Positions 1 to 60,244 of a stretch of DNA of 60,244 nt are shown in pieces. Every line of letters starts with the position of its first letter. Positions within the stretch are counted from its first letter, which is position 1. Under the pieces are notes generated by a model. That model did not search any database. It was not told the origin of the DNA and was given only the letters and a program-made list of their open reading frames with translations. The stretch is from Negaprion brevirostris (taxonomy: Eukaryota), in NCBI GenBank assembly GCA_030324005.1, contig JARDVH010000001.1:92569456-92629699 (forward strand). The letters are read 5' to 3'. The translations under genes were made by a program, and so were the position numbers.

Positions 1-1189
1 AAGAAGTGGCCAGTTCCTTCCCCCACCCTGACCCCCATCAACCTCTCACAAATAATTTCTTACTTTTTTTTGAATGTGGCTTTAAAAGCCAAAGCTAAAA
101 TCTCTTGTTCTTACATATCCTAATTCTGTTGCTTGAATTCTTAAAACCTTTAGAAGCTGTGAGGATATACTGCCTTTAGAAGCAAAAACAAGATCTCCAC
201 TACAGCAGCACCACTTCCCGGCATAGACTGACTGCCCATACTCGTGCACACTGATGTAATAGACTGATACAAATAAAAGGCAGAATGGAAGGTACAAAAC
301 AGCAAACAAGGCACTGCATTCCTAAAGCAAGCTCTCCTTTACCAAGCAGCACTCTGTGACTGGACTCTTTGTTTTTTTTTAATTTAAAAAAAAGCCGAGG
401 GCAGGAAAAAAGAAAGGGGGAAAAAATGGTGTCACTTTCTGTCATAGTCTATTTGTCTTTGCAACTTGTGTGTTCATTTACAAGCAGGACATTTGTCCAA
501 AGTAGGAGAAGGAGAAAGGTAATCATAAATGGCCAGGCTAGGCCAGTTAAATATTACAATCACATGTAGGAGGATGCTGGTAAAGTTGCTGTCTGGCCAC
601 GGATACCAGAGCTGTGTGGAAAAAAAATTATTCAATCAGTAAAGTTAATGACAAACTTGAAGTAGGCCCCAATGAGGACAAACCAGCTTTTGTCCTGTTG
701 GGGGCTGGAGAAGAATAATACTCTAATACAAGCTTAGCTCAACTTTTTACTCTGATGTTCACTTCTAAGACGTCTCCTATGTAGAGAAGAGGAGATAGCT
801 ATCATCAGAAATGATGCATTCATTACACTGGAAGTGGGAGGGGGAGGGGAAGGAGGTGGAGGACGGGGTACCGAATGTTACAGTGTACAATGGTGCAGAG
901 AGTCGCACATCTCATTTACATTGAGGTCAGGCATCCAATTTGGTGTAGGCATTTTGCTGTTGCATTGCTGAGCAAATGATTCTTCATTTACACTGTGCAC
1001 TGGTAGTGGGGCTTTCCAGTGTGGATGTGCATGTCAGTCAACTTCCAGTGGGTACATCATCCTAGCTGGTATGAAGGAGCATCGACCATCTCTCACATAC
1101 TGTACAATGTTAAAATGAGACACTTTTTGCCTGAGATTTGGTGGATGTAGAAGTTCCCCCAGCATTATCTGAAGGAGAGAAGGGGGGTT

Positions 1190-2400
1190 CGAACCACAGA
1201 AAAGTTACAACACAGAAAGAGATCATTCAGCCCATTGTGTCTGTACTGGCCAAAACAAGAGAGGAGCTAGCTGCTCACTCCAATCCCATTTTCAAGCACC
1301 TTCTCTGTAACTTGCAGCTTACAGCGCTTCAGATGGAGATCCAGGTATCTTTTCAATCAGTTCAGCATTCCTGCCTCAACCACCAATTCAGGTGGTGAAT
1401 TCCAAATGCCCATCACCCTCCGGGTGAAAAAGTTTTTCGTCACGTCCTCTTTAATCTTTCTAACAATCACCTTAAACCTATGCCCCCTAGTAACTGGCTC
1501 CTCAGCTAGTGGGAAACATCTTTCCTGTCCATCCTTTCTAGGCCTTCAGAATTTTGTACCCCTCAGTCAAGTCACCTCCTTAGCCTCTTCTGTTTTAGGG
1601 AAAACAATCCTTGCCTATCCAATCTTTCCTCTTGGCTGCCATTTTCAAGCACCAGTAACATTCTTGTTAACCTCCTCTCAGCTCTCTCCAGAGCAATTAT
1701 GTCCTTCCTACAATGTAGACCAGAACTTAGAACAATATTTCAGCTGCTCAATCTTTGTCCTTTTCCACAACTATGCTAAATTTAACTGTGTTATGGCCAC
1801 GATCCCTAAAATAGTCCCCTACTGTTACTTCATCCACTTACTCAGTTTTGTTTTGTAAGACTAAACCTAGAACTGCACCCCCTCTCATTGGCTTATGTGC
1901 TAGCTCAAAAAGTTCTCTTCAATGCAGTTCAAGAATCGTGTGTCCTCTGTGCCCTTCACACTGTTCATATCTCAATTTATATTAGGAAAGTTGAAGTTCC
2001 CAACTATTACTGCTTGATAGCTTTTGCTTACATATTTGCTGTGTTAATTCCTTCTCACTATTCGAGGGTCTACAGTACACTTCTAGATGTGTGGCTGCAC
2101 CTTTTTTATTTCCAACTTCAACTTATGTGGCTTCATTTGATGCTTCATTCAGTATATCATTCTGTCTTACAGTTGTAATTGATTCTTTAACCAGTAATGC
2201 TAAACACTCACCTTCCTCTTCACCCTGCCTGAAAACTCTGAACCCAGGGACGTTGAGCTGCCATTTTTGATCCTCTTTAAGCCACATTTCCATCACAGTG
2301 ATGATATCACGCTGTCATGTATCTATCTGTGCCCTCAACTCATTGATTTTGTTTGCTATACTCCTCATATTTACACATATATATTTTAACACTGCTAAAT
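1190..2400 (-). mobile_element. Degenerate CR1-type LINE (3' end plus endonuclease-region remnant)
   Basis: CR1-type 3' tail at ~1195-1235. gaccagaacttagaacaata at ~1718 is a degenerate EYCVQFWS motif on the minus strand. attaggaaagttgaagttccc at ~1981 reads GNFNFPN, the GDFNFP motif. Confidence 0.7.
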
Positions 2401-2442
2401 TCCTACACTGAACATGTGCTTCTTCTGTATTTCAGAGTCACT

Positions 2443-2569
2443 GACCACAATCTTACCACTGTTCACACCCCATCCTGCCACAATGAATGGAGGAGCTTTC
2501 ACTGGCTGCCAAAGTCTCCAAGCCCGCTGCAGCAGGAGCATGGTGTGAACGGCAGGTAAGATCATGCCC
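2443..2569. mobile_element. Short MITE (PIF/Harbinger-like)
   Basis: Imperfect ~27-bp terminal inverted repeats: acaatcttaccactgttcacacc ... ggtgtgaacggcaggtaagatcatgccc. Confidence 0.55.
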
Positions 2570-2649
2570 ACAACTTTCTATTTCCAGTTCTCGAATTTGC
2601 CCTCAGGTTCACCCCCCCTCGACCCCACACCCCCTCCCCACTCCATTCC

Positions 2650-3260
2650 TGCCAATCTAGTTTAAACCCTCATCAATAGCACGAGCAAAGATACTCATCC
2701 CAGTCCTGTTCAGGTGTCGACCAGCCGGCTCACCTTCCCCAGAACTGGTCCCAATGCTTAGGAAATCTGATCTCTCCCTCTTAACCCAGCTTTCCACCCT
2801 TGCAGCCACATGTTTAATTGTTTACTTCTCCCATTTCTATATTCATTAGCATGTGGGACTGGGAGTAATCCTGAGGTTACTGCTTTAGATACCCTGCTTT
2901 TCACTCCCTTTCCGAACTCCAAAAAATCTTCTTTCAGGACCTTGTCTCCTTTCTTACCCACGTCATTGACACCAACGTGGACCATGACCTCTGGCTGATC
3001 ACCTTACCCCAAAATAATGTCCTGTAACCGCTCTGCGACATCCTTGACCCTGGCATCAGACAGGCAACATACCATTCTGTAATCACATCTAGGACCACAG
3101 AAATGCCTGCCTTTCTCCAACTAATGAATTCTGGCCTATGGTGTGATCACTACCGAAACTGGAAGCACAATTTTGTGCAGCTGGTAATCCTTCCTGCACA
3201 TGTGTCATCTAGGAAACTGGAAGTGTCCAAGACTTCCCACATACAACAGGACACGTATGA
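2650..3260 (-). mobile_element. CR1 LINE ORF1 remnant (SGNH esterase-like domain)
   Basis: ORF 2758-2985, VHVGVNDVGKK...KSRVSKAVTSGLLPVP...LNMWLQGW, carries the HVGxND and SGLLPVP motifs typical of CR1 ORF1. Confidence 0.8.
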
Positions 3261-3322
3261 CCAAGCTGTCCTGCCATATATTAACTTTATTTCACTCTGG
3301 TTTAATAGATTAACTTCAAGTT

Positions 3323-3364
3323 AAGTTAATAAACTTGAGTTAATAAACTTAAGTTAATAAACCT
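3323..3364. repeat. 3 x 14-bp tandem repeat (aagttaataaactt)
   Basis: aagttaataaactt gagttaataaactt aagttaataaacct, read directly. Confidence 0.8.
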
Positions 3365-3594
3365 TACAACTATTGATAAACCTCACTAGCACTGAAAAAT
3401 CTGACTAATATTTAACATAGTTTACAAGTTGCAATAAATCTTACTTGAAGGATCTTTCTTATTTCTCCAATGCACCGAATTCCCTCATGAACCCCATTTG
3501 CTACTCACTCCTTCTCTGTCCCACTCAGGCTTAGTCTCCTGTCTTCTTATGCGTCCCTTACGATCCAAAGCTATCCCCATGTCCTAACTAATGA

Positions 3595-3755
3595 TTAACC
3601 CATGCTACTCATCATGTTTGTGGGGCATCATTGTGTGCAGATTCTGTGTCAAGTTTTCCTGCATTATAACAGTGTCTAAAGTACTTCACTGGCCATGAAG
3701 CAGTTTAGAACACTTTGAAGAGCTGAAAAACGCAATATGAATGTAAATGTTTTCC
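3595..3755 (+). mobile_element. DeuSINE (SacSINE1-like) 3' fragment
   Basis: tgtttgtggggc...ttcctgcattataacagtg...aaagtacttcactggc...gcaatatgaatgtaaatg resembles the 3' part of the copies at 6170-6310 and 38600-38800. Confidence 0.55.
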
Positions 3756-5724
3756 TACAGAAGTTTTTTGTTGGTGACATCAGTGTAAAACTTCACATCC
3801 ATAAGTACTTCATTTTTTTTCCTGAATATTACTTTTCTCTCCTATTATTCTCCATGTCTATCTCCTCCTTCCCTGAACCTCCATTACTTAAGCATATTTC
3901 ATTCGACCAACACTGGTCCCATTGCCCCGCTAAAAAAACAGTGCTGTTGGTAATTTCCTCGTGAGTTCTCCTGATGGTCCACTATAACTCCAGCAGATAA
4001 CTTGTTAATATAACTTTACAACAGCCAATCAGGAGAACCTGTGAGGAAGTTCCAGCAAGAGTGCTAGTACAACCAAGTTTAATCCTGTTGTCAGTCAGGT
4101 ATCGTCTTTACCGGTTTTATAGTTATTCTCCATTTACAGGATAAAATGCTCTGCAATTCAGTTACATATTAAATGATTTTCATTTTTCAGCTTCCAATTA
4201 CCAATTATTTGTCTACAGTTTTAGTTCTGCCAATTGCCATTGAATGTGATTGAGTGAACTGCAGATTCTCGATGTGCAGACCCTGGCAGCTACTCATGAG
4301 ATGCAACTGACACATTGTGCCTTTAACTTATTTCAACTCTCCTAGTAGCTACTCTGTCACACAGAAAAAAGAACAGACATCAGTACCTCTTTCTTCTAAT
4401 AGATTCCAATTCACTTCCCTCCCTGACCCCTAGTGACAGATTCTTACTGTCACCAGTGGAGTGAATGGATAAAATCAGTGAACCACAACAATTTCTTCGT
4501 AGACATGTAGTATCTGGTAACCACTGAATAGTAGAAGCATTTCTTACGTAGACTATTTCTAGCAGTTATTTAAAGGCATTCCAAAAAAAGAGAGCGCTGA
4601 GGCAATCTCCACTATCCTTGGCAGCTCCATTTCTACATTCCAGGCTACTTCCAACAGTAAAATCCAGGCTAATGTTTCAAAGAGACATTACAAGTTCAGA
4701 GATCCACTAATGTGATAGGATTTGCAATATAACGAACAAGGGGGAAATAATAACAACACTGCACTCAATTGAGTAGAACTTACATGATGCCAGCTACATT
4801 GAAAACTTATTGATACGTTAATTAAAATCAACCAACAGAAACTGCTTACTCAGCAATATTTACAGAGCAAGTGCTTCCAAATGACTTCATTGTATTCACT
4901 TCCTAATACAGAAACATCAGGGAACAAGGTGGAGAGTGGGTAGGTCAGAGAAGGTTACTGAAACAACTGTACATATTCATACATCAGACATTCGAACATA
5001 CAGCCCAATACCTGCTGAATTGTAAACTCTGAAATCTCACAGGAAGATATACATGGAACACAATGCACAAAGGATCAGAGCAACAGCACTGCCACATTTA
5101 ACATTACTTTCAGCCTACATATGCTGTGCAGGACCCAAGTTGAAATTCAATGACAACTCCAACCAGATTCTGGGAATCTTCAGCTGGTTGTTAAAAGGGC
5201 GAAAGAATCAAGAGGATTTGTTAATATTTCTATGATGGAATTGTCATGGTGATATAATGTCAGGGATTGTGTTTTATCAGCTGTTTACACAGAACTGTCC
5301 CTTTACACGATTCATTATGTCACTGCACATTGAATATGCCTCCAATATAAAAACAGCTGACTCTTCGCTCTGTGGAAACACCACTACAAAACCTGTAGCA
5401 GGTTCTGTAAGTGTTTTCCAAACAGATGACTTGGTAATCTAAACATCTGATCTAAAGATTAACAAAAAAACTGCTCTCTGCAGTTTTCATTTGCAATCAG
5501 AAAATCAGACCAATCACTTTCTGTCTAAAACCCCACCTTTGCCACGGGCTCATATACGTAAAGCTGCAGCAACCAGCAGCAATGAGTGATTTCTTGTAAT
5601 TTCCTCCTCTGTCAGAAACATTGAGAAGGTCATGAGACCAAGTCATGATAGATTGCCATCCTACAGGAGATAGCTGACTGGAACCCAATCACCAATCATT
5701 CGCAAAGTCAGTCTAGTTTCCTGA

Positions 5725-6310
5725 ATGCAGCATAGTGGGAGTGTTAAAGGTGTCGGCAGTAGGATACATGTTAAACTGAGAATCCCTCTGTTCTCTCAGG
5801 TGGACTTAGCCTTACAGCGCCAGAGAGCTAGGTTCAATTCTCAGCTTGGGTCACTGTCTGTGCGGAGTCTGTATGTTCTCCCTGTGTCTGCTTGGGTTTC
5901 CTCCAGTATCTTCCCACAGTATGAAAAATGTGCAGGTGAGGTGCATTGGCCATGCTAAATTCTCCCTCAGTGTACCTGAACAGGTGCCAGAATGTAGCGA
6001 TTAGGGAGTTTTCACAGTAACTTTCATCGCAATGTTAATGTAAGCCTACTCGTGACCCTAATAAAAAATTTAAAATGATCCCGTGGCATTATTTCGAAAA
6101 AGGGAAGGGGTGTTTTAACTGGTATGCCGGGCCAATATTCATCTTTCAACCAATATCACAAGAAACAGATTCTCTGGTCAATGACACAGTGTTGTTTGTG
6201 GAAACATACCCTTTAACTTACAATCCAACAGCACAGCAGGGACGACATTGCTGTAAAGCACCTGGGGATGTCCTGGCATTGCGAAAGATGCTATATCAAT
6301 TCAAGTTCTT
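5725..6310 (+). mobile_element. DeuSINE (SacSINE1/AmnSINE1-like), interrupted by a V-SINE
   Basis: Deu-domain-like gttaaactgag...ctctcaggtggac, then after the insert gatcccgtggcattatttcgaa...gccaatattcatctttcaaccaatatcac...gaaagatgctatatcaattcaagttc. Confidence 0.7.
5809..6067 (+). mobile_element. V-SINE (HE1-like core) with alternative 3' tail, 5'-truncated
   Basis: B-box ggttcaattc, V-core tgggtcactgtctgtgcggagt...tgggtttcctcc...ggccatgctaaatt, and tail ttttcacagtaactttcatcgcaatgttaatgtaagcctac + aataaaaaa. Confidence 0.85.
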
Positions 6311-6334
6311 TCCCCCAACCCCTCATTAAAATGA

Positions 6335-6785
6335 TAACATTATGGAGAATGGTTCCAAAAATGAGGGACTTTATTTATGTGGATAGACTGCAAAAGCTGG
6401 GAATATTGTAATGCTTAAGATGAGTGGCCTGGAAGAATAGGTAAGGAGAAACTGTTCCTATTAGCAGAAGGGTCAAGAACCAGAAGACATTAGTTCTTTG
6501 GCTATTCACCTTAAATCAAAGGTGACAGGAGGAAAAGTCTTTTTATGCAGTGAGTGGTAACGATCTGGAATGCACTGCCTGAGAGTCTTCTAAAGCAGAT
6601 GCAATTTTTGCTTTCAAAGGATAATTGTTTAATCATCCAAATACAAAGTAATTGCAGGACTGTAGGGAAATAGTAGGGAAGCAAGACTAACTGAGTTGCT
6701 CATGCAGGGAACAGGCATGGATACAATGGGCCAGATGATCCTCTTCTGTGTTGTAACCATTCCATGATTCTGTGATACTATGATG
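6335..6785 (+). mobile_element. CR1-type LINE 3' end
   Basis: tttttatgcagtgagtggtaacgatctggaatgcactgcctgag reads FFMQ*VVTIWNALPE, like the FFTQRVVxxWNALP motif. It ends in atgggccagatgatcctcttctgtg...atgattctgtgatactatgat. Confidence 0.8.
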
Positions 6786-7444
6786 AGTCGTAATTGCTTT
6801 CCATACGAACAAGAATTAGAAAATATCCTGATTACTCTGGAAGTTCAAAAGCACTAGCCTGGGAAAAAACTTGTCAGTAAGATTCACCACATCACTAGGT
6901 TCACGAATACCGGTTGCTATTCAAACAGGGTAAACATAAATCTTCCCATCAGCTGACCTTAAAAAAAATGACCAACAACATTTGGGTTGCTCCTGGTTAC
7001 ACAAAACCTGCAGTTGGGAACTAATGGCGTGAAAATGGACAAAACCTAAAATTCAAGTCACTATTATGCACCATTGCGCTCAGTCATCCAAAGCTTCATC
7101 TTCCTCAACAAACTGCTATTCTACTCCATTAGTAATCTATGGCAGTTCTCTCAATTTCCTACCATAACATCAGCAAGGGCTCAACTCTTAATGCTGCTTT
7201 TCTGGAATTTGGAGCTGGAAATTAGGCAATCACTGTAGAAAGTAGCTCATCATCTTTATTTGCCTTCCAAGTTGGTTAACTATCCATTCCGTCATGAGGC
7301 CATCTTTCATAGGTGGAGCATTTTTCAATCCCTCCCCACTCCAGCCTCTATTAACTCCCTGCTCTCCTGAAAATATCAATCTATGTTGCAGCAATCATCT
7401 GACTCCTCACCCTAGTAACAAGACACCTTACCATTGGACTCCTC

Positions 7445-7572
7445 GTCCTGGTGGCCATCAAACACAGGGACTGCAACAGTTCACCACCACCTTCTCAACG
7501 TCAATTAGTGATGTATAATAAACGCTGGGCTAGCCATCGATGCCCACATCCAGTGAAAGAATTAGAAAAAAC
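7445..7572 (+). mobile_element. 3' end of a non-LTR LINE (same family as 28495-28905)
   Basis: gggactgcaacagttc...caccaccttctcaa...aataaacgctggg...gatgcccacatcc...agaaaaaa resembles the reverse complement of 28495-28600. Confidence 0.6.
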
Positions 7573-9599
7573 AGACACCTCTTTTAATCACAATGGCACA
7601 TCTCATCCCAGCAAACTTCCAATACCACATCCTTGTAACCATTGATACATTTTCTTAATAACGATTGGATATCTTTTTCTAGTAACAATGGAACGCATTG
7701 TTCTACTTGGTCTAATCAGACCTGACTGGAGCAAGCTGCTGTTTTATATGGGCAGTTGTTTCTGTGAACCATAAATGTACAATTGCATCCCCCCAACCCT
7801 GTGACAACAGCAAGAGGTCGGCTGAGGGCAGAACTTGTGGTAACATTNNNNNNNNNNNNNNNNNNNNNNNNNNNNNNNNNNNTAGTAATCATCAGACACT
7901 TTGCCCTAGTAAACAACGGATATGTCACCTTAACAGCCATCAGATATCTCATGCAAAGTAGCATCTTGGTGTTTATGAGTATGCACAGTGAGTATTGGCA
8001 GAGTTGCTCAGCTGTGTGTGACAGCCAAGCCTGACCTTATCATCACCTGATGTTCACACACATGCACTTTGTCGCTAGTTCACCAGTCAAAGGATTTGTT
8101 ATCATATTAAAAACAGCAATTATGTATTGCAATAATTTTAATGAAGAACTGTAGTCCTGCTATAACAGCAGAGATTATGTTTCATACAAATCTCACTGCT
8201 AAAAATCGGCTGCTTAGCGTATAAAATAAATGCAATCTATAAAAATTACATTGCAATAATCCATGCAGTAATGATGCTGTATGAGTTTTCAAAACAGCCA
8301 GGAGGTCAATTATAAATTTATGCTCTACATATCTTTTTTTTTCAGTTACAATGCTGAATATTGATCAACATTAGAACCCAGAGTATTTATCTGTACAGTC
8401 AGAGAGAATAGGAGCTCATTCACTGTGAATTTGGATAATTCAGCACAAACCAAGTACTAAACTCAAGGACACTTCTCAGGACTGAACAGACACTTACTTG
8501 ACCTGTTCTGACAAAATGTTAGCTGATCTGTTCCCTCCACAGATGCCGATTGGCCTGCTGTATGCTTCTGTCTTTTTTTGCTTTTTGTTTCAAATTTTCA
8601 TTTTGTGTAGATTTTTTTCCTTTTTATCATCCTGGTCTGTCTGCTCGGTGTACGAGAGGCTGGGCATAGGTTCAATGGGGCTAAGACAATGGTTCTAACA
8701 TTCTAATAATCTCAATCTAATTAGACAACAGTTAAAGCAATGGTCTGTACTAGTCTGTGCTGCTTTATACAATGCAATATTTAACATTCACAGAAAACCT
8801 TTTTGGTATGTGCTGAATGATGGAACACATGAATAAAAAAACCTTGAAATGTTCAATCTGTGTGCAACACTCTCCTTTAGCAGCCAAGTGCTAAGGAATG
8901 AATCAACCTGTCATGGCTGCTCTTCCCTACGCCTAATGTTTATACACACTTCACCCAGTATGTAATTATATACCAAGTGTAGTCTATAATTAATGAAAGT
9001 GCGATTCAGTTAAATGTGGCAATGTTTCCTATCGCCACTTTAAATGTCTAACATGCTTGCCATCCCATTCACATCATGCTGGTGACATGGTTACAGGAAG
9101 GGTGATATTTTAATTTGAGCAGTTTTTAATGCTTTGATGCTGAAAGTTTTTTTTGTTGGCAGTATGTTAAGGAGTGCTCAGGAAAGTGAAACATACTGTA
9201 ACTCCAGCCACATCTGTTTTCATTGCATTGTAACATAAGAGCACCACATGGATACAGACTTTTATTATTCACACCAAATAAGGAGAGAGCAGCACAGCTC
9301 GTTCTAGCTGTTTACACCATTCAGAAAGCATTTCCTTCGAATCTTTCTACAGATACTACACTTGTCAAGGCTAAGTTCACAGTTCTTGCTTTGGGTGCCT
9401 GTCTTCTCCTGCAGTAATCAATATATGCAGTGTTTTATTTTATTTTGTGTGGATATTCAACTGAGATTTCCTGAGCATGTTGAGTCAGTGGTTTGCTGAT
9501 AATTAGCTGGAGTGATTAAATCTTTACCACAAAAACTGATAATACTTCAAAAGAGGACAGCTGCGGTATTCTCCTCCTCCCCTCCTCTCCTTTCAGGGC

Positions 9600-9955
9600 A
9601 AACTTTTAATGGCGCCAATCACCCACTGGTACTTTGCCCAGATGGTGATCATTGACGTGGGAACCCCCATGAAAGCGTTGTAGGCTATTTGACTAGAGAG
9701 CGCATCACAGCTGGATCCAATTCTATTTTAACCTGATACATGCACACATTTTGTTTGCACCACTTCCCTCAGGGGCACCACAATCAGAAACGGGAGTTCT
9801 GACTGAGATTCCCCTTTCTAATGTGGGAGGTGAGAAGCAGCACTTCAAAATTACCATAGCTGCGGTAAGCAGTGAGCAGGGATTGTAACCTGAATCTTTC
9901 ATGGATCTTTAAAACTCACCAAGTTGCTGGATAAAGTTGCTCAGCTACTGGCAGT
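9600..9955 (-). mobile_element. Old unclassified SINE-like repeat
   Basis: B-box-like caggttacaatccctg at the right end on the minus strand. The body aligns by eye with 26740-26900 (+), 7960-8085 (-) and 23230-23370 (+). Confidence 0.4.
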
Positions 9956-10195
9956 TGTGATGTTGATTTTATTGGTATTTGAATAAAAATGTAAGTTCTC
10001 ATTTTTAGGCTGAGACAAATGCTAAATGTGCACATTGCCTGACTGTCACAATATATTACCGGATATTTTGAAATCATTTTTATCCACACAAGTGAATCCT
10101 ATTTGTTCTTATTTTATATTAATGTAGGACAGTGTTAATATGGGAAACAACAAACAGGCTGTCGCAGAGTATAAATCTAAGAGTAAACCAACAGA

Positions 10196-10552
10196 TTTTT
10201 TTTATTCATTCATGGGACATGGGCGTCACTGGCTGGTTAGCATTTATTGCCCATCCCTAGTTGCCCAAGGGCAGTTAAGAGTCACATTGCTGTGGCTCTA
10301 GATTCACATGTAGGCCAGACCAGGTAAGGATGACAGATTTCCTTCCGTAAAGGTCATTATTGAAGCAGTTGGGTTTTTCCGACAATCAACAATGGTTTCA
10401 TGGTTATCAGTAGATTCTCAATTCTTGATTTTTTTATATTGAATTCAAATTCCACCATCTGCCATGGTGGGATTTGAACCGGGTCCCCAGAATATTAACT
10501 AAATTTCTGGATGAATAGTCTAGCAATAATGCCACTAGGACATCGCCTCCCC
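10196..10552 (-). mobile_element. tRNA-headed SINE, family 2 (full length)
   Basis: Minus strand begins ggggaggcgatgtcctagtgg (A box) ... ggttcaaatccc (B box) and ends gggatgggcaataaatgct...cccatgaatgaataaaaa. A second copy is at 26174-26523. Confidence 0.85.
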
Positions 10553-10647
10553 TTGCAGATAAGGCTAGAGTTTACAAAAACAATATAGGAACAAAATTTC
10601 AGGCTCTGTATCTGAATGCATGCAGCATTCGAAGCAAAACAGATGAA

Positions 10648-11143
10648 TCATAGAATCCCTACACTACAGAAATAGGCCATTCAGCTCATCAAGTCTGCAC
10701 CGACCACAATCCCACCCAGACTCCACCCCCATATCCCTCTATATTTACCCACTAATCCCTCTAACCTACACATCTCAGGACACTGAGGGCAATTTTTAGC
10801 ATGGCCAATCAACCTAATGGGCACATCTTTGNNNNNNNNNNNNNNNNNNNNNNNNNNNNNNNNNNNNNNNNNNNNNNNNNNNNNNNNNNNNNNNNNNNNN
10901 NNNNNNNNNNNNNNNNNNNNNNNNNNNNNNNTCTTTACCCACTAATCCCTCTAACCTCCACATCTCAGGACCCTGAGGGCAATTTTTAGCATGGCCAATC
11001 AACCTAATGGGCACATCTTTGGACTGTGGGAGGAAACTGGAGCACCCGGAGGAAACCCACACAGACACAAGGAGAGTGTGCAAACTCCACACAGACAGTA
11101 TCTGGAGCTGTGAAGCACTAACCACTGTGCTACCGTGCCGCCC
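10648..11143 (-). mobile_element. HE1-like V-SINE inserted in the CR1 relic (spans a 100-N gap)
   Basis: Minus strand head gggcggcacggtagcacagtggttagtgct, V-core, and CR1-type tail ...gtagggattctatga. Confidence 0.88.
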
Positions 11144-11596
11144 AATGAAAATAGGGATTAATAAATGCAGTCTCATGGCCATTGCAGAGACACGGCTGTA
11201 GGATGGTACAGATTGGGACCTGAATATTGAAGGGTGAGTGACCAATAGGAAGTGAGGAAAAGGTGGAGGGATGACATTAGTGTATTAACAGAGGGATAAT
11301 CCAAGTTCAAGAAACCAGGATACAGAAGCAGTTTTGGTAAATGTGAGAAATGATAAAGGGAATAAGTCACCTGTGGGGGTTAGGGGAACAAGTCCCCTAA
11401 CAGTGGTCACAAAACAGAAGAAATAGTGGGAACTTTTCAAAAAGTTATCATGATTAACATGGGGAACTTTAATCTGCAAATAGACTGTAAAAATCAGAAG
11501 GGCAAAGGTAACCTAGATAACAAATCCAACACATGTTTTTGGGATAATCTGCAAGATCAGCACTTTCTGGAGACAACCAGGAAGCAGACTACATGA

Positions 11597-12140
11597 GGGG
11601 CACAATTATCCCAAAACAATTTTTAAGTTTGATCTCCAGCGGGAGATCTCTCTGGCATCAGGGTCCCATTCTCAATGTCTGGCATCAGGTTTCCCCCACC
11701 CTCCCAAGCCTATCCCTCCCGAATGCCGGTATCAGCACCCCCTTCCCCCTCACATGAGTGAGTCCCCGTTATGAGGCCCCCCAGGGACCTTCCCATTCAG
11801 GCCCCAACACTTTAAGGCCCACCCCTATCCCTGGCCATCTGGAGCTCCAGACCCTGGCATGGTCATCATGTCTAGTGTCCATTTGTGGAGTTGTACCAGT
11901 GGTGGGTGAATTCCAGGAGTCGGGTGAACCTGGCTTAAAACAGATCCTGCATATTTAAATGAAGATTGAAATCAGTTAATCTGGTTCACACACAGTGAAG
12001 GTGTGAACGTAATTATGTCACTGGATGGGACTGGGGAGAATATCAAAAGAAGTTCTCCCCAGTGCAAATCACATTACGGTCCCTCTCACGAGAATGTCCG
12101 GCTATAATAGGATTTGCCTCTGTGCTCGTGGGGCTGGAGT
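11597..12140 (+). mobile_element. Non-autonomous DNA-transposon-like element (probably Harbinger-type)
   Basis: Interrupts the CR1 relic. Shares ggggcacaatt...ttaagt..atct and ctggcttaaaacagat..gcatatttaaat with the reverse complement of 15440-16063. Confidence 0.55.
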
Positions 12141-13154
12141 ATGGTTTTGTGCAAGGAGAAAGGATTAACTGATAACCGAATTAGGAAGGCACTCCAAGAT
12201 AGCAGTGATCAGATGAATATTATATTCAGCGTGAGGAAGAGAAGAGTGGATCTAAGACAAATATTTTAAACTTAAAGAAAGGCAATTATGAGGGCATGAA
12301 AGCAGATCTCCTGAAAGTGAAATGGCAATTTAGGTAAAAGGATAGGTCAATAGAGATGCAGCAGTGGTTAACATGTAAAAGTATATTTTATAATGCTCAG
12401 AATAGACCTATTCCAATGAGAAAGTAGTCCAAGAGGAGGACCCGCCATCTGTGGTTCACTAATAGAAGGGTGAAATGTAAAGAAAAACATGTTTTTGCAC
12501 AAAGAAATATAAAGACAGATTGTGGAATTTCTACAGAGAAAGAAAAGAGTAACAAAGTGTGCATTCATCTAATAGAAAAAGTAAACCTGGGAGTTCATAA
12601 TGTAAAATAAGGAGATGGTAGATGAATTCAACTGGTATTTTGTATCAGTCTTCACTATAGACGATACAAGTAACACCCGAGAAATGGCTGTAAATCAGGA
12701 ATTGGATTGGAAGGAATTCAAGTGAATTACAATCACCAGGGAAGTGGCACTTAGCAAATTGTAGGGGGTGCAATTTGATAAGTCCCCAGGTTCTGGTGGC
12801 TTTCATCCTAGGATCTTAAAGAAGTGATGAGATAGACAGTTGTTGCGCTAGTTTTAATTTTCTAATATTCACCGGCTTTGGGAAGTTTCCACTTCATTGG
12901 AAAATAGCCAATGTAATTCCTTTATTCAAAAAAGGAGGGGTGTTAGAAAGCAGGAAACTATACGATTTTAATTAGCTTAAAATCTGCTATAGCGAAGATG
13001 TTAGAAGCCATTATCAAAGATGTTATAATAGGGTGCTTAGCTAATTTAATCAGGCAGAGTCAACATGGCTTTGTTACAGAGAAATCATGTTAACTAATTT
13101 GTTGGAGTTCTTTGAAGAAATAATAGGCGCTGTGGATAAACGCTACCCAACATC

Positions 13155-13277
13155 CTAGTGTCAGAGGGATTAGCAGGGTAAATGAGGGTTATGTGAGTAG
13201 GGTCTGGGTGGGATCGTGGTCGGTACAGACAAGATGGGACAAATGGTTTCCTTCTGTACTGTAGGGGGTTCTAGGAT
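13155..13277 (+). mobile_element. HE1-like SINE 3' fragment
   Basis: tagtgtcagagggattagcagggtaaat...tgggtgggatcgtggtcggtacagac...ccttctgtactgtaggg matches the tail of 24924-25222. Confidence 0.8.
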
Positions 13278-15278
13278 TTGTCCCTGCAGGTTCTTACTAT
13301 TCACATCTTCCAGGAAGGTGCAATGGGCAGAACTGTGGACCTCGGCATAGCTACTTGTCAATGCTGACCCCTCAAATGGTAATTTAACATTTGACCTTTA
13401 GGTTGTGAGTCAAGTGCTCAACTGGTTGAGATAGTGGGTTGTCTCTGTACAAGCCCTTTTACTCTACAGGGATTAGGCCACTTTATGCATTCGCATTGTC
13501 TGATGTCTTATTTACAATGTCATTGGTTTCTTTAGAGAATCTGTTACAAAGTCAGTCTGCTCTTTTGAAGCTCTTCAGCCTGGCACTGAAGGACACCATG
13601 AGCTGCCAGCAGCTTTGATGACTAAGAGTAAAATGTTTTCCCATTCATACCACGGGGGTTTTACCAACCCAACTACTTCAAAGATACAAGTAGTTTTAAA
13701 AGAGGTCATAATGTTATAACCAAAATGTCAGGGTGAATCAACACTGAGGTATAATCCCTGACTAGAACTGCAAAAAAAACGTTTAGTGTTACAAAGTTTA
13801 CCAAGTCATCGCGCTCTCAGGTTTCCATGACAATTAAGAGCCAAGGTTGACAGAGAAAACTTACAGGGGCTCAACAGCTGGCTTATGCTAGCAGAGCCAA
13901 GAGATTAAAATCCACCTCACAGAACACAGCCAAGCAACTTCCCTCGCATCTGCGTAAATTATCATCGCAGTCTTCCTAGTGTTGAAACCAGCAACAGTTA
14001 TCATGGCAGCTCCTAAGATGAGTAATGGTTTTGATTTGACAAGGCGACAGTAACCGTAGCAACAGTAACTTGTGAAGCCTGCAAAGGCATTGTTGGATTC
14101 AATGCAGCAGAGGCCAGAGAGGCCAGAAAGAAAATGAAGCAAAGAACTATGGCATCTGACACATCTAGTGTCCTGCACTTTAATCATAGCTGGGAGAAAT
14201 TAATTCCGGAGGATTTTCGAGATGGTTCCCCGTGTCGCTCCAGCTTTTGTTATCGGCTGCAAAACCCTCAATCCTGCCAACCGCCAGACTCAAAGGAAAT
14301 ATTTTCTATTTCAGAAAACACTCTGTTAGAATGAAACATTTGTCTTCGGCCTTTTACAAATCGCTTATCTATTTCACTTGCATGATCATGTCATGTTAGC
14401 ATTAAAAGAAAAAGTAATTAAAATTTCATAAACAAAAGGACATTAATAAATTATTTGTGCTGGCGTTTCTTTAAAAGCTTTTGCTTCCCAAAGATGGCGA
14501 CTTGTGCCGGCACAATCTTCCACAGACCATGGCAACTCTATGGCAACTTGCCCAAATCATTATCCCTCAAATGTGCATCCGGAATATGAATTTTGGCAGA
14601 CTGTTGAATCATCAACAGCATCACCATCAAGTCAAATCCTGTCTCTGCCTGATGTCTGCCTTTGTGGATAGAGGGGCATTGGTAAGAGTCAGGAATAGGA
14701 AGCCTGGGGCAATACTCCAGCCACACTCGTGTGTGTGCAAATACCATTGTGGCTTGAGACTCCAGGGAGNNNNNNNNNNNNNNNNNNNNNNNNNNNNNNN
14801 NNNNNNNNNNNNNNNNNNNNNNNNNNNNNNNNNNNNNNNNNNNNNNNNNNNNNNNNNNNNNNNNNNNNNNNNNNNNNNNNNNNNNNNNNNNNNNNNNNNN
14901 NNNNNNNNNNNNNNNNNNNNNNNNNNNNNNNNNNNNNNNNNNNNNNNNNNNNNNNNNNNNNNNNNNNNNNNNNNNNNNNNNNNNNNNNNNNNNNNNNNNN
15001 NNNNNNNNNNNNNNNNNNNNNNNNNNNNNNNNNNNNNNNNNNNNNNNNNNNNNNNNNNNNNNNNNNNNNNNNNNNNNNNNNNNNNNNNNNNNNNNNNNNN
15101 NNNNNNNNNNNNNNNNNNNNNNNNNNNNNNNNNNNNNNNNNNNNNNNNNNNNNNNNNNNNNNNNNNNNNNNNNNNNNNNNNNNNNNNNNNNNNNNNNNNN
15201 NNNNNNNNNNNNNNNNNNNNNNNNNNNNNNNNNNNNNNNNNNNNNNNNNNNNNNNNNNNNNNNNNNNNNNNNNNNNNN

Positions 15279-15406
15279 AGGGATGGAGAGAGAGGGAGGA
15301 AGAGGGGGAGAAGAGGAAGGGGGGGGCGAAAGACAGGGTGAGAGAGAAGGAGGGAGAGAGAAGGACGGAGAGAGAGGGAGGGAGAGGGAAGGAGAGAGAT
15401 GGAGAG
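15279..15406. repeat. GA-rich low-complexity tract next to a ~510-N gap
   Basis: Almost pure purine run, read directly. Confidence 0.85.
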
Positions 15407-15439
15407 GCCATAACATGATTTGCATTGGGGAGCACTCAT

Positions 15440-16063
15440 TTTAAGATTCTCCCAGCCCCTGGCCAGCAACATAATCTGGTTCACACCCAGATTAACATAT
15501 CTGAATCTTTATTTAAATATGCAAATCTGTTTTAAACCAGATTCAGAGAACATAGAACATAGAAAACTACAGCACAAATTCACCCAGCTCCTGGAATTCA
15601 TTTCCCCACCGGTGCAATGTGAAGCTGGCAGGGATCACTATTGATCTGCACAAATGGAGACTAGCTGGAATGACCCACTTGGGGGCTGAGGCCATTGGAG
15701 CCCCTGGGTGATCAGGAACATGACTGGGCAGAGCCCAGCTGTCTGTGTCTGTCAGGCTGACACTGCAGGGTGCCAGGGACTGCCAGGTTGGCACTGCCAA
15801 CGGGGGCTGGGGGCTGATGGCAGTGTTGGGAAGCCCGATGTTGGATATTGAAGGCGGGGGTGAAGCTTTAACCTCATTTTGAGATTGGACTGCCCCTTTA
15901 GGCTCTGCCCCTCTCAATCATAGCACAAACCACCCATCCGAAAATAATGACTAAGTGAGGGAGGATTGTGATTGGGAAATCGCACCGACTGACCGAGTGG
16001 AATTGCACTGCATTTTCTACCCAAGATGGCACTTAAGTTATTTTTCTGTAAAATTGCACTCCC
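15440..16063 (-). mobile_element. Second copy of the 11597-12140 element, opposite orientation
   Basis: Reverse complement gggagtgcaattttacagaaaaaataacttaagtgccatct... and ctggtttaaaacagatttgcatatttaaataaagattcagatatgttaatctgg align with the first copy. Confidence 0.55.
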
Positions 16064-16217
16064 TGATTAATTTCTGCCCTCCCTAATAAAACAACAGTGA
16101 AGCTACTGCAGCCTGAGCAACAATCAGTTTTGAAAAGTTCACTTTGGGTGAAGAAAGCAACCAGACTTCCAATTCCAGAGTTTACAGTATAACCAGGATT
16201 ACGAAACCCAAAAAGGA

Positions 16218-16330
16218 AAGAGTCTTGCATTTTATTTAGCATTTTTCATGGCTAACTCGGCATACCCAGAGAACTGCAGCCAATTAAGTATGTCTTGGAC
16301 TGTAGTCAATGTTGTTAATGTAGGAAATGA
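16218..16330 (-). mobile_element. DeuSINE 3' fragment
   Basis: agtcttgcattttatttagcatttttcatg...cagccaattaagta...tgtagtcaatgttgttaatgtaggaaa resembles the reverse complement of the DeuSINE tail. Confidence 0.55.
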
Positions 16331-17971
16331 ATAGCACAAGACAAACAAAATAAATAATTGTTACATTAACCTAACTTTATAGTATTTTGAATGTGCTCCC
16401 TCTTCAAAGTCTCTTCTTGCACAAACTCTACAAGACTGAAGTCCAAATCTAAATTTGAAATCTGGTGACTAATGATTCATTCCTTCTGGCAGAGAAAGAA
16501 GTGGTCTGGCCCAGCTCTGTTAGTTATGAACATGCCTGATGGAATAACTCTGCTGTTAGTGGGACAGAAAAACAAACGGTGTTTTGCTTCTTAAAGTCTA
16601 AAACAATAAAAAGCAGAGTGTTGATCTTGCTCAGTCACTGCGCAGTCATTTTTGGATTCCTGCCCAAGCAGGGACTCATCAGCTGCACCTAATTTTTCTG
16701 ACAGCGCATGGTACAGGGATGAACATATTAGGTTCAGTGCACCATTCCATCACAGGGTGAGAAAGTCAGCAGAAGAAAATCTATTCCATTAGCCTGGGAA
16801 CCTCCAGCTCCATCCATCCTGAGCAGCACTGCTAACAGCCACGGAGAATTCCACTACCCAGACAGTACTTAGCCCTAGAATTAAGAAAGGAAGATGGTGC
16901 TGAAAGGGTCAGTTGCCTCTGCATGTTGTTTTTCTTCCAATTCAATCAGTGTATGTTCCAATCAGATAACTGCCGAACCCATTTCTGTGTTTGGGTCTCA
17001 CTTTTGTACATCACTGATGCATTATAAATTGACACATTTCCAGAAGAAGTCCATTCTTGCAAGCACTTGGCCATATCTATTTCATTGAATCCCAGCCTGT
17101 TTGTAATTGTCCCACCTGTCTCCCTTACTAGAAGTGCTTGGTTCTACGGGAATGCGTCCATGAGAGTGCCGAGATTCCCAAAAGGCAGAGTTTCCAGCGT
17201 ATCAGGTCAAACACTTGGTGCAATGCAACGCAGCTGAGCAGAAAACAACGATCACTGAACTGTGATCCAACAAGGCAAATTAAATAGTCAAAATCCATTT
17301 GCTTCAGAGGAGCAGCCAGCAGGCTGTGAACAATGTGCTTCCCAAGAGGTACGAGTTTTGGGCAGGACAGCATTGCTGTCAATGAAAAATCAAGTCACTA
17401 TAAATATGGCCGACCTTCACTGCACTCATGGGTTGTGCCTTAAGGTAGCTAGTTAAACAAAAGTGGTGGGACAGCTCATTCATACACTCACTGGTGTGCT
17501 GTGGTCAATGAACAGTGTATCCACACAGGAGGATACTGAGACTAAGCATTTCAGAACGAGGATGGGGATGGAGGGGTGGTGGGGTGATACTATTGCACAC
17601 AAGCTAATCCCATTGAGAAAAGCATTGAAGGAGGTTACCTGCCCAACAGCTGTGTGGAAGAATGTTGCATGTTTATGAATAGGGGCTGTTACTAAAGCAA
17701 AGTGAAAAAGAAATGGAAGCAAAACTAAACAAGGAAAGAAATGGCTTCAATTCTGATCTTTTTTTAATTAGCCACTTTCTAAGCAGGGCAACTGCGACCC
17801 AGCAGCGAAACAAAGAACACAACTTTTATTATTCAAGAAATATTTCAAAAAAATCAAATTGAAATGGAGAAATGAAACACAGAATATATGAAGCTTTTTC
17901 TCTTTAAAATGTAGTTTTCCTCCTCCACAACCCTCATAAACTCACACACGCACAAATAGATTTATATAGAT

Positions 17972-17991
17972 ACACACACACACACACACAC
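17972..17991. repeat. (AC)n microsatellite
   Basis: Read directly. Confidence 0.9.
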
Positions 17992-19552
17992 CTCTTGTTC
18001 CAAACAAATATCAAAAGAAAATGAATATATTTCCCCAGAGCTTCTCCGATTCCACTTAAATCAGTACTTAATCTCCTGTGGTCTTGTGTGGTTCAGCTCG
18101 AAGTATTTGGAAATATTAAATTAAAGAAATTACCACTGGGGCAAATAATCATGCTGAAAAATTACTTTCCTTTTACTCCATTACAGTACTACATTGTAAA
18201 TGTGAATGAGGTAGTACTCAACACCACTGCAGCCTGAACAAATCACTTACCAATAAAGCAAATTAATACCTACTCCCAATGCCCACAAATCAACAAGCTA
18301 ACCAACAGGTCAAATACAAACATAACACAGACATCCATTTAGTCAAATTACTTTTTTCCTTACATTCCTAAGTCACAATTCAGAAACTATTTCAATTATT
18401 CAATGTTTTAATCCACAAAATCTTCACAGTATTCTCCATTGTGGTGATTATTATTACATTACCCATTTCTTTTTTAAGTAGCTCTGAGGACAAGGCATAT
18501 GGTGCAGAATTTTCATCTGCGTTCTAAGTTGTCAGCAGTGTTGTGAAATACTGCTCCTTCATCTTCTCTTCCTCTAAAAATGGAGGGCTGAGTTGAATTA
18601 TTTTTACAAGTACCAACACATGTTTACCATGGGTCAGTTTGTTTTCAGTTACCAGGTTTGATGTACATCAGACTACTGCACACAGCCGAACAGAGTATTC
18701 AAAGCAATTGCACAATGGTGCACCGTGTGGATACATATGAATGCAGAGCCCTTAAATGAAGAATGTTAATGGAATTTTTGGTGAGAGCCAGAATGAGTAG
18801 TAAAGAAATATATGAGGTACCTTCAACTGCAATGGTAGTTATAACTGTTAAAAATATTGGCTTTTGTATTCATTCTGCAGTTGGATGATTATAAATATCT
18901 GTGTATCGTGTCTAAACCCAGACACAAAGACCCTCCTTCAGGGTTTTCTCAATTAGCCATAATAGCTCTGAAGGTCATGTTAAAATGATTTATTTTTCCT
19001 TTGGCATCCAGGCCACAGTCTCAGTTTGGAAGATTATGCTTGCTTCTGCTGTTTAGTGCATGGAACACCTAGTATCACTACTATACTCATTGCCAGCTCG
19101 ACACCACTTTGAAAGCCTAACACATGAAATTCTTAATGTAGGATCCTTGGATCCACCCCTTCTTATGCCACTGGCCTTGTTTGGCATTTGAGGAAGCTTG
19201 ATTCCCAAGAAGACTGAGTGGAATTCTGGTGAAAGATTAAGGTCCAGGCTTACCAGATCCCAGTCACTGATCCCTTTACTAATTCCTTTTCATGTGCAGC
19301 CAGATTTTTTTTTCAATGCATGGCGCATTTGAGTTTCTTTTGTGCGGTTTTTAAATGGAATGAGTCTTGCACAGTGCCTTCCAGGCTATTGCAGTGCTGC
19401 AAATACATGCAACTTAGTGGAAACATGGGCCCCAGCTTAAAGTTACAGCAGGAGTGCACTGGTAAGTCTGTACATTGGTCTATACATACAGAAACTTGCA
19501 AACACAGCTGTGACTATACTACACATAGATACATCCCAACTTGAACTTATGA

Positions 19553-19655
19553 ATGAGTGCACAGTGGTTAACACTGCTGCTTCACAGTACTAGGGTTCAA
19601 TCCTGGCCTTGGGTCACCATTTGTGTGGAATTTACACTTTCTCCGCATGTCTGTT
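19553..19655 (+). mobile_element. V-SINE 5' fragment (tRNA-derived head)
   Basis: gcacagtggttaacactgctgcttcacag...gggttcaatcctggccttgggtcacc...gtgtggaattt. Confidence 0.75.
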
Positions 19656-22559
19656 TGGAGTCACTTGCACCATTATTACAGCGCACAGTCTGCCCTTGGA
19701 GACTTACCAAAGTTAGTACTAGTCATAGCTCAGCAGGTACCTGGGATTTCAAAATGGCCGAATGGTGAGTAGTATAAATTGTGCTAATGATATTTGAACT
19801 GGCATCCTAGCCCTGCAAACACAGCTGTGACTATACTACTGTTACAGAACAAATACCTTGATCTAAGCCTGTGATGCTTCCAGCTTGCATAGCTCTCTAA
19901 GAGAAGCCACACAGCAGATAGTAAGAGTGACGAAAATTCCCTTGGTTGCTGTTAGTGACCAACTGTAACTAATCACACATTTTTCACATGTCCAGTTACT
20001 CATATTGTTCATCTGTGCCAAACAGACACAGAGGTAGCTACCAACTTGTAACTTATAGACTTTTCTTTGAATTGCATTAAACAGTCTGTTATATGGAGAC
20101 ATATCACTCCACTTCAAGTCACTTTCTACTGCACGTGCACAAAGGGATCAGGCTGTCAATCATCCCCAATCTGTAAATCAGAGATATTTTGACAAAGAAA
20201 TTAAATAACTCACTCGAGACAAGAACAGAGTGCCACAAAATGCTAATCATTCTTGGCATGCAGAGTACAACCTGAGCAAACATTTCTGGAGACTTTGATA
20301 GACGTGTTTCCTTAAAGAAAATAGATTACAATTTGTGTTGTGTTATCTAAGTTTCCTTTGGCACTGGTATAAGCAGCTTGTAAAGCAGTTCAGTTATTCT
20401 GAAAGAGTTTTATTTTGAGCAGCATTTCACACTATCGTAGATATTCAAGTTGCTGATTATCAGCATTATTATAATTTGCTATGTCACTTAAACTGTTGAA
20501 TGAAAATCCATTTTACACAAAGTTAAAGAGTAGAGTGTGCCACAGATGAAATACAAATTTAGTAACACTGCAAAGTCATTATTTGTAAAGGTTTACATTA
20601 GCGCNNNNNNNNNNNNNNNNNNNNNNNNNNNNNNNNNNNNNNNNNNNNNNNNNNNNNNNNNNNNNNNNNNNNNNNNNNNNNNNNNNNNNNNNNNNNNNNN
20701 NNNNNNNNNNNNNNNNNNNNNNNNNNNNNNNNNNNNNNNNNNNNNNNNNNNNNNNNNNNNNNNNNNNNNNNNNNNNNNNNNNNNNNNNNNNNNNNNNGTT
20801 CTGTTCAGCAATAACCTCAGGGCAACAGAAATCTACTTTTCAGTTTTCTTCTCTTCCTCACATTGAAATCTTCCATTTCCCTCACAATAGCAAAATCTTT
20901 GATAGCATAAGTTCACATGGGCTAATGTTAACAGATTGGTTTCTCGCTATACACATTCCTGATTGGTACTTTCCATTGATAATTGGGCGGGGTGTATAAT
21001 GGGTTGGGTGTATAATGAGCTGTGAGCAAATCTCCATCTGCTCAGGCCCAGCAAAGTGCTATAGAATGGATTGCAGCCTTATTAGACAAGTGATAGGACA
21101 ATAACAATTGCAGCCACAGTTCTCTAGTCTGCAATCCCATCAATACGGGCTTCGCTCTGGAGCGCAGCCTTACCGAATGTCCCCTTTTATGCACATTTTC
21201 TCTTTTGTACAATTCTAGAGAGGAAGACTCCTCCAATAGCTCAGCAGAGGTTGAACNNNNNNNNNNNNNNNNNNNNNNNNNNNNNNNNNNNNNNNNNNNN
21301 NNNNNNNNNNNNNNNNNNNNNNNNNNNNNNNNNNNNNNNNNNNNNNNNNNNNNNNNNNNNNNNNNNNNNNNNNNNNNNNNNNNNNNNNNNNNNNNNNNNN
21401 NNNNNNCAGAATATCGGCAATGGTGACTCCCACAGTCAAATAACTCATCAATGCTCAGTACCTAGACTTTTGCCTGAAAAGTCGCTACTTTGACAAGGTA
21501 ACAAACACGGACTGGCATCCGCAAAACTGTTCACCAACACCAACCAGCAGGTCGGGTAGTGAATGTTGCAGAGTGAATTCTTGTTGCAGGAAACCACAGT
21601 TAAGTCAGTTTCTGTCAATCTGAACCAAGTGGATTTCTTACTGGCCCCGCCTGCTGATAAGCTAGAAGTTCACATCGTATTTTCTAGCCACAGAATTGAC
21701 TACACGCTGATGTATGGAAATGTAACTGACCTCTTCTTGTGAAGATTGCCCTTTGACATCAGCTGAGCCAAAAATGAAAATTGAGCTCTGGACAAATACA
21801 AACCACAAGCAGCTTTTTAAAAATCATTTTTACTTTCACAGAATCCAAATAATCCTACAGGTTACCTGGTGTTCAGGCTCATTACTAATTCAGCTGCAAT
21901 ACAATTAAGGTCTAAGCACAGCACTGAAAAAGGAACAGCAGGATCCAAGATACTGACTTGTTAACAGAATCACTGTCGCTAGCAGTACATTACCATGCTG
22001 CACAAATATACAAGATGCATTGAATAATTCGGCAACAGCAATTTTGGCACAAAATAGCTGCATCTTGTGCAGGAACTAAGGTTGTGAATGGACCTCTTTC
22101 TTTCTGAGTTAAGNNNNNNNNNNGTTTTACTGCTACTAAAAAGTACACTAAACTAAAAAGAAACAGTACACTAAACACTAATATCCACTGGGAATAAAAT
22201 GATTCATACAAGCATTTACTGAAATATAACATACTATGCAGCAAGCTGTCTTAATGGAAATTCCCTTAGAGAGAGCCATAGCTTAAGTAGATAGAATGAT
22301 TTTTTTTACAGTGGGTTGCTGGCCTGAATAAAACATACAGCTGCAGAACTCAGTAGTTCAAAGTTTAAAATATCAATTGAAAATGTATAATTATTCCACT
22401 CAGCCAAGCAGTGCACTATTTTAGGATTGCCATTTGCAGTGGTCACATTTGAAGAGCAATTGGGAATTGTAATCAAAATGGTTTTATTAAATCTTGTTCA
22501 GACAAAGAGTTTCAAGCAATGATGCAAATACATCAGAGATGGTTCTGTACAATTTTCAG

Positions 22560-23210
22560 TAGTTTCTCATCCCTGGAATCATTCATGTAAACCTCTCCTG
22601 TATTTTCTCCCATATGTTCATGTATTTCCTAAAGTGTGATGCCCAGAGCTGGACACAATACTCTAGCTGAGGCCTAAATAGAGTCTTAAACAAGTTCAGC
22701 ATAACCTCTTTGCTCTTATACTTTATGCCCCTATTAATAAAGTCAGGGATACTGTATGCTTTTATTAACTGCTCTCATCTGTCCTGCAACCTTTAATGAC
22801 TTATATTCCTAGGTCTCTCTGCTCCTGCACAGTTGTAACTCCTTTAGAGTGTAACCCTTATTTGCTTAGCTCTTTCCATGTTCTTCCTACGAAAATGCAT
22901 CACCTCACACTTCTCCATTTCACCATTTTGTCTATGTACTTCTGAAGAACACTGTCCTCCTCAGTTTGCAATACTACAAGGTTTGTATCATTCGCAAACT
23001 TTGTAACTGCCCCCTGCACACCAAGATTGAGATCATTAAAATATATCAGGAAAAGCAAGGGTCCATACTGATCACTGGGCAAGTCCCTTACAAACCCTCC
23101 TTCAGCCTGAAAAGTATCCATTATTCACTGTTTCCTGTTACTCAACCAATGTTGGATCTTCTTTGAGACTCTCCCTTTTATTCCTTGAGCTATAAATTAT
23201 CTCACAAATC
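22560..23210 (-). mobile_element. CR1 LINE reverse transcriptase fragment
   Basis: ORF 22900-23121 contains GPLLFLIYFNDL...TKFANDTN, matching GPLLFxIYINDL...KFADDTK. tattgtgtccagctctgggcatca on the minus strand reads YCVQLWAS. Confidence 0.85.
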
Positions 23211-24642
23211 TAGACGAGGTTTGAACTCTCAATTCCTATCCAGAAACTATTCATCCACTACGACTCACAGTAGCATTTGGTCAGGTGAGCACACGTTCAA
23301 GCTCAAATGACAACCTTGCAACTAAGCTGCCTGCCAATTTTGACTGTCCAGGCTAACACACATGGTGAATGAGGTGAGGAGTTTCAGAGTGACAAGCACC
23401 AGTGGCCTCATACCCAGGCAAGGGGACAACACCGTTAGGAGAGAAATGAGGTCAAAATGGGAAGAAAACAGAGCAGAAAAAGTGAAGTCTCAGTACTGTT
23501 TACAATTAGAATCAAATTATTTATGCCACAACAAGATGTCTTTAACATCATTCCAAATGACTTTTCAGTAAATTGACGAACTGTTAAAAGCTGCATTGGT
23601 GTTGATCTAATAGTTACACTGATCTATATTATTTTCTAAGTATTTGAAGAAATCACAATCTACATCATGTTCACTGAAATTTTTCAGAATAGGGGATGGA
23701 TGGCAGTCTTTCAACAAAATGCGCATGTTATTATATTTCTACTTCAAGAAACACTAAGCTCCCCACAGAAAAGAAGAAATAGGCACTAAGGTGATCAGTT
23801 CTTTGAGTTTCACTTTTGAGTGGCAGCACCTGATAAAGTGAAACTCTGCACCCACAGTCCCTCTTCGTCAGAGGACTCCAGTTACTTTCAGTGCAATTAC
23901 TCAAGTTAAAATTAAAAGGAGGCCCCTCAGACATAAACCACTGTCATTTCACCACAGCTTGCAATGGCAACTAGACCAATCCAGCCGTAATTCACACTTT
24001 CTGCTAATATCCACCCATTAAGTAAATGATAAAGGTCTAAAAACCGAATACATCAGGATTTCTGCTAAGAAAGTGAAAGTAAAACGAACCACAGATTAGT
24101 TCTGAATCAAATCGCAGTTTCGGAACATTTGTTCCATTAGGCATAGAGAATTCCAAGTTAACCATAACTATGTGAAACCATACCAGACATGACCTTCATC
24201 CTGTACCTTTCTGAAACGGCTCACTTCTCAATGGTTTTAGAATTAACTGTTTTCCTTCTAAATTACCACCAGGACTGCATCTGTCTGCTTCAAAGTGCCT
24301 GAGGATAACTCGGAATTTAAGCTCTAACTTTGATTTATGATTTGTAAGAAAGCACAAAGCAAATTACAACTCTATCCTACTGGTTCTCTTAAAAAAATAG
24401 CTGTAAGGGATTCAGAAAAATTGTGACAATTAGTCAAAAATAAANNNNNNNNNNNNACAGCCATATAACAAAATATCTATAATTATATAGCCATTTGCAA
24501 TGTTAGGTTAGATTGAAGAGCAGGTTACCAAGAGTCAAGCTGTGCTGATGTGGTGCAATTGGTTCAGCAGTAGCCACATGGCTCTGAAATCATCCAGGTG
24601 TCTTTCTCATTGTCAAATTTGACAGGTTTAAGGATTACTCAC

Positions 24643-24714
24643 AGTCTGTAGAGCTTCGGCGTTCCCAGGAAAAGCAATTCTGGCAAGACTTGTAGATTGT
24701 TTCTATTCAGGCGG
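24643..24714 (-). CDS. SLIT2: Slit homolog 2, coding exon 4 (one LRR, 72 bp); gene continues beyond the left edge
   Basis: ctctctgcag acceptor and GTGAGT donor. Translates (L)RLNRNNLQVLPELLFLGTPKLYR(L). The LFLGTxKLYRL motif fits SLIT2 better than SLIT1 or SLIT3. Confidence 0.96.
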
Positions 24715-24923
24715 CTGCAGAGAGGCAGAAAGTAGAACGAGAAATAGTTGTGAGAAATCTGTTTCCGCAAAAAATCACTCTTCAAACACTCAAAATTTCT
24801 CTTCTCACTATGTTCATTCAATAAATGCTGTGTAATCTCCAGTATCTCAGCTAATTGCTATCCTTCATCCCTGAACCTGGAGCATAATGACAAAGCTTAC
24901 TAATCCCACACTCTCAGCAAAGG

Positions 24924-25222
24924 GCACTGCTGCCTCACAGTGCCACGTTCAATTCCAGCCTTGGGTCACTGTCTGTGTGGAGGTTGCACATTCTCCTTGT
25001 ATCTGAGTGGGTTTCCTCCGGGTGCTGTGGTTTCCTCCCGTAGTCTAAAGGTGTGCAAGTTAGATTGATCAGCCATACTTAATTTTGCCCCTTAGTGTCA
25101 GGGGGACTAGCAGGGTAAATGAGTGGGTTACAAGGATAGGGCCTGGGTGGGATTGTTGTTGGTGCAGGCTTGATGGGCTGAATGGCTTCCTTCTGCACTG
25201 TAGGGTTTCAATGATTCTATGA
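24924..25222 (+). mobile_element. HE1-like V-SINE
   Basis: gcactgctgcctcacag head, V-core, and tail gatgggctgaatggcttccttctgcactgtagggtttcaatgattctatga. Confidence 0.88.
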
Positions 25223-26173
25223 ATTAGTAGTGCTGGAATGGACACCAAATTGAAATAGCGCATCACCATCGTAGCTCCCTTCCAGTGTTGCTCACTGCTA
25301 GGAATGAAGAGCTAGTTGATTTACCTGAGTTGTCAGCAGGCTATTGGACCATGGAAAGGTCACTGCTTGAATCATCATGTGCTCATGAAAGCAGGACACA
25401 AAAGGACAATAAACAGGAGTGAAGGCCCTGACTGGCATTTTCTTTGCTGAGGCCATATATGGAACCTTAACTGCTGCTCCGTTGAGATCAATGAGCTCCA
25501 CACAAACTGGACTGCAAGCAAATTGAAGAGCAAGATACTGCATCTTAAACATTCTTGTTGAATACTCATAGGCACGCCACAAGTTCCACTGTCTCATTTT
25601 CATATAATAAGAACATTGTGTCTATTCTTAATCGTCTTCATATGGTGCCTGTCAAAGGCTGGCTTTGTGTATTTATTAAAGGCCCAAACTCTGATGGACA
25701 CAGGTGCTACATATGCATCAAATGAAAAATGTGTTATATATTTGGTCAGGATATGATAACAGCTTGTCAATTCCACAAGGTGGTCCTGCAGCGTTTACCC
25801 AAGACATTACAGAATGTTAAAACGTTCCCTGTAGGCATGCGAGTGAGTCAGGAATCTGCAAAGCCCAGCGAGAGGCGATGAGAAGCGGGGCTAATGAGAA
25901 AGTGAAACCTGAACAATTCTTTCCTTATGTCCCCCAGTGAATTGAACTTTACTGTTTTTAACCTAGTCAATAACTCTCACATACTTATTGAAAGCCCAGT
26001 AATTGCATCAACCTTTCAGTTATTGCTAACTTTCAAATCATTGTATTAGAAGAATCTATAGGTTTAATGCTGTCTGTTTGTTCTTAGTGAATAGAACAAT
26101 CTGCCAAAATTTCAAAAACGAGCAAACATGATTTTCCACAATGTGGTTTCAAGACACCTTAACTTTTAAAAAA

Positions 26174-26523
26174 AAATTTATTCATGGGACATGGATGTCG
26201 CTGGCTGGCCAACATTTATTGCCCATCCCTAGTTGCCCTTATTCAAGGGCAGTTGAAAATCAACCACTATGGCTCTGAAATCACATATAGGCCAGACAGA
26301 TAAGGACAGCAGATTTCCTTCCCTAAAAACATAAGTGAATCAGATAGGTTTATCCAACAATCGATAATGATTTCATGGCCATCATTTGATTCTTAATTCT
26401 GGATATTTTTTACTGAATTCAAATTCCACCATCTGTCATAGTAGGATTCGAAACAGTGTACCCTGAACATTAGCTTGGGTTTTGAATAGTCTAACAATAA
26501 TACCACTAGGCCATCGCTTCCCC
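26174..26523 (-). mobile_element. tRNA-headed SINE, family 2 (second copy)
   Basis: Colinear with 10196-10552 along its whole length. Confidence 0.85.
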
Positions 26524-28225
26524 TCATTAAGTTAAATAAACCTCACTTTCAGGATGAAAGTTGTTCTTGATCCTCTCTAATCATGACCCATTAATTCAGG
26601 TGTGAACTTGCAGTCATATTTTTACAGAATCACAGTGATTGATCGCAGCTCAATGTCTACCTATGCTCCAAGATGTGCATCAAATAAGTTTTAAAATACT
26701 TTCAATCGGTCCGAACCCCCCTAGACTACAGTGGGAAAGAATCAGCTACAGTTCCTCTGAGGGCGTCTATCCAATAAGCCCTATTGAAAAAGTGTGATTG
26801 CATGGTCTCCAGTTGAGGTTAGGATCAGGCCTGGTTATGATGCCTCCCTCAGTCAAACAGCTTGACAAAACTCACTGTCCTTCATGTTCAAGCCTAGGTA
26901 ATCAGTTACGCAATATTCTTGTGAACTCTTAGTGATGGTGAAGTGTATCTGAGCTAATGTCACTATTTTCAGGAAAGATGGAGGGAAAATTATTTGGGGC
27001 AGTGGTGGGAGGTAATATCTGAAATTAGACTATGAAAACTAAATCAATGTTGTGATTTTTTTTAAACAAAGCGCATCCATTCAAGCCACAGTTTGAAAGC
27101 GGTGGAGCCTTTCAGTCTTCTACTACAGACAGATGACAGCTACTGTTTTTGTGAAATACAGTCCAAGCATTGTAGGCTGATAATAATAAAAGTGGCGCCA
27201 GAGGAGTTTGGGGTGGGGGGGTTGTGGGGAAGCAAGCAACAGAGTGTGTCTTTAACATTTCGAAACATCCGTTCAAACTGGCTACTCATTTCAGGAGAAA
27301 GTAGAAGGGCGAGCATCCAGCAAACATTGCCACAAAGAAGCAGCGCAAAACAGATGTGGGAAAAACAAACAGCAGCTTGCCATGTGAATTAGTAAAAAGG
27401 TCCGGCTCAATGCAAACAAACCCCATTCCTCACTTCAACATCAATAGCCATAAAAAGGTCAGGCAAAACCCAACCCAGAGCAAAGGAGCGACACTGAGAA
27501 CTCCGCAATAGTACTGGTTTCTGCATGGGCAGGAAGAAACTGTGGTAGCAACGAGAAAAAAAAGCCTTTTCACTCTGACATTTAAGCATTAAGAACAAAA
27601 TGAGTCAAGAAGCTAGAACTCATACATTTCACACTGAAACACTTGTTCCAAATGTGGAACATGGCTCCAACAACTTGCCTTAGATCTTATTAATGTTGCA
27701 ATTATTTAAGATGCAGTCAGTCCTCTCTGTTACACTGTCTTTAGTTGCTGTAACAAAACATGTGGTGATAGGAAATATGTTGTACTCAGCGCAGAGGGAC
27801 TTGGACTGTATGAGCATACTTACTCAGTGTTGATGGTTGCGTACATGATTCTGTCCCAATGGAGAACACGCTAAATCTGACAAATATTAAGAGAAAACAA
27901 TCTTGTGTGCCATACAGGTTTGTACAGACAGTGCTACAGCATGCAAATAACTTGGATATCACCAAAGGTCAATCTTGCCTTGTCATCAGACAATTACACT
28001 TAAAGCCAGGTGTTCCTGAGTATGCTGATGTGCTCAGTAAGTAGGAAACTGATTCCAATGAGAATAAAGTGTAAGGCACTCATAACGTTAACAACATTCT
28101 TTCTGTTTCTTTTCTTTCCCTGAAATAATTCACAAAGCTGAGTATGACCACACTGTCTTGATGAAGAACATAGCTTTGCATTTTAAGCCAGCCATGTACC
28201 ACCAATGATAGAATATTGAAGAAAA

Positions 28226-28382
28226 AAGGTTTGCATTTATATAGCACCTTTCAGGGTTTCAAAATGCTCAAAAGTACTTTACGGCATTTCTTTTGAAGTG
28301 TACACACTATTGTAACGTACAAAATGTGGCAGCTATTTTGTGCTGAGCAAGGTCCCACAAACTGCAATGTGATAACGACTAG
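28226..28382 (-). mobile_element. DeuSINE 3' half (continues at 30138-30205)
   Basis: ttgcatttatatagcacctttca...ttttgaagtgt...ttgtaacgta...tggcagcta...agcaaggtcccacaaactgcaatgtgataacgac. Confidence 0.75.
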
Positions 28383-28494
28383 GTCATGATTAGAAATTGG
28401 GTTCTTTAGCAGCCACTTCTGGGTACTAGGAGTGCCCTTCAAACTCCAGAATTATATACATGGCACCAACACACACACCTATGGAGACCATGTT

Positions 28495-28905
28495 TTCTTT
28501 TTATTCTTTCAAAGGATGTGGCTTGACCAGCATTTATTGTCGATTCCTAATTGCCCTTGAGAAGGTGCTGGTGAGCTGCCTTCTTGAACTGCTACAGTCC
28601 TGGAGATGTAGGCACACCCAATGTGCTGTTACGAAAGGAGTTCCAGGATTTTGACCCNNNNNNNNNNCAGGATGGTGAGTGGCTTGGAGGGGAACTTGCA
28701 GGTGATGGTGTTCACTTGTATCTGCTGTCATTGTCCTTCTAGGTGGTAGTGGGGTTGGAATGTGTTGTCTAAGGAACACTGGTGAGTTCCTGGAGTGCAT
28801 CTTGTAGATGATATACACGGCTGCCACTGTGCATTGGTGGTAGAAGGAAAGAATGTTTGTGGATGAGGTACCAATCAAGTGGGCTGCTTTGCCCTAGATG
28901 TTGGT
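28495..28905 (-). mobile_element. 3' end of a non-LTR LINE (ORF2 C-terminus + 3' UTR)
   Basis: ORF 28534-28878, SFYHQCTVAAVYIIYKMHSRNSPVFLRQHIPTP.PPRRT, resembles an LxHRRxVAAxxxxYKM LINE C-terminal motif. It ends gggcaattagg...caataaatgctgg...aaagaataaaaa. Confidence 0.7.
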
Positions 28906-29639
28906 GTGGCCTTTGACGTATGCAATGATTGTTCATTGGAAGAAGGCAAAACTAGAAGTTCTGTTGATGTATTGCTGCGTTAAATTCAGCAGTGCCATTT
29001 TGGAGCTCAACACCAAATCTTAACCTCACACAATGGAACTCATGTTTAATAGCATAAAGGACCAGCACTATTTCAAGCGATTATTAACTACTTAAAGGTT
29101 AATTTCTTGATTGATTTCTTCTGGTATTGTTTTGATACCATACATTTTGATATTTTCTACAATTGTTACAAATTGCAAAAGACTACAGGGTGTACCCAAT
29201 CCTTAAGCAAAAGAAGTCGCTATGAGACCGAGGTGCATAAGTAGGGATTTCCCTTGGAATACAGCATTACTTAGGAAATAAGCAGAGGCAATTCGGAGTA
29301 GGACACGTTACTGGAAGAGGGAGAAGAAGAAGCAGGTGAAAGGCTCTTAATAAGAGAGCATATCTGCCCAGGATGTTTACGGAAAAATTCTCCAGCCTGA
29401 TGATCAATGTATGTGGCACCTTCATAGAAGTATGTAACAACCACAACTGCAAAATCAGAAAAGCGCAAGAACAGCAACAACTTTCATGTACCTCACACCC
29501 TCTGGATTGGAGCTAGAAGTATTAGCAACATCTCAAAAGTATGCCATCTACTGTTGTGCTAGGGGACTTTCGAGTCAAAGACAGCTAAACATGTTTAATT
29601 CTGTCTGCAGACAGCAGCAGGCAGTGTGAGTGGGTGGCT

Positions 29640-30075
29640 TCATAAGAATTGCAGCTTTCCCCCATGGCACAGAATGACACTGGCAGCTCACACTGCTTTT
29701 TGGATGCCACACATCAACTCTGTCTCATATGGGAACCAACACCCAGCTGGTGTATGATGAACAGCAGTGCACCATGCAGGTCAATGCCTGGTATTCTGGC
29801 AGCAATCCTCATGCCTTCATTCTGTGGCAGCATGCTGAGCCAACAACATTTGAGCTACTACGGGAAAACAAAGGCGACTGGGCTACTGGGTAACAGCTTC
29901 TATTCAATGAGATATCGCCTGTGAATCTACTGTGTGGCCCATGCACACATGGGCAGCGCGCATTCAATGAGAGCCATGGTGCCACACAAAATGTGATACA
30001 GCGGATCACTTACATGCAAACAAAAACTTCTGCTGCCTGTAGCACTCTGGAGGAGCCTGCTGTTGTGTCCAGCCA
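29640..30075 (+). pseudogene. PIF/Harbinger (HARBI1-like DDE) transposase relic
   Basis: Across frames: QLVYD...QVNAWYSGSNPHAFILWQ...LLGNSFYSM...PCTHGQRAFNESHGATQNVIQR...FCCL*HSGG. These match the Harbinger motifs NVQLVCD, ARWPGSxHDAFIL, WLLGDxGYP, YNxxHxxTRxVIER and RFRCLDxSGG in order. Confidence 0.8.
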
Positions 30076-30137
30076 ATGTACAGTGCAGTCTATGATCCCT
30101 GTGTCCATTTCAGTAGCTATCCAATTTAGTCCCCCAA

Positions 30138-30205
30138 CTGTTTTAATGTTGGTTGAGGTGTGAATGTTGGTCAGGACACTGAGGAGAAATGTCCCTATTC
30201 TGTTG
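30138..30205 (-). mobile_element. DeuSINE central part (continuation of 28226-28382)
   Basis: ctgttttaatgttggttgaggtgtgaatgttggtcaggacactgaggagaa resembles the reverse complement of the Deu-domain seen at 6130-6170. Confidence 0.65.
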
Positions 30206-30744
30206 AGCTGACATTTAAAAACACATGGTTGGAAATCCCTGGCCTTTCATGCCAGCAGGACTCTCAGATCCTACTGGCAGTGCAACCCTGCCCGCAGAAT
30301 TCCCACTGACAGCAACAGGACCAGGAAATCCTGACATGAGCAAACAATGCGCCACCTCCCGCTCGTGGGAAACATGCAGCTGGGAGGCTGGAGAATTTTG
30401 TCCATGATCTTGTGGCAATAAGTTTGAGGCAAAGTCTAGAAACAGCTATTGCCAATTTGATTCATCTTCCAAGAACAACATGAAGAAACCAGGCTCTTCT
30501 CCAAACTGGATAAGGCAGATGGAACAAATGCAGATGAATCATTCCAAACTGCTCTTCTTCATCCAGTTCTGAAGGGACATCAATCCTATTTTCATAGCTG
30601 TGTCACTGGCATGCCAACCCAAGTCAGTGTAGAAAAGGAAAATTCATGTTAAGAACATAAAGCAGATTTTAAAAGTTCAAGGAAAGCTATTTTCAAAACT
30701 GCACTTTTACGTTTTATGTAATAATAAAAGTAGGTTTTTTAAAA

Positions 30745-31016
30745 GTTTATTTACGTCACAAGTAGGCTTACATTAACATTGCAATGAAGTCACTGTGAAA
30801 ATTCCCTCGTCGCCACCCTCCGGCACCGGTTCGGATACACCAAGGGCCAATGCACCCAACCAGCACATCTTTCGGACTGTGGAAAGAAACTGGAGCACCC
30901 AGAAGAAACCCATGCAGACATGGAGAGAATGTGCAAACTCTGCAAGACAGTGACCCAAGCCGGGAATCGAACCCAGGTCTCTGCCACTGTGAGGCAGCAA
31001 CACTAATCATTGTGCC
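30745..31016 (-). mobile_element. V-SINE with alternative tail (same subtype as 5809-6067)
   Basis: Minus strand ggcacaatgattagtgttgctgcctcacag...gggttcgattcccggcttgggtcactgtc...ttttcacagtgacttcattgcaatgttaatgtaagcctacttgtgac. Confidence 0.88.
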
Positions 31017-32206
31017 TAACATCCTCAGGGTGCACAGCTCAAAATTTATTTTATGCCAGTAATGAAAGAGAAAAATGTTAACCATCACCAAGAAAACCCA
31101 TTGCCAACCTCATGCCTATCCTTGTAGCTGTATGGAAACGGAATGTCCTGTCACATTGCTCTCCCTGGGAGAATATCACCATCTATTGTGCTTTCTTTGT
31201 TTAACAGATTCAGATATATAAAAGGAAATGTTTCTTCTCCCACCAGAGTCTTCCCTCTGAAGAGTTTCTACAGCAACACACCCACACTGCCTTTATAAAA
31301 AGACTCGGAGGATTTTTACTGCAAGGTTTGAGTGACAAATAGTGAATGAGCTTCACAAAATAGTTGATTCCCTCTTGGTTAAATCTTTTGGAATACAATA
31401 TCGCCTTTTTGAATGCAGCAGGCAGCAATGCTTCTGGAAAAAATAAGGCTTCATTTCAGGAACCCAGAGAAAGTTCTGAAGTGAGGAGGGGGTGATCTTT
31501 GTCATAATTAAATGTATCCCCAGCCCCCACCCCAGATTCAAATGCTGTTTTTTTAAAATATCACTCTGCTAAAACAGTGGTGGTTCACACCCTTCATTAA
31601 GTGGTTTTGAACGTAGTACTTCTCTTCAAACTGTTCTTCATGCCTCCAGAGCTTCATCTCTGCTTCCCATATTGAACAGTATGTTCAACCTGAGATTGCC
31701 TAAAATTCTGCCCATCGTTCAGCATTATCAGAGAGGGGATACAATGTAAGAATTTTTCACTCCTTATCGGGTTTTAAAGCACTATCTCAGCACAAAGAGA
31801 TGGAGAAGAGATTACTTCTGAGTTTTTTTTGCTTTCGAACCCTCTTCAAGTAACCTTTCCACATTTCAGTCGAGTCCTTGGAATTTTAACAGCCACTGGA
31901 TCTCCACCCCCACCCCCACCTCCCATTTTCATGATGCTTCCAACTATTGTCTTGTGTTTTGTGGCTGTTGGCCTTATCTCTGTTAAATTGCAATCAAGGA
32001 TTCCATCAAAGTTTATTCTTAAGTCTGTTATTTGTGAGCCAATTTCGCACCCTAATGGCAAAACCCAGGTTAAAGGCAAAAAAGCATGGTCTAGAATTCA
32101 GCTGCCTGACCGAAAGAGCCAGATTTAGAAATGTCAACATGGAAGAAAACGCTCACTTAAAGCTGACCTCTGGAATTTGAATTAAACGTATGCTGCCAGA
32201 AAAGAT

Positions 32207-32858
32207 GGGCAGGATTTTTCTGGCTGGCAAGAAAAGCGGCGAGGGCACCAGGAAAATAGTAGAGCCATATCGGGGCATCTTGCTAACGTAGTCTCGCCAC
32301 TAGGAGTGGCAGGAGCAGTTGCAAAATGGTCACCTGCTGAATGGAGGCTGGCAACTGAGAAGAATGATTGCATGATTTGTTTTAGCGGTGATTCAGAGGC
32401 CATGTTGGAATTATAAAATGGCCTCCAGCTAAGTGTAGAAGCTTCAGAGAGACAGTCTCCTATTGGCAATCGGTGGGCCATTGGGGGCAGAGATTCAATG
32501 ACCATTAAAGAGACCACATGAAAGAAAGGCAGCTTCCACAGCTCAAACACTCCGCACAGAGGTCTTTCCTCTTCATTTCTAAAAAATATACTGGCCTCAT
32601 GTTGAGGCTCCCTCATGATGTCAGCAATGCCTCAGCAGTGCCCGCAGTGGCTGCTGAGGCTTCAGAGGTATTGGGCCTCTGATAAGACAAGCAGCATCTA
32701 AATCCTACCCACTATCTGTAATGGAACAGTGAGTTCAGCAGATGTCAATTCACTTCCAGGAGTATCACTGTGTTGGTCTGGCTCCCAGAAGACACAGGCT
32801 CAGGATTCCCATGTGGTCCCGAAATTGGGATCTTGAAGCCCATAATGAAATCCTGCCT
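32207..32858. mobile_element. MITE / non-autonomous DNA transposon (Harbinger-like ends)
   Basis: Terminal inverted repeats gggcaggattt ... aaatcctgcct and a GC-richer interior. Confidence 0.5.
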
Positions 32859-34109
32859 CAAGAAGAAATAATGCAGATGTCTCTTATGAAACAGCTCTCA
32901 TCAAAATTACAACCCGCCACAACACCAACTGAGGCCCTTGGGTAACCAATTAATGACTACTTCAGGGCTTTATATTGCTACTGCTGGTATTAATCCAGTG
33001 ACAGGCCTGTCGGCATGAAACATGCAGGGCCTATAAAATCATGCAGTCAGCATGCCACCTCCTGGGAGCTACCCTTCAATCAAAGGCACTCAGTGCATGT
33101 TCAAAAAACTGGACGTCAGGAAGACAGGAGTCTTCTGAGACACACGCTCTTTGATTGGTAGCAACCCTGCTGTACTGATCTCCTTGCCATCCCCATCCCG
33201 CCTGTAGTCTGGATCACCCAGCAAACCAGAAACTCCGTTGCCTCTGCTGCTGGCAGCAAGTCACAGCTTATCCAGTGGCCATGCTGAACACAAAAGCTGC
33301 CAGCTTCCGAATGTTGTCTCTGGGATTCCAGGGGAAGGCCCACTGCTGGCCTCGCGAGTGCCTGATTGGCTTTTGGTTCAGCGGGCCTTCCCTAAAAGAG
33401 GCCTCTTGCCAGCTGTCCAACCAGCAGAACCACCTCCCCATCACTCCTTNNNNNNNNNNNNNNNNNNNNNNNNNNNNNNNNNNNNNNNNNNNNNNNNNNN
33501 NNNNNNNNNTAGACAAATTTAAGCTGTTGCTGTTATTGTTATTAGCTGTGCTAAATCCCAGTGAAAGCAACTCCAAGTATGCTACAATAGTCATCCCATT
33601 CCACCACTCTGCTGCTGAAACTCATGCTGAGCAGTGCTATTCATCTGTTTATTTGAAACACCGGCATACAAATACAAACATTATCACCAAATGAGCACTT
33701 TCTATTCTTTTTGCGAAAGATATTCTATTTGTCACTTTCAGTTAGCTGTCCCCATTGAATAAAGTCTTGTTGTTTGGAATTATTGTTTTAAAAAAATTGT
33801 ATTATTTCGCTGCCATTGACTGTCTGACACTTTTAAACAACATAAAAGAAAGTCATTAAAGGAGTGAAAGAAAATAATTCAAGGTCCATTATAACCAGAA
33901 ACAAGCAGTACACGCAGCAGATTAGCAGGCAGCACTACTGAGTGCTTTTTAAATCGATGTCAGGTCAAATTAATTTCTGGTTTCTCAAGACATACACAGT
34001 GTATTATTTATTTACACGCTCGCCCCTTTTCTTTCCTTTTCGTGGTGCCCATTTCTCTGTTTTCTTTCCAAGCTTCTTATTTCAGTTGAAAAGGAGCAAC
34101 ACATCACTG

Positions 34110-34560
34110 AACCACAGGATGCTTACAGCAACGGAGGCCATTCAGCCCATCATGTCCAAGTGCCACTCCCATCCTTCTCCACATAACCCTGTAGATTCTT
34201 CCTTTTCAGATAACAGTCCAATTCCTTCTCAACTGTCTTGACTCAACCTGCCTTCATCATACTCTTGGGCAGTGCATTTCAGATGCCAACCGCTCAGTGT
34301 GAAAAAGATGTTATTGCTTCTTTTGCCTATTGTCTTGTTCTCGATCCTTCCACCAATGGGAACAATTTTTCCCTATCTAATCTGTCCAGATTCCTCATGA
34401 TTGTGTATACCTCTATCTGATCTCCTCTCAACCTTCCCTGTTCTAAGGTGAATTGTCCACATTNNNNNNNNNNTGAAGTTCCTCATCGCTGGAACCATTT
34501 TTGTGACCTTTTCTGCACTCTCTCTAATGTCTTTACATCTGACCTAAAGTGTAGCGCACT
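34110..34560 (-). mobile_element. CR1 LINE 3' end
   Basis: Tail acagcaacggaggccattcagccc; ttgggcagtgcatttcagat is a degenerate IWNALP motif on the minus strand. Confidence 0.75.
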
Positions 34561-34756
34561 CCTTCAGGTTTGTCCCCAAATCTTCCAGATACTGCTGTGC
34601 AAAGCCCAGGAGAAATACCACAGGGTTTTCAAAAACGAATGTGTATTTTTTTCATTTTATTGAACTATTTCTTTTATTGAGAAAAACAATAGAGATGGGA
34701 AGAAAAAAGCTGTCTGGGTAGGGCAGATGGAAGTCCAAGGTCATATTGTGAAACAA

Positions 34757-34950
34757 TAAGTAGTCTCACAACACTAGGTTAAAGTCCAACAGGTTATTAG
34801 ATACCATGAGCTTTCGAAGCATTGCCCCTTCATCAGGTGAGTGCAACACTCAGAAAGCTTGACTTACCAAATAAATCTGTTGGACTTTAACCTGGTGTTG
34901 TGAGACTTCTTACTGTGCTTACCCCAGTCCAATGTCAGCAATTCCACGTC
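34757..34950. mobile_element. Penelope-like-element-derived inverted-repeat element with hammerhead-like core
   Basis: Arms gtctcacaacactaggttaaagtccaacag and ctgttggactttaacctggtgttgtgagac are reverse complements with one small indel. Minus strand CTGATGA-A-GGGGC-AAT-GCTTC-GAAA-GCTC at 34836-34808. Confidence 0.7.
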
Positions 34951-37736
34951 ATATTGTGAAACCTTCAAGAATACTGGCAATCTTAGGTGCGACTGATTGT
35001 TTTGTTTTGCACTGCTAATAGCTGGCAGGAGGTTACTTCCTATATTGCACTACCCAAATACTGGAGTGTAGTCAGGCTTTCAAGTGGCAATAATAACTGA
35101 ACATAATTCTGGTGGACACAGGGAGATGGCAGAGTTCAGATCTGCCATCATCTGGCCTAATGCCTCAACCAACAAGGGCAGTTAGATGTTTGAGACTAGG
35201 ACTCAAACTCACAGCCCTGCTATTAAGAAAAGAACATAAAAAAAGGAGCGGCAGTAGGGTAGGCCATTTGGCCCATCAAGCTTGCTCCACTTACGGTTTC
35301 TATCCCTTACATGTGAGATGTTAGTTGTTAAGTGCATGTATGTGCACAGTGAACACACAAGCTTGGCTCTGTAGCTTGCAATGAGAGAATGGCATACCAA
35401 TCCTGATCAACACATGAAGAACAATCATTGGTTTGGGGTTCCAAGTTCTGCCAGTACAATATAGAAACGCACTGCAGGATGTGCCATTTCATTCAGAAGG
35501 GAGGGTAAGGGGGGAAAAATCAAAGAGAAACAAAGACATTTTTCTAAATCACCGCCAATATTGACAGCATGCAAAAGACCGACTGCATCCAGGCTGACAT
35601 TTAAGAAAAGAGGCTCGGCTATAAATAAACAAGGTTGTCTCAGATGACTTTCCCTTTTGGTGCCCTCAATTAATAATACAGAGCAGTGAGGTGAGAAATA
35701 CAGAAGTTGATGGGGGGGAAGAAACAGTTACAATTTTTTTCAAACATAAGAAATCTTCCCCTGTGGTGAAAAATGGAAATGGCTGAAACAACAAAATTCT
35801 AGCTCGGAATGTTTACCAGCCAATGCAGTCCAGGGCCTTATATACTTGCCAGACGCTACAGCTTCGTTCTGATCTGTAAAGCTAATCATTGTCAAACCCT
35901 GGTAGATGCCTGCATGTGACCCTGTTTAATGTGCGGGAAACTTGGGACACTGTCATTGGGTCCACAATATTGATGGGTTGATGATCAGTTTTTGGTGATG
36001 TGTCAAACTGTAACGATTGGAACCACTTCACCATTGCAGTCTTCTTCTGCCTATGCATCTGGCGAGACACATTCTTCCTTTGCCTGTTCCACCACTGAGG
36101 AATTTTGGATGGCACTTTGGTTCAACACCTGCTGCCATGGGTGGTAATAAGTCCCAGTGGCATTACTCGGGAGAAAGTCAAAAAGCTCAAGTCTCTCAGT
36201 CAGGGCAAGGATGGCAATCCACAGAGAAGATAAAAACATGTTGAAGATAAAAAAAATGTTTCTTCACAACGATTGTCCTTATGTCTTTGTTCCCTGTTTG
36301 TTTAAAATGTTCAACTCTTTTCATTTTAGCAGCATGAAAATGTATTCCAAGCCGAGAATAAAGAAATGTAACATGCTGCCAGACAGGTGCTGATATAACT
36401 CTATAGAGAATGGAGCCAGATTTCTAATCATTTATGACAGGAAGGAGAGATACAGCATAAAGAAACTACCCACAGCTTATGTTCCCTTTCTCCTAAACAG
36501 GATCAGAATATCATATGCTGCTGAAACTATTGGTTTGGGCACTAAGTCTGTTTCTAAAATAAGCAGAAAATCTCCTCAATCTACTTGAGGCAATTGGTAT
36601 AATAGGAGGTGATTTGCTGCGAAATTCCTTCCCTCCTGTGGGGAAGCATCTAGCCCCCACTCTGTTTCCCCTTATTGTCCCGGTCAAGGTCAGGGAACTT
36701 GTAATGTGAAGGAATCGTGGGAACATCTCTATTACGTTAAACCCAGACTATGCAGGTGAACAAGGAGTTACAGCACTGAAAAACAACCACCAGAGTCAAG
36801 AATCAAACTTCAGGGGATTTTTAGACACATTGCTTAGATACACAATTCAATTTATTTCCTTCTTGCAGTGAAGGTGAGGAAATATGATGAAAACTCATTG
36901 CAGATTAATACAAACTTCAAGAGAATCTTCTTGTGGATTCCACAGACACTTAGAGATAAATTGCTTGTCAGATAACAACCTCTTCATATCAGGTTGACTT
37001 GACAGCCACTAACAATGGGAATTTCCGCAGCTTATTCCGAACAAATATGAAAGATTTGCTCAGGGGCTGACAGCTGTGACTGCCTAGAGGTAGAGGGGGC
37101 TTTGTGCTAAATCATGTTGCACAGTTGAAAGTCAACTCAATCCCCTACAATTCAGTCAGGCCCTGCCAGCTATAGATCAACAGTTGAGGCAGCCAACCTG
37201 AAGCAAGCAAGAGGGCTGCATAGAACACCATTGGAAAATGCCAGCCCTACTAACTGCAATTATTTTCAAAGACTAATGTTCAGCGCATTCACATTGGATG
37301 GTGGGTTCTGGTTCAGGAGAGGCAATTAATATGCTGGAGTTCCCTGAGGTGATATGAATGAAGGCTCGTCCTTTCTGGCAGGAACACACATACATCAAGC
37401 CTGATCTGTTCTGAATTTGTTTGCATTGATATTGTAGAGCAAAGCTCAGGTGACATTTTTTCAACAGTAAGTAGCATGTCAGGTTTTATTCTATGCAGTC
37501 TTAGAAAAGCAATAAACAAAGGCCACAAGAGTAAATATAATTACTACAGTGCTAGGATTTGTCAGCAGCAATTAGTTTGGGGGGAGGAATAAAACAAATT
37601 CTTTGTTTTTAAGACTTTATTCCGTATTTACGCAACAGTTGTGTTGATTATTCAATGCTTTTACGTTCGTTAGTAACCAAACAACAATGACGGTAACTAG
37701 GAAATCACCTACACAGCATTGTGATAATTGCTGATA

Positions 37737-38060
37737 TAAAAACAAATTAGTGCGGATGCTGGAAATCTGAAATAAAAAAAACAGAAAGTGCTGGAAATAC
37801 TCATCAGATCTGGCAGCACGTGAGGACAGAAACAGAGTTAATGTTGAGTTGATTACTACATTCACTTCATAAGTTCTGACGAAGAGACACATTCAATTTG
37901 AAACATTAGGTGGGATTTTACAGCCTCGCTTGAGCAAAACTGTAAATTTCCACCAGAGATCAATGGACATTTCTGTTGTCTGCCCCTCACCCATTCTGAT
38001 TCTGTGGTGGGCGGGATGGGAAAATTCCAGTGATTAACTCTTTCTGCTGCTAGACCTCTT
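37737..38060. mobile_element. Second Penelope-type palindromic repeat family, interrupted by a MITE
   Basis: gctggaaatctgaaataaaaaaaacagaaagtgctggaaatactcatcagatctggcagca...ctgacgaag...gaaacatta [MITE] ttaactct...gctgctagacct. Related pieces at ~8500-8600 and 47490-47730. Confidence 0.55.
37909..38033. mobile_element. PIF/Harbinger-type MITE with TTA target-site duplication
   Basis: tta at 37906-37908 and 38034-38036, with imperfect TIRs ggtgggatttta ... gaaaattccagtga. Confidence 0.6.
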
Positions 38061-38599
38061 ACGTCATAAATACTTGTGTTGCAGAATAAAATTTGGCTTT
38101 TGTATCTTTTGGCTCTACAGCTAGTCTACCAGGAAGTACAGGCCTTTTTTGCAGAGACAACATACTTTTTGATAGTATTGTTAAAGTTTGCTTTTGTAGC
38201 TCATTTGTAAAGTATTGGAGCAGCAGTGTTTTTGACGTGAAAAAGAATAGTTCCTGAACAAGGTTAATGTTAGTTAGCAACCACATGCTGTTATATAAAT
38301 CAGCAGATGCAAAGCTTTGGAAATGCATTATGTGAACTGGACACACAGTGGATCATCTGCTTTCACGGGTGACAGTTATAATTTATATTAATAAACTTTA
38401 GAATGAATTTCTGTGGGGGTTCTACCTGATCTGCTGCCAAAACTCCAGTATAAGAGCAGCATATCACCTGGAAAAGCCATTCATTTCATTTCTCAAGGCC
38501 CCCAGTGAATGGTGGGAGATCAAGAATCTCATTGAAAGCTTCTCCTGGGTGTCTGGAGCAATGTACACATGTAGAATATACGTTTGCAGTGAGCATCAA

Positions 38600-38800
38600 A
38601 CATCGTCTTGGCCAATATTCATCCCTTAACCAACATCACTATAAAAAACAGCTTGAATGGCCATTATTTAATTGTTGTTTGTCGAACTTCATTGTGCGCA
38701 AGCCAGCTATCATGTTGCTAACATTACAACATCTATCACGATATTCAATTGACTGTGAAGCAAATAAAAGGCACTATAGAATTGCAAGTCTTTCTTTCTA
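38600..38800 (+). mobile_element. DeuSINE fragment
   Basis: ttggccaatattcatcccttaaccaacatcact...aacattacaaca...aaaggcactatagaattgcaagtctttctttc. Confidence 0.7.
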
Positions 38801-40269
38801 GCTGATTGGAGTGTCTGCGGACCAATCAATGAGAAAAATTGCAAACCTGCTTTCAGTTGCAAAAGAGTTATTTGCCCTTGCTATTTATAAATAATGATTG
38901 TCACATAATTCATACATTATTCAGAAAATCACAAATAACCAAATTGCCAACTCTCCCTCCTGGGCAAAAGCAATCATTTTGATTATGCAGACAATCTTAG
39001 TAGCACTGCCAAATCCACATATGCTCTTATATTACACTGTCAGTCCCACTACCACAAATACCAACAGGAACCGCCCATGCCTCTTCTGAAAACCTTTTTA
39101 ACCCAACTCATCTGGTATCACTATCACTTCCAGATCACAATATTATGGGTTCATGTATCAATTCAGGACACATAGTCAAGGCTGACATTACAGCACAGTG
39201 CTGAGGTGCAATTGGCTTCTGGGATAATGTCAAGAGCTCATGACAATCTGTTCCAGTTGTTTAGATAAGTGCCCACCAATCCCTGAAAAATATTTTCTTA
39301 AACTGTCATCATAAAAATTGAGCCAATAGGTCCATCATTCTATTGCTGTTTGTTGGACATACTGTCCACTGTGTTTGCCTTTGCCTCAAAGGTTCACAAT
39401 AAGGTGTTAGACAAAGCTTCATTTTCTGTCTCCCTCCCTAATTGTTGCCCTCAATTTTTTCACTCCCTCCCACAATTTCCTGCTGATGCCTATCCTGCCC
39501 TTACCCTCTTTCAATTCCAATCCCAAAATTCCTGAGATTCCATTCCCAATAAGAAACAAATTAAGAAAACAACAGAGACACAAAAGAGCAACAGAGGAAG
39601 ATATGCAAAGAGATAGAAGCAGTGAAGCCATCTCCGTCCAGAAAGCACAAGGCTCTCTATAAGACATATCAATAGAATCAATCCAATTTAACCCTCACAC
39701 TGGCTGGCAGTCTGCTCTTGAGTGGTGTCATTCCATCCCGTTGAATTAATAGATAAATAAATGATTTCAGAGCAAAATATAGGACCCCATGTGAATTAAA
39801 GCAGCGAATCCAGTTCAGTAAATGAGATAAATACAGAACACTACACTTATATCATGTCTGAAACTTGCACAATATCTTGAGAGGTCTAGATTTTTAATAT
39901 AGATTCAAGAAAGGAGTGCAGTGAAATTATACCATTGCTCTATACAATTTTACAATGTAACTCAGAATGTTAGCCTTTGAATTGTGAGTATAACAAGGGG
40001 TGGAATCTAGTGAAGTTCCTGGGAGCGGGAAACAAGGTGGACAAGAGCAGTTAATTATGAAATGACAGCTGCCTGATTGTGCATTGAAAGTCAAGAAGTA
40101 AGATGCAGGTAGATTAAAGACAAATTGTGGTCCCTGACAGCAAGAGGCAGAAACCAATTTTTAATCCATTAGCATGCCACGCATACTTATTAAAACTCAT
40201 GGTCAGCAGATTAAATTGTGCCTTTGTGATTAAGTTGGCATCAAAAGAGGAACAAGTGTTTTCTATTCA

Positions 40270-41230
40270 AAACTGCTTAAAGATAGCGTGCAACAAGCCA
40301 AAGTAGTCTTCTTGGTGGATTTGGAGTGTGTAACAGCTACTTCACAGTCTGGGGCACTGTGTTGGACCAGAGGAAAGGAGATTGAGTTTGCATTGAGCTC
40401 CAGTAGCATGGCAGCCCTAAGAATAGTCATGGGGGACAGTGGGAGGGCGCTAGATGAAGCCAACAGTGGCTTCAGGAGATCATGGGTGACTGAGGGTAGA
40501 CCTATCGTGAAGCTGGGAAAGTTGAGTGCACCCAGGATAGGTCTAAGGTTATAGAGGGATGGTCAAGGATGACAACTGATAGGACAAGAGGAGGGGGCAG
40601 ACTCAGAGCATTGGGGAGCAAAAGTGATGGTGGGTAGCTTAAGGATCTCAGAAGGCAAGCTTATGGTGAGGGATGGTCAAAGGTGATGGCTTGCAGCTCC
40701 AGGGGTCCAAATATGGCAGTGGGGAAAGGTGGCAGCAGTCCAATTTCAAAATCCGCCTCTCAGATAGGCGTTCCCACATCCCTCCAATCATTGGCTGAGC
40801 CTTTCAACTGTGCAGAGCACATTGGCTGACTGCCGCATGATAGGTACGTAGCCAGCCATTTCATCTCTGAGCGGAAGTCCCGCACACTTATAGTTCTACC
40901 ATTGAGAAACTCCCTGCTGCAACAAGGTTTCACGTGTATCTTTCATATCAGGAAAAATTTCAAAGTGTGAAATATTGTCTGGATCTGTACTTTTCTCTTC
41001 ATAAATTGCATTAATATATAGCACATGACACATAGTAAAACTTTCCAAGGTGCTCTATAGGAATAGCAGACCAAAGAAAATTGATATTAAGCTAGGGGAT
41101 ATTACAGCATGTAACCAAAGCTTGGTCACAGGTTTTAAGGAGTATCTTAAAGGGAGAGGAAAGCAGGGAGACTGAGGAAGGAAATTCCAGAGCAGAGGGC
41201 TTGGGCAGCTGAAGGCCACCACGCTTAGTA
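40270..41230 (-). mobile_element. L2-type LINE fragments (40270-40740 and 41050-41230)
   Basis: Purine-rich degenerate LINE-like sequence. ggaaggaaattccagagcagagggcttgggcagctgaaggccacc reads VAFSCPSPLLWNFLP on the minus strand, like the L2 C-terminal RAFSxxAPxLWNSLP motif. Confidence 0.6.
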
Positions 41231-41420
41231 CTCTGTAAATATAAATGAGGGCCGATTTTCTGGAATTGGCACTTTGTGCATGTGATATCCATGTGACTGA
41301 AAGTTTCATGACCAAACAGCTACTCAAATAGTTCATTACAAAAAAAAGTTTGAAGTGTCTCTAAACAATGAAACAGGGAAAAATATATATTAAGAAGTTA
41401 AAACAAAAGATGTCACAATT

Positions 41421-41740
41421 ATAGTAGAGTATCCCTATAGTACAGAAGGGGGGCATTCAGCACATCCAGACTGTATCGACCACAATCCCACCCAGGCCCT
41501 ATTCTCATAACGCTACAGATTTACCCCGCTAATCCCCCTGACACTAGCGTCAATTTAGGATGGCCAATCAGCCTAACCTGCATACCTTTGGACTGTTGGG
41601 GGAAACCAGAGCACCTGGAGGAAATCCACACAGACACGGGAAGAAAGTGCAAACTCCACACAGACAGCGACCTGGGGCTGGAATTGAACCCAGGTCCCTG
41701 GCACTGCAAGGCAGCAGTGTTAACCGCTGTACCACCATGC
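41421..41740 (-). mobile_element. HE1-like V-SINE (full length)
   Basis: Minus strand catggtggtacagcggttaacactgctgcc...gggttcaattcc, V-core and CR1-type tail. Confidence 0.88.
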
Positions 41741-41987
41741 ACTCATTGACACATTTTGTCAGAGTGATCCTCTTCAAATCATAGAACATTGCAACACCCA
41801 AGATACTGGAAGCACCCAGGAACAAAACAAAGAGACAAGTTACAGCAAAACAAACTCTCAAACCCACAAGATTATAAAATGAGAAATATGCTCTGTTTTT
41901 TTTGGTTCGATTACACTAATGACCAGATTTGAATTCTTAGTTTACTGGGAAGTTGTCTTGCGAGGTTCAGACACTGACAATACTTAC

Positions 41988-42059
41988 AGTCTCTCCAGCT
42001 CCTTCAAATCCTGAAAGGCTCCCCTCTCAATGGTGGTTATTTGGTTTTCCATGAGCTGT
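41988..42059 (-). CDS. SLIT2: Slit homolog 2, coding exon 3 (one LRR, 72 bp)
   Basis: tttcacag acceptor and GTAAGT donor. Translates (L)[23 protein letters not shown](L); human SLIT2 is [24 protein letters not shown]. Confidence 0.96.
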
Positions 42060-43261
42060 CTGTGAAACAGATGACAGAAAATGAAGCCATGGCATCTTAA
42101 TGCAGTGAGTAAGCAGGNNNNNNNNNNNNNNNNNNNNNNNNNNNNNNNNNNNNNNNNNNNNNNNNNNNNNNNNNNNNNNNNNNNNNNNNNNNNNNNNNNN
42201 NNNNNNNNNNNNNNNNNNNNNNNNNNNNNNNNNNNNNNNNNNNNNNNNNNNNNNNNNNNNNNNNNNNNNNNNNNNNNNNNNNNNNNNNNNNNNNNNNNNN
42301 NNNNNNNNNNNNNNNNNNNNNNNNNNNNNNNNNNNNNNNNNNNNNNNNNNNNNNNNNNNNNNNNNNNNNNNNNNNNNNNNNNNNNNNNNNNNNNNNNNNN
42401 NNNNNNNNNNNNNNNNNNNNNNNNNNNNNNNNNNNNNNNNNNNNNNNNNNNNNNNNNNNNNNNNNNNNNNNNNNNNNNNNNNNNNNNNNNNNNNNNNNNT
42501 GTCACAGAATGACAAGTCAACCCACAGTTAAGAATATAAATTGTGAGTATTGCTTTCTCTAATAATGTTTTTAATATATTTCACTTGGGGAACTTTATAA
42601 AAGTATTTGTAAGAAGAAACATGAATGTTCAAGTATAGAATTACTTGTTAAGAATGAGTAATATTGTGCTTACGTTTTCTTCAAGAATCCTGTTGCAATC
42701 TTTGAGATTTTTCACATGCCAAGTGCTTGACACTAGCTGTGCCTCTGTGGCTACTCAAAGAGTGACATTTGGTTGTGCCAATTTTCAAAGACTGGCGAAT
42801 ACTATTATCCATTCACAATCAGCAAGTGAAACAAAATTGTTAAATACAGGCTCAGTAGAGTTTGCCAAGTGTACTGTCACACTGTGTTATTAAACGTCAA
42901 AATAGCAAGCAGCTTGAAGCATTGGATAGGCGCTGGATAAAGTATCCCATGGCATCATTACAGTTATACCCAGTGCCTCAGTTTCCAACTTCTAAAATGA
43001 ATCACATTTTCCTTCAGGAAATAGAATGCCAATAATCCAGTGGGAGAGCAGCATTAAGAGTGTTACTGTCTAGATCTGTGATGTATAGTCACTGCTAACT
43101 CTGCCTTGTGCTAATTCATACAACACCTCATTCCTGCATTTCATTCACAAAGGGTAACATGAGATATCAAACTGCACCTTTTTTTAAATGACAAGCTGAA
43201 GAGTTGGAAGCAAATTGCTGCAGAAATGGATAGATGGCGCGACAAAAATATTTAGACTTAC

Positions 43262-43333
43262 AGAACTCGCATGTGTCTCAATCCTGAAAAAGCTGATTTG
43301 GTGATTCTTGTGATGTTGTTCCCATTCAAATCC
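43262..43333 (-). CDS. SLIT2: Slit homolog 2, coding exon 2 (one LRR, 72 bp)
   Basis: Not in the ORF track. tttcag acceptor and GTAAGT donor. Translates (L)[23 protein letters not shown](L), close to human SLIT2 [24 protein letters not shown]. Confidence 0.96.
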
Positions 43334-45130
43334 CTGAAAGGAAACAATGTTAAAAGTATTTGACAGTGCAACAAGGAGGGAATGGGACAGGCTCACCATA
43401 ATTTCCTGAAGCATGCCCAAGTGGTCAAATCTACACTCAACTACTGATATCTCACTCAGTAATAATTTTAACTCCATTTGGAATCTTTATAAGCAAAGGG
43501 TGCCCCCCCCCCCCAAGCTGGGGAGGGGATGAATGTGTGGGAAGTAAATACCCCTCCCCGTAATTCATGTCCTACTGCTTCTATGAGTACATTAAAAAAA
43601 TTAGTCAATAAATTATTAACGACCACAGGAAAATTGAACACGGCTGAAGAAGTACTAATCCTTCTCTCAACAATACGAAGAAAAGCTGCGTTTATGCCCT
43701 TAGCACGGCTGTAAGCAAGCTCCTTCACACTGGGATCAACAATTGTCTCAGCAATTGGGGGCCAGGGAGAAAGGGTGAGATTAGGGACAGAGGCCGGAGA
43801 AAATAGTTTCTGAGGAAGGTGGGGATCTGTGGACCTGATTCTGAATCTTCAAGAAGCAGGTAAAAGATCTAAACTGTTACCGTTCTCCACCATACATGTT
43901 GCCGCTTGTTGAAGTTCGTGCATTTCTGAGAAACCAGAAGAAATATCAAAACTTTTGTCTTGGGAATTTTTCGTACCATTACTTGTGTTTTTTTAAGTGA
44001 AGGGTATGGCACGCCGAATGCAGAAAACTCCACTGGCGTGCACATTTCACAAATAAATAAGTATTAATGGAAAAATGTGCGCTCTCCATGCTGCGTGCAA
44101 ATGTAGACTTTGACAGCACTGTGAGCTCTTGAAATCTAATCCCATCAAGCATCTGAGACCACTTATACACTCGCCAAGTAAGCTCAATAAGGGCACAATC
44201 CTTTCAAACCCACTCCAAGCTTTCATGCACTTGCACAGAACGAACCGCTAAAAAAAACTGCCCTGTTCCAGTTTATATTCAAAGCGAAATCCCCTCAGCA
44301 ATGGGGGGAGCTGCTGTGACAAGGAACAAGCGCCTTGAGCTTCCTTCTGGAACCCCTACAAGATCTTTCATTGTGTGAACAGTTGTGAAATCTGCCCTGA
44401 TCTCGCACTTAAAAAAAAGCCTAGAACATGTTTGAATGTCCAAGAAATAATCTTAGGGTCCCCTAAGGAAGTGTATTTTGGTTGACCACTGGGTAGCAAT
44501 GCATGTCCTCCCAGAGTTTAGCAATTGAAATTATACCGCAAAGGGTGAACACCCTTCAGCCGAATGTGTGTAATAAGGCGAAATGATCAGAAGCTTCCCC
44601 GCTGAATGTGTTATTCTGCAGAGCCTGACAGTCAGCAAGTCATGTGTGTGCATTCAAAGTGATTCTGGCATTGCATCTGACTCCCGTTCTTACACTTCAC
44701 CTAGCTGTTTGAGACTGGCTCAGACCTGTGCATTATCATCCCCGCTCTCTGCTCCAACCAGCTCCCCCTCCTCCCAAGTGGCTGGCTCTTCCGCAGCCCA
44801 CCCCCCCCCCCTTCAAACCTGTCAGCTCTGCAATGACAGCATTTCAAATACCCGCAAAGATCAGGGTTTTGTTTTCAAAGACAAGGTGCGGCAGGCAGGT
44901 TTTGGAACCTGCCGGCTTTGAAGGGGCAATGCGGATCCCGGTATGAGCCCCAGTAGTGAGTTCCCCACACGGTGAAATGTGCCAGAGTTCCTGCATCACA
45001 CTCTGGGAATGAGCAAGAAACAATTCACCGGAGTCTGCAGAGCTTTCCATTCAAACGGGGAATCCGCAGAATGTCGTGTGCCAGTTCTGTTTAAATCTAT
45101 CCGGGAGGTGAGGAATGGGTTTGTACTCAC

Positions 45131-45315
45131 AGTCTCTCGGTGTTCCTGGGGATGCTTTTGGGGACTGAGCGCAGCCCCAGTCCGTGACAATCCACCGCCG
45201 TCCCAGCACAGCTACAGTGATTCGGGCAAACTTGGCCAACAACTTCTCTCCAAGTATTCGTCCCGATTACCAGGAGAAAGCAGCAGAAACCCCTCCACAA
45301 TCCAAACGCGCTCAT
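45131..45315 (-). CDS. SLIT2: Slit homolog 2, coding exon 1 (signal peptide + LRR N-terminal cap)
   Basis: ATG at 45315-45313. Translates [61 protein letters not shown](L), matching the Slit LRRNT cap [33 protein letters not shown]. GTGAGT donor at 45130-45125; 185 nt, phase 2. Confidence 0.96.
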
Positions 45316-45510
45316 CGCTGCTTTTTTGTGTGTGTGTGCGCGAGGAAGGGGGGGGGGTGTAAACTTTCGTTTCTTTTTTAACCGAAAGGTGAATAAATGT
45401 TGCTTTCAGATCGGATCTCCCAACTTTATTTTCTCTGTCCCAGTGCCAGGGTGTGTGTGCAGAGATTTTTCGAAGCAAGCAGCGACCGCTCCAGTCCCTG
45501 CGAACTCATT

Positions 45511-45529
45511 CACACACACACACACACAC
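45511..45529. repeat. (CA)n microsatellite in the putative 5' UTR
   Basis: Read directly. Confidence 0.85.
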
Positions 45530-46163
45530 CAGCTCCCAGACAATAACACGTATCGCAGCGCCTTCTTTATCGCCACCAGAAGAGGCTCCGGATTCGCAAC
45601 AAAAATGCGACCAAACCAAATGAATTATCTTGTCAGCGGATCGCTTCGGATCGTTCGAGCACGGCAGCCCAGATGATTCAACAGAACAGCGCCGCATACA
45701 ACGCCAGATATCGATTCCCTTTCAAGCATCCATCAGGCTGTCATTATTGACAGTCATGAGAATCACTGAGGATGTGGGGAGGTGGGGGGAAAGAGATCAG
45801 ACACGTCCCGATTCAAACACACCAGGGGCAAAAAAGACTATTAAATGGGCGTGTAATTGCTTAAAGTCTGAACAACCTTTTGTTCTTTTAAGTCCAGATT
45901 CCAAGTAATCAAACAAGGAGATCTTTTTCTCCCCCTTCTCTGTCCGTCCAGGACTGATCTTTTTTTTCAAAATCTTCGATTTGCCCCAAAGACCAGAAGG
46001 TAGGTGGGCAGTGAGACAAATGTTTGCATTCTTGTATTTCCAGCACCTCTCTGGAGTTGCATCAGTCGCGATGGTTGCTTTGGTTTTGTTTTAGGAGGGG
46101 GGTGCTAAAAAAGAGAGGATTGGAAGTAGCCAGGAGCCCGGTGTGGTTGTGTGTCCCTCTCAC

Positions 46164-46191
46164 ATGCTGCTGCTGCTTGCTGCTGCTGCTC
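46164..46191. repeat. Interrupted (GCT)n repeat, (CAG)n on the SLIT2 sense strand
   Basis: tgctgctgctgcttgctgctgctgctc, read directly. Confidence 0.8.
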
Positions 46192-46254
46192 TTAACACTG
46201 GAAGCTCTCCTCCCTCCGCCAGCCTTCCACACTCTCACTCACGTTGCAACAATC

Positions 46255-46400
46255 CAGTGCGTTGGGGGCACACGCTAATGTAGCCAGGCCCTAAGCCCCG
46301 CCCCTTCCCCGCCCCCTCACCCCGCCCGCCCCTCTCATTGGACCCCGTACGCCGGCTCATTAGCATACGGCGGAGACGCGGCGCGGCCAACAATGGAATG
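46255..46400 (-). promoter_or_regulatory. Probable TATA-less core promoter of SLIT2 (GC boxes + CCAAT, CpG-rich)
   Basis: GGGGCGGGG on the minus strand at 46296-46304 and 46307-46315, more GGGCGG at ~46320-46331, and CCAAT (minus) at 46337-46341. CpG is locally enriched against a CpG-poor window. About 1 kb upstream of the ATG. Confidence 0.7.
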
Positions 46401-47489
46401 AATGAACCGGAGGAGAGTCCCACATCCTCAATAGGCTCCCAGTGTCATTGCCCCCAACACCGCTCAACACTCAAATTCTAATCAACTGTTTTGTCTCCTT
46501 CTCTGCTGTTCGCCCCCTCCCCTCCACTCTTCCGAACGCTACTCAAAGGCGAAGCCCCCTGCCCTCCCCCCTCCCCCCTCCAACAACTGAATTTTAGCAG
46601 CCATCTGTGGAGTATTTTTCCCTGGTTTGATAGATACTCCATGGGCACAGTTCCATGAGACTACATCAGGTAAATCCTCCCCCGCGTAAATTAGCAATCC
46701 CTTTTTAGGTGTGAAGTTGCATTCTTGAGTGGGGTGTTGTCACTCCCTGAAACAAATGAATGAATTGTGGAAGGCATTCTTTTGTTTGGAGCTATAAGAA
46801 TCCGTGAGTCGTTTTTTTCCAAGGGTGGTGACAGAATCATGTCTTGTCATATAATTAACCTCGACGTGTTTGCAAACAGAATTGGAGTTGGCAATGACCT
46901 CTTATAAAGGCAATTTTTATCGATACGTTGACAAGGCTGTCAACAATAGTATAAAACGTAGAATTGTGAAAGAACATCAGCAAAAATAAATCTTTAAAAC
47001 AATCATCCACTCCATTTACTTTGGAAATAGAGATAGTATTGGGTGACACTCTGAAACTAAGAAGTTTCTTAAATTTCTATGCTTAAGATACTGTGGATAA
47101 TTTGCCAAAGCATTGCCGACTACAATAGCTTCCCTCCTTTCCAACAAATTCATTGCATGAGTGTTGTTTCGCATCTTTGTGGTCCGAATGATTCATATAA
47201 TCTTTTATTGATTTAGTCTGACTAAGAATGACTAAAACTTTCTCACTTTGAAGCTGGCGTTTGGTTTTAAGTGAGGATGAAAAACGCATTCGCTGAAGAT
47301 CATATTGGTCACCGCCTCCTAAAAGAGACGTAGATGACTATTGAAAAGTATTCATTTTCAAGGAAAAAATAGCATGAAGCCACAAACCATTATTCAACAT
47401 AAACACACCAAGGCAGGAGCTCACTAACGTGGTTGCAAAGACGGTCCAGTATAAAGGAGATTTGTAAAACATAAGACAGGCGAGTCCAA

Positions 47490-47732
47490 AGCGAAATATT
47501 GCGCTTTCTAGGAATCTGAAATAAGACAGAAAATACTAGAAATGCCCAAAATCCATGGGAAGGTCATGACTTTGTCTCTCTCTCCAGTTGCTACCTCACC
47601 TGCTATGTTCTGTCTTTGTATTGGGGGAAATGCTGGAAATACTCAGCAGGTCAGGTAGCAGCTGGAGAGAAAAACAAAGTCAATGATCTTCCCATAGATG
47701 TTTGGCATTTCCAGTATTTTCTGTTTGTTATT
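47490..47732. mobile_element. Penelope-type palindromic repeat remnants
   Basis: aaatgctggaaatactcagcaggtcaggtagcagctggagaga ... catttccagtattttctgtttg, the same family as 37737-38060. Confidence 0.5.
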
Positions 47733-47744
47733 TATGGTGTAAAG

Positions 47745-48112
47745 ACTGCTCCGGGATGGGTGCATGGCACCGAAGGCTCCCTCATGGTGGGGCCGCGAGG
47801 ATGCAACCCCGTCTAAGAAACCCGGGGACAGAGCTTCCCCCTCCAAGCCAAAGGCCGGACCAACTTTCTTGAGCTCCACACGTTGAGGCACCTTCGGCCT
47901 CGCTTTCCTGCCTCAGAAGCATCCACCTCTCCGAATGGGACAGTGATCCTGCATCACGCGGAATCTGCTGTCCTTACTGGGACTGTACGTGCAGGTAGCC
48001 GGTTGGGAGGCCGCCTCCTGGACAGTTACAGCAGATAAGTTGGAACATGATTCAGAAAGAAGTCCTGAGTCTGATACCGGTGTCTGGACCCGACCGAAAA
48101 ATCCAGCCCATT
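47745..48112. mobile_element. GC-rich MITE-like fragment
   Basis: CpG-containing block ending aaaaatccagccc, a TIR end of the gggctggatttt type. Confidence 0.4.
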
Positions 48113-48204
48113 AATGTCCCGATGGTTGGCTGGAGAAATCATGCCTGGCCCCAGCTTCTTGACTTTCTGGTGAAATGGCACTCCAGGGGAAATGCGGAAA
48201 GATT

Positions 48205-49030
48205 TGAAAAACATGATGTGAGCTAGATTTCCAAAAGTCTTTGACAATGTTCCAAATAAAAAAGCTAATAATTGGCCTCAAAGTTCTAGGAATTTAATTG
48301 AAAGGCCAGGAATGGGCAAAAAAGTTTGTTGAAGAATGGAAACTTACACATAATTGTTAGGTTAATAATGTCAGGGTGACGTAGTTTCCCAGGATTATCT
48401 TGAACCTTCAGTGTTTTTCATTTACTTGGATTCAGAACTCAGTACATATTCGTCATATGCAAATTACAAGCTTTAAATGACATAGCTCTAAAAACAACAA
48501 AAAGGTTTCAGCAAAACAATGGTAGATTAAATTTAACGTAGACACGTGTAGAGTCCTAAGTATCTTAGTAGTCTCCACACTCAACAGTTTTGACTACTGC
48601 AGAATAAAAATCAACAGTTAATAGAACGTTGAACTAAGTTTTCCAAAACAGTAGAATATCAGTCAGAGGAAATCATATTCAAACTATGTAAGTATTGTGG
48701 TCAGACCATATCCTGATTACTGTGCCTCCTCTGGTAATCATAGGGAGATATTCTGGAACATGTGGCAGTGTGGAGGACAACCAGGAGCTTGTACCCAGTG
48801 TTAGGCTTGAATTATGGGGGGAGACTGAGATGCTTAGGCCTTTGAGCTTTGAAAAGAGGCACCTCAGAGGTGGTCAAAAAGAGGTATATATGATTAGAAA
48901 CAGGAAGCAAAAGTAAATCCTGGGCACACCACAGGCTCAAATGAATGAAGACCAAACTTAGAACTAATATTGCGTTCAGAAAGTCCCCTTTACATAGTGA
49001 TTAACAAATTAAACAGACTTCTGGTCAGAG
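48205..49030 (+). mobile_element. Highly degenerate CR1 RT/3' fragment
   Basis: ctagatttccaaaagtctttgacaatgttcca is like LDFQKAFDKVP; ttcaaactatgtaagtattgtggtcagaccatatcctgattactgtg is like LYKxLVRPHLEYC; aaaagaggcacctcagaggtggtcaa is like KRRLRGD. Confidence 0.65.
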
Positions 49031-49583
49031 TAACGAAGCAAAAAACCATGAAAAATAAATGACACAATGGGGGACTGTGGGGCTTTTCTGCTTGGACGAA
49101 CAGAGGTGATTCAAATTGCCCTCATCTGTCTTTATGTATGCAGAAGTGTGAAAAGTAGCAATACCAGTAAAAGATATGGAGTCTTTTATATCTCCATGTA
49201 AAGTGATATAAAATTGGGTCTTTGTCGCTGCTTGTTGTAAGTAGGTCAATAAGTTTGTAACCTGGAGTGCCAGTGATTGTGTGATAGCCAGATGTCAGCA
49301 GCCAATGACATTGTAACAATGGAAAAGCTCCTTTACATAAAGTCTGCCATATAGGAAGCGAACACTAAATCACTGTGGCCACTCATCAACAGCAAGCCTT
49401 TTTCAATGTTGGACTAAGTGCTGTCCCATGTTCTTACTTTTTTTAACAGTGTCCTCATATGTTTGACCATGGCAAATTTTGATCTTGTAGCTGCCAGCTG
49501 TTGCTACCAGCTGCGAGTTGGTGACACTAGCATGGCAGCATGACAGATAAATGCAGCACAGCTAAAGGAGATCCTATTTTATG

Positions 49584-51267
49584 ATAGGTAGTTCTGCTGC
49601 ATCCCACTTGTTGTATGAAGGAATTTCAATTATCTATTATTGAAATTCATGTGATTTGAGGACAGCCATCAGAGTTTAAGATATTACAAGCCTGCAGGCA
49701 TGTGACAATCTAAAGTTTGCACCAAATTTGCACATCATGACCCAAAGAAAGTAGTGATTTCTAATATTTTAAAATTCTTTTCATATATTTTCTACTCAGG
49801 AATGCCAAGGAAGAATTTATAAATTATTGATTAAGAAGTAATTATTTTGATGACAATTTTTAATAATAAATGCACAATTTATGTTTATGTCTGCATGTGA
49901 GTATGTCTGCATTTTTTTTTTACATTCACACCCATTTGTGTTCCTTACATGTATGCCTGTCTGTGTCTCTTATTGCATAGATTCTGTAGATGAGTGCCTG
50001 TACATACATGTGTATAATGGAATCCAAGCAATTCACTTGAGCCACACATTTGAGTGTACAGCAGACATCAGAGTATATACCAGCAATATTAAAATGACAA
50101 CTATACAATACTTCTTGAAGACAAATAGTTTGTAAAGTCTTGCTGAATTACCATAAATTAATTTCAGCAACAAGAAGTTCGGTGGTAGAATTGATTTCAT
50201 ACTTCTATTGAGATATGATGAAAAGCTAAGGACTATTTGAAAAACATGCCAGGTTAGCAGATTTTCCAACCAATTTATGCAAAAGAAGCTTTCTAACAAT
50301 GCCAGAGGTCTGTGCCATTACAAAATAATAGTTATATTGTATAAGGAAATTGATTGATCAAACCTATTTTGTTTAAATGCTTGTTCTCAACATTTTGTGG
50401 GATTGTAATATTACAGTTGAAGCAGATATGTCCAAATATATTCTTGGCTTTGCTGTTGTACCATAAATCTACAAAATGCTTTGACTGAGGTGAGCAAAAA
50501 AAATCTAGTTGAGGTGCATTTTTATCCTTTTACACGACTGCAGTATTTTATTGCAAGTGCCGTGTATTGATTTAACTTTTGATTTGATGATTTTATAATG
50601 TAAGCCATTGTGTGTTATTTAATACATGCCAATAGCCTTTTTGACCCCGATAACTTAAAAAAACTTTCTTGCAATCGCTAAAAAATGTCCATAAATCTTG
50701 CAGTAGCTCAGCATAGGTAGTTCTGCTGCTTCCCACTTGCCATATGAAGGAATTCCAATTATCTACATTTGAAATTCATGTGATTCAAGGACAGCCATCA
50801 GAGTTTAAGATATTACAAGCCTGCAGGCATATGACAATCTAAAGTTTGCACCAACTTTGCACATCATGACTCAAAGAAAGTAATGGTTTCTAATATTTTA
50901 AAATTCTTTTCATACATTTTCTACTCAGGAATGCCAAGGAAGAATTTATAGGTTATTGGTTAAGAAATAATTATTTTGATGAAAATTTTTAATAATAAAT
51001 GCACAATTTGTGTTTATGTCTGCATGTGAATATGTCTGCATGTTTTTTTACATTCACACCCATTTGTGTTCCTTGCATGCATGCCTGTCTGTGTCTCTTA
51101 CATGGAGATGCCAATGTTGGACTGGGATAAACACAGTAAGAAATCACACAACACCAGATTAAAGTCCTGTTAAAGTCCTGTTAGACTTTAACCTGGTGTT
51201 GTGAGACTTCTTACTGTGTGTCTTTTACTGCATAGACTCCGTAGATGAGTACCTGTACATACACGTG
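49584..51267 (+). repeat. Local direct duplication: copy 1 at 49584-50013, copy 2 at 50713-51267
   Basis: About 430 bp colinear with scattered substitutions. Copy 2 carries an extra insert at 51101-51216. Confidence 0.92.
51101..51216. mobile_element. Internally deleted copy of the 34757-34950 inverted-repeat element, with ~11-bp TSD
   Basis: cacagtaagaaatcacacaacaccagattaaagtc ... gactttaacctggtgttgtgagacttcttactg, flanked by tgtgtctctta (51090-51100) and tgtgtctttta (51217-51227). Confidence 0.8.
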
Positions 51268-51635
51268 TGTGGCTGTGTTTGCATGTGTGTCTGTATCTTC
51301 ATGTGTAAGAGACAAAGTGGCAATGCAAGCTCCATTAGAATGTAGCAGAAACAAGAAGATATTGGGGATGGAGTTGTACTGTGCCTGTGATAATGGTAGA
51401 GATGGCAGGTGTGGAGGGTTCTATCTCTTAAATGTGGTGGGGGATGATTAAAAAATGGGAGTAGTTCTTGGACAGGAATGATGACTGGTTCAAGGGCATG
51501 GAAAGGGAAGAAACAGCACTGTAAATATTAATTACNNNNNNNNNNNNNNNNNNNNNNNNNNNNNNNNNNNNNNNNNNNNNNNNNNNNNNNNNNNNNNNNN
51601 NNNNNNNNNNNNNNNNNNNNNNNNNNNNNNNNNNN

Positions 51636-51710
51636 GGGTGGGATTGTGGTCTGTGGAGACTCGATTGGCCAAAAGGCCTCTTTCTGCACCGTAGGGGTTC
51701 TATGATTCTA
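51636..51710 (+). mobile_element. HE1-like SINE 3' tail (body lost in the adjacent gap)
   Basis: gggtgggattgtggtc...gactcgattggcc...ttctgcaccgtaggggttctatgattcta. Confidence 0.8.
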
Positions 51711-52659
51711 AGTTACAGGCCCACGTGGCTATAAGAAATTCTGGCATTGTGGAAAAACAACTTTAACCAAAAAACATATTTGCTTGATTGAAGATCTTTC
51801 AGCATATTAAAAGTTAAATTTCTGCAGACCATTCAGACACAATCTTTTCTCTTGATCCTTGAAGCCACAGGCAAAATGGATCATTTACCCATGACCTAAT
51901 TCAGATGCAAGTGGAACTCAGACCTCAAGCCAATCCACTAAATTGATTCCAGTTAGACAATATCAATTTTATATTACATACGTCACTTAAGATTCTACAC
52001 GCAACATTCTTTCTTATGCCACTGTATTTCCTCATTCAGCTGTTTGGTTATCTCTTTCTGCCGTTTGATAAACCTTATTGTTAACACAATTAAATTATGG
52101 CAAAGTACACAAGATTGATAATACTGCAGCATGAGCTATTAATTGGACCCAAGGATTCATTTGTATTATTGGAACCCCAGTTCCAGACATCATCCCACCA
52201 ACTCATTTTCTTTATGTTCTAAATATCCTGACCAATCGTTTGAGCAATTTGTTTCACTTGAATGAAAATTTGATAAGCAGTAGTTCTAATGTACTTCAAA
52301 TGTTCAGGTAGTAAGTTGATAGTAGTATCATATTTCTCAAAGTATTCATCTAGGGTGACTTGATCGAATCAGGCCACCACTCAATACTTGGAAAGAACCT
52401 GCAAAACAGACAGGAGAGACAAAGTGAATGGTCAAATGAAGAGTTTACCCCCAATTTTATCAGTGGTCAGCCGCTCTCTATTTGTAAATGTCACTGATTA
52501 CTGCAATAGTAAACATAAGCATAAATGTGCAAAGATCTGCAAAGTAGCTTCTTCAGTGGACATCTCTCTATTTATTTATCCCCAGTTAGTAATGCTACCT
52601 CTGAAGTAAGAGGTTGTTTATATAAAAGAAGTTTATACTTGGAAGCAAAGTTGCCCATC

Positions 52660-53170
52660 AAATTTGGCTGTTGTATTGCTTCAACCACTATATTACTGTA
52701 AATAAATGATGTGGATTCAAATATAAAAAGCATGATATACAAATTTCTTTTAACACAGTTGAGGGGCTTGGTTAACCATGAACATTGAAGTATTACGTTT
52801 TGCGACTATGCCCCATAGATCCAAACTCAGCATCTACCGTGTTAAACCCTTGAAAAATTTTGTATCGTTCGAAAGACAGCCAGAGGGCACAGGTTCAAGA
52901 TTATTGTGAAAAGAATGAAGGGAGAGATGGAAATATTCCTTTTGGTGCAATTTGTGCTCAGATGATGGAATGCCTTACCAGAAACAATGATCGAAACAGA
53001 ATTTGGAACAAGTTTTATAGAGACTGTGTAAATATTTGAAAAATTGAAGATCAGGAGAGTACGGATTGGGAGAGTGGATCTTCTTTCAGAAATCTTGTGC
53101 AGAGGTACTGTGTGAAATGACATTGTTCTGTGTTGTAGAATGTTATGATTTATGAAGTTAGATGATTCTA
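52660..53170 (+). mobile_element. Degenerate CR1 3' fragment
   Basis: ataaatgatgtggat = INDVD; agagggcacaggttcaagatt = RGHRFKI; tggaatgccttaccagaa = WNALPE; ends in an atgattt/atgattct tail. Confidence 0.65.
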
Positions 53171-53614
53171 TTACAGATTGGGCAGTCACAAGGACTAGTG
53201 GAAGAAATCCAATCGATTGCTTTTAGGCCTTATCTCTAGCTTTGTTATCTAAAGACGTAGAACATAAAAGAGAAAAATCAGACAGGAACTATATCATTGT
53301 CACAACTACAATTGATACGACTTATTTTTGGGAGATGCTATAGCTGCCTATCATTGGGACTATGATGGGAGCTGACATTGGAAGCAATGAACTCGAACTT
53401 GAGTACCATTACTTTGAATCTTGTTCATTTTTCAAGGTGAAGGTGACTATGTTCATCCTCTTGTGTGTTTGGCAGGTGTTTGGCCAAATGGGTTCTGCTG
53501 TAAATAGAACAGAATATCACAGGCAGAATATCTCAGCATTTTGGCAGAGTTGACAGCTCAGAATTTTCTCCCTTTGTATTTTTTTCTCTGTCTGTAATGC
53601 ATTTGTTTTCGACG

Positions 53615-53970
53615 GATGTCATGCTGGTTCATATTTAGTATTGCATGGACAGGAAGCTTTGTGGTATGGACAACTCCAGGCAAAAAGTAAGATCTCCAAG
53701 AACGCACTTTGTGAGTTCCTGTTTGCTGATGACTGTGCATGAGTGGCCAGTTCAGAACTGGACATGCATCTTAACATGGACTCCAATGTTCTCCAATGCA
53801 TGCAACAACTTCAGCCTTATGATCAGCACAAAGAAAATAGGTAAAGTACTAGCCTGCTCCAGGAGAGCTTTTCCCAAGTACAAGGTTTCATTCCATTGCC
53901 ATGGTCAGCTGTTGATAAGTTCACTTATCTCAGCTGCACACTCTCTCGAGCTGTCTAAAGTGATGATAAA
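53615..53970 (+). mobile_element. RTE-clade (BovB-like) LINE reverse transcriptase fragment
   Basis: Reads Y.MDRKL...QLQAKSKISKNALCEFLFADDCA, and later gcatgcaacaacttcagccttatgatcagcacaaagaaaata = ACNNFSLMISTKKI and ttcacttatctc = FTYL. These are typical RTE RT motifs. Confidence 0.8.
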
Positions 53971-53971
53971 T

Positions 53972-55333
53972 AGTCAGCATTACTGATCAAATCTGACTTT
54001 CCAAACTGATTTTACATGTATGTAAATCAGCCATTTTCTAATTGTTATGCAGCACAAGCTCCTGGAGACATCAACTCTTGCTGTAATATTGTTCACAGCC
54101 ACCTCCTGTAATGCTGAGAAAGTGGCTAACCTTCACAAGTTGACCTATACACTAGATAGCAGCAAACTATTCCACCCTAGCCTCAGGCCAGTCAAACTCC
54201 AGCTTGTCTCTACCTGGCATCCACAGTCTCAAAATTGCTAGATAATGACAAGCAGCAGAGCACATGGTCAGGGAATCCCTGAGTGCAGAAGTCAGTTGTA
54301 TTGATCTACATTCACCATGTCTGAGATTAGTTAATACAGTATATTCTGTGGAGCAGGTTAAGGGCATTTCTGGTCTGCATGGCTCAGTGTCATACTGACT
54401 AGCACAATTACTTTATGGAGAGATCAGCTATTATAGGATTCTTCCACCAACAGATTATAATTGATGCAAGGTGTCCAATTTTCCTGTGAGATCCAGTAAA
54501 TAAAATTCAATATCAGTGCAGGTCAAGTCATGTGGTGAAATAACACTTCAATTCACATCATGCAATTCCATCAATGGCATTGTTCACTGGCTGTGCAATC
54601 ACTACTAAGAAAAACAAACTGATCTAGAACAGGGTTACTCTCCCATCCCCCAAAAATCCATATGTTCACTTTCAAGGGCAAAAAATCTTTTGCTTCCAGT
54701 TATCATTGACAAATTCATCATGCATCATTTCCAACCTTATTAAATTATCTGAGCACTTTCATATATTTCTATTTTACCACACCTGTTCAAGTGTTGTCCT
54801 AAAATTATAGAGTGATACATAAGCCAACTCTCTCCATCTAACCTCTACCTGCTCTTTGAAAGAGTGATCCAATTAGTTGCTCTCGTCCACACCCTCTAAT
54901 TCTCTTTTGAAGGTTAATATTGAATTTTCTTCTATCACCATTTCACTTTAATGCTTTCATGCCGTGCATTCCCATACATTAATGAAACAGTATGCCAGTA
55001 ATTAAATTTCTAATGTACAGTTTTATTATAAAGTTACCAGATTTATGAAGAATGCAATTATTGTGTTAAACAAAGTCCTGCTTGGAGCTGATACATATTG
55101 ATTTATGAATAAAAATATTTTTATGTTTTGATTTACAGAGTTGAGGTTAGTTTATGGAATAGATGATTGAATATTGAGCTAATTCCATGTTTCGCTTGCA
55201 GTCCCAGCCCGCAGCTCAGTTGTGGAATTTGCTTGCTTTGATCAGTCAGTGTTACTGATCAAATCTTACTTTCCAAAATTATTTTACATTTATGTAAATC
55301 AGCCATGATCTAATTGCTATGCAGCACAAGCTC
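53972..55333 (+). repeat. 90-bp direct repeat pair (53972-54061 and 55244-55333)
   Basis: agtcag..ttactgatcaaatct.actttccaaa...attttacat.tatgtaaatcagccat...ctaattg.tatgcagcacaagctc occurs twice. Confidence 0.9.
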
Positions 55334-56875
55334 AAGGGGCTGAGTGGCCTAATTGGTATCCAGTATCCCTAGCTACTTGTACTTGGTTGTTATGATCAAC
55401 CAGTTGTATAAGGTTCAATTTTGCACTACTTTTCTTTCAATATTTCATCGTCAGGAAGGAATTTCACAGCTCACGCAAATGCTAAATGACCAAACACTTG
55501 CTGAAAACCATATTTCTGCACTTCTTGATGGACTATCATTAGTAGAAGTGTAACTGAATCAAACATACATGAAGGAAACTGAGATTTGCAGCAAATTCAC
55601 GGCTTTAGAGATAATAACGTTTACATTGCTTCTCTAGAGGCTTTGTGAATCCCTTACTGAACTGAATCCAATAACACCAGAGAACCCTGTAGCCCCAACA
55701 TTGCAACGCAGAATCTTGCATGAGAGGAGGACAATTGCTGGGAAATCATGAGCACACAAGTTAGATATCATGACTTTTAGGTGCAATTTCTTGATCCACT
55801 CCCATTTCCTGATTTAAAAAAAAATCAATTTCAGGGCTTTTATGTGAAATACAGTCAGAAGTGGTGAGAAAACACTTGTTATGAAAAGTTATAAAATGAA
55901 AACGTTGCTTACCAATTGTAAAAATGTGGGAAGAACCAATTTATGGTGTTAACTTGCACATGTATTAACTCTTACCTTGCTCTTCTGTTCCTTGGAATTA
56001 ACTAAACAATAGACGAGAATCACAGGCACTTCCTATACTGCTAACTATTTATGAAAAATGTATGTGCATTGTTTGTTGGTTTTAGAATGACAGTGTTGTT
56101 TTTCTGCAAATACAAACCATAAAATCAGTTTCCCTCCGTGGTTTCATTAGTGCCGCTCTCTGGGGCAAAGAAATGCAGCAATTGACACTTAATCATCAGT
56201 CAGATATAATAATCAAAATGGAACGTGTTCAAATTGATCATTATGGAGCTTTATGTAACTATTTAGTCTACATAGTTAGATCAATATAGTATGAGTTGTA
56301 CTTGTTAAGTATTTAGTTGCTTACTGAGATGGGGATGTTGTTTTGTAATTGATTAAGTTACCAAAGGCACTAGCTTCATTATTTTCCTTATCCTGTGAAT
56401 AGAGCAAGGATACAAATGTGGATGCAAACAGCCTACATTAAACAAATAGTTTTGCAATTTTCCTGGCACCTAACATTCTCATTTTAGTCACTAGCAATAT
56501 GCACAGGAATATTACTATATACAATTCTTGTGTGCAACCTGGTGAATCCTTCAATCAAACAGGTTTGCTGAAAATCATGCAGCTAATACCAAAACAAGCC
56601 AGTTTTGAATGCCTGTAGAGTACATTCTTCTTTTTTGTAGGATTTCAAATTTCAGCGTAATTCAATACCATAACTGGCTTTTGCTGCACTGCCTCTGACA
56701 TTTACCATACTACAGGCAGATCATGAAAAAGGAAATATACATCTGCACTTTTCATATAGATTTTCAAATAGGTAAGTGGTTCAATCTGCACTATAGAATA
56801 TGTACTTGAGCCTTAGTCTGACTGGTAGTTGAACTCAGTAAGTGATTGCACCAGTGTTTTGATGTGTCCATTAGA

Positions 56876-57158
56876 TGGTTAAGATCAAGTGTAGTTTTGG
56901 CATCCTGCACTTGGTTGAAGTCATGAGGTTACATTAAGGCTTCATTCAAAGCAATTTTTTAAAAATGGCATCAAGGTCTTTTGGCTAAGATGCAAATGAG
57001 ATCAAGCTGAGGAGAAGGTACAATGTCTCCTCCAGTTAGCTTGGATCAGCCCAAGGCAGGAAGTGGTGAGCCTGTCTTGTCAGCTTGGATCTGGAATGTC
57101 TCACTTGTGGAGACATTGAATTGGACTTTGATTGGATTGAATTGGATATAAAAAAAAA
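56876..57158 (+). mobile_element. U2-snRNA-fragment-headed, A-tailed short retroelement (unclassified)
   Basis: 56876-56895 matches U2 nt 18-37 (19/20) and 56975-56991 matches U2 nt 11-27 (16/17). A hairpin-rich body follows, then ttgaattgga-type repeats and an A-run. Confidence 0.6.
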
Positions 57159-58134
57159 GAATGATAAGAGTATCTCTTCCTCCAAGGCAGAGGGAAGTTA
57201 TTCAACTGCAGCTTATGTTAGCCAGCTTCAGATGGCCATGCATCCCAAAGTTGCATGGACTTCTTAGAGGTCTTGTTCAACTTCAACTTGTCTTTTCAAT
57301 CTTAGAACATTGTTTTGTTTAGTATAGTTATTGATTATCTGTTCAGCAGAGTTCAGCAGGGTGTGGGGTGGAGTGCTGGGTGTGGGTGCAGGAAAGTTTC
57401 TGACGGGTAAGGATGCTACTGGGAGATATTCCTAGAGTAATTCAATGTGAACAAATCTAAGCCAAATACCAAACTCAGAAATTTCAGCTTTTGGAGTTGC
57501 AATAGATTTTTTTTTAAAAGATAGAAAGAGGAAGAGTAGCCAAAAAAATCTCTGCCAGACATATTTTTATTGATCCCATTAAAGTAAGGCTGGTGAAGGA
57601 GGGAGTGTGGTCGGTGTACGTGTTAGTTTTAAGTGCTAATGGATTTCTGATGCAATATCTTGGTTTTGCTAAGATTCCCATGTGTCCGAGACAGAATTTA
57701 GTCATGTGATTTTACTCACCAGAAGGGACAGGAGTGAGTATGAATTGTTGTTGCCCTTCAGCAATATGGGGATCCCTCAGTTACCTGCCACTGATCAGTT
57801 GCGTATGGGAACTAGGGTTTCAAAACCAGTTTCAAGGGAAGGGCGATGGGAGAAGAGTCCACGGTGGGAAGCCCTAAATTTTGCTTGTGGAACTTAGAGG
57901 GGAGCTCTTGGCCCCATAAAGGAAAGTGAGAAAGCTTAGCTTGAATGTCCACTTTCGCTCCATATCCTCTTCTGACCTAAGGTCACCTGGCACTGAACCA
58001 GCTTCCCTGCTCAATTCAGAGTTAAGATAACACTTGGGGCCCAATGGTATCAAGGGATCCCAATCTGCATAGTTCAGGGAGACCCTTATGGTTTCAAGCA
58101 GGCATCTTTGCTGCCTGATAAGTTAAGATTTAAG

Positions 58135-58512
58135 ATGGGGTGGCCCAGTGATTAGCACTGCTGCCTCACTGTGCCAGGGACCAGGATTCAATTCAGCCTT
58201 AGGTAGTTAGTTATCTGTGTGGAGTTTGTACGTTCTCCCCGTGTCCATGTAAGTTTCTTTCCAGTGCTCCAGTTTTGTCCCACAGTCCAAAGATGCACAG
58301 GGTAAGGTGAATTGGTCATGCTAAATTGCCCCTTAGTGTCCCAAGATGTGTAGGATAGAGGGATAGGCCATGGCAAATGCTTGGGGCTAGGGGGATTGGG
58401 CAGAGGGGGATGGGGGGGTGGGTGTTGACCTTGGTCTCTTGCTCTTTCAGAAAGTCGGTATGGACTCAATGATCCAAATCGCCTCCTTCTGTGGGAGTTC
58501 TATGGTTCTGTG
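58135..58512 (+). mobile_element. HE1-like V-SINE (full length, longer tail variant)
   Basis: ggtggcccagtgattagcactgctgcctcac...tctgtgtggagtttgtacgttctcccc...gctaaattgccccttagtgtc...gcctccttctgtgggagttctatggttctgtga. Confidence 0.85.
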
Positions 58513-59994
58513 ATGGGATCCAGGAATTGACTATGGCACATGAGTCACACTGCCACTTTTAACTGTCAACTTGTCAGGTACACAGGTTTAATATCACCCC
58601 AGTGTTACATTAATATGGACTACGGAAGGGTTGGCTGACCAATCATTCTATAATTCTGGGAAAATAATAGTTGTGATAGCAAGGAGGTAAAGTGAGGGAG
58701 TTGGGGAAGGAGGAAAAGAGTATAGACCAAAGCTGTGCAGAAATTAACGGAGTTGGACTGGCCAACATTTAATTTTATTATTCTCTCCCTCAGAATAATA
58801 CTGCCATTTGTCTGTGTGTTGAATTATTTGCTTCCTTTACACCACACAATTCCTGTCTGAAAGGGCAGTCAAGTATGAATGTCAACCACTTTATTCTAAT
58901 GCTATTAGAATCAGTCAGTCACTGTTATATGGGTTTGGAAGTGCTTGCTATTGATTATTAACCATCAGTTTACCTTGGGCCCACCTGGACATTACTTAAA
59001 CTGCGTTCAACATCTTCTCTGGACTACTTGGTATAGATTAAGGACTCACTCGGTATGTCTTGTAGAGAGCTGCCATAACATACATTTGTGGTATGATGCA
59101 TTATATAGCATGGCACAAACTCTGTTATTATTCTGTTATGACAAGGCAGGGAAGAGTCAAGCTATTTATCTTAAATACAAGGTCTTTGTGCATTCTATTT
59201 GCTGATATATTTTATTGCCAATGTTTTTTGAACATAAGAAACACACGTTGAAAATTTGCTTGACCTAATCTTTCATGAAAAGTGTTTTTTTAACTTGTTC
59301 AGCCTGTGTACTCCATCATAGAGAGATGCCAGGGATAGGCTTTGTGGCAAGTCAGCAACAGACGACCAGGTAAAAGTCAGTAATCAGATTCTTTTGGCTT
59401 GAGATTTTCCAGCCATTCTGGTGTACTCTAACTGTAACTACAATCTGATTCTGCCTATATTGCTGTAAACTCTGTTAGGAGCTGGATATTCGTTGAAGCT
59501 TCCATTGGCTCTGTTTGGGGCAGGACTACCACCTGCTGCAAACAAAGCCCTTGTTAATGGAATTCCCAGCATTCCCACTAATGCTGGGAATCTGAGCTTC
59601 TTCAGCTTCCAGGAGAGAGCCAGCCGGTGTAGTTCTGGAGGCTGATATGTGAATGAGTTGAGTAAAACTGGTTTCCTGAAGCAAACATAGGTTCTGGGCC
59701 AGGGAAGTACCATAGAGTCTCACAGCTAAGGGAAGGTATTTTCCATTTAATGAATCTTTTTACACAAAGTGGGAGAGGGTGATGGGATGAGAAAATGGCC
59801 TTTGTGGGAAGAAGGAAAGTAGGGGTATCTGGGCACATACTTTATCAGATGACAGAAAGCAATGGAACTTGTTGCCTGTGGGGCCCCAATACCCAGGTAC
59901 TCACCAGTCATGAGTAGATTAGATGTGCTTCTCTGGCTAGTATGCTGGAGGCAAATAGCTCGGGCATGATCCACTGCTGGAATCACACTGCTAA

Positions 59995-60244
59995 GCAACT
60001 TAGAGTGATAGAGTACAGAAGTGGCCCTTCAGCCCATAAAGTCTGCATCAACAGAACTATAGTAAGTCTACACTAATCTCACTTTCCAGCACTTGGCCTA
60101 TAGCCTTGAATGTTATGACATTTCAAGTGCTCATCCACATGCTTTTTAAAGCTTGTGAGTTTCCAGTCTCTGCTAACCCCTCAGGCAGTGCATTCCAGGC
60201 TCTCATCAGTGTCAGAGTGGAAAGGTTTTTCCTCAAATCTTCTC
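59995..60244 (-). mobile_element. CR1 LINE 3' end (runs off the right edge)
   Basis: Tail agtacagaagtggcccttcagccc; tcaggcagtgcattcca reads WNALP on the minus strand. Confidence 0.75.

Follow-up and report, generated by a model that had tools for sequence, protein, structure and literature searches.

We describe a SINEU-like family in the genome of the shark Negaprion brevirostris. It is an approximately 310-nt non-autonomous family headed by the 5' end of U2 snRNA, and we put at about two in three the probability that it is copied by a U2-headed Tx1/Keno-like LINE and, when its copies lie inside U2 genes, is transcribed by RNA polymerase II (Pol II) from U2 promoters. We infer both the promoter use and the mobilization by the LINE from the genome sequence. 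The window, the whole 60,244-nt stretch of DNA that was analyzed, contains one copy of the family. U2 positions are numbered by L031, the genome's best U2 gene (188 bits). The parts of the window copy are as follows:

56876..57158, plus strand: whole element, a 5'-truncated subfamily A copy corresponding to consensus positions 18-309 of the ~310-nt U2-headed retroposon
56876..56895, plus strand: U2 head remnant, U2 nt 18-37, one mismatch to the U2 gene L031
56902..56916, plus strand: inverted copy of U2 nt 25-39; its predicted pairing with the head would cover the branch-point recognition sequence
56917..56967, plus strand: linker containing an internal T-run (alignment) and a short hairpin (fold)
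56968..56993, plus strand: second U2 piece, an extended stem-loop I; U2 nt 11-27 in the window copy, 4/7-27 in subfamily B
56999..57047, plus strand: hairpin module 1; AGATCAAGC / GCTTGGATC form the outer stem, which encloses an inner stem
57048..57091, plus strand: hairpin module 2, which duplicates module 1 except for a different inner stem; the first 10 nt of module 2 are missing in the window copy
57098..57114, plus strand: short terminal hairpin (fold)
57116..57158, plus strand: tail of GAATTG/GATTG repeats, TATAAA, and an A-run (sequence)

The window copy is 88.5% identical to the consensus of subfamily A and 82.2% identical to that of subfamily B. It lacks U2 nt 1-17, has a 10-nt internal deletion, is flanked by no detectable target duplication, and is dead. 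The copy is too decayed for an Rfam match to U2 at E ≤ 1, while two better-kept family copies matched U2 at E values of 8e−6 and 3e−5. All of the motifs named in a preliminary description of this DNA were found in place: U2 nt 18-37 and 11-27 (the latter at 56975-56991) with one mismatch each, AGATCAAG at 56999-57006, and A9 at 57150-57158. In contrast, the spacer of about 80 nt that had been called unrelated opens with the inverted copy of U2 nt 25-39. An octamer at 56990-56997 begins in the 3' arm of the stem of the second U2 piece, which is homologous to the head of a sister family, family C. The T-run of the linker would stop Pol III.

In a genome search with 56876..57158, 40 of 2,603 candidates were scored and yielded 44 matches, most of which start at the U2 piece and end at the A-run. 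A 28-nt pattern of the head-body junction had 533 exact matches versus none for the reversed control. Corrected by the 6.9% divergence measured outside the pattern, this corresponds to an estimated 2,000 to 3,200 head-bearing copies, which excludes truncated copies and assembly gaps. All 30 of 30 aligned copies have the same end-to-end layout; the element is one fixed unit and not a set of stacked insertions. Among 79 distinct near-full copies, a sample biased to the best matches, 40 belong to subfamily A, 36 to subfamily B, and 3 are unclassified, with divergences from their own consensus of 7.2% (A) and 8.6% (B). Subfamily A, the window's, is nevertheless minor, since only 3 of the first 100 position-ordered matches belong to it. 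The U2 head is identical to L031 over nt 1-37 in A and nt 1-40 in B, and in 47 of 80 near-full copies the 5' end falls within U2 nt 1-6.

The family is dispersed and A-tailed and shows target duplications. Duplications of at least 10 nt, most of them starting with A, surround 18 of 80 copies versus 2, 2, and 0 in shuffled pairings. A second same-strand copy was present in 8 of 52 loci, in one of which (L069) the duplication lies between and after the tandem copies. Nearly all copies are located outside U2 genes, and 0 of 30 position-ordered copies were bordered by U2 nt 38 onward where the 3' end was readable. These results uphold the view in the preliminary description that this is no plain U2 pseudogene but a multicopy non-autonomous retroelement with a U2 head. 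A picture of the two U2 pieces as modules inserted repeatedly into each other is not supported, since the 310 nt move together.

No ribozyme or other known RNA besides U2 was found in the body by Rfam, and two copies had no match to tRNA, 5S, or 7SL up to E = 10. Internal T-runs are seen in the family alignment. A Mariner-like common target was sought in the 300-nt flanks of 52 loci, and none was dominant. The body was also found in contigs of four runs (4 of the 16 listed) from four organisms and four studies, with 92, 43, 38, and 2,332 records; one run is possibly the source sample, and since these are assembled contigs, three of them guessed to be RNA, they give no evidence on transcription. 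Two candidate features were rejected. GGCT as part of the 5' end was seen only in copies picked by a query containing it, a selection bias, and was absent in 9 of 9 position-ordered full-head copies; a likeness to an Sm site near consensus 97-104 lacks the final G.

Full-length copies begin at U2 nt 1, and the head-body junction varies in a graded series, with B (26 + 10 copies) at one end, A (10 copies) at the other, and intermediates between them. The break at U2 nt 37 is therefore derived, and the series places the ancestral junction at nt 40, to which the U2 match extends in the commoner subfamily B. A stop at nt 37, as described earlier, thus applies to A but not to B, and with an ancestral junction at nt 40 and no U2 nt 38 onward beside the 30 position-ordered copies where the 3' end was readable, its reading as the scar of a target site is not supported.

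In the B consensus, a short loop after the head is followed by the inverted U2 nt 25-39, which forms an arm of 15 pairs (10 Watson-Crick and 5 G·U) without a mismatch; the folds predict a 12-bp pairing of head and arm in the window copy. At one of the five G·U positions, the pair is Watson-Crick in 27 copies and wobble in 15. No departure from a perfect palindrome disrupts pairing in the RNA, a pattern that suggests selection at the RNA level. This pairing is predicted to mask the branch-point sequence. 3' of the arm, the fold continues with the extended stem-loop I of U2 and then two modules that share an outer stem but differ in their inner stems; a small hairpin and the tail complete it. 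Folding z scores were −5.3 for the A consensus, −6.4 for the B consensus, −4.3 for one copy, and −2.6 for the window copy; the antisense strands also fold well (z of −4.3 to −5.0). At the place of TATAAA in the tail, AATAAA is found in 16 of 36 subfamily B copies and in 0 of 40 subfamily A copies. A second fold-back case in this genome is L190, a LINE 5' end in which a U2 piece is followed by its own inverted copy.

Family C (25 loci examined, L253-L277, of 2,966 candidates) is about 225 nt long; its U2 head extends to about nt 31, it has a single module and a long 3' hairpin, and its tail is longer. It matches the 3' two-thirds of subfamily B, and its single module matches modules 1 and 2 at 78% and 75%. 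Subfamily B is likely a C-like unit with a doubled module, a shortened tail, and a new U2-headed 5' part.

Two types of U2 gene were found. The L031 type has an octamer variant at −279. The second type, 84% identical to L031 and with no octamer within 300 nt upstream, forms an array of 492-bp units, 3 of which are assembled (L036-L038, C157:37354999-37356174). Related array units elsewhere are interrupted by LINE and SINE. Element heads or full copies lie directly behind the upstream DNA of both types. The array upstream DNA is followed by a LINE 5' end in two cases, by a truncated LINE piece in two, and by an element head in one (L060), where U2 nt 1-37 comes between this DNA and the head; the L060 locus is double-headed and cut by the contig end. 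In L286, upstream DNA 74/92 identical to that of L031 is followed by U2 nt 1-40 and 14 nt of body, 54 nt in all, before the sequence passes into a LINE fragment. Furthermore, the dispersed full copy L102 carries 43 nt of array spacer, and the B copy L092 ends on U2 nt 38-109. These U2-linked copies bear out the earlier suggestion that the element is able to insert at the U2 37/38 site. An intact promoter followed by one head, a whole body, and the U2 3' part was not found among the 32 of 32 array-flank candidates and 4 of 4 L031-promoter candidates scored, in an assembly that is gapped at these repeats.

Element tails joined to U2 nt 38-47 gave 6 matches versus 1 in the reversed control. Five of the six are dispersed B copies in which a second A-run follows, and the sixth is unrelated. 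In these five copies, U2 nt 47 is 21 to 25 nt after AATAAA. Such an arrangement would be expected if the polyadenylated transcript of a U2 gene with an insertion had been copied. L282 has U2 nt 13-49 before the head, U2 nt 38-47 and A9 behind the tail, and a short duplication on the outside, as expected of a retrocopy made from an interrupted U2 gene. L090 (family C) has the same kind of end, and one family C copy ends on U2 nt 38-53 plus an A-run. The U2-tailed daughters all belong to subfamily B or family C, and no U2-linked copy of subfamily A was found. They are few (five exact matches and L136) compared to thousands of copies, which points to some U2-resident sources and not to all copies having come from them.

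Other U2-like sequences were noted in the assembly. Three top Rfam U2 matches (L032 on C2094, L033 on C54082, and L034 on C154 next to an N gap) carry one additional A in front of the branch-point sequence, share about 81% identity with L031, and are possibly DNA of another eukaryote. Many dispersed U2 retrocopies (L035, L039-L050, L056) retain about 35 to 40 nt past the mature 3' end, as if copied from precursor RNA.

An A-run followed by U2 nt 38-52 was matched six times (control, 0): by three LINE tails, one bare tail, the B copy L092, and the C copy L090. Junctions at U2 nt 38/39, the site used by Keno, occur at 3' ends of the LINE (L091, L093, and L094), the U2-headed family, and family C; the A at nt 38 is indistinguishable from the tail. 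The ORF1 of the LINE encodes ZCCHC3-type RNA-binding domains and zinc knuckles (Pfam), and ORF2 begins with an APE endonuclease (tblastn to APE-bearing homologues) and has a reverse transcriptase (RT) domain (Pfam). We take the LINE to belong to the Tx1 clade on the basis of this architecture rather than a tree. Named Keno elements are absent among the 120 listed homologues of the LINE protein, the closest named one among those listed being from a ray (61%). No intact LINE copy was found in 17 regions examined, all of which are gapped or broken. The LINE is dispersed (2,775 first-look candidates genome-wide); of 30 LINE 3' ends, only that of the query is located in U2, and specific insertion into U2 genes was not found among these ends.

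A U2 piece is located just upstream of 21 of 29 LINE 5' ends versus 1 of 117 controls; of the 8 ends without one, 4 had <80 nt of upstream sequence and one has U2 pieces further up. In L222 and L223, the U2 head and the LINE lie within one outer duplication; the LINE carries the U2 5' piece along to new sites. The U2-headed element was present in 7 of 58 LINE loci versus 0 of 74 control loci (P = 0.0026), and element and LINE are several times joined end to end; the reciprocal check was weak, with a LINE 3' end in 2 of 59 element loci. The family is likely mobilized by this APE-type Tx1/Keno-like LINE. The preliminary description had proposed a link to Keno or Utopia, of which the Keno side is supported, through a Keno-like LINE tied to the family; the partner found is not a Utopia element, as the LINE has an APE. 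A LINE with the same 3' tail, which it had also envisaged, did not materialize: the likeness is limited to the terminal 9 to 14 nt in 11 of 79 tails (GAATAAAG).

Three further arrangements were seen at LINE loci. L094:90-152 (minus strand) has U2 nt 1-37, a 12-nt T/A tail, U2 nt 38-57, and a truncated LINE, and is an insertion reduced to its tail. The LINE 5' ends in L205, L187, and L190 have up to four stacked U2 pieces. L222:3682-3954 has a piece of U2 nt 17-43 inside the LINE, before its last 240 nt.

The sequence relationships suggest that source copies reside inside U2 genes and are transcribed by Pol II. At a U2-resident locus, transcription would begin at U2 +1 and proceed through the body, and the RNA would be polyadenylated downstream of AATAAA, in some cases 10 to 19 nt into the U2 sequence that follows, which the daughters would then carry. 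The LINE proteins would reverse transcribe this RNA mostly into A-rich sites elsewhere, and rare returns into U2 genes would renew the source copies. Since the inverted arm is predicted to hide the branch-point sequence, the RNA would not act as a toxic half-U2. A more elaborate version is doubtful when taken whole: a SINE parasitic on U2 genes whose sources are renewed via the Keno-like LINE, with transcription from U2 promoters and polyadenylation, an arm kept by G·U pairing that masks the branch-point sequence, and a LINE that recognizes the U2 5' head and not the 3' tail.

According to the main text of Kojima 2015 (PMC4494074), U2 5' extensions can also come from template jumping. It is conceivable, if unlikely, that the copies stem from read-through from chance host or LINE promoters, that their heads were gained by template jumps onto U2 snRNA, and that insertions into U2 genes are dead ends. 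Jumps of this kind do occur in this genome, as indicated by U2 pieces that are stacked and vary in length at the 5' ends of the LINE (35, 41, 48, 52, and 57 nt; four in L205) and by extra U2 pieces before element heads (L075, L102, L103, L113, L282). L102 and L113 also carry DNA from before U2 +1, which means that the RNA of each began elsewhere, and most copies have no trace of a U2 gene. However, the junction of head and body is fixed and has changed step by step along with the body, from which it follows that the heads were inherited from masters, and the daughters with a tail, U2 nt 38-47, and a second A-run show that U2-resident copies are productive rather than dead ends.

The body had no blastn match to the 5' or 3' parts of the LINE in the loci examined, which makes it very unlikely that the family is a deletion derivative of the Tx1/Keno LINE, that is, a non-autonomous LINE instead of a SINE with its own body. 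The two do share the U2 head and, in the 11 tails mentioned above, the terminal GAATAAAG. A hairpin in the LINE 5' untranslated region is also similar to the modules' outer stem (20 of 29 LINE ends versus 0 of 689 background windows); this likeness counts as a single observation, because the 14-nt motif was picked after viewing both and the 29 ends are one family. Highly improbable is a snRNA-type promoter of the element's own, an octamer plus a motif like a proximal sequence element (PSE) in the 3' half that drives the next tandem copy. A perfect octamer does occur at consensus position 131, about 180 nt before the 3' end, where the genome's U1 genes have theirs at −196 to −206 (4 of 15 examined), the best PSE-profile match is about 50 nt before the 3' end, and tandem copies exist in the 8 loci. 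But half of the octamer is a hairpin arm, family C is equally widespread without it, the tandem pairs are explained by insertion into A-tails (as in the L069 duplications), and 20 to 45% of shuffles score as high as the PSE match. The PSE test is itself weak, since the profile, built from 5 U1 genes, picked out no U2 promoter either.

Transcription from U2 promoters and copying by the LINE, the reading we favor, can be compared with known systems. The main text of Kojima 2015 (PMC4494074) reports snRNA-headed SINEs only in crocodilians and leaves SINEU transcription open, as the U1 and U2 promoters are outside the RNA. By the features described there, and not by body sequence, the shark family resembles SINEU-1, -2, and -3: it has a U2-derived head, a length of <500 nt, a poly(A) tail, internal T-runs, subfamilies formed by 5' addition and partial duplication, and tandem copies around a target duplication. 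Like SINEU with Tx1-Mar, it has a likely partner in a U2-headed Tx1 LINE and no clear shared 3' body (PMC4494074). Its ~310-nt A-tailed, high-copy unit with internal oligo-T and, in two copies, no match to tRNA, 5S, or 7SL, its descent from masters (a fixed junction and two subfamilies with intermediates), and its recurrent 5' snRNA additions (the family C head being the second U2 piece) place it in the same class. Unlike SINEU as described in PMC4494074, in which target preference for Mariner-N4 is a feature of SINEU-1, the shark family shows no single transposon target in its flanks, its copies and the LINE still insert at the U2 37/38 site, its daughters carry U2-gene sequence, and a fold-back arm lies over the branch-point sequence.

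Keno is described as a U2-specific Tx1-clade element with an APE endonuclease (PMC4494074, PMC4640811). The shark LINE shares with it a Tx1-type ORF1, APE and RT in ORF2, and a 3' junction at U2 nt 38/39, but is mostly dispersed and takes a U2 5' piece to new sites. Utopia uses the same U2 insertion site, and the 3' flanks of Utopia and Keno begin at U2 nt 39, but Utopia has a restriction-like endonuclease in place of the APE (PMC4640811). The proposed use of a host-gene promoter is as in the cotranscription of R2-type elements (PMC4494074), whereas the shark family is a non-coding passenger with a fixed body and an A-tail. It also differs from R2 in that Rfam found no ribozyme. U2 5' fragments are also present in tailless U2 retropseudogenes, from which the fixed body and A-tail distinguish the shark family.

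A term search of PMC5499810, on elephant shark and shark SINEs, gave no match to U2 snRNA, snRNA, SINEU, or Tx1, and no snRNA-headed SINE in cartilaginous fish is found among the papers listed, which exclude subscription papers, Repbase Reports, and Dfam. The family may already be named in Repbase or Dfam. Together, the U2-tailed daughters and the heads behind U2 upstream DNA provide genomic evidence on the transcription of snRNA-headed SINEs. The common head and site tie a SINEU-like class to the U2-targeting Keno lineage, which suggests that this class may arise wherever that lineage loosens its targeting.

Two other sequences in the window were noted. Positions 58137-58490 resemble a tRNA-headed shark SINE, presumably of the HE1 type. 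Positions 51133-51216 form a long imperfect palindrome with weak matches to miRNA families (E values of 0.17 to 0.3, far below cutoffs), and because a similar sequence recurs in other loci, it is probably a repeat.
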